From Ascidiella aspersa (lineage: Eukaryota): a DNA stretch of 64,000 nt. The notes under the pieces are model-generated. The model was not told where the DNA came from. It did not search any database and saw only the letters and a list, made by a program, of their open reading frames with translations. The DNA lies in NCBI GenBank assembly GCA_963924565.1, contig OZ004609.1, positions 21,452,001-21,516,000 on the forward strand, given 5' to 3'. A program made the position numbers and the translations under genes. Of the stretch, positions 1-64,000 are shown piece after piece (within the stretch, counting starts at the first letter, position 1; every line of letters starts with the position of its first letter).

Positions 1-1286
1 TCAACCTCCTTGAACTTTTGGTATGAGTAATTGTATTATTTGTATTTAAGTTGTAAATATACCACTGTGTTCATGTTATTTCTAGCAGTAAACTTGCGTT
101 GTCGTATGATTTTTCGTTGTTATCTTATCCTTCTTGTGTTTCCAATGTATCACATTACTTGTGTGTTAGGTAAATGTTTTGTTATTTCCAACGAGCATTT
201 GTGCAAACAGGGTGCAGTTGATTCGATGTACCTTACGGTCTTTTGCTCCATCCTGGAACAAACCACTGTAATTTGTAACTTTGTACTGCGTTTTGGATGT
301 TTCGGTTCCAAAAAATAAACTCTATTTATCTATCTCAAATAAATTTCATATTCTGTATGATTTTTTGTCATTTCGCGAAGCAAAACATGATAGCTTTATA
401 GTTGTAAAACAGCAATATCTCGTCTCTATACGCTGTTAGCCACTTGTGTGAAATGGGTTGACTAAATACTTTTTCCAATAAATGAACAGTAAAACCTTAT
501 ACGAATATCAATATATCGATTGAGCGTAATACTAATATAACACATGAATAAAACAAATATGTAATCCCGCTACTAAATCGTTATCGAGATGGTCATTGAT
601 CATCCTTAACAAATCCGCTTTCTCGGTGCCAAATCATTCTCCGAAAGGTTGATAATTTGGCGCTAACACAAACGGCTTCCAAATTAACGAAATTGCATCT
701 TATATATATTTTAGAACGTTTGTGAGTCGTCAGCATGTTCGCCCGGTCTGTTGCTGACAGAGCAACGTCGTCGTTGACTACAAAAGGACCGGCAACTCCC
801 GTCGTGTGCTCGCCACTCCCCGGGCGCACGCGCGACATATCATACATCTCTTAACGTATCCGCGCAAAACCTTTTTTCAAGCGCAATTACCTGCGTTGGC
901 ATAAAAAATCAAATTAGGTATATTGCCCTAACAAAAAATAAATTCCTTACAGCGGTTTTGATAGTAACCAATTTCCAGTTCAAGCGAGATTTTACTTACG
1001 TTCGAAGAAGTATGGTACCGGGATTACGTAAAAAGCACATCACATGTTATAATTCATGTTAACGAACGTGTGCAACATTCCAAGTAAAGACTTAAGTTTA
1101 ACTTCGCAAAATATCGCGTTTGTTGTCGCAGTTTGAACAGTAAGCAATTTATATTTTTCAACGGGTTCCAGGTTTGTCTGACGTTGGACGCAGCTTAATT
1201 TGGCGTTTAGTGCAAAGGTTTAGCAATTTTCACTTTTTTGAAACATACTGAATAAACATCAGAAAACCTACACGGATATCTTACAA

Positions 1287-2434
1287 CAGGGGTTTTCAAC
1301 CTATGGGCCATGGCCCAGCAGTGGGCCACGGCAGTGTTTTCAGTGGGCCACAGAGCTTGGCATACAACGATACCAGAAATCATGTCATTATGAACACATA
1401 TGAGTCCGACATATAAATAACAAACACCTCGACGTAATGCTATGTTTGTAACATCATTTGTTTTCACAATACAATGTGTTTGGTTTGTTTTTACAATGTG
1501 TTTTCTCGCCACCCAACATGTGGTACGGATGCCGGGAAGGTTTTCCAAACGTAACAATCGCCTTGCTTACGTATTATCCTTTGTTACGTTTATTTTTTGT
1601 TTGCGAGCATTAATTTTGCCTGGTTTAGGACAGTGCTCCCACTGCTCCGCAACCGGTGTGCAGCGACATTTTCGTAGGTGTGTTAATTGTGCTTCAGGGT
1701 ACTTTTTGATCATTCGAATTAACACGAAAATGTATATCTCATTAAGGTAAGTGTTTTGACCTTATGTATTATTCCAGGTGTAAATTCATGAACTTCAATA
1801 TTATGTAAAACATTTTTAAAAACTATACGATCGTCATAAATCGAAATATTGACTTAACCACCAGGAACTACCAGGAGTATAAAAACACAACAATTGTTTT
1901 CAAATTTTACACCAACGTGGAAAGGGAGATTAACCATGCGCTCGAAACCCATAAAATATCATAAATATATTATTGGCATTTTGTGATAAAGTATAATTAG
2001 TCTTGAGAGTTGTTTCGAAAAATGTCTGAAGCTACAAAATACAAAGCACCAATGCCCGGTTTCATTTTCCAAATTCTATTTAAAGCTCTCTGTTTTCCGT
2101 CCGCTATTGCCGGCTTCAGAAGTTTTCAGAAAGTTTGTAAAACCGCAAAATCAGAAGAAGGAATGTAATACGTAAATTTTCGGCGCATTTCATTATAAAC
2201 TGCTCCTTTTTTTATTGGCTGCCCAGGATATTTGCTGCCCCGCTTTATATATTAAGCTACTCGACTGGGCTGTCCCAAAGTCACGCCATTAAGTATGGGG
2301 CGACCTAACATTATTAATTAATTTATTGTATTGTTGAAACTTGGTGTTTTTCATCGAACGTTAATAATAATGGGCCAACGCCATTTGTTTGCTAATTTAG
2401 TGGGCCATGAGCAAAAAAAGGTTGAAAACCCCTG
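1287..2434. mobile_element. Non-autonomous hAT (Buster/Charlie-type) element, 1148 bp
   Basis: TIRs CAGGGGTTTTCAACCT / AGGTTGAAAACCCCTG; perfect 8-bp TSD TCTTACAA; subterminal (T)GGGCCA repeats. Confidence 0.92.
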
Positions 2435-4377
2435 TCTTACAACAAACAGCAGTTAACAGTAAGCATTGTTTTATTTTCAATAGGGATTTTTCTTACATTT
2501 GACGCAGTTTACCACCGGGATAACATATTTGCTTAAATATCACGCTATTAAGCAGGTCTAAACAATTGCTGCTATAACCTAAAGTTTACCGTCTGAGAGT
2601 TATTCTCAATTGACAAATGTTACTGGGTTTTCTTTACTTCAAGTCAAGTACATTGCCTTGGTAAAAATAAAATTTCAAGCGGCAAAAGTTCTACTTTTGT
2701 GTTTAATAGCGTTTGCCGTTTGTTTGCCGACGTAAATGGAGCCTAAGTTCGCAAAAAATTGCGTTTATTGCAGCGTTTTCCTTAACATTCTTTCATGAGG
2801 CATATAGGACACTTATAGTTACAGGGACAACGTACAGCAACCCTAACCGAGTATAAACTACGCAACATTTGGACTGAGTTTGCAAAATATCGCGTTTATT
2901 GCAGCGGTTTGAAAACTAAACAAATTTACTTTTTAAATGGGATTTTCTTTCGTGGGATGTAGTATGGTACCTACCGGGACATATTTGCTTGAATTTCGTG
3001 CAATTTTAACAATTGCTGCTACGACTTTTTTACGTTTTATAAATAATCGGCTATAACATGCGGCTTAAGGAAGGTTATACACAGCTGGTAACACGTGATT
3101 AGTGATTAAATAGTCACAGTGCGTTCGCGCCTTTCCTTTAGTGACCTATTTCAGACACAAAACTGTTTTTAGGTTATACGTTAATTTTTCATTTTTACGC
3201 TGTTTTAACCAAATGCAAAAATTACTAACCGTTTGTATTTTGTCACAATGCCCCAAAAGTGGCGTGACGTTTACAACGTTTAAGCATGGCATTTTACATC
3301 AGTGGTTCTCAACCGCCGGTCCGCGTCAACCTTCCTGCCGGTCCGTTAAATATATTACAATTTTATATCTCAATTGCAAAATGCAAGATGTTGAAGGCTT
3401 GTCCATCAAATTTAGAACTCTGCCAGTTTCCTAATTTGCAGCATTGTCACGTAACATAAAGTTAATGGTCTACTTTGGACTTTATCGTACCTAACAATGG
3501 TGTTGGATTTCGGGTACGCCATTCACAACAACGCGAGAAAAAACGACTCGATTTGTGTCGAGTAATTGCATTTATATTTTCACCTTTCGAGGGCATTTAT
3601 ATGTAAACGGAGGTGGTGATAAAAACGCGAAAGTAAATCGAGTGGGAAAAAGAACCTTTTCTTGGTGTCATTTATTTCTCAAACGACAAAAAACGAGTGT
3701 TTACTTGAAAAGCGTATGAAACGGATAAACCTTACGTGAACAAGTTTTTACTTTTAAATTTGGAGAATTTTGTTAGAATGATCGAAAACTATTTGTTAGC
3801 AGTAATCAAATTATACAGCAACCTATGCAGGCCTGTGTCAATTTACCCCGAAGTCACGTTAAACTTGGTTCATTGTATTTTATAATGGCAGAAAGTGTAA
3901 GCAATTATAGAAGCACCATGGACAGATTTATTCAAAACACAGAGAACGTGAAAAACACTTCGACCTAACGACATTTGTTTGTTGACCGCGATAACACACA
4001 TATAATTAATCTATGTCATTTAAGGCACATACCAGTATAGTTCTCGAACGCGCTAATACATAATCATGTAATCATAATAGTTAGAAAAAGTAGACATTCA
4101 TACACTTCCGCTAATGATGAGCATTTAGAAATGTTAAACTGGAAGGGATTTATATTCAATTGCACAGCGTAACTCCGTCGAAATTTACCGCGGTTCGTAC
4201 AGTGAAAACTAAGGTTGCGGAGGTCAACAAGAAGTTTAAACTGCGAAATTGCTACACTAAAAATGATGTAGTCTATTTGCGAGATTTGAAAGCACCGGTT
4301 ATCATTTCTCAGTATTAAAGTTGGCAAAACAAAACTGCACTTTAAGAGATGTAACCTTGCATCCCTTTACTGTAGAA

Positions 4378-4686
4378 CAAAGGTTCTTAAACTGGGGTCC
4401 ATGGACCCCTTAGGGGTCCGTGAACTAGTTTTAGGGGGTCCATGAAGGTCTAATTGAAATATTAGTGTATATTTAAGAAGTAGTCAATTTATTAAAGAAA
4501 ACAATTAAATTAAAAATAAAACGGTTTTGCACTGAATGTATTTAACTCCATTTCACTTTCACATTTTTGGACCAAAATCAGCAAATTTATGAAGTCTATT
4601 TGTACTGTGACGTCAATTTATGACGTATTTTTAATATTTTTTTGCCTACAGTGGTCCACGCGGTAAAAAAAGTTTAAGAACCCCTG
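4378..4686. mobile_element. hAT MITE, 309 bp
   Basis: TIRs CAAAGGTTCTTAAACT / AGTTTAAGAACCCCTG; perfect TSD CTGTAGAA; subterminal GGGGTCC repeats. Confidence 0.88.
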
Positions 4687-5413
4687 CTGTAGAAGAATTG
4701 TCGATTGTATAATAATAAAAAAAAACGGAAAAAATGTACGACCCGCTCGGGGCATCGACTCCGACGAGCTACAGCGTAGTAAAGGAGCACCAGTGTGTTC
4801 TATATACAATTGCTACGTTTTTTAGAAAAAGGATAAAGGGGCGATAACCGACCGGTTCGCGGCTTTCGAAACCAAACAACCAGTGACTTTGCGCGGATGG
4901 AAGGTGATGAAGTAGTTCGAAAGCAGCCGCGGTTACAACACGGAGAAATAGGTGGCGAGTTAATGAACTTGATCAAACGCGCAAGAAAGAAACAACAACA
5001 GTAGGGTGACGACAGTAGAAATACGCAACCGTTTGAACGCCATAGAGCGGACGCGAAAATCGAAGAGCGAATTCGTAAACAGCTTTAAAATAGAAAATTG
5101 AATAACTCGTGGTCGGACGGTGCTTAGTCGCATCGGAAGTGTATTTTCGATACAGTTTGTTTTTACAAAACAACTCCAAAATTTAACTAAATATTTTTGT
5201 TAAAAAAATTCTTCATATACAGTGAGATAATAATCTTCAAAACGATAGACGGAAAGCTCACAATGAGCAAACGCTCTATCGAAAGGAGATACTGAATGTA
5301 TTTTATTCAACTATGGAAAGTTCATTTAAAAACGCTAGATTTGATTTTTTTGCCACTGCGACACTTCGGCAGCCGAAGTAGGAAACAGAACTGGGTTTTC
5401 GTTCAGCAACAAA

Positions 5414-16872
<11,459 letters not shown>

Positions 16873-17147
16873 GGTTTTGCCAGGAACACAGCTGTAATAT
16901 TTCCCAAGCGTTAAAATACACAAGTGGTGCACACCCTGACCAACTTGTTTGCTTTTCAGTTGCAGGTTTTCTGTTTAGATTTTACAAGGTAATATCCTAT
17001 AACTGAAGCTTAAAACACTTAGGATACATTTAATATTTGTACAACTGTATTGTCAAAAACAAACAAATAACAAATCCATTTCAAATAACACTTGCATAGG
17101 GTTTTCATATTTTTTTAAATATATAGTTTCTCTAAGTTTATGTCGTC

Positions 17148-17381
17148 GCGCTGGTCTAGAATGCTATCACATTTATTTTAACACTAACGAAACGAGTTGT
17201 TAAAGCTTAAATTACAAGGAAGGCATAAATATGTAAGAATAAATATAATAATAACATATGATCCACCAAAATTCATAGTCTAACTCTCACCCTAACCCTA
17301 AAAATTGACCAAAGGGAAGTATGCAGCTCGAAGTAATATAAACCCCCAGACGAAAATGTGTTAGAATTTTAGACCAGCGCC
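17148..17381. mobile_element. TIR element of the GGCGCTGGTCTAGAAT family (Merlin-like), upstream of the Smad1/5 ATG
   Basis: TIRs GCGCTGGTCTAGAAT / ATTTTAGACCAGCGCC. Internal sequence is collinear with the copy at 32300-32787. Possible TSD ATGTCGTC/ATGGCCTC (6/8). Confidence 0.75.
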
Positions 17382-19494
17382 ATGGCCTCTTACAAAAACA
17401 CACTTATATAAATATTTAGCCATTTCCGCAGATGACTGCATAAATTAACTGAAGATATTATACTTGTTACTTGATGTGAATTCGTTAGACATCTTTATAC
17501 GGTTACTTTCTGCTGTTAGCACTGGGAACTGCCGCTATTCGTTAATGGTGGATTCTGCTGTTCAATCTGCGTTTACTACAGCCTACAGGTGTTGCGATTC
17601 AATGAAAGCTTAATTGCAATCATTGGCGTTGCCACTCATGATTGTTGAACAGTGAGAACACGCGCGAACGAGCAAAAAAGTTTCTTTACCTTTTTTCAAC
17701 CGGCGACGTCATGTCTCCTGACCGTCAGCACCCCAGCGTTCTCCAGATATTCATCCGCCGTAAAAAAAAAATGAGTTTAAATGTTATCAAATCATTGCTA
17801 TGAACCTATAATTACATTATTTTATTCTAAAGACAACAGAATGTTAATCAAAACTGTATAACTGAAAAAAAACATTTAACAGAAAAGAACATAAGACTCA
17901 CTCGCGAACATTTGCACCGGTATACATTTTGTACTACTCGTTATTATCGTCTTAGACGAGTAGAATAATGATAAAAGCAGGTTTCTAACTTAAGTACATC
18001 AAATTGTTTGCTTTTGATTTTAAAAAGGTATTTAGTTTTGAAAGAAAGTGTCAGTTCATATAAAAGATGACTAACTCATAACTGGTTTAATGCTATATTT
18101 AAAAAATGCCACCAAAAGTTGTGCCATAAAAAAAAAATCTGAAGCAAGTAATAAACACCAACTTGAATAGAACCGCTAATCGAAAAACAACGTCTCGATT
18201 TATATAGCAGCCAACGCCTTATAAAACAAGAATACAGTTGATTTAAAAATACCCAGTGTAAGATTAGTAGGAATATGAAGCCCCATACAAAAGTAGGTAC
18301 CTGTAGAATTTTGAACGTTACGAATATCTCTTTATTCATTCTTGACGTTCAAAATGCTCCCTACCTCTGTGTGCCTGGGCTTTGCTATTCTTACTACGTC
18401 TTACTGCAACCTCCAGCGATTATTCTCCGACTCCGAAGAGTGTTTTTATAAATAAATTGGATTGTCTTTCAAAGGTTAATGTCAAGACACAACGGGGAAC
18501 AACATAGCTTTTACTGAGTTAAGTAGATACCTATCTACCTGTGTGGCGGGCGCTAAAACAGTGTTACTGTTTAATAAGTCCAAGGTTATGTCTTTCGCAA
18601 AAAATAACAAGTTCAAGTCATTAGTTCCCCGTGCATCACTAAAAGATAAATAAATAAATTTTACGAAAATAAAAATTGATGAAAACACTTAATTTTAAAG
18701 TGATTTTGGCAAAATAATAAAGTTAAGTAAAGGGAATTTTGTCAAAGAGACTTAATTAAGCCAAGTCAAGTCATTTAAAAACAATGACTAAAGCCAAGTC
18801 ATTACAACACTGAGTGTGATGCCGCAAGACGTCGCCCTAACACCGCATGCGGATAAATAAATTTATAGAACTGTAACAAGTACGCCAAATCCGAGTTGAA
18901 TCTCTAAATGTTCCACAGTATGGTCAAATCGGAACATCTTATCGCCACTAAGAATAATAAAATTAATGACTTTCTCTGCAAGTGAACAGGGCAACTGTTA
19001 AGTTCAGTACAAGTAACCCCGAATCCCCAACTGTATTTTATGCCTCCCTGCTAAATCGTTGCTTTCTGACATGTTTTATCTCGTCTCTTTTTTTCTTTTG
19101 CCTTCGTTTTGTTGTGTCGTTATATGAATAAAATATATTTTAAATGAAAAAAAAACTAACAATTGCCACGGTTATATTTATTTGTTGCACAGTGGTTCTT
19201 TTTTAATATCGACCTCAAAAATTGATTTTGTTTTTTAACCAGGGTCGGCATACAATTTTTTTAGCGACGGCGTCATAAAGCGAATAGATAGTCTATTTTA
19301 AGGGTCCAACAAATGTAAACTTGACATTGGTAAAAATCCAAGACCATCATTTATATGCGACACGCGTTTTCGCATTACAAAAGATAACAATTAGATCTAA
19401 GTATTAAAAAAAATAGCAAATGTGTTTAAATTATTGGGTACTAAATAAGTGTTATAGACGGTTACGTTTGCATAGAATTCCAATTGCTTGCGGT

Positions 19495-19699
19495 CAGGGG
19501 CTGATTCAGGAAGCCCTAAGTTTAGTTAAGTCTTGATTGTCTTTGTAAGGCGTTTTAGTTCAATTGAAGAAATTCATGTCCAAGACGTCACGGTCAACAT
19601 AGCGGTATATAATGACCTAATCTATAAAAATGTAGTTTTACAAATGAATATATATGTTTGTAAACCTGATCACAGAAAAATATCCTGGATCCGCCCATG
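19495..19699. mobile_element. hAT MITE of the CAGGGGCGGATCCAGGA type
   Basis: TIRs CAGGGGCTGATTCAGGA / TCCTGGATCCGCCCATG; TSD CTTGCGGT/CTTGCTGT (7/8). A further hAT right end (GTTTGAGAACCACTG) ends at 19885. Confidence 0.7.
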
Positions 19700-21599
19700 C
19701 TTGCTGTGTGAGGCCGGCGAACGATTTGAAAAGAAAATCGTTGGTCTGATTTTTCGCCGTCACGCTATTGCTATCGAAAAAAAAATCGCCCTTTAAAAAA
19801 ATTCCGTCCTTTTGTATTGTAGGAGGGGCGGCAATGATGCATAGATTGCGAAGGGAGACCGAGCAAATAAGTTTGAGAACCACTGAATTAACCTACAAGA
19901 TAATAAACTGGATAGCATCACAGTCAACTTAACATGCTCTTTGCATATATTTATAGGTTTTGCAGAAATAACTTTTTTGGAGATTGGGGAGGGGATTTTA
20001 CCTTAAGGAAGATATAACAGAAATTCTGTTTGAAAAATCACTTCGAACGGCGATAGATAAAATGGGTAACATTAGAATAACAAGTAACAACTATTAAATA
20101 GATGCTAAACGTAATCTTCTTCTGCCCCTAACAGTACTTGTGCTAGAACAAAAGCTTCAAAACGAAGCGTTCGTCAGGGAATACTTGACCGTAAACAGCA
20201 ACACTATTTACAACGAACAATTGCAAATTTATGGTCGTATTATGATACAACGATCAACAAAGCTCAGCATAAAATCACAACTTATTGCGACTCAAAATGA
20301 GCGCAACTGAGTTTGAGACTTTCCAACTGCGACTTCTGCATTTAACAATGTGGTGATTAAGCCTCGCATGTACTCCATGCATCAAGATTAAGTACAGTCG
20401 TCTTCCATTCTCGCCAACTAACTGCAAACGAGTAAGTGCATGCATCCAATAAATGCGATACAACAGCGAGATGTACAACACGCGCCAAGAGAACTTACGT
20501 TAAATGAAATGCAAATGCGAAAGCAATTTAATTCCCAAACGGGTGTGCCATATCGTCCAACTTTAAAAGAAACGTTAAATTAAAAGAAACACAGCTACTT
20601 TTTAAGGGCAAGCGCAAAAGAAAAGAAAATCCGTCACTGAAACCGCAAACATATAAGGGGTCGCTATTATTTAAGCTACCTGTTAATTAGTTTTGATACT
20701 GAAATTCAACATGCGGTCGCACAAACCTTCAATATCAGAACATTAATGTATATTTCATTCAAAAAAACTTAGCCGAAAGCAGGTTCTGCTGTACAAATTA
20801 AAATCCGCGCAAGCAAAGGGGGAAACAATAAAGATTTAAATATTTAACGACTTAAAGGCAGCTTCTGAATGTTCAACACGCCAATGTAACTGTATAAGAA
20901 CTAGTTAAAAGCGAATATAAAACATAAGAAAAAACGTTTAAGGTTACACATTGGTTTAGCAAAAAATAAAACAACGTTTATAACTGCTTCAACAAACGGA
21001 AGTGTTTCAAAACTTTTAGTTGATACGGAAACATTAGTTTAAACGAGACGTATGGTGGTGTGCACGTGTGATTAGCTTTGCGAACTTTCCAATACGTCAA
21101 TATCTGGCGCAACGGTTAGCTAAACAACACTAATTTATTCTTAAGCTATAGCTATACGAGAATGCCCACTACTAATAAAACAAAACGTGTTGATTCAGCA
21201 ATTCAATAACTCTATAAAAATCTCGATTAAAAACAAAAATAGGCGGGTGGTACAGACGGTTTTATTAAAAAAAATATGTGTAGATTTTTTGGATGAATAT
21301 GCTTCTTTTTTTTCTGTTCCTTAATTCTGATTTTGAACAATAGACTGGTGGACCTAATAGACGTGCGCGCTCAAAAAGGAAATCGTTGCAAATCGGGTTA
21401 AAGGATTTGCCTCATGCCCATTTGAGCTCGCTCGTTTGAAACGGCGAAGGTCCAACGTATAGCAAAGATAATAATAAGGCGACGAAAAAATAAAAAAATA
21501 CGTCACAAGCGCCCTATGGACGGTAACATATGACGGGAAAAGCGACATGGAGGGCCAAACGTTCGACGATGTAGAAAGCAAACGTTCGTTGCTACGCAT

Positions 21600-24500
21600 T
21601 CACCTTTCGTCAATCGTGCTGAAGTTTGTGTGGCTGGTTTCGCGCAGCTGGGCGTGGTTATCTACAAAACGAAAAGATTAGAAACTTAATTAATGGCGGG
21701 GCGGCATAAATTTTGAAGACATTGTATCGACATGCTTAAAAAGGTCCTGGGATCCTTTAGTTTAAGCAGCAAGATATATTGCGATATGTCAAGTCTGTGA
21801 AATACAGACCAATATGGTAAGATTTCGAGAAAAAAAGAAACATGATAACATATAACGATCCAAAGTTAAACCTCCAGTCACCAAACAACGACAAAACAAC
21901 ACCGCTCATATGACAGCATCTACGTCAAACGTGTCACGTTAGATCGAGCGTCACGTTTCTAAAGCTTAAAGGCGTGACTTATGAGTATTTCCCTATTACA
22001 ACGTAACAATCGGGAATTAACAACTCACGTTCAAGGAAATCGACCATGATTTGAATTAGACAGGGCAGTGACAATTTGCAAACATGTGTGACCCGCTGTT
22101 TTTATAAAATATTCATTGGCATCGTCGCCCACAAATTGACGATAACCTCGCAGTTTCTACAAGTGCGGCTGGGCAGATATAGACAAATAGAGATTGGTAA
22201 AACTGTTTTTTTAAATCTCGATGTTGGCTTATTCAAATTATATCCGATTTTATCTGGCATGGGCTGTTTTAAATTAGGCCTGTGTATGTCGGTGGACCGC
22301 CTTTTTGCTACATGAACATTATATATATTTACTTTGAGAGATGTTGAACCATCGGGGAAAGTTTAAGACCGAGGCGTTTTCTATGGGCATCATTTTTTAG
22401 TTAACAAAAAGTTACGATTTACGACATACACATATTATTAAAATACAGTATCATTGGTTAAGCTAATACTACATCTACTCCAAGTTACCCTTATAGTTTC
22501 GGCATGGGGTGCATTTAGCTATTTAAAAGTGAGTTATGCTTTGCTACTTAAAAATACGAAGCTGACATGTGTGTAAAATGTAAACCAGTGGTCGGCAAAC
22601 TTTTTTTGTCGCGGCCCAAAGTACTCTTTACATAACTTTTGAAGGCCCACTACGTAAAACCTGTACGAAAACAGCGGCGGATTTAAGATGTTTGTTTTAA
22701 TGGTGAAGTATTACACGGTGCCTTTATTCTCAAAACATCTAGGCCTACCACGGCATAATGTAAAACATACTATAAAACGAAGCATATACGCGCGCAGCGC
22801 GAAAAGTTTTGCGTTTACATATAGTTAAAGTAGGCAAAACATATAGTTCGACACCTACTGAGGACCACATTTGGCACGTGGATCTGAACTACGCTGGGAC
22901 AATATAAAAATTCTAAGCCACATGCATTTTTAAAACAAAGTACAATGAACGTACGGCTATCACGCGGCCCACAGCTAAATATAACATTAATCTATTCAAA
23001 AGTAACTCGCGGCCCACTAAAAATGGCTCTGCGGCCCACATTTGGGCCGCGGCCCACAGTTTGCCGACCACTGATGTAAACGGTGGTTCTCAAGGAATTT
23101 ATTCAGATTGAGATACTCGCATCTTGCGCAGTTTATTTACTCTTAGCCAGTTAGTTGTACCCACCCGTACCGTGTAAACCCTTACACCCCTGGTTTAGTA
23201 CGAAGAGTTAGAAAATTAAAATCGCTGATCATACCGGTGCCGGCTTCGTCTCTCCACACAGGCTCGTCACTGGACAGCAAGCCGTTGGAGTCATCCGGTT
23301 TCGGGCGCTGTGGAAACGTCATGCCGTTGCCCTGGCTGAAATTGAAGCGTCGTTAATATACGGTGCGAAATCGCCCGTGCACCTGTGGGTACTTTCTGTT
23401 TCTGTTACCAGTATAAAACGCTGTTTATCAGGGTCGAGCGGGTTTTCACACAGGAAGCATAACAAGAGCTACAGAGTAGCCATTTTACTTTATAACCAAC
23501 TCAAACAGTTTATTTACCTTATCCAAGTTTAGTCTAATATGGCTTTATAAAAGAAGACGTGGCTAATGCAGAAATAACAGCATTCATTAACAAAAGTGTT
23601 AAACAGCCCGCAGCCAGGGAACCATGTTTAGGATAGAACTAAAAAAGAAACATTAGCCCACTAAACTTTCTTCCAGAAATTGTGAAAATTGTTTCTAATC
23701 AATCAACAGCACATGCAAGACATTTTTATGAAATTTGTCTGCTAAAGGAAACATTCAATACTAAATTACACATCCAATGCTAATTTATTAGTTAAACAAA
23801 AAAGCATGTTGACATTGTATTCCTTTCAGTCATGCAAACAAGCATAACATTTCAAAAAACCATAAACTGTAGTACATACAAGTGAAATATGTGTATAGTG
23901 TACACACCAAAGCACATGCAATGGACTTTAATTACAATAATCCAATAGTCCGAAGGTCAGTAAAGTAAGGAAATTGTTGTTAATTACAATGGTATGCATT
24001 CTTTATCACAGCAGGCAAAGTTAGTAGCCGCACCAACAAACATACCCTGCCTGAGTGGTTGTCTGTTCTACATCTGATTGAATTAGTCGCACTGGGTATG
24101 TTTGGCCATCGCCCAAACTGCAAATGAATTACAACAGCTATGCACAAGGCAGCAAATTTTAAGAACAAGCAGCTTTATAGCTATTTATTAAATTTTTATA
24201 AAAGTGCAACACAAAAAAATTAGCACCATTCCTAACAATAGGGAAACCTTTGGAGCGGTTAATATAATTTCATAACTGTATAATATCATAATTATGTTTT
24301 TTTACTGCGCTTTGTAAAATTTGCTTACTTCAAATAGTGTCAGGATGAAACTTTTTGAGCTGTTGTACCTATAACTATTTTAGGTATATAGAACTAAATA
24401 CATGTATTAAAGGTGTGAATCAGGGTTTCTTAAACTTTTTTGTCGGCACCCCCTTTAAAGAATTGAAACTTTCTGCAACCTATATCATTTGATATTGATA

Positions 24501-27500
24501 AACAGAACATCTCCCATTGTGTGTTTTTTAAGTAATAATGTACAAGTATTTAAATTCAAAAGTGGTCAGTTAGACAAAAGTGTAACATGATGCATAAAGT
24601 TGAAATGTGCTCTACTGGTGAAGCATAACACTCTCTGTGTTTTGAAAGCTTTGGTTTAAACTAAGTTAATTTATTTATACTTGAACATATATCTTCATAA
24701 TTTTACTGATATATGTTGCTATGCATAAACTATAAAAAACATATAAATAATATGTTTGGCTTGAAATAATAAATGATGATCTAATAGTAAAAAGTTTAAA
24801 AAAAGTTTTGGTTGTTCTTTAAACATTTTAATATTATCTTAGTTATCTGTTTACACTAATATTGGGTGTCGCAACTAATCAAAAAACAAAAATAATAATT
24901 ACCAATAAAATAATTTATAAAGGAATCGAAAGTAAAATTTGTTTTAATCGCACAAAAAATTTGCAAAAGAGGACTGTCAGCTTGCTTTCTATGCTGTTAC
25001 CTGGTGAAGACTGGAATAAACCAGTAAAGTTTGTCCTCTCCAAATACTTGTTCAAAATTGCGCTTGTATCCCAGATTAAAACCTCGCTTGTCAGGCCCAT
25101 ATCGGAATATTGGTGTACGAAAAGATTCTACAGAAAATTAGCCCTAATTATTTTAATGGAAATATTACTTAACAGGTACGCCACAAAAACGTTGTGTATA
25201 AAGAAGGAGTAAAAAATGGAGTTTTCTAATTAAGACTGTCAAACAATTACTGTCCTATTGGTCGTTTCAACCTACCTAGAGTGGTCCAATTGTTTAAAAC
25301 CAGATAAATATGGTAGCCAAACAATCCAGCAAGACTGAAGGCAAACATTATGGCAGCAAAAAACAAAAAAAGTATATGAAATCTTGCGGTTGAAGATCCA
25401 AGGGCATTCTAGAAGTATAATTATAAAAGTGCTGTTAAAGTTACAAAAATACAATGGATACATATTTAATAAAACTGTAATATATATTTAAGTAAGTATG
25501 TAAATTTAATATTTCAAACTTACTGATTAAATATCATTAATAGACTTTATATCATTTTTTTATATTATTTAGGTTGTGTTGACTTAAAATCACAATATTA
25601 TGTGTGTACCTGCCAAAATAAAATGAAGTACTGCAGGACAGTTGCAGAAACATAAAGACAGTACAGCAAGCCGTAGAAAAGAAAAAGTACGAAGAACTTG
25701 TAGTTGCTGAATCCAACACAGTTGTTAACCCTTAAAATGACACAATGTATTTATATATTTTTTAATACTCAAACCACATTACTCGATGTTATAAAATATA
25801 CCATGGGCAATAATGATCCATCTTGAGAACACACTGGCCAACCACAGAACAGTAATGACATCGATCTGGTTTGATGCAGTAAGTGATAAGGCAATACCGA
25901 ATCCCTGTTTGAAATAAATCTTTGCATTAATGCCACAGGCTTGTATGCACTATTTTCTGTGCAGTATCAAAGATACAAGATTATGTTATGTGAGAGGTGG
26001 CCAAACCATGGCTTGAGAGTTGCATGTGGCTCTTCATATAGTTTTAAGTGGCTAATATGTTTAGGTTGTATTTGAGTATACTTTTTTGGGATGTTCAGTA
26101 TCATTTTTTGTGTGGAATTTTTGCCTATTTTAATAACTTTAATACAAAAAATTGTACAACTTTTCAATATGTCTTAACCATTTTATGTCAGCTTAAACCA
26201 GTTTTTACTTGTCAGCTTAAACCAGTGTTTCTTAAACTTTTTTATTTCAGGGCGCCCCAAGAGACATTAAAAAATGTGACGACGCACCAAGTGAGTGCAA
26301 ATAATGATGAGTATAGTTCCCTTAAATTACTTGCAACTATTTATTACATAGGCTTCATAGTTACATATCCTGAAAGGGACTTCAGCCAGGACCGAATTTA
26401 GAACAACATGAATGATAAAAACATCGACAACGCCATAACAAAGTCGAAACATCGACAACAAAAGGCTGATGCCAGACAGGTATCACTTAATCGTTCAATA
26501 ACATGTCCCTACAATTTTAGACGTTATTTTACCAAATTAGGCCTTATCCCGATTAATTTAAGACTTATTCCCACATGTTTAGATCTTATTTAGACGATTT
26601 TATACCTTATTCTGTCATGGTTATTACTGGGAATTAGTCTTTATAATGTTGAAACACTTTAGAAAGTAAGGATCTCCCGTGGACAATAAAATGTAAAAGA
26701 AAGATTCTTGTCTTCGTATCCAAAGATCTTAAGACTGTTTATTTATTAAAACAGATAAAACATAAAATCATTTCTTTAAATCTTAAAGAAATATATATAT
26801 TACGCCTATAAGGCATCATCAGTTTCTGTACAAAAAACAAACATGTAAAAATGCCAATATGGGTGGTTAAAAAGTAAAATATATAAAATTAAAAAGAGTA
26901 GGATAGCGTATAGGTCTAAAATCATAAAACACCTGCAGATGTCAGATGCAAAAGCAACAACTAGCGAATGGCAGCAAACGACAACGTGACAAAACGGCAA
27001 GAAAGAGAAAAGCACGCAACTGATAAGCATGTTATCAAACGGTGTCGCAGAGCTATCATTAATGACAAGAAATAAAACGGGACAAAAACAAGCCCTGGGC
27101 AAAAAATTACCTTACACGTGGTAGTATCATTTTTTGGATATTTATTTCAGCTTTGGTTTTATTAAGCCATAAAAAAATATATGTTTTATATGTGAAATGC
27201 TTTTCCCTTTTGTCCACAGCGCACCTGTCAGCCTTCAATGGTGCACCGGTTTAATAGCGCTTGCTTAAACACACCGGGCCTCTTATAGCAGTTTGCCCAC
27301 ATCAGGGGCGAAGGCCTTTCTCGTCCTACCCTTAAATGTATTTATGCTGAATTTCTGTTGTACATTTGTGCACAAGTCTTATTTTGTGACTATTCTCTTT
27401 CATAGTGTCAAGTCATTATTATAGAAACCTTGAAAGCAGGATAGAATTTATTTGAGAAGTCTTGCAGTGTGAACAAAAATTCACTTAAATGTAGCCTATG

Positions 27501-29882
27501 GAATTTGGTAATGTGCAACATCTGTACTAAATCTAGCTGAGCAAACATATGTGACGTGTGTAAGAAAGGAAAAAAACAGTGTGATATTCATTATGCCCAT
27601 GTTTAAGGGGTGGCTCTTTGCGATTAGCAGAGTAAGAAACGTGACTCTTGTGTGTGATTGGTTTGCCATTCTTACTTTATGCAGGCACTATATACCTCTT
27701 GGATTAGCTTGTGTGCTCTTATTAGGTTTGGAAATATAATGCAGTACACATATCTACCACAAAACTTTATTTATTTTTTTTTTTTTTAAAGAAAATCAAA
27801 AACAACAAACTAAGACATATACTGTGCACAAGGCACAACAAGCAAAAGGTTAAGTTACATTAGTGAAAACCCATGTTTTTATAATACTGGGTAATAAAAA
27901 TGATATATACCCTGGTATGGGGATTTTACCATAGTAATACTGTGTTCACTATTCAGGTGAAACCATTTCTAATATATAATTAAAAAAAATTATATCTCAC
28001 CACCACCAGGAGTTCGTGTTTCAACTGGAATAGTTCTGGCAAATTCCTTTAAAACCTCTTGACGCTGCTCTTCATTGGAGGCAGCAACAACTCTTTCTTT
28101 CACATTCTCAGGCATTTTGTACTACAAAATAAAAAAAAGAAAGTTCATCATTATATTTAAAAAAACATTAACAATAAAGAAGCATGTCAATAAAACACCC
28201 AATCTGAAAATGTATATTATAAACCACATTTTTTCTAATAGTAAGATAGCAGTGTTTTAACAAGTATATAATTGTTTAATTGGCCACAGAAAACGGGAAT
28301 TTTAAAACTGTGTAGAAAATACATTAAAAAACACATTTCACCAAGTAACATTTTCTTTAAATGCACTTCAATTAAAACCAGAAAGCCAAACAATGACTTG
28401 GTGGGCACCACCTGGTATCTGTGTATCTCATAAAATATGTATGAAGAGCAAAAAGCTTTGGAGAAATCCAGACAGTAAGCAGTACAATTTATTTATTCAT
28501 TGATTAAAAGCAGTTTCCCACTGCAGTAAAGAAGAAAGAAGTGAATATTATAATTTAAAACTGTATCTATTAAAAAATGTCAATCCCTAAAGTATTAATA
28601 TGCCAAGTATTTAAAGGAAAACAATATAAACATTTTCCATTGAAGAAATCAAAACTTACCATCTCACTTGGTGTTTTAGTGTCTGTAAATATAGTTTGCC
28701 AGTAGGACCACCCAAACATTCCAAATGTTATATGGAAAAATATCAAATAAAGCACTGCAAAAAATAAACAATATACATGTTGCAGACTGATAAAATTACC
28801 AGCTTTCTGGTACATATACAAGCATTTTTGGCTAAAATTCCTTTATTTTTTGCTATTCTTAATTTAAATGCTTTGTTCTAATGAATGTGGTGATAAACAA
28901 GGGAATAACCAAGCATTTCATTCATCTAGGAGTTAAATTTTGTTTTTTGTGACATAAGCAAATACATAAGGTGGGTGCGAAAGTAAAACTTGCCGTTTCA
29001 CATGTCTGTTTTTCTTGCTTTAACACTGTTAAGGAAATAAGTTGTTCTCGACCGAAGTTGTGCGCAATATGCAACTCAAATCTAGTTTCGAAAAATATAG
29101 TAATTTATTTGGTTTGGGAAAAATTTACAATATAAGATGAGTCATGGCTAATTAGGCAAACAACTTAGATTCACATTTTATTTGAAATAACAGTATTTAA
29201 CGTCTAATATAATAAGATTATTTGCACCTAAATGCACTTTCAGGACTTTTTTTAAAATAGGCAACAAAATTAATTCTCGCCAATAATTAATTCAAGACTG
29301 AATGTTCACATATATTGGTGCTCCTAAAGATATGAGAGAAACTATGTGTAAAAACAAATAAGGTGAAAGGTATAAATTCAATCTATTAAAAATTAAATAT
29401 TTTTTAATAAAATAATTTTTTGGGAAAAAATCTTCGATTTTGTGCCTGATTCTTTGGCAGATAGTCCAAAGTCACCAGCATTCTGCCACACTGATATGTT
29501 GGTAAGTCAATCAACACCAAAAATCTTATAAGCTCACATACCTTTTTCTGCAACAGATGTTACAGTATCTGCAAAACAAGTATTTTTATGCGATTTGAAT
29601 AAAATGTTGCAAATTTATTTGAACCACGAAACTATAACCTTATCAAGAATTTTGGGGCAAAACTTCAAGATAGGTTTGATGTATATTATATTAATAAATC
29701 AATTTCATAATAACATTTATCATGACCAAGTTTAAGATACTCCAAACAAAACAAAAAACATACTTACACACACATAATTCAACAACATATGCATAGTAAG
29801 ACCACAAAACAATTAAAATAATAAAAATGCAGGGAATCCATCTTGCAAACAAGGCACAAAATGTGCCAAATGACATCGACAT
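21600..29882 (-). CDS. ZDHHC2/15/20: ZDHHC2/15/20-family protein S-acyltransferase (DHYC variant), long isoform B, 334 aa
   Basis: Exons (minus): 29882-29768, 29568-29542, 28754-28660, 28121-28001, 25904-25802, 25730-25610, 25408-25276, 25127-25001, 23335-23235, 21661-21600. Phases are consistent (1005 nt). Family motifs: [41 protein letters not shown]...[48 protein letters not shown]...YWFIP, PaCCT-like GNGMTFP. Confidence 0.92.
22586..23073. mobile_element. Young hAT (Buster-type) MITE, 488 bp, in the last intron of ZDHHC isoform B
   Basis: Perfect 16-bp TIR CAGTGGTCGGCAAACT; perfect TSD ATGTAAAC; GCGGCCCA subterminal repeats. Confidence 0.93.
23599..24117 (-). CDS. ZDHHC2/15/20: Alternative 3' exons of the ZDHHC gene (short isoform A, 317 aa)
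   Basis: Exon 24117-24046 (ttgcag|T...GG|gtatg, phase 2/2) encodes [25 protein letters not shown]. Terminal exon 23638-23599 (ctaat branch point + tttctttttt ag|) encodes [12 protein letters not shown]. Minus-strand AATAAA at 23514-23509. Confidence 0.75.
26223..27262. mobile_element. Degenerate hAT element in a ZDHHC intron
   Basis: Left end CAGTGTTTCTTAAACT; decayed right end; GCTTAAAC on both sides (26215-26222 and 27263-27270). Confidence 0.5.
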
Positions 29883-30114
29883 AGTGAGGGATTGCGTGTC
29901 TTCGTTTTACTATGTAAATACTATATTTTGTTTAGAGAAAACACATTTCAGAGTTAAACTCAACTGCAATAAAAATTTATGGTTATATAAATTTACATTT
30001 TACACACATGCTTGTATTTATTATTTTACCGTACTTCTATACATAGCTTTAATTATGGTAAAAGTATATCTTTTATCAGAAAAATAAATAAAAGATTTGT
30101 CAAACTGTCTAAAC

Positions 30115-31278
30115 CAGTGTTTCCCAACCTTTTTGACACTAGTGCCCCCTTGGGCTCAATATTATTTCATATCGCCCCCCTCATATTGCTTTACAGTAAA
30201 GTATTATAATAATCGTTGCCTAACATCATATTGTCTTCACTTTCGTTTCGATAAGCTGTCAGTCTTATTTTAGGTGGTCTAACATACATTCACTGTAGGA
30301 ATTTATGGATACATTAATTCACCAGGTTATGTCATTACCAGGAAAAATTCAACTTTCTGCACCAATACTTTAAATCAGGGGTCGGCAACCTTTTTTTGTC
30401 ACGGGCACCAATCAAACTCAAAAAGGTATCTGTGGGCCGCACAAAATGTTCACTAAGAATTGCGTTATTGGAATGTTAGAACAACTGTGAATCAGGCGGG
30501 CCTCGGATTTTTTTTATTCATGCTACTAATGAAAAGTGTTATAAAACTAGTTTGAGGAAACGTGATAACCTTTATTAAACTATCTATATTTTGTGTTTAT
30601 AGATATTTAAGTGCTGGCGAGCGAAGCGAGCGCGATTTTTTTTTGTGTGTATACAAACATTTCTTTAAAATTCCGTGCTAGTATTCACTACATTGCCGAA
30701 AAAATAAAAAAAATGTTAAAAAATATATGTCTAATATTTTTGAATACGTTTTCCGTTTGTCCACAGCGCTAAAAAAGCGCTAATTTATTCCAAAGACAGC
30801 ATCAAAACGTAAACAAACTTGACATAGTAAGATAATTTGCGCGAACCGCGAAAAATTTTTGCCCGTACTCAGTTAAAATAGTTAAAAAGTATTTAAAATG
30901 GACTCGTGTCTAATTTTCAAAGAGGCCGTAGGTTGGCAACCCCTGCTTTAAATATACAAACATTTTGCCACGTATAAAACTGTGAACGCAACAACAACCA
31001 ACAACTTTGCATAAGAAAGTCAATTATTACGTAAAATGGTCGGAAAACTACTACAAGTTCGCAGTACGAAAATTGCCATTTAAGGTTAAAAGTTACCTAG
31101 AGTCCTGTTTGTTACTATTGTTGTGAACTTTTTATAAAATTTAGCCTATAAGTACTTTTAGGTAACAACCCCCTTATGTGCATTCAGCGCCCCCCAAATT
31201 AGAAACAGACCCAAAACGCCTCCCTGTAACTCGCCAATGCCCACAAGGGGGCGGTACCGCCCACGTTGGGAACCTCTG
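30115..31278. mobile_element. hAT MITE (outer element of a nested pair)
   Basis: TIRs CAGTGTTTCCCAAC / GTTGGGAACCTCTG; perfect TSD GTCTAAAC; GCCCCC subterminal motifs. Confidence 0.88.
30376..30945. mobile_element. hAT MITE nested in the 30115-31278 element
   Basis: TIRs CAGGGGTCGGCAACCT / AGGTTGGCAACCCCTG; perfect TSD CTTTAAAT. Confidence 0.88.
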
Positions 31279-32091
31279 GTCTAAACCTTAAAATATCTAT
31301 GATGTCATACATCTGTTAAAATATAACTAAGTGTACAATATCACCAACAACACAAAAATATATAACACTATTAAAATAATGCCAAAAGAATAGTGCAAAA
31401 GCTGAAATAAACATCTAAACACATTATGGTAGGTTACAGGACTCCAGTTTGCTGGCTTTAATAGTTTGTCTATTCCCGGCCATATTTGTGCTGTTGTTTA
31501 AAGGGCAATGCTTTTTACAATGAATGAGGTTTAAGTTTGCATTAAGGGTGGGGTTATTGGTAAAAAATGGGTAAAGTTAGGGTAGAGGTGGGTTAGATGT
31601 GTTTTTAAACCTTATTCTAGCACAGTGCTGGGATAAATTATATTATCTGAAGCACATCCTTCATCACTAGGTTTTATTGATATCAAACTATTTTAGCATT
31701 TAAACAATTAGTAGTCTGTAAAGTGCTAATTTGCATGTTGGCGAAATTATTGTTTAGGGTTATCTGGTATCAATGGCTACTTGCCTGAATCACTTATATA
31801 CAATGCATACTCCTATTGGTGATTATACACTGATTTAGGTTTGTGCTGGGTTAGCGATTGGGTTCAGGTTGTTATAATATTAAATTTAATTTCTTAAATT
31901 TGCTTTATTTCCAGATTTGCTTCATATTTAATATCATTTTACTTGGTTAGTCGGGTAAATAACCTCAGCTATATTGTATAATTTTTACCTGATTTGCACA
32001 AGAATGCATACATCGAATAATGATTATATAAAGATATTTGTACTACATCAAAAAGTTCTTCAGGACACTTTGATTATGTAAGAAAATCTTT

Positions 32092-32268
32092 GGTGCTGGC
32101 CTAGAATCGTACCACAACAAACATTTTTTGGGTTAGGGGTGGGTTAGCGTTTGGGTAGGTTAAGCAATATTGTTAAATAATAATACTTGACCCAAAACAC
32201 TAACTGACACCCTAACCCAAAAATTTTGAAATTATTTTAATGATGTGGTAGGATTCTAGACCAGCCTC
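32092..32268. mobile_element. Short TIR element of the GGCGCTGGTCTAGAAT family
   Basis: GGTGCTGGCCTAGAATCGTACCACA ... TGTGGTAGGATTCTAGACCAGC, with an internal GGGTTAGGG/CCCTAACCC inverted pair. Confidence 0.7.
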
Positions 32269-32299
32269 TTAATTTTTTTCAAATATCTAATTTAGGAAT

Positions 32300-32787
32300 G
32301 GCGCTGGTCTAGAATCCTACCACATTTATTTTAGCACTAACAAATCGAGTTTTCAAAATTGAAATTGCAAGGAAGGCATAAAGGCGCTCTTTCACTTATG
32401 TACGTAAAAATTATTAAAAAAAAAACTTTCTTTAAATGCCGCATACCACAACGCATATTGTTTGGGTTAGGGTTAGCGTTTGGTTGAGGGTGGGTCAAGT
32501 TATTATTAATAATGAACATAATATTACTTGACCAACCCTCAACCAAACCGCACCCTAACCCAAACAATATGCGTTGTGGTATGCGGTATTATTTTGTTTT
32601 GTTTTTTTGCATAACTTTTCACGTACATAAGTGAAAAAGCGCCGGCATAAATATATAAGAATAAATATAATAATAATTCCTGACCGACCCAAACCCAAAA
32701 TCTAACTCTAGTCTATTACCCTAACTGAAATATTGTTAGCAATATAAACCCGCGGAAAAAAATGTGGTAGGATTCTAGACCAGTCTC
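32300..32787. mobile_element. TIR element of the GGCGCTGGTCTAGAATCCTACCACAT family (Merlin-like)
   Basis: About 25-bp TIRs. Matches the copy at 17148-17381 apart from the internal 261-bp insertion. Confidence 0.8.
32383..32643. mobile_element. 261-bp foldback (almost fully palindromic) MITE, Merlin-like
   Basis: Ends GGCGCT...AGCGCC; arms of about 120 bp; perfect 8-bp TSD GGCATAAA (32375-32382 and 32644-32651). The empty site is visible at about 17222 in the related copy. Confidence 0.88.
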
Positions 32788-33358
32788 TTGTTTTTATTTT
32801 GTTTTGTAATTAAACTCGTTTTACAATTGAGAGCTTTGGGAACGTAAAAAAACAATAAAACAGTGTTTGCGCATTTTGAATAACTTGGTTTGGCATTTTT
32901 TTTATTTTTTGATATGACTTTACTTGGTTTCTTCTGGCTACTAACTCCTGTTGCGAATTTAAATATTTCAAATAAAAAAAATGAAAGATAGCGAAAAAGG
33001 CAAAGAAGAACTATTCTCAACAAATTCTTTTAGCGAAATACGTCAAACTTTGCAGCCTAGTAAAAACACATAGAACACTGCTTGAAGTATTTTGGCCGAC
33101 ATGTTTTGTCAAAAATTATCTAAATAAACTTTACTTAAAAGTACCGCAACCAAACTTATACTACTAACTCTAACATCGCAAATTGGTCTAAATTTACAGT
33201 AGCCGGTAAAAGGCAACTTTAGTTGTCTTTTAAGCTCCATTTCGGGATTGGATACATTTTAAAATTCAAAAATTCAAATTTTTATTGATATTGAAGAAAA
33301 CAATAAATCTATAATTTAAATTTCATCTTATTTAAAAAGGCAGAAAAAATCTACTCAC

Positions 33359-33790
33359 AGGGCTGTGAGGCTCCCTGAAAAAAATTTCAGGCTCCTGAAA
33401 AAATCTAGTGAAAGTCTGGTACACCGTACGTGACGTATATCTTCCGGAAATAGTAATTAGTCGGCCACCGAGTTTGCAGCGCAAGACATTATTGTGGTGA
33501 GATCAGGGGCAGAGCAAGGAATTTTACTCCACCCCGTAAATTCCAGTAAACTTTTGCATCTGGTTTGCAAATCATAAAAAAATGTGGACCAAAAGTCCAT
33601 GGAAAACCCAGACGTAATTCTAAAAGTAGCGAACGAGTTTTATTTACATACCACGTCACAGTTTCAACAAAAGGGCGTTTCACGGCTGGACGTTTAGGGG
33701 TCTGTTAATGTATAACAGAAAAAGTGTGCCTATAATTGAATTTAAGCCAGGTTGTTGGAGTGTCTTTTGGCGCTCCGTTTTACAGCAAGG
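33359..33790. promoter_or_regulatory. Probable bidirectional promoter between the ZDHHC gene (-) and the PB1 gene (+)
   Basis: A minus-strand donor (ccct|gtgagt, 33358) marks a likely non-coding first exon of ZDHHC, which could splice to the acceptor at 29963. The region retains CpGs and contains GTGACGTA (33430), TTCCGGAA (33442) and CCACGTCA (33651). Confidence 0.45.
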
Positions 33791-33792
33791 TT

Positions 33793-35211
33793 ATGCGGAT
33801 ATACACAAGTCCAAATATCACACATCGACCATCAGTCAGTCGTGCAACTAGTTCACCTGCAAGTGGTGCACCGAATTCAACTATAACTGGTGCAAATAAT
33901 TCTAATCAGCGAAGTCCTGTTAGAACTATACCTCAACCAGTTAAAGTTCCTGTTGAGGAAAGTCCCTGGCCAGAGTTAAGACCGAGAAACATGGTGGAAT
34001 TGCAGTTAAAGGTAAAATTACTCAAAGATGGCCAGGACGACGAAATAAGGAGATTTAAAATGGACAGAAATGTTTTGAGCTTTGCCATACTACGCAACAA
34101 AGTAAGTTAATTAGGTTTTTAATCTTTGCTTCAAAAACATTTGAAGTTTTGTTCACCCCTAACATAATGCTGTATTCTATTCACACACAAGCAATGTGAA
34201 TAGAACACTACTAGACTCCAATATGACAATTGTTATATTACACTTCTGTAAAACTCGGCAGACTAGTTTGACTTACGCTTTGTTTATTTATTATTTCAGA
34301 TAAGTCAACTCTTTCCCGAATGTTCGACCGGAAGTTTCAAATTATTCTGGAAAGACGATCAGGATGAATCGATAGCTTTCAGTTCGGATGACGAACTTCT
34401 ATCGGCACTAGAAAATATCCGGGACAACCTATTCTACATCAATATTCGGGTAGCCTATTTATTCTTAAATTTTAAACAAGTATGATGGTAAGCAGAAAAG
34501 GAAGTAAACAATTTAGAATGAATGTGATTTTTTGAACGTTTTAACATCAGATGTTCAAAATAAATAAATATTTATTCGTAACGTTTACAAAATACTTTAC
34601 CTACTCTTATATAGACTTTGTCATTTATCTTAAGTCTAGTGACAACCTTTAGCCATTATGCTCCAGAAATAAAACACTATTGTGTTGCGATACTTGAAAT
34701 TTCAGGTTGAACCTTTTGGCTTTACGGGGTTCCCAATGACAGGCATGCCCGGATTTATGCCAGGCTTCGCAGAACAAATGCAGCAAGCTGGTTTTCCCAC
34801 TGGATTCGACATGGGAGCGCGAATGCCCAACCCGGGTGCTTTTAGTCCGACAAGTCCAAGCATGTTTTCTCCCGGAGCTAATGCAGCCGGAGCAGGAATG
34901 TTTGGTCCCGGAGCATACTTTAACAGCACACCAAACGCGTTTGCCTGGGGTGCGTCCGATCCGACAGGAATAAGTCAGTTCCAGGTAACTTTGTCACAAT
35001 TTTTATCGGTAAACAGTATAAAAAGTAATGTAACATAGACTGTTCGGTAAATATTTTTAAATTTATATTTTACTTTAATGAAAATCACTGGACTGTTCAA
35101 TGGATGCAAAACGTTTATCAACACAGATCTTATTTTGCTTTTCTGCAGATGCAACAGCAGTTTTCGCAAGGTGGCGGTGGAGCGTCAAGCTCGCATCAAA
35201 AAAAGTCTTGA
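33793..35211 (+). CDS. p62/SQSTM1-like PB1-domain protein with a G/F/P/M/Q-rich low-complexity C-terminus (266 aa, or 200 aa from the ATG at 33991)
   Basis: Exons 33793-34101, 34300-34449, 34706-34984, 35149-35211; all introns are phase-0 GT-AG. PB1: MVELQLKVKLLKDGQDDEIRRF...ISQLFP...FKLFWKDDQDESIAFSSDDELLSALENIRDNLFYINIR, with the basic Lys and the acidic OPCA motif. No ZZ or UBA domain before the stop codon. Confidence 0.85.
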
Positions 35212-36796
35212 GACTTTGGATTTGATTGGCAAGCGCATTTTGACTCTTCTTGTACGACAAAAGTTGAAGCTGCCATAAATACGGCAGTATAAAGCTAATA
35301 TTAAGCGTCTTATGTATCTTTTGTTTTTTATTTGTTTTTTACTGTTTTAAAATTAATGTGTTATTAGGCCGCAATTAACAAGGGTCATAACCTTCTAAAT
35401 TCAAGAATAAATTATGAGGGATCGATCGTCACACTACTTTTATTTATGATAGGAATCATCGCGTTTACTACGATTGAATTTCAGAAACGTATGCTATTCG
35501 GAAGAATGTTTCTGTGGTTATCATTATGCCCTTTTTGCAAAATATATCATTTGTTATGTACCGTCAAAAGATACTACTTTTGAAGAGGACAAAATACAGT
35601 GTTTCATTTCATCCGGAAAAAAATATTTTTTCAACTTTTTTTAGTTTTTTAAGATCCTTTTTTCGATTTAAAGACCCTAAAAACAATTGCAAATTTCTTT
35701 TTTTCTTAACTACTTGGTGCAATTATTAAGTGAGAATCGCCTGTAAATAATCTCAAAATTCGTCAGTTTGTAAATACTTTATAGCCTATACATATTAATA
35801 TTGCTAAGTTTACTTGGAAATATTAAAGCAATTTGGAGCCTTTTTAATCTTGATGATATCTCCCCAAGAAATTCGATTTTTACCTTTCTGTATTTCGTCG
35901 TATTTGACATAATCATTAAATGAATAATTGCATGCTGTACTCGTTATGCAATTTTCTAATAAAATTTGTAAATCTACTTGGTTTTGTTGTCTTGGCTTTT
36001 GCAGGCGTTAGACTTATTGCAAAGAATCTCATGTTTTTATTTAGTCTTTTATTCCTGGTGTGGTCAAAGCGAAAAGGCCCGTCAGTAACTGGAAGCAGCT
36101 ATAGCAAGCAAAAAGCATACTTTGATGATTGGTGAAAAACTTCGATAGAATACACGTAATTACAGTTTTTCAACGGTAACGTACATAAAATTTTCAAATG
36201 GTCCAAAGCACAAAATAATGTAGCATGGTATGTTCATCAAAGAAAACTTGAATTTTAGTCACCAAAGTTGGCGATAACTTTTTCATACAACACACCGACC
36301 AGAAGTAATCATAATAAAGAGACGACCAGCCGTAGACGAGTAAGTCCAGCTTACCGCCCCGGAAAATATTCAAAACGAATTACTATTTACAGTTAAAATT
36401 GCGAGCAAGACATATATTAGATACACTGCGCGTAATTAAGGTGTTTGTACACAATCACACAAGTAATAAGGGAACTTCTAACGGAGCAAAATACACGGAG
36501 CATTAAGATGGGAAATGCACACGACAAGAAAAAGCTGAAGCAATACACAGCAGAACGACCTCTACAAGCATTTTAAGTTGAAACAACATCACTTTGGAAA
36601 CAACCCCATTGTCCCGTTAAGGAAAATTGACGTCAACGTGGCTGTAAATAAATAAAGTCCATATTCCATTAAGAATTGTTTGTTCAACCCACTTCTCATT
36701 GGTCGAAACTAAGGCAAACTGAAACGAGCAGAAAAATGCCTTCAGTTAACTTTAATAAACAAAGGCGCGTGAACGCCAATACACAACGAGGCTCGT

Positions 36797-39700
36797 TTAA
36801 TCAGAAGCAATGTTCAGATGGTCAGGTACGGTGATGCCAGTGTTAATGGTCAGTGACTTGTTGCCCACAGAGAAGGCTGGTTTTAGCGGAAGCTTGAACG
36901 CTCCGGCTCTGAACGCGTGGAGTCGACAGCCGCTGGCCCCATCGAAAAACGAAAGAACCCCGGAATCAAAGTCAAGCAGGACGCCAATTTTCTTCGGAAA
37001 GTTTACAGGCATTTGTACGGGAATGTCCTTGCCGTCGTGCCGAACACTCCAGTCTTGATTTGACCTGAATTATTTGCAGGACGGTTTAGAAAAGCTATTA
37101 GGACCAAAATATTGGTTTTAAATTACTTAAAAATTACTTTAACGAAGCTTTACTTGATTAGAATTGTACCTGGCTGTAACGACGCCCATTTAAATCAGCG
37201 AAGCGGGCGTGAAGAAGCGAGCACTATGTACATTGCACAATGTACATGCGTAATAAAGCGCTCAAGTTTAGTATGTTACAGTGTTACAAATGTATCTACC
37301 TGCACAGACACCACGACAAGTTGTTTCGTCCTGTCCATTCGAACCTCGGCGCGTTGGTATAAGCCACACCAAGCGTAAACGAAGTGCTTTGGCAGACCAC
37401 GACCTGGATAGCAAAACAAACTTGATTTAAATACTACTTTAAACGACAGTAGTATAGCTAAAATCAGACCAGAGAGGTACACGTGATTTGAATGCTCATT
37501 TATACGTCAGTACTATATATCTAAAATCAGACCAGTGAGTACGAACAGTTTTCTACTAATGTTTTATTTTATTAAAAACTACCGCCTAAATATAACGTTG
37601 TTTCAATTTCATAGTACAGAAAATATTTTAAAGCTTAAAATCTTTTGTTTCTTTTGTTGACGCTGTTTTTTGACAGTGATCGTTAAAAGGAAACAGTGCA
37701 ATTACCTCCCAGTAGTGGCGTCCACCTTCGATGGCCACATTACCAGTGACACCGCAAAGCGACGAAGGCGATCCGTTGTCTTTTCCCTTCTTTCCCGAAT
37801 CGTCACGGGACACGGTGTAGCCGTGACTGGCAAGGCGCAGCTTCTTGTGCATATTGTGCGTGTCGAACGAAAACGGCATGCCTGTTAACATAGGACTGTT
37901 AGCGTACGCGTTACCAATAAATCAAGAAACGTTTAAGGTCAAATTTACCCTTTTTAAAACTTTAAAAAGACGTATGATATTGGATAAAAATTACACGCGT
38001 TTTTACTTTACAGTATGATTTATAATAGATTTCGCTGCATGCCAGACTAAGTTTCAGGGAAAAAATGTGCTGTGACTAATCAGTAAACTGTAACATGTTG
38101 TATTATATATTTTTTAGGTTCGTGTACTTTCTCGTTGTACTTACCAAGTGTTTTGATTGATACGAGTTCGCTTCGCGTAGCTCCGGCCTTATTGCGAGCT
38201 TTAACGGCGAACACGTAACGAGTGCCGGTTTGCATGCCGTGGATCGTGTAGTTGCAATCCTTGATGTTGGGTACGATCTAAAATTAACAATGAATGTTAC
38301 TTTAATTTTAAGAAGGGTGCAAATTGTTTCTAACAAAATAAGTATTCACACTAGGGATGTCTGATAATATAATATCGATTTTTGGAAATGAAATGCTAAG
38401 TGAAGTGCTAAGTAATGCCGAGTGATTGCTGAAACGTTTGTCAATAGCAAAATGTGTATGGTAATGGAACGGCTTGATTTCATTAAAATAACGGTATATT
38501 TAGGAACACTAAACACGGATCTGTTGATTATCTTCAGTATAACGGTATAGTTTTGGTTAATTATAATAATGAACAGCCCATTCATTAGTAGACATAGAAC
38601 TCGCAATATATAGTTGGTCGAACAAAGCGATAGGAAAATGCATGAATTACCAACTATTCACCAAGGCGAAAAAATAAATTTAACCAAGTTGTGGCGCTAT
38701 AATTTAAGTTGTGGCGCTCTAATTTTATCACAAGACAGGATAAATGGTCAGTTTTTTTAGATATAGCGAAGAATAGAAGTTGTTTTGTTTTGTTCGTACC
38801 ATCCATCCGTCCGGCGGCGATTCGTGCATCGACCACTTGTCGTCGATAGCGTACTGGAGTTCGTAGGATTCAGTGTGCCGATGATCGTTCGACCTCCACT
38901 GCACCGTGACCTTGTCGTGTGACTGCGTGCACAGCTCTTCGCAGATGCGTGGAGTTGCCGGCGCTGCAATTAAAGAAGAACGGTTAGACTTTCGATTACA
39001 AGACTGCGTTGTAACACTTAAGGTCTGCTTGGTGTATTTACTACCAAAGTGGCATGCGACATTTCTCCAGTTTAATATCAACTTCGAAAACACTGTAGTC
39101 AAAATTTAGTGACATTTTACAAACCTAATTTGCATGACTCATTTTGAAGTAACAATCCACATAGTGCGACTGTCAGCTTGGAAGGCATTTTCCTGACGAA
39201 AGGCTTTTTACCAAGTATGCAACAGGGATCATAAAATTAGGTTGCTTTAGGTGAAGCGGTTAGAGGTATGTTTAGAGAGTTTAACAACCTTTGTAATAGT
39301 AGTTAAATACAACGGCGATGGGTACAACGTGTTTGCCTGCAAGGAAATGCCTTTCATTAGTGGATTTAAGCATTCCCGAGCTATCCAAAAACGCAGGGCA
39401 GAATTTTTACAAGCACAAAATCCCTTGGATTGGACACTCCGCACGTGCGCCGCCAATACGAACATGAAGCCCTTTCGCGTCGTTTCAACGCCGGTTCCCA
39501 TGAAGTCTACCATATAGACAAATCTGGTTTTGACGTCCTCACAAAGTGGAATCTACGAGCGAATCGCTTTGACGTGTACATGCGATTGGTTTGGGAATGC
39601 CGGGTCATCTTCGCAGGTGCGCTGCGGTGTTCCTACCGGGGCCTCGGCCTTGCGTCAATACAAAGCAAACCGCCCGTGACTGACGAAAGCCGCACATGAG

Positions 39701-42700
39701 AGAGACGGGCGAGTGAGCATTGCTACGAACTGTAAGGCATACCCCCAAAAGTCCCGCCTTTCGGGGAGATATTCTGTTCACTTCCACATTCCTTTTTCGC
39801 ATATTTGGCGTATAACTGCAACGGCGCAGCCCAACAGGAGATTCGGGCGTGATTATGTATTCGTCAATGATAGCGCAACACCGGTTTCGTGTTTTCGAAA
39901 GGCAAACAATGCCACAGGATTTGAAAGTGATTGGGTGGATGTGTGTTAAGCCAACATAAAAAGCAGAAATAATATCATAATTGGTACGAAACGGATTGTT
40001 TTTGACCCAATTGATGCCTTTAAAGGCCGAGTTACCGTTTGGTTGCGGAAGAATTTAATTTTCGGGAGCAATTTTTATCTTAACTCATTTCAAAACCAAG
40101 GGTTTGCCGGGTGAAGGGGTGAAGTGGTCGTCGTCAACAATGCGAGGCGACGGCAAACAAAGGGTTGTATATACAAGGCTAGTGTTGGTGTGCGGAAATG
40201 CGACAGAGCCGATGAGCGTGAAAAGGCTTGCGGTCGTCGTGAGCCCAACCCCATTCAAGTGAAAAACAAACCAGGTCTTTATAAGGTAGAGGTGAAACAC
40301 CGAAGGTCACTGGCGTCGCGTTACACCGAAAAGCCTCCTCGCAATTCACGACCCTAAACAATCCTTTCGAGCGCGCTGGTTGCTAGGGTCGGTACTGGGG
40401 TAAACTTTAAAATTCGGCTGCACCCTGTGACCGCATTGGCGTAAACACTAACTTTGTCGGTAACCTTGAGTTTAAAGGCAAAACCGTGACGAAAATAAAA
40501 ATAAGCAAACCAGCAGGTGGATATACAACAAGATAAAAAGCTAGCCAAGAAATTGATTTTGAGAACTTTAAGGCTAAGATAGAGCGCATATATGATGTAT
40601 ATTTTATTATGTGAAGTACCACTTGCAAAGCAAGCTCTTATCGCTGGCTTTCTATCAAATTCTAAATTGGAGGAATTTGTTTACTAAAATACCTGAGGTT
40701 CAAATTAGACCTATAGCCTAAAAAAGGCCAAAACTGAAGTTTGTTTTCGTCAACCTTATTAGTCGTGGTCCTTGCTTGCAATACAAACACCTTGGTATGC
40801 ATAGACTTTGCACAGCCGCCTGCATTGTAAGACAAGATATAACGTTGTGTGGCGGTGGCGGCTAATGACAATTATCCGAGAGAAACGACCCTCTCGCGAC
40901 CAACACTTAATTCTCAGCTTTAGGTTCTGAAAAGCCACGCATGTACTGATATAAGGAAGCATGGAATCGAAGAGCGCGGTTAATACGCCATAAGCTTCGA
41001 GGCGCGCGAGTTGTTTATTTCTTTGCCCGTGCGAAGCTGTAAAGCGGATTTGGGCGCGATCGTACATGTCATAAGGCAGCGCCAAAGCGAAGGCATATAA
41101 GCCGGCCCGGAGTCACACAAATTACTAATTTGTTGCTCGCGCCAACTAATTTGCGTCGAAAACAACAACGCGTCGCTTCTTCTCTCGCTGACGCTGCCGC
41201 CGAGGATCAACATATCTGCTGAACGGAACTGAGCGAATTTTTGCAGCGCTTTCCCCCACGGCCGCGGTCGTGTCCCGTCTGAGTGATGGCCGTTACAATT
41301 AAGAGATTTAGATTAAGTGCCGCTGCGAAGGTTTATTTACCGGCACCGCTGTTTGTGCCGATCCGAGCTATTTCGGGCCGACTCGGAACTTACGGGCTCG
41401 ATTCGACCGCTAGTTGACCTACCGACGACTTAAGTTCCGAGGCTGGGCGGACACAAAAATTCGATTGTGTTTGCCAAGGCTATCGTTGCCAAAATATCCA
41501 ACAGCCTAAACAGAAGCATTACCTACGTGGTAAAAAGGCTAGAATTTTTTAGAAGGGTTATGTGCAAAAGGCGACATATCTTCCAGGGTGGTGTATCCCT
41601 TGAGGAATGCCGGCTTACTTAAAGAACATTCAAATACATGCATAATGAGTTTTTTAGAAAAACAACACAGTTCAACATGCTGCCACTTAACACTTGTTAA
41701 AATTTGTACTTCATAATCATTACATTGACATTAACCAGATAATTCCAAATAAACTAACATACATCTTTTGAGCTGCTGTAGAATGTTTTTGAAAAACATG
41801 ACATCACCGCATTCATTCGCATTTCAAGAAACTCATTTGGAGGAAATTCCATCAGGGCCCATTGTGTAAAGGCCCCACCTCCCCTCCCTACCCCAGCGGT
41901 GCGAGCCAGACGTGCTATTTCGGCCGGGACGCTTTGAAATAATAATGGTTTTCCCTTTTCCTGCGCACTTGACCCGCGACAAGGGTAAAAGGCGGGCGAA
42001 TTTCGAGCCAAAATATTTCCGCACACCCGCTCTCAAAAGGGTCGCATCCTGTCGCGGGCGAAACAGAACACGTCGCGAGTAACGCGTATCGCCTGGAACA
42101 ACACCGGACCCCGGACTTCGACGCACAAAAGACCGTGTTTTAAATGCCCGCCCGATACGAGAGTACCTGTTGCATTAGTCGACAAGCGGAATTCACTGGA
42201 TACACCCCATAACAATGATATACGTCATTCATACGAGGCGCGGGATTATTATAGCGGTAAGAGCAGAGTTTAGAAATGAGAACGACCCAATATTTCACTT
42301 GGTGTTTAGAAATGGTTATCGCAAAGTTAAAATTGCTTTATGGTTAAGCCAAAAAAATCGAAAAGTTGTTCACCCTAAATCAACCTAACAAACTCATACC
42401 ATGATTGCGTTTGAAAGGCAATGAAATATCTAGGTTGTCAAATCATTAGTGAAACATCAAAGTCAGTGCGAAAAACTATATTTATATCAAAGCCCATGTA
42501 GAAGTAGGTATCATTTTAAAGTTTCGAATAACCCTTTATGCATTTAGGATATTGAAAATGAATAAAGAGTTATACGAAACGTTCAAAATGATACCTACTT
42601 CTATATGGGCTTTGATATTCTTATTACGTCTTACTAAACAACATCCAACTATTATTCTCAAAAGTATATTTATATCGAATAATGATAAAACGCTTGCTTT

Positions 42701-45700
42701 AAAGCGCCTTCGGCCTTTAATCGAATCGAGAAAAAACAGCGCGAAAATATAATAATAATATGAGTAGGGATAACGAGGGCGCGCAATTTTCGAACAAAAG
42801 ACCCCAAACGGCAACTGTTGAAACGCGAGTGTTGAAACTGCTCAGTGACGGGGCGTAGGCGACACTCTGTTTGCGCACGACCCGTATCCTGTTCTGTCGT
42901 CGCGAAACAGGTGATGCCTTCGTCGACAAGAGCGCCGATACAACGGGGAACTGAGAGCTGCGGTATCTGCTGAGTGTCTCGGAATCCGCCTGCCTTTGTT
43001 CGCCCGGGATGGCCGACAGACATGACTCGACAGCGTTTCATTACAGCGGGCCGCACACCAAAAAGCTCGATGGTGCGATAATATTCAAGGGTTTACATGA
43101 GCACTTTAAAGCGCGAAGCTACTTTTTGGCTTTGATGAAACCCTTGAAAATGCAGGTTACATTGCAGCTTTAAAATTCGCTCTCTTTGCAAGTTTTGGCG
43201 CATTTTTCGCGTTGAGGGACATTTATGCTGGTTTAGAGTAGCCTAAAATTATACATGTTGCAATTTAGGCCTAGTGAGACATACTGACCTTCAAGAATGT
43301 CCAGCTTTTCCAGAAGGGCTTTTTCCTGCGCAAAGTCAAGAAAGAATCCGGGCGGATTGAGTTCAACAGCTTGAGCGCTCACCTCGTTGGCCGAGTTGCG
43401 TGCTTGGCTTATCCTGACGCAAAACATGAAAAGTTGAAGATTTTAAATATATAAACGCACACTAAACAACATAAAATTTAGACGAAACTGACGTTCTTTT
43501 CGTAAATCTTGTCAACATTTGCCATGTTTAAATGTAGCTTAAGTATTGGAACGTGAGTTTATTATACATAAAGTAAGATCGTTAAAAAATAAGATAACTT
43601 TTATTGCTTGGTACAAAAACAATGTTTGTGTATATCTACGATATAAAATTTACAACAGGAAATCAAAATGCTCACCTTTCGGATGTTGCCTTTGCATTCT
43701 GAAATAAAATATAAGGGATTATAATCCATATAATTGTAAGGCATTGCCCATATACCAGTAATGACTATGGTAAAATTGTTATAACGCGACGCTCGAAATC
43801 CGTAAACTCGTGCGTCACATTCATTGTGTCTCGGATCCATACACGTAAATAATGCGCAACCATGATCCGAAAATAACTGGACGCTCCCGGTGCGGGACAA
43901 TTACAAATGTCGCTCAATCGCCTTCAGGCAGGCTCGCCAGCGATTTTAAGTGCCCCCGTTGCCTCGACGGCCTTTTCTCCCCTCGACCGGGGGAGGGGGA
44001 GGGAGGCAAAAGTAACCCAATAGCCCCAGGCCATCTGTCACGTGCTCGAGAACAGCGCATTAGCGGGCGACGGCCAAGCACTCACTGTCAATCGTCCGGA
44101 AACGTCGAAGTTTAACGCGAAAGCGAGGAAGAAGGCCCAGCGGCTGGCCCCTGGCCCCGCCCGGTTACTTGGCAAAGTCAGTCTCATCCCGCTTGCTTGT
44201 CAGTGCGCAACGCGCAATTAGTTGTATCGCTCTGCCCCTCAAAATCATGCTGCAGCAACCCCGCGGCTTTTGTGTGCAAGCGGACACGGGCCCTTGAGTG
44301 CGGTATGGCGTCGATTTGGCTCCTGCTGAAGCTACTGTGTATCCAAGGAGTTACGCGGTTCAAGGCAAAACAGATAACGTCTGCCCGTTCTTGTTTCAGA
44401 ATGCAAGAGAATTTTATCTTGAACGTTTTCTACAAGCTTAGCGGCACTGCAAACGAGAGTTGACAACTTGCATTGCATTGTTTATCATCTACTTCAAAGG
44501 AAAGTCACGAGAAAATGTTTAAATCTAATTAGTAATTTCATGGTAAAAAATATAAAATTTTGACGGATTACTTTTCACAAAATCATATTTAATTAGTTTC
44601 GTTGTTTGATAGAAAATTCAAGAATTTTTTATTCGCCGTGCATCTAACGCCTCTTTAAAAAAATGCCAGGAATGCAATGCAACGCAGCCGCATTGTCTGC
44701 AGTTTCCTGCGAAGGCTAAAAACTGCCTTTTCCCGACGAGTTTGACTTACGCTAAACCTCTTAGAATTACATTATGAGGAGAAATTGGCACCACTGCTTA
44801 AAGCGTTTTTATGGAAAGAGAAACGCGGTCGCTAAAACCGATTTAAAGATTGAAAGCACAAGTCTAAAATCGCAGTAAAATCACTTTACAGCATCCAAGT
44901 TTACTAATCTATTTAGCATTGATGCCGCGAAAAGGCGATTGCGCCATTAAAATGAGGTAATGCGCGTCTTCTCCGGGCGATCTATCATCGAAATGTCGCA
45001 CGTGACAATCGCGGTAAAAATCGGCGACGCCACAAATGCAATAAGAAATGACGCGCGGTCGCATTGAAAAGCGACCTGACGTTGCTCTTGGCACGCTGTT
45101 GTATCAGCCCATCGTATAATCCATCATTTGAACAATTGCGAGGTATTCGGGGTAGCAAATTTCGAACAATGTATATGCACTGCTATGCACACACAAATAG
45201 AAACACTGGAAGGCGATACAATGTTGCGTCATAAACGGAATTTATTTGTGGAAAATTGGGCAATAAAAAATACGGTAATAGTGTAAAAGTGGAAAATGTG
45301 CGACCATGCAAGTTGTCTGCATTTTTATAGTTTTTCTATCTAGACTATACTATCGCAAGAATATAGCAAAAAAATTATGCATGCCCAAAAATGGATAAAA
45401 GCTAAAGTCGGTCAAAAAAAAGATGTCGAGAGTAATAAAAGTGGCCTGTTGTAGACCTGGACGTGATACACCACACTGACGTCACGTGTTATCCGCGCGA
45501 CGGTGAAACACGCCAATTTCGCATCAAAACATATTTATTCCCCTTCGCGTACACGCCTGAAGCCTAAAGTGGCCCTAATAAAGATATATTTGCTTTAAGC
45601 AAAAATGTGAAAAGTCGGAGTTTCAAAACACAGCTGTGTAATCGAATGTTTGTTTGTGGAAATTGTACCTTAAGGAAAAGAGCGGAGTTTTGGTCCAGGC

Positions 45701-48700
45701 GACTGGTTTCCACCGCGCCGTTGATGGCCGATTCCATGTTTTCCAGGCACTGCTTTCCCGCCTGTAAGCTCTGGGTAAACTTGCGAATTCTGTTGGACTA
45801 CAAAAAACAAAACAATTCTGATAAACTAAAGACAAACCAAATGGAATATTATTTAATACTACACTAAATTTTACATAATTAGCGTCAAGTTTAGCTGTTT
45901 AATAATACGACATAAAATATTTGAGCAGCACGAACAAATCCTTAAACTTTTCTCTCAGAAGACACATTAAATAAACGTCTTATTCCTTAACGCCCTGTTC
46001 GTCTTAGGTCAACTTCGTCAAAGGGCTTAGTCTGTTTCGACACAAGACAACATTTTGTTTGCGAGATCAACCACTTGCTTTACCAGGGCCTAAAAAAAGG
46101 GGCGCACAACATGTCCTGGGAATCCCGTTCTCATTAACGGCGGGATTTCAAGCGCCAAGTGATTTAACTGGAATTGGATTGTTTGTCGTTAGTCGCCGAT
46201 GATCGACTGCTTAGAGGTGATTGTGGTGTTCTGTTATGCTGGCGCAGATTAAAGGTTTCAGGCTGTTGACAGTGGCCGCGATTTTCCGGAAAGCGCTCGT
46301 CTTTATACGTATGTATACAAGTGTTGTCTCCCTCCCAATAACCGAAGAAAAACAGTTGTTAACCGCTCTTTAAACGCAGTCTGAAGGCTGGACGTTCGAT
46401 GGATGAACGTAGGGAGAACGTGTCAGGTCATGCATTTTACGTCGACATAAAAACAAGGCTGACGCCACAAAGAGCCGAGATTTACTTTTTATACCACCAG
46501 GATTATTGGCTTCAGACATATGTGAGCCGATTTTCGGTTTGGGCCTGTTTCACACGTTAAGCAACAATTTATTCTTGTATATATAGTGCAACCGATGATG
46601 GATGTTGCGGTAGGAATTCAACGCTGCAGTTTATTAAGCGGCATTTCCCGACTTTAGATTAATGTGTCTTTAGCTATTTATCGTTATAACATTAATCCGA
46701 TCGAGAAGTTATTTGAATAAACACTATACCTTCGTTGACATTATTTCAAGTTTCGCCTAAAATATATCCACATACTAAGGGAATAACAAAGGACATTTTT
46801 GTAACTACGGCGTCAGCAACTTTCACCAACAACAGTTAACTATAATAACAAAACTGCTCTCGAATGACGTGTCAGCCAAGGCTATAGTCTTCGGCAGATT
46901 GACGCGCGAATGTTTCTTGCGTCATGGCGGTTTTCGCGAAGGTTAAAATCGGTCGCGCGTGATTTGCGCCCAGTAGTCCATGAGGAATGCCAGGCTGATA
47001 CATATCATTTCGCAGCATAAAATAACCTGCTTGGAGCTCAAAAAAGCAATTTATAAATTTAATGACCTTATGGATAAAATAATAATTAAAGGAAGGGTCT
47101 TACAAATGCTTAAACCTTCTTGCGTCTTCTAGCATTTCGCTTTGACAAGGTGCAAAACTTGGCACAAACAGAAAACTTTACACGTAAACTTTACACGCAC
47201 AAACAGAAAACTTTACACGTTCTCGAACAGCTTTAATCGTGAGGAGGTTCGCTCTGTTAAACAGACTGCGCACGCAACGAGCTAAACATATAAAACCTAC
47301 CGCTCGGTAATTGCCCAATCGTGGTGCTGATTCACCTGGATGCGGCTCTAAAGTAGATGCGACGGCGCGTTTTGGTACTCGTTCTCGATACGCAGCTTAG
47401 CCCGTAAATTTGCGTCCTAAAGAGTGTCGCATGCCGCTCTGCTATGTTGTTTACTTTGTTCTAACTCGACATGACCCAACGGTGTCTTGAGTTTTACGAG
47501 GGCGTATTTTTAAAACAAAAATAACCCGTTAAAATTATGTCGTATGAATGACCTGATAATAAACCAATTTAGAGTGGAGTTCCATATATTGCGCCACGAA
47601 AAGCAAGACCGTTCCGCCAACGCCAACGCGAATTCAAGCGGTAAAACAAACAGCAATGCGTAGGTAGCAGGTTGCCGTGCGGTCTTGCAGGATACGGTAA
47701 GTGCTGGTGAAAGCGAAAACAAACCCAGGCCGAGAGCATTCGTTCGGTCAAGAACGCAAAAAAGGTTGCGCCCTTGAAAACCACACACGGACAAAAAAAC
47801 GAAGATTTCAGAACGTTGAAGTCATTGTCACTGATCAGCAGAAAACGAGTGTCAAATGGCGTGACCCGAAAAACACTCGCGAGACATCCACGACCCGTGC
47901 ACCTGTTTCTACTGCCAAGCTATAAAGTTTCGAGTATTTTGTGTTTCGAAAGGTAAACAATTCACGGAGGCTTATAGAGAGGCAAAATAGCTTTGGTAAT
48001 TAACCGTGTTAGTTTTAGCACGCACCTTTTAAATAACAGTGAACGGGATCGTTGTAAATGCTTTGACGTATGAATTGCTTTAGTGCAACTGTCAGTCGAG
48101 TCAAGGGTGAATATATTGCCAGTTACACTCGCGTCAATATTGACAGGCGATTCGGTATAGTGTTGACATGATTAGGGGTGAATCAAGTGGCTGTGTTTAT
48201 ATTCTCCAAACAATTGTATGCTCAAAAAAACAAAAAGAGCACGAAAACAGCTTTACTTTTCTACACGCAACGTCGAAGATATTTTATTTGCCATATCTTA
48301 CCTTGGTTTCCTTTATCTTGCTGGAGATCGCCTCTTTTCGCTCCTGCACAATACGCATCAGGGACTCGCACTCGGCGACCAGTTTCGCCTCCTGGGCGGA
48401 CGCGTTGTCCTGGAACACAAATTCGTCCGGTTTTAAACGCTATAAACGCGCGCTATTTACCTGTTTACATTCCGCCGCCCTTTCCTATAGAAGCCGTTGT
48501 CGGCCGGGTGCTGTATATATGTTTGCAGACAAGCGGACGAAAGCGCATCGCACCTGCTAGCCTTTTGCTGTGGAGGTAAAGTAGGTCACGACCTCGCTCT
48601 TAGGTGAGATTACATGGCCTTTTAAAAATATACAGCTTCTTGCTTTATAATTTATATTATTTAGTACCGTTTTTCTCCTGCACTTTCACTTCCAAGTAAG

Positions 48701-51700
48701 TTATATGTTACCAGTTAAACAGAAGAAAAAAAGCTCTAGCTTGGTCGAAGAATGGCTCGTTTTGAAGCGACCATGTAAACTGGCCTAAATGGTGTCAAAA
48801 ATCTCGTCTTATCTTCCCTTCAATCGCGAGCTCGTTCCAGCTCAATATTTCACGCGATCGGTTATTTTTCGCACCCAAGCCTCGTTTTATTTCTTTTGAT
48901 ACCGACGAGGTTAGACTGTAAACATGACGGGAGAAGTTCGCGCCGAATAATACGATTTTCGGCGCATAACTCACGCCGTTGATTAAAAATCCCACGCCCG
49001 CGATCCGGGCGAGATAAAAGATTGCGATCGAAAGAAGCGCGACTCTCCTACAGAAACGTCTGGTTATATATGGACACGCAAGCTGTGTTTATAGGCGCAT
49101 TTGCGCACACGGCACAGTCCCATTTAAAGGCAACACTGCAATCCTATCGGTTTGTACTGACCAATAGGGCCATAACAACTGTCTTTTCGCCTTGTTTGAC
49201 AACATACGCAAAGGTCGTAATTTTTTGCGGAGGGTCGGAAATTGCGACAAATTCGGGACTTGAAGTGTCAGCCTCCGTCAGTGCTTGAGTCCAACTCGTA
49301 CCGATCGTTGACGATAATAGCGCATCGTCATAACGTTAGCAGCAGAGTCGACGGCAATTAAACACCTGGTGCGGGCGCGCTAAGCCGCACAGCTAACGAC
49401 GAAATTGGCGCGCGGCGTGGACAATTAGGCCGTTAAACGTTCGACGGGCTCGCGGAGAGGAGTGGATCGGCCTGAGTTTGAGGATGTTTTCCAGCTATAC
49501 CACGAAATCGTTTCCCGACAAATAAGAGCGCACGTGTCCCGGAGATGGAGCGCTCAGATTGCAACATGTAGCACAAAAATGCGTATATATCGTTTGCTTG
49601 TTGACGGAACTTCCCTCGGATAAGTTGAAAACATCTGCCGAGCTGCAGACGCGTGTCGACACTGACAATAGCAACAAGAAGGGTATACCATAGCAAGCAC
49701 GTCACAATACTCGTCACATCCAACAAAACAGGAACAAATATGGGCAACGTTTCACGAGCGCGTATGTTTAACGCATGACAGGAGCACATACAAAACACAC
49801 ACTCGATTTGGCTGCGCGCGGGGCAATACGGAAGAATACTGGTTACGAGGAAGACGCCACTACTGGTGAACCATCAGCGGTGCACAAGCGGGTATAAGGG
49901 GGCAGATCACTATCTCACTCACAGATGACAAGGGGCCTTAGTCATGCACGTCTGACGGTTTACCGCGACCCTACACCTTTCCTTCTTGGGTGGCATGCTT
50001 ACATAGTAACCTGAAGCGCTCGGTTTGCCAGCGCAACGCGAATTTGCGCCCGTCGGTGGCGAGCAAGAACAAACGACGAGGTCGAGTGGAAAGCGCGAAG
50101 ACGGAGATTTGGAGTCCTGATCCGAACCGGTGGCGACGCGATGATCCCGTGCATTAGCGAATAATCCATCAGCCGTCGGCGCGCTCGCCCGATGCAATCG
50201 CGATAAATCCCCAGCGCGTTATGCTCGCGCCGAAGATAACGCACTTGGCTGCCTCCATTGCTGTCGGCCGAATTTTCGAGGTGCGCACTTTCAGGCGAAC
50301 ATCTATTGTTTGCAGCGATGCGATTTCGAAGGGGACCATTTGACTAGTCTGCTTTCGAACAAAGTTTTTCGCAAATTTAAAAACTGATAGGGACTGAAAA
50401 CGACGGACTGCCAAAGATTTCGTGACTTAATATACGCATGGATTTAAATTACTTGCTAAACGCAAACACATTTCTTGATAACATCGGGTTAAACGTCGGA
50501 TTCAAGTATGACGAATGTGATCATCAATTCCCATTAGCGCGAGCCCATGTAATTTTGATAGACGTTGTCGAATTGTGTTTATTGCCCTTATCTCAGCACT
50601 TATCTCAACGAGTACCCCTTGGGCGTTGCCAGCAAGCCACGCACAGGTTGATGGCCGGTTGCCTTGGCGTTTATACGATTTCATGTAAACTGGCCTAATG
50701 ATGTCTCGGCTAAATATCAACGCGGCTACAGCGGTAAGCTTGTGTCGGCTGATGATGGTCGCAGGCGTGTTGGCATAATACCGTAAGACCTGTTGACGAC
50801 ACAAGCGCAAGTCCATTGTGCAAAGCTTCGATAAAGAGAAAGTGTAGTCCCGTCTCGATGGCGACAGTGCATCGCTGCCTTTGTTGGCGGTAACTCCGCC
50901 GTGAGAAGAGGCAAAAGGTCGACTACTTCACCGTTGAGTGAACTTGCATCGGCATTTTTCGAATAACGTCCAGCGCGCGATTATCAGCCTTTCCAGGAAG
51001 GGTTTGAATGATGACACCCGTCTGCGGCGCGGGCTTAGCGAATTAGCGAGGTGCCGTTTCAACGACTGTTTGGCGCGATTACCGCTTCACTTAGCACAGC
51101 GGCCGGCGCGCCACGGCACACATAAAACGCCGCGCACGCCAAGCATGCAAAAGCGTAATTTGTCACGATTGTATCACCGGCAGCTAACTTTCCCCGGCAA
51201 CTAAACGCGCACCTCTAGAAACCAGTAAAATGCACGCTTTTAATTGATTGCGTCGTCGGTGTAAAAATAATTTCCATTGCAGTTTGTTTTTATCCGCTTT
51301 CCGATCGTGAGAAAGTGCAATTTCCATTTTTTTACGCTTATTAGCGCAGGCCGCGGGTGGCTTGCACCGTGAGCGCTATCTGGAGTAATTTCGCCACGTC
51401 AATGCGGCAATTACTGAACTCAACTACCAGTTCTGCCTTCGCAAATGAGCGACACATTTGTTGGCGAACCACTGATTTTGGATTCAGATTAAGTCAGCAG
51501 TAAATTAGGTTTTGAGTTCGTTCACTTTTTCGCTGGCATTGCGTCAACTCATATAGCGCTCGTGAATGGCACGTATTGAACGCCAGGTTCGCTAAGTTTT
51601 AATGGAAAATCCACACACCTCGATTTCCCGACAGGCTTCGACGAACTTGCCGAGGTTCCTTTCGACTTCTTCCTTGCGCTTTTTCATGGCCGCCGCTTGG

Positions 51701-54700
51701 TTTTCAAGGTCAACCTGTAAAAGACGACTTTATTAATGTAAGTGGAGATGTGTGAAAGTCAAAAAAATGGGCCTCGCTAAATCAGACTTTTACAGGCTTT
51801 TCTATAAACACAAATGTAAAAAATAGCGAATTGTCTTCTCCCTTAAATTGAAATCGCCAAACAAAAAATTGAGAGAGGGAAGTTTACCAAATAAACGTGC
51901 GTTAAGGTATACACCCAGAGGTCAAACGGTCATTCGAGTACAAATGCAACAGTTTGTTATGATGCAACAAACGTACGAGCGTCATCGTTTGTTTTCGTCA
52001 AAGCATACTACAAGCCTGGGACAGGACGAGTGACGGAAGACGTGTGTGTACATACCACATACGAAACGGCCAGCCTTTACGAAACAAAAAGGTAACAACG
52101 CAGACACTTCAAAAGCACCAGATCCCATATACGGGTAAAACGGAAGCCTATTGATTTTAAACGTTTACATCAATCGTCTCAGGGTTGGAAAAATCGTAAG
52201 AGCTGTTTAAAAAGGAGCCTTGTATACTTTTAGAAGTGGTCGTGTAAACTTGGAGAGCACTCAAATCAAATACGTTGAACAACACTCAAATCAAAACTAT
52301 AACTTTTCTAGTGGAGAAGTGCGCAGCAATTTTCTTGAGACGCCGCTTCGCATTTTTGGTTACAGCCGGGGGCTAAACGATGGAATAAATTCATAGCTGA
52401 ATGTGTACTTAATATTTTGCTTAAACAAATTCTATCACATTCCAAAAGGATTAGCGGGTTGTGTTCCTTCTTTTTGCATACTGATCTTATTGTTTTGCAA
52501 AAATTGCTTTTGCTCCACACTCGTACTTTAAGCCCTACCTTTGTTAATCTACAGTACACTAACAAGACATATTTCAAATCGTAATCTCACAGCGGTATAG
52601 TTGACTTTGATGCGAAATCGCGGTTCGTTTCGCTTGGCCGAGCTGACAACGCAGATGCAAACTGCACCTCAGCTAATTAGGAAAGATTCGCTGGCGGGAC
52701 CACCATCGCGGTTTCACGCGTTCTTGCAGCTAAAACCCCATATAGGTTAATTGCCGAACAGGTTATTTACTTCCCTTATCTTTAGGGATAATCGATACAT
52801 CGTGACAAAGTTAAGCATCTCTACTAGGATCGCGGTTGTCTTAGTTGCCATTTAATAACGACAGGAGAAACATTTCGCTGGCGTTGAAACGTTGCCTTGC
52901 CAAAGGGCGTCGGCTATGTTTGTTGCCGCGTGAAACGCGCGTTGCCTACCCACGTGCGATATCAATATATCATCGTATGACAATGGACATATTGCGACGA
53001 AAATAGAGCGAATATTGGGTCTAATACTGGGTTTCGGACCTCAATTCAGGCGCGTATGTGCCTTTGTTAAGCCGACGCATGCTAAGTGCGCTATACTGGT
53101 ACAGGGGGTGGGAGCGTTGAGTCTGCCTTGTGTCAGGGCACGCGATGCGGTCGGGTGTCTTTCACCGTTAGCGCTCAAACGCGAAAGGAAACATTGTCTG
53201 GCAGTTTAATAGGGGCTATTAATTTAACGCTTCTCAAAGCCGAGAGGCATTAGGAAATTCCGCGAGACGCTATGATGTACTTGCGTATTTATGAGTTAAG
53301 CCTCAGCAACACATATAATTCAGCAACAATGTTCTATTACAATACATTCTATGTCGATAAAACCATATCTCATACAACCAATTTTCCGTGAACGTTTCAA
53401 CAAGTAGACAGGCAGAAAATATAAAATTTATCAGTTTCAATCTACCATCACAATGGAAGACGACGTGGATTATAGACTGATAAATTTGTAGTACTTATTT
53501 GGTTTTTCATATTGATTGTGCTGCCAGCCTGTAGCAGTAAAAATTCCGAATACAGCCTAAACAAACGAACCGGCGTTCGCAAACACTAGGAACCGTTACT
53601 GTTGCCACGTAGGCTTTTCTAGGAAAGACGCAACTAAACCGATTTCAGAGGAATCTTATAAGAAAGACTCGCGGGGATTTGCGACTCACCTTGGCTTGCT
53701 GGCTCCAGTCGGCGATGTTTTGAACGTTATGACTGCCGTGCTCCGGATCAAGGCTGCATATCTTGCACAGTGTTCGATCGCAGTTGACGCAATACAGGTC
53801 TGCGGTCTCCTGAAATCGTACCGTGGACGACAGTGTTACCAACAAATGTACCAAGTAACCAAGTGGCAACGGTAGCTCTAAAACAGTCGTCTAATTCACA
53901 ATATGGTGGAATAAGAAAAGATGACGGTAAAAAAATTGAACCGTGCGCTTAAGTTGCACGGAAACAGGCATTTTCCACATTTTACTTTGGCTAAAAGGGA
54001 GCTATAGAACAGTGTTTCTCAACTTATTGATTGCCATTTGATTTGGTTAGGTCACCAACAAGTAGTTTTATGTGGTTGGACTTATTAAAAGTGGTTCTCA
54101 GTAAGATTTTTTCAAAATTTACAAAAATTGCGGAAACTATACGAACACGTGACCCATATTTATAAAAACAATATTTTAATCATGCTACTGTATTATTTCT
54201 CTGTTCACTTCAAGCTTGCAAAAAATTAGTGAAGATAATCGCGTTTCGCTGTTATTCACGCTTCGCTGTTATACGCTTAGCATTTGGGTCGCCGTGAAAA
54301 CAGATTGAGAAACACTGCTTTAGAAGGACGATTTTTTCGAGTCTCCCGAATCGCGAGTACGTGTGGAAATTAAGGCGTAAGTGGGAGAGGCTAGTATCAA
54401 AGACTTTTAAACCGCGAGACAAATCGGCGTCGTGGGCGACGGACCCGTTGCCTCGCGCTGGTCGTCTAAACAAGGCGTAGGCTTGAATGTAATCAATGAA
54501 TGTCTTATGGAATCTCCCAAGTTCATGCGGTATTAAATATATATATGCAGCAATGCTGCTTGGAGCAACACGTGTTTATTTGATGATAAGTGCGCGAGAC
54601 TCAGCGTAAATCTTTGCGTACATTTCTTGGCGCCACCCCTGCTTATAGAATTTGCTTTCGTAGCTGACAAAATATTTACCTTGGTTTACTGTCACAGCTA

Positions 54701-57700
54701 TTAACGGGGACACATCGTGTTTTGAACTCCAACATGCATACAATTTATTTTGTCAAATATACTCCTTAAGGGGTGGCTCACATGGTTACTGAATTGGTTT
54801 ACCAATGTCTGTGCATAATCACAAATTAATTGATCTTCCAAGGCATAGTTTGGTGGTCAAAACAATATTGGCGTCTAGATGTCTGGAGTTATACGATTAT
54901 ACCGTATCATGATTGGATTAATACTAAGCTAAGCATGATTTAGTCAGCCAAATGAACAATACTATAAAGTGCATGCGATAGATTTGTTCCCTCTACGAAA
55001 AAAATCTTAATAGCAAAAAGCAGCTGGTTAAAAATCAACGTTTCCCCGTTTAGACAAAGTCCAACAACCACTGATATCATTCGCACTTACCTGTGAATGA
55101 TTGTAGCAGGACGGATGGCTCCGCCTAGCCGCCACCATCTTGTTGGTGCTGGGGGCGCTCAGGGTACCGGCGCTCCCAGGCGTTGCCGGAACGAGCTTGT
55201 GATTGACAAAGGGCTTCTTGCGAGGGTGGGTGACGCGCAGGCAGCGCTCGCAATAGTAGGCGCGACAGGTCAGGCACGTCTTTACTGCGACCCGGGGCGG
55301 CTCCATGTCGCAGAACTGGCAGAAGACGGCCTCTTCCTCAAGCAGGTGGTGGTGTCTGGGCGCGTTGCTGGTCGTGTTGGACAGATGGACGTAGTCCTTC
55401 CCCGCGGCGCCGTGGCCATGGTCTTGCCCCTCCACTCCGGGTCGGGAGCGTCGATGGCTGCGACTGGGGCCGAGGCTGCCGTCGCTTTGCGTCGACAGAT
55501 TTGAAGCGCTGAAATGGAAGGAAAGAGTCAGTCGCTGCCGCACAACCACGTACATGAGCAAAGCAGTTGCCATAAATCGATTCAATGAAGCGGCGTTCGG
55601 TTAACTTCAATCGCTAACTAAAAACACAGTGATTTGAGTTAAGTTAATAAATTATAATTATAAGGTAATTTACAAATGTTGGCATTTATTACTGTGGAAT
55701 TATTTTAAGTGTAGCGTTTTCACCCTTTGTACTGTTCAGCAATTTATTGGCATTTATTGTTAGTTGTTAACAACGTTTAAATATGAAAGCACGCTAAAAC
55801 GTTTCAGCATCTTTTACATTTTTTAAACTGAATTCCTCCCGGTTGAATGAAATTGCAGCTGTATAGTCTATTGCGTGTATTAGTCCACGTAGCACTAGTT
55901 GTTTTCCTGGGTGTGACACAAAGCATTCCTCGGAACAACGAGCGAGCACTAAAGATGACGAAGCTCTCAAACGGCAAGCTGTCTGATGAGAGACGGGCTA
56001 AATCCCTTTCGCGCTCCATTGGCATGTTGCTATAGCGTTGGCGGGTCAACATGACACACAAAATCACGCCCAGCGCCCCGGTCTTTGTCGCCGAAATGCG
56101 GAACCGTAAGATATTTTGCTTCGCTCAACCGGTGAGTTTTGACCATAAACATTGGCCTCCCATATGAGATTGTGCGAGTTGATAAAGTCATCGTTGAGAG
56201 GCGCGTGACAATAGCGCGGCGGCCAATTTGCCTTTGTAGTCGCGGCCACGGCCGTCGCCATGAACACTGTTTCCGTACACGCGCAGTTGCGCGCGCACAA
56301 AGGCCCGTTCTCGCTCGGCGATGCGCAGCATTCCGGCGGTTTTGTGTTTTTCGATGTTGCAAGTGATCCGAGCCCAAAATACGGCAGATCGTTTTTTGTT
56401 TAGGAAGTTTAAGTTGTACCGTTGCGTCGTTCCATCTTTGTAAGTCGAGGGCCCAGCGCAGCGCACGCGTTAAGTGGCTTTAATACCTGCCTGGATCGCG
56501 AGGCTGACGGGTTCGAAAACGATTTTGTCTAATGGAGGAGCTTTAAACAGCTTAGGATTTCGGCCAGCCTCGGATAACGAAAACACAAATGCTTTTATTA
56601 ACACTTCGCTTGTCACAAGAGGAGGCCTTATTTTGTAAAGTCTGCGCGTAGATCAAGTACCACATAACTGGTTGGTGTGGATTAAAAACGTTCTAATTGA
56701 AACCTTCATAAATATACGCTTTTTAAAATAAAACGCTTTTGCATTTAAAAACTTAACCCGGGGTTTATAATCTTCTAAGAATGAGCGAGTTTGGTAGATA
56801 ATATGGCCGATTATGATATATATAGCTTCTCTAAAGAATACGAACAACACATAGGAATGAAAGTTTTATGTGAGATAGTTTAGGCATTTTCTGCCGCCGA
56901 ACCTTTGTTTACGAATTTCTCCCGCACAAAGCGATATCAGATGCCGAAGGAAAATGGATCGCTTGCTTATCGTCTGCATCTATCAAAATTTTGCCAGCGG
57001 CGGCCATCGCTCGTTCGCGAAAGAGAGGCGCGCATTTTTGACGAGTTTTCTCATCTTAAAGGGGCGAGCTGTCGAGAGATCGTAAGGTGGCAGCCCATAA
57101 ACGTGTAAATTTGTTTGCGGTGCCTGCAAATTGGTTTAACGCCGTCGGCCAGTGGCAGACACGCACATACCCCCCTAACTGTTTTTTTAGGGAAAACGAT
57201 AGCCCTGTGTAACCTTGCTTGAGAACGCTTAACCCGTGGGAGCCTAACTGGACCCTCGCCCCGTTTTCTTGGTGACTGACAAGCCATGACGAGGGTGAAA
57301 CCGATCGAAGCTGATGGTGTGTGGTGGCTATTTGGTATCGAGAACTATGCTAAGCTGTTTGGATTAGAAACGAACAAAACACCGCCCAGTGCACCAGCGG
57401 CAATCCTATAAATGATGAATAACGACACATTGTTTTAAGTTATAATAAAACGCAGTTTCTTAAATTTTATAACTTAATTGTAAACCATCCACAAAATTAA
57501 AATGGAAAATATATCAACTCGCGCTTTGGCAAATAAACGTCGACATTTAATGATGGCGTACACAATCCAATAAGACTGAACTGAACCCAAAGTACTTTTA
57601 TAAATGTAATAGGTTAAGAAAGAATGCAAAAAATAGACATAACGTGTCGAAATCTACAAAAATATTTCACCGACCGTCTAAACAACTACCTCAGCAAATA

Positions 57701-58924
57701 ACGAAAACACCCACCTCGACTCTTCCCCGCTGCTGTCCCCGAATTCACTGCCCGCTCCAACGACCCGCGGCACGGAAGATACGGCGGCCCGTCTGTATCC
57801 GTCCACTATGTTCTGCAGTGTGAGGTTGCGTCGCAGCGCAGCGATGCCTCGGTCATCAAGGGCGACAATCTCGCGACAGGTTGGACAGTGGAAGACCGCA
57901 CGACTTCCCGGCGACTCGGTAGGCCCGGCGCTTCCATGGGTGGCGAAGAACTGGTCGACGCAGGCGAAGCACAGGTTGTGTGCGCAGGGCAGGAGCACCG
58001 GCTCGTGGAAGAGATCCAGGCAGATCGGGCAGGTGAGCTCATTCTCCAGCGAGTCCATGCTTTGGGCACGCTGTGGCGCCGAACAGTCGGACTTGATCGA
58101 TGAATTCGGCTCGCTGGTGCCCTGATGCTGTCGGATGTTGTCGTCGTCGTCGTAATAATCCGCTCGCTCTGAGCTCCGGTGCGTCACGTCCGTGACGGTC
58201 AGCTCAGGGGTGCCGGCCTGGATGCGGCTGTTGATGCTGTCGCGCGACATGTTGCTGCCTACCAAAGTGACGGCGTTTGAATGGAAAGTGAGTCGGCTGC
58301 TGCCTGTACCGCTGCTGCAGCAACTAGCCCTTCTGCTGCTATCCGCACTGCTCCCGCTCAAGCCGATGCCGCTCGACGAGGCGCCTCCTCCACCTTCACG
58401 CCCGCTCTCGTCGGCCGACGAACTCTGGCAACTCTGACTGCTACCGCGGCTCAGGCTACGCGGCAAAGGGCTGGGCGTGTTGGTAAAGCGCGAGACGGGC
58501 GACAGGGCCCTTGGATATCGGTCGCAGCTACGGCTACGGTCGTTGCCGCGTCGCGTGCTCTCCATGTCGAGGTCCCGCTCCTCCGGGATCGTGAATCGCT
58601 CGTAGTCGTGGCGTGCCGGCGAGTAGTCGAGCCGCCGAACATAGGACTGCGGCTGATCGCGGGTATCGGTGTAGACGTACTGTTGTTGCTGTAACTGCTG
58701 TTGCTGCTGCATTTGCTGCTGTTGGATACTTGGCGAGATCTGATCTCTGATGCTCATGTGAGCCGTGTGTTGATAGTAGGTACACTGCTTGAGCAAGGAA
58801 AGCCGCTGCGCCTGAAAGGAGTCGGTGTTGTGGGGCAGCGTGTGATGACGAGCGCTGCTGCTGCCGACACCGATTGCCTGTTGGCTACTAACGGCGCTCA
58901 CGGGCTCTGGGGTCCTGGACAAAG
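36797..58924 (-). CDS. MID1/2: MID1/MID2-like class I TRIM E3 ubiquitin ligase (RING, B-box1, B-box2, coiled coil, COS, FN3, PRY/SPRY)
   Basis: Exons (minus): 58924-57715, 55508-55091, 53809-53690, 51714-51619, 48409-48302, 45797-45669, 43698-43676, 43413-43289, 38963-38800, 38277-38145, 37881-37706, 37403-37300, 37064-36797; all phases are compatible. [34 protein letters not shown]...CPTCR...[12 protein letters not shown]; B-box1 [14 protein letters not shown]...[15 protein letters not shown]; coiled coil [13 protein letters not shown]; [17 protein letters not shown]; FN3 WMIVPNIK; SPRY GRHYWEV...LTINTG..VPDHL. All closely follow vertebrate MID1 as I recall it. The first exon lies upstream (see next two features). 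Confidence 0.93.
47162..47220 (+). repeat. Short local tandem duplication
   Basis: GCACAAACAGAAAACTTTACACG occurs twice, with a partial AAACTTTACAC between the copies. Confidence 0.8.
48603..48785. mobile_element. Possible PIF/Harbinger-type MITE remnant
   Basis: GGTGAGATTACATGG ... CCATGTAAACTGGCC flanked by TTA/TAA. The same right end (CATGTAAACTGGCCTAA) recurs at about 50682-50698. Confidence 0.35.
54010..54317. mobile_element. hAT MITE in a MID1/2 intron
   Basis: TIRs CAGTGTTTCTCAA / TTGAGAAACACTG; TSD CTATAGAA/CTTTAGAA (7/8). Confidence 0.85.
58679..58723 (-). repeat. Interrupted CAG/CAA poly-Gln tract in the TRIM N-terminal extension
   Basis: Encodes [15 protein letters not shown]. 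Confidence 0.85.
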
Positions 58925-60016
58925 CTGCAAACCGTAAAAAGACGAAATTGAAATTTCAAGTATTAAAATCAGATTGCCTATAAATTAAATCCAAATAACA
59001 AAGATGCAATGCATATCGATTTGAACCAACCAAAACCGAGCAAACACCTAATTTGCTGTAATTATTGTATGTGGGCCACGGGATTTGTAACTAAGCAATG
59101 TCTAGATTTATACCCGACTTGTTTTAGGGTTAACATGGTGCAAGTGACTCGCCCTGCTAATTCAGCGTGTAGATGTAAAGACGCCAGATAAATCCCGAAC
59201 GCGGATGCGGTTTCTTTGTTGCTCTGAGTTCGGTAAACGTCAGGCTAGATATCGCGAAACGATATTAAACGTCACGGCGAGGTCAACTGCGGCAACACGC
59301 CGCTCTAGACGTCTCGCGTGTCGAACGGCGCACTTGTCACGGAATCGCGATCGCCTACAAAAGAATTCGAGCGAGCGAGAGTGAATAATTAAAAACTTGT
59401 TGACGGCTTCTCGTCAGATTAGGACAATTACACGCCGCGAATGTGTCCGACCGCAGAAGCACAGTGGAGCTTGTTGATACGACAAAGGAACTAAATCGCG
59501 GTTGTTGTTCGCGTTTTGAATCGAGACACGCCGTCGATTGCGAAATATACGGTATTTACATTTGTTTTAACATTTAGCGCCGTTGGCTACTTTTTATGGC
59601 CTCTTACCAATCAGTGGCTTCCAACTGTTCATACATTGCACGGTAACACTGTGAAATTTGGATTGGTTTAGAAACTAGGTACCAGTCCTTTCATCTGCTA
59701 CGGGGTTTTGCCCTTTCATCGCAAACCTTTTTATCTCTTCTGCACGGCAAGCGAGGCGCGGCGTTAGAGCAGCCACATCGCCGTGGCCAGCGAAGCGTAA
59801 ATGACTTTGGCATTAGACTTTACCGAAGGAAACCGAACGCAATTTGCAGTCAACTTTCGACAGGCAACAAAGCACACAAACAAAAATTAGCGTGTTGACG
59901 ACCGACACAGAGACCGCGCATTCCTCTTCGGCTTTTACTCTCCGCTTGCTTACCGGTCGCAAGTGTATTTGCTAAAAATAGAGAACATCCAATGAGATTT
60001 GTGCACTGTTGCTTAC

Positions 60017-60020
60017 CCAT
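60017..60020 (-). CDS. Second candidate first coding exon of the MID1/2-like gene (ATG G| only)
   Basis: gaagcaATGG|gtaagc: good initiation context, strong donor, and phase 1 matching the acceptor at 58924 (gives MALSRTPEP...). Confidence 0.35.
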
Positions 60021-63000
60021 TGCTTCGTGTGTAAAGACTGGAGTGAAACAGTCTTCTTTAGATCGCTGCGTGCTTGCTTGCAGAAGTATTTTATTTCACG
60101 AATTTACACAACGCTATGTGTATACTTTCACCTAAACGACAGGCAAAATGATTTTATTGGCGATCCCAAAAACGCATAGTGTTTATTTAGGCACTCGCAA
60201 TTGCTCTACTTTCTCTCCTTAAAACAGGCTTAAACTGCTGTGTTCCTGTTTTAGCTCCTTTGAGTTTAAGTTAACTGTTTGGCTTGCTCATAACCACTTT
60301 AACTAGTTAGATCAAACAGAATGGCTAAGGCAAAAGTTAACGCCCAAAGCACTGCACCTGTTCAGCCTTTGAAAATGTTACACAGTAACGCCGATGCTTA
60401 CAGCATACAAACAGATCGGTTTATATCTTGGCGATCGATCAATGGAAAATAGTCACCATATGTCCACAGCGGGCGTGTTTTATATTGAGATTAAAATATT
60501 AAAAAAAATATTTCGACATGGTTTGGCCTACACTCAATCTGTCCTTTAACATTGATTCTTAGTGTAAACTTTCCTGTTTCGAATAAAGAAGTTGTATAAT
60601 TAAAGTTTGATAACATCTGGGTATGAACATTCTGAAATCCTAAACAAGCCTAGTAAATAAACATTTTCGTATGTACGGAACAACAACCCTTCAGTATGTA
60701 CTCAACAATCTTCTAGTCTCAGCAATGAACCTGGTAAAGCTGTTTTTCAACAATGAACCTGGTATGCCTTTCGCAGTGAATGGCCCGTTCTCCTTTGATG
60801 AGCCTGTTGTTCTGACAACTTCACCCTTGTGCCGCGTATATCAACGAAAAAACATGCTCGAAGCGAATCTATTTTAGTGCTTATCTTTCAACCGACCACG
60901 CGATGCCAAAAACAATCTACTACTAAAACCTGCAGTTGGTTCTTGCCATTCAGAAGCAGAGAACGCGCCCTACTGGGCAAACGGTCCGGCCCAGGCGGAC
61001 CCACTACTCCTTTGCCGTGTTTACACCAGACAGAGAGGAATCACAGTGGGCGACAAAAGATTTTCCCCCTGGCCGATGACAGGCTGACTCACCGTCTCAC
61101 CTGTCTCGACTTGGCCTTTTTTTCTCGCGTCTCAGCAACCTGCTGTTGCTGCTGATTCGAAGGCTGCGTGTTTTCGGGCAAAATCGCTCCCAATACGCGC
61201 ACCGCGCAAAGCGCCGATCTCGTCTGATGGGGCCCCGGGTAAGTCAGCACGCTTCCCTTCTCTTTACGACCGTTTTTGGAGAACGGCTTCGAGCGGGTTC
61301 CTCTCCGCCGAACGGGATCCGATAATTGCCGGTTTGCCACTGGCGCTTTATCGCCACGCCGGGCGATCGTGCCACATTGCATCCTTTATTACATAGGTTT
61401 TTTGGCTCGTTAATAAACGTCCAATTTCCGCTGTTTTTGAAAATATTGCGACTGTCGCAGATCAAACAAAGCTGATTTTTCACATTTCGAAGTAGTTAAA
61501 CAACCTCGAGCATCGTTGACTTATAAATATATAAAAAATGATTAAATATATCATGTCTCAACTTCTAATTAATCTTGCAACGTAATATTTACAGTGCAAC
61601 TTTTTGATAATAATAAAAGACAAAAAGAATAGTTTAAGAACCATCGTATGTTCAATAATACTTGCAACACTACATCCAGTCTAAATGAACGTAGGTAATC
61701 GTCAAACTCAGAGGTGTTATTACGACCCTTCTTAAGATATAAAAATTAATAATTAACTTATTGGCAGATGTTCAAACATCGCGGGAACTCGCTGTTCAGT
61801 AACGGGTGGATGGTAGTGAACTTTTGTGTAGTAGTGTTAAAGTGCATAAGAATCAGCAAGGGCAATTTACTCACGTTTTAGTGTGCTTACCTAATGCTCA
61901 TTAAATATGCTCAATTCACACACACTTTTGAAGTCACGGGCACGAAAATAAACGTGACTGGGCCCGAATTTTGTGGTTTTGATCTTACCTCGGTCTAGTA
62001 TGGCCAAAAGGAATAAGATTACGTACATAACAGACGTATAAACACATTGGTAGGTTTGATTGATTCATGAGGGCTTGTTCGAATAGAGGGTGGGGCCGTA
62101 ACGTCACAATTACGAGAGTCATTGTTCCCAGGGGTCAAATAAACGGTAGTTTGCCTCGCAGGAAACACGATGAAGCAGGTGTGCTGACATTAACGGACGG
62201 TACACCGTCCAAGGCAAAAATAAAACACTGTTACGTAGCTTTGTGACGCGCTTCCAATTTCCAATGCGACACTTATCCCGGATCGAGTTTAATAGAAAAT
62301 TTTACCTGTTGGGAAGTTTAATCACGCTAAAGATAACGAGTTAAAACGACCCATTACTTACACAGGATATTACATTTACGTTCAGTAGTTTGGTGTTCGT
62401 TTTACTTGCTAAATATTGAAATTTTTATTTGACTTAAATAAATAATAAAATATTCTCCAGTTAAATATTATTCTACTCAAATAGGCATCAGAACGTTATA
62501 CCTAGTTTTATAACTTATTCTTCATTTACTTGGATTTAGAGTTCAAAAAATAACTATAGGACATATGTTAAGTAACAATTATACTTAATCATTTTTTGTA
62601 AGAAGCTTACAAAACTGCTAGTCGATAAATGACAAAACGCAAACTGTATACTTACTGATGGGTAGACTTTGTCTTCTGCCAAGATTTGGCTGTTGGCCAA
62701 CGGTGACGTAAAACTTATTCATTTGAGGGTATGTGAAGTTAACTATAACTAACAAAAAACTGAAAATACAAATGAAATGTAAATGCTTTTGGATTTGTCG
62801 TATCTCCATGCATGGTGAGAATAGCAAATTTTGACACATTGCTTCATACTGTACAAATTGTATTTACGGATTACATTCGGTACTTGAAGCTAACATTATA
62901 TAACATATAATGTTTGTGGTTATAAACCGACATTTCACTATCAAAGCTGTTTTCATTTACTGAATATGGTTTCTCCCAACCTGAATCATAAACGCAATTA

Positions 63001-63934
63001 TAGAAAAATAAACTATATCTTTTAGGTTCTAAATAGCAAAAGTTTTTTTGCTTTATTATCTTCACGTTACCCATTAAACTAATACTTTCTTTTTTCCCGT
63101 TTACGCTGTTTTACCTACAATCCAAAGAGATGTAAAGGGAAAATGTTTACTACTAGAAAATGCAATAAAAAATTGTTTCAATTGATAAACCTGCTCTTTG
63201 TAACTTATTTCATTCTACGGGAACGCATTGCATTTTATAGTATTGCAACTGTGCTTACATCTAACGCTAATTTCTATCTGGCTAACATAAGAAGGTATTC
63301 TTAGATTATCAGTTTATTTACCTACAGCGCCTTACGACAAGCGCCCCAGGAGCAGCTTTTAATATTCTGCGAGCGACTTTAGGTACCGCTTTCTTCGACA
63401 CAAACACAAAGCCATCGGCGCGGAGGAAATTATGGCTACACTTTTTGCGCTGCACCCTCCGTTAAATACATTCAATACTCCCAACACAGCTCAGTAGACT
63501 CAAAAGGCAGACATTATAAATGACAAGTTCCCGCGACTTTTCACAATAGCTTTGTGTTGCGATAGCGAGTCACGGCGGTAACGACAAATGGACGGCAATA
63601 TACGAATGTTTTCCATTTGCCTTCACGTGCCTAAAATTAGTCAAAATCTAAAACGGGAGTTTTTTGTTTTGTGGTCCATTTAATCCTTGCAAATCCGTTG
63701 TAATATGTTTTGTTAACTAACACGTGGTTGCCAGCCAGTTGCTAATACGTTATGGTAACGGTTTTACTGGCCAGCAATGTCCGCAATATCTACACAAACA
63801 AAAAGCGTTCTGTTTATAAAAGATAATTTTTAATTTTTAAATCATCAATCCCTAAGCTGGCTCGCCGAATACTCCATCGGCGGCGCTGATATTCTTTGTC
63901 GCCCAGGATTGAAACATCCGACCTGCAGACTCAC

Positions 63935-63980
63935 GCCACCCAAATGAAGACGAGAAGACGCGACAGCAAGCCTTGATCAT
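63935..63980 (-). CDS. Candidate first coding exon of the MID1/2-like gene (MIKACCRVFSSSFGW)
   Basis: gcagcgATG...TGG C|gtgagt gives a phase-1 donor matching the phase-1 acceptor at 58924. The frame stays open to the window edge, so the exon could extend further upstream. Confidence 0.5.
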
Positions 63981-64000
63981 CGCTGCCTTGCCCCGTCGCC

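Follow-up and report, generated by a model that had tools for sequence, protein, structure and literature searches.

A putative old p62 duplicate in Ascidiella aspersa and Ciona, with a PB1 domain and a low-charge tail of evenly spaced aromatic residues

The window analysed here, a 64-kb stretch of Ascidiella aspersa DNA, carries on its plus strand (33793-35211) a gene, hereafter half-p62, with four exons (33793-34101, 34300-34449, 34706-34984 and 35149-35211) whose frame is continuous across the joins and with three introns, all GT..AG and all in phase 0; the limits proposed for it in the preliminary description were right. Translation from the first ATG gives 266 aa, and translation from the second (33991), where the PB1 domain begins, gives 200 aa. 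The gene is genuine and transcribed: in stranded RNA, sampled to 6% of the run with 73 reads placed, the signal extends from ~33764 to ~35950 in a single orientation, that of the plus strand, and 2 reads and 1 contig carry the joint 34101>34300 of intron 1 (34102-34299), so that expression, asked for in the preliminary description, was found. We infer introns 2 and 3, where read depth is 0-1.5 and for which there are no joints among the RNA joins listed, from splice signals, frame and relatives. RNA depth over exon 3 is 0.6-1.5 across its first three quarters and 0 in the bin with the exon end, and exon 4, encoding the final 20 aa and the stop, is placed by its canonical acceptor and its frame (depth of 0.15 in its bin). 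The 3' UTR (35212-35960), with AATAAA at 35958, is covered on the gene strand at a depth of 3.6-9.6 up to ~35950. Four RNA reads jump 240 bases within it (35461-35702), with ends that are not splice sites and 16 other letters between, probably reflecting a deletion allele.

The 3' ends of half-p62 and of a large downstream neighbour on the minus strand (36093-58955) face each other within ~130 bases, the RNA of the opposite strand beginning at ~36070. This neighbour has a RING-like segment (57681-58955), a B-box-like segment (55031-55600) and FN3 and SPRY exons, and we take it to be a TRIM-type gene. Upstream, a divergent ORF on the minus strand (29691-29906), without a Pfam match on the exon, resembles the N-terminus of a ZDHHC palmitoyltransferase. 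A dispersed repeat, with inverted copies recognised by eye, also lies upstream of half-p62 (32092-32600); it recurs in intron 2 of the p62 gene of the same genome (L007:7383-7479; 75% over 104 nt) and attracts stray reads.

The 66 codons preceding the second ATG (33793-33990) form an open, transcribed stretch rich in S, P, T, N and R, which is possibly an N-terminal extension or, if ATG 33991 is used, 5' UTR. An open run of this length was reached by 1.9% of shuffles, both RNA variants inside it change a residue, and the record of the Ciona relative LOC100175581 starts at the PB1 domain, without such an extension. The first half of the PB1 domain (33991-34101) bears the basic face, with the equivalent of K7 at 34009-34011 and a double arginine at 34048-34053 in the alignment with p62; an RNA variant at 34051, in the double-arginine region, is synonymous. 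A PB1 N-half HMM, trained with the half-p62 row included, matched this segment at E 1.8e-14. Exon 2, of 150 nt (34300-34449), encodes the second half with the acidic OPCA face and lies above the Pfam PB1 cut-off (26.3 vs 23.6 bits); its PDB search returned 12 sequences at E <= 10, nine of them SQSTM1 PB1 domains at E <= 7.4e-6 and the remaining three at E >= 1.3, i.e. chance matches. AlphaFold gave the Ciona relative a confident PB1 over residues 1-90 (pLDDT 84-96), and Foldseek on this model placed the p62 PB1 on top and p40/p67phox, Par6 and NBR1 lower. The Pfam, PDB and Foldseek results identify it, at the level of sequence and of a modelled relative, as a p62-type PB1, as originally claimed.

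The polymer interface of p62 consists of K7, R21/R22 and D69/D71/D73/E82 according to the available part of PMC6978347. Aligned with p62 proteins, half-p62 retains K7, R21, R22, D69 and E82 and has Q at position 71, D at 72 and E at 73, with four acids remaining in the 69-73 loop. Position 71 is non-acidic in 4/4 rows of the half-p62 family and acidic in 18/18 other p62-type rows, whereas position 72 is an acid in 4/4 family rows vs 2/18 of the others; the Ciona protein has R at position 71, with K7 and R21/R22 intact. Therefore, the earlier proposal that both PB1 faces are present holds for the basic one and for D69/E82, but the acidic face is altered at 71/72. Since position 71 is non-acidic throughout the family, its choice of partners may have changed.

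The tail that follows has 113 aa, 93 of them encoded by exon 3 (34706-34984) and made up largely of G, F, P, A, S, Q and M. Of its residues, 7 are charged, 16 are aromatic and 2% are I, L or V; the tail is short and dominated by phenylalanine (14 F, 1 Y, 1 R). The aromatic residues follow one another more regularly than in shuffled sequences, with a CV of 0.57 against 0.83-0.84 (p 0.044 and 0.041 for two choices of tail limits), which bears out the description of a tail of about 110 aa with scarce charge and regular aromatics. The same tail had been called FG/GF-rich, and this did not hold: the 8 FG and GF dipeptides are not above chance (5.0 expected, p 0.10) and are not conserved either; what is conserved is the low charge and the regular spacing of the aromatics. 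In the Ciona tail 7% of the residues are charged and 20% aromatic, the latter again evenly spaced (p 0.002-0.005); low charge (6-7%) and scarce I/L/V (1-2%) are common to both, Q+N amounting to 12% in half-p62 vs 25% in Ciona, whose tail has more Y, Q and N and less M, A and G. The tail of a third family member (contig L020, see below) is 17% charged, its aromatic spacing is not significant (p 0.16), and it contains more C, H and charge.

At the level of alignment the tails of half-p62 and Ciona match weakly, their score being reached by 35 and 22 of 2000 shuffles, and the alignment between half-p62 and L020 was equalled by 80/2000. A loosely conserved motif marks the end of exon 3 (34913-34984): an aromatic residue, a W and then Q-F/Y-Q at the phase-0 donor. 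Anchored at the end, its match between half-p62 and L020 was reached by 24/5000 shuffles and 53/1890 window pairs, and that between L020 and Ciona, without anchor, by 11/5000 shuffles; the match between half-p62 and Ciona was not significant against shuffles. AlphaFold on the Ciona protein gave residues 97-179 a pLDDT < 50 and no helix past residue 93, and the half-p62 tail is predicted to be disordered on the model of this relative. When the tail rows were aligned, three beta strands appeared in the model at Ciona 134-168, also with pLDDT < 50, and these are to be taken as a lead only. Pfam returned no match at E <= 10 for any tail piece; the ESM Atlas gave no usable match for exon 3 and only feature matches < 0.9 for the Ciona protein. 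Homology of the tail to exon 3 of the p62 gene of the same genome was rejected, since 824/1000 shuffles scored as high and the resemblance is compositional only.

Neither the receptor modules of p62 nor the features of TFG accompany this PB1. Custom ZZ and UBA HMMs run on the 3741 ORFs of the window gave best E values of 0.14 and 0.39, half-ZZ positive controls being recovered at E <= 1.7e-11. half-p62 contains no CxxC, none of 18 Pfam ZZ matches lies near it, UBA_5 passes the cut-off only on contig C9 (one of two Pfam matches), and the FW domain (PF16158) has its four matches on contigs C6 and C9 and none in the window. Three LIR-like cores occur in half-p62, two of them within the PB1 fold, and the tail has no W/F/Y-x-x-L/I/V; the third, at residue 59 of the N-terminal extension, was rejected, its W being polymorphic and absent in both RNA data sets. 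Splicing to ZZ or UBA exons, which the preliminary description had wanted checked, was not seen in RNA, and the window has no such exons to join. No TFG appeared among the 12 PDB matches or the Foldseek rows listed, and the paucity of I/L/V together with the helix-free Ciona model past residue 93 gives no sign of a coiled coil after the PB1. The same genome has a separate TFG-like locus on contig C7, so named from its family features. That half-p62 is an ordinary TFG orthologue is therefore largely refuted by the PDB result and the existence of that other locus; the SQSTM1 matches, the Foldseek ranking and the introns common with p62 point to p62 and not TFG as its origin, and the gene fits neither of the two, lacking LIR and UBA as well as a TFG-type PB1 or coiled coil, just as had been suggested.

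A full-length SQSTM1 elsewhere in the genome, the other check proposed, does exist (G000:C9:266528-270018, minus strand; L007:4528-8018). Its 330-aa model comprises a PB1, a LIR core resembling that of Phallusia p62 and UBA_5, with a G/F/Q-rich exon directly after the PB1 and with no CxxC and no ZZ HMM match. An RNA contig joins the start of exon 3 directly to the end of exon 2 (loose end L007:6534), and because the PB1 exon is thus linked straight to the next exon there is no room for a ZZ exon. This protein groups in an 18-row tree with the p62 proteins of Phallusia (CAB3266552, 322 aa) and Clavelina (XP_076822733, 334 aa), which have PB1 and UBA_5 only. ZZ is consequently missing from 3/3 ascidian p62 proteins examined, and it is present in the 12/12 other full-length p62-like proteins scanned. 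The statement that half-p62 has no ZZ or UBA is correct on both counts by HMMs and Pfam, but the absence of ZZ is not distinctive, and because the three ascidian p62 proteins also lack it, sequence comparison leaves LIR and UBA as the distinguishing losses of half-p62. Two phase-0 introns interrupt the p62 PB1, and in the alignment both fall where those of half-p62 do, intron 1 of one coinciding with intron 1 of the other, and the exons 2 of both genes have 150 nt and the same phases, with 17/50 aa identical. Relative expression of the two genes is unusable since the ratio disagreed between runs, half-p62 vs p62 giving contig depths of ~2.7 vs 160 in run X4 and read depths of 1.5-6 vs 1-2.6 in run X5, comparisons too crude to use.

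An NBR1-like gene with PB1, FW and UBA-like end is found on the same contig as p62 (L018/L019, G000:C9:16090001-16110000, minus strand), and ZZ is absent from it by Pfam and by an HMM built from p62 ZZ only. Both ascidian receptors, p62 and NBR1, may accordingly be devoid of ZZ. No published account of a ZZ-less ascidian p62 was found in the open-access papers searched, a supplementary p62/NBR1 domain table being a place that could hold one. A second FW-domain gene, with a G/Q/F-rich low-complexity end, lies elsewhere in the genome (L016/L017, G000:C6:11995000-12005000) and looks to us like ILRUN/C6orf106.

The design of half-p62 recurs in Ciona intestinalis LOC100175581 (XP_026696554, UniRef H2XW65), a protein of 186 aa that is already in the databases without a name ('uncharacterized') and combines a PB1 with a low-charge aromatic tail, without ZZ or UBA. 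It is 48% identical to half-p62 exon 2 and has in half-p62 its best match in the Ascidiella genome (E 1.5e-8 vs 1.2e-7 for p62), the two genes being likely orthologous. A paper on LOC100175581 was not found in the open-access literature searched. The third member comes from two near-identical animal metagenome contigs, L020 (2960-4232) and L021. A 150-nt phase-0 exon (L020:2960-3109), whose DNA is 73% identical to half-p62 exon 2 over 105 nt, is followed there by a 393-nt phase-0 exon rich in F, G, P and S that ends, like that of half-p62, in Q-aromatic-Q at the donor; the first PB1 exon and the last exon were not located on these contigs. A fourth record, P0007, covers exon 2 only. In 20-row PB1 trees, from which four distant PB1s and P0019, P0022 and P0023 were left out, the four family rows stand on one side of a branch under both LG+G4 (81/84, unstarred) and C20 (75/90, unstarred). 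half-p62 and Ciona pair at 71/39 in the 18-row tree, beside ascidian p62 at 79/80, and with P0015 and P0007 added the family joins ascidian p62 at 65/81 and 78/78. A 27-row tree including TFG, Par6, MEK5 and NBR1 was discarded as uninformative, its long-branch joins splitting the family and placing Ciona with MEK5.

Pairing of half-p62 with the p62 of its own genome, as expected of a recent offshoot, was rejected (AU p 0.009 and 0.022), which places the duplication before the p62 genes of Ascidiella, Phallusia and Clavelina diverged from one another. The trees thus identify half-p62 as a putative old p62 duplicate whose family is common to Ciona and the L020 host. It had been regarded as a lineage-specific p62 derivative; derivation from p62 stands, but the gene is not species-specific, given the same design in LOC100175581 and L020. 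No orthologue in Phallusia or Clavelina emerged from two insensitive word-based searches, in which the exon 2 query scored none of 6 candidates and the family alignment found, as 1/551, the Ciona protein itself. A HMMER protein search gave 24 matches, four of which, long and of low identity, were omitted (P0005, P0008, P0011 and P0020), P0005 and P0011 being rejected as relatives since they are unrelated repeats. A match on contig C5 (L010) was likewise dismissed as a second copy, because it is a frame of 28 codons that contains a stop and lies in non-coding DNA.

In the current view, p62 bodies require filaments built by the PB1 domain, and ubiquitin chains bound to the UBA domain cross-link these filaments. 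half-p62 shares with p62/SQSTM1 a p62-type PB1 with K7, R21/R22, D69 and E82 and two PB1 introns, and with ascidian p62 also the want of ZZ and the G/F/Q-rich exon directly after the PB1; unlike p62 it has no LIR, UBA or conserved middle block, and the acid is shifted from 71 to 72 (p62 domain background in the available parts of PMC12669770 and PMC3613692). The combination of a PB1 with a low-complexity region is reminiscent of TFG, in which, as far as the accessible text of PMC10703350 goes, PB1 and disordered low-complexity region polymerise, phase-separate and drive assemblies; half-p62 differs by its p62-type PB1, the lack of a predicted helix after it and a tail rich in F/G instead of P/Y/Q. 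In the plant protein ARF19, PB1 oligomerisation and a prion-like IDR are both needed and the PB1 alone yields no condensates (PMC8178893, in part), but ARF19 is a transcription factor that has, besides its DNA-binding domain, a Q-rich IDR of ~500 aa, making it an analogy only. Metazoan NBR1, which is related to p62, enters p62 bodies by means of one face of its PB1, and PB1 alone does not predict self-interaction (both from the consulted portion of PMC9582228); NBR1 has lost the basic face and kept FW, LIR and UBA, whereas in half-p62 the basic face persists and FW, LIR and UBA are all missing. half-p62 thus stands outside the p62 receptor, TFG and NBR1 families, and by analogy it may work like a scaffold composed of a PB1 and a low-complexity domain.

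We tentatively favour, with not quite an even chance of being correct, the view that this old p62 duplicate co-assembles with p62 through its PB1, the tail adding contacts that do not depend on ubiquitin. The PB1 would bind head-to-tail to itself and to p62, thereby aligning the tails along the oligomer; evenly spaced F/Y/W would then cross-link oligomers weakly, ubiquitin not being needed, and half-p62 would tune the size, the material state or the turnover of p62 bodies. Because LIR and UBA are missing, it would act as a modulator of these bodies rather than as a carrier of cargo. An unlikely alternative is that half-p62 caps chains as a decoy, its basic face binding the acidic faces of p62, NBR1, aPKC or MEK5 and its altered acidic face halting growth, so that p62 filaments are shortened or diluted and cargo uptake is damped. 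The intact K7 and R21/R22 in half-p62 and Ciona, the acid lost at position 71 in all four family rows and the lack of LIR or UBA are in line with such a cap, but D69, D/E73 and E82 are kept, a new acid appears at 72 in the same four rows, and a pure cap leaves the conserved composition of the tail unexplained. The change at 71/72, derived and common to the family, and the long separation from p62 could also mean that the shifted acidic face is self-specific and that half-p62 builds its own TFG- or ARF-like condensate, or a reversible beta-gel, outside autophagy, a reading to which we give a comparably small weight. The conserved end of exon 3 and the three modelled strands at Ciona 134-168 would fit in it, but the pLDDT of these strands is < 50, the motif match between half-p62 and Ciona is not significant, and a basic face that is the same as in p62 leads one to expect cross-binding.

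A role as signalling adaptor, the PB1 docking aPKC, MEK5 or MEKK2/3 and tail motifs serving a folded partner without any condensate, seems decidedly improbable. PB1 kinase genes are present in the genome, where we take PB1 loci to be Par6, MEK5 and MEKK2/3 from their family features, and short tail motifs recur. On the other hand, tails that align weakly between species and yet keep their composition fit better to a material role. The p62 PB1 binds the PB1 domains of aPKC, MEK5 and MEKK2/3 with nanomolar affinity, according to the available part of PMC6978347, which speaks for kinase docking. Finally, that half-p62 is a decaying p62 fragment or an ordinary TFG orthologue is very improbable and largely refuted: low RNA depth and the two fruitless searches in Phallusia and Clavelina would agree with decay, but the frame is open, the splice sites are canonical and relatives exist in Ciona and L020, and TFG is contradicted by the C7 locus and the PDB search.

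Beyond co-assembly with p62, which we continue to prefer, it is tempting to speculate, with little confidence, that ascidians rebuilt the p62 system: the ZZ N-degron sensor would have been lost from p62, and apparently from NBR1, and half-p62 would be a dedicated nucleator whose co-polymerising PB1 and beta-strand-prone tail motif, through reversible cross-beta contacts, initiate p62 bodies with no need for ubiquitin or arginylated cargo. Neither a p62 relative without UBA and LIR nor the ascidian loss of ZZ was found in print in the literature searched. A natural relative of p62 with PB1 and without UBA or LIR in distant ascidians allows one to ask whether the cross-linking done by ubiquitin can be taken over by a tail and whether a subunit without cargo tunes filament length, questions for which Ciona is an easy system. 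As a testable side result, invertebrate chordates with a ZZ-less p62 would be a case in which ZZ-dependent N-degron autophagy has been lost in nature.

Duplicates of p62 may recur in other invertebrates. Other short and divergent p62-type PB1 records were met among our matches (P0019, P0027, P0022, P0023 and P0014, the last a mussel record of 126 aa), and two p62 proteins whose accession numbers are adjacent are recorded for Sinanodonta.
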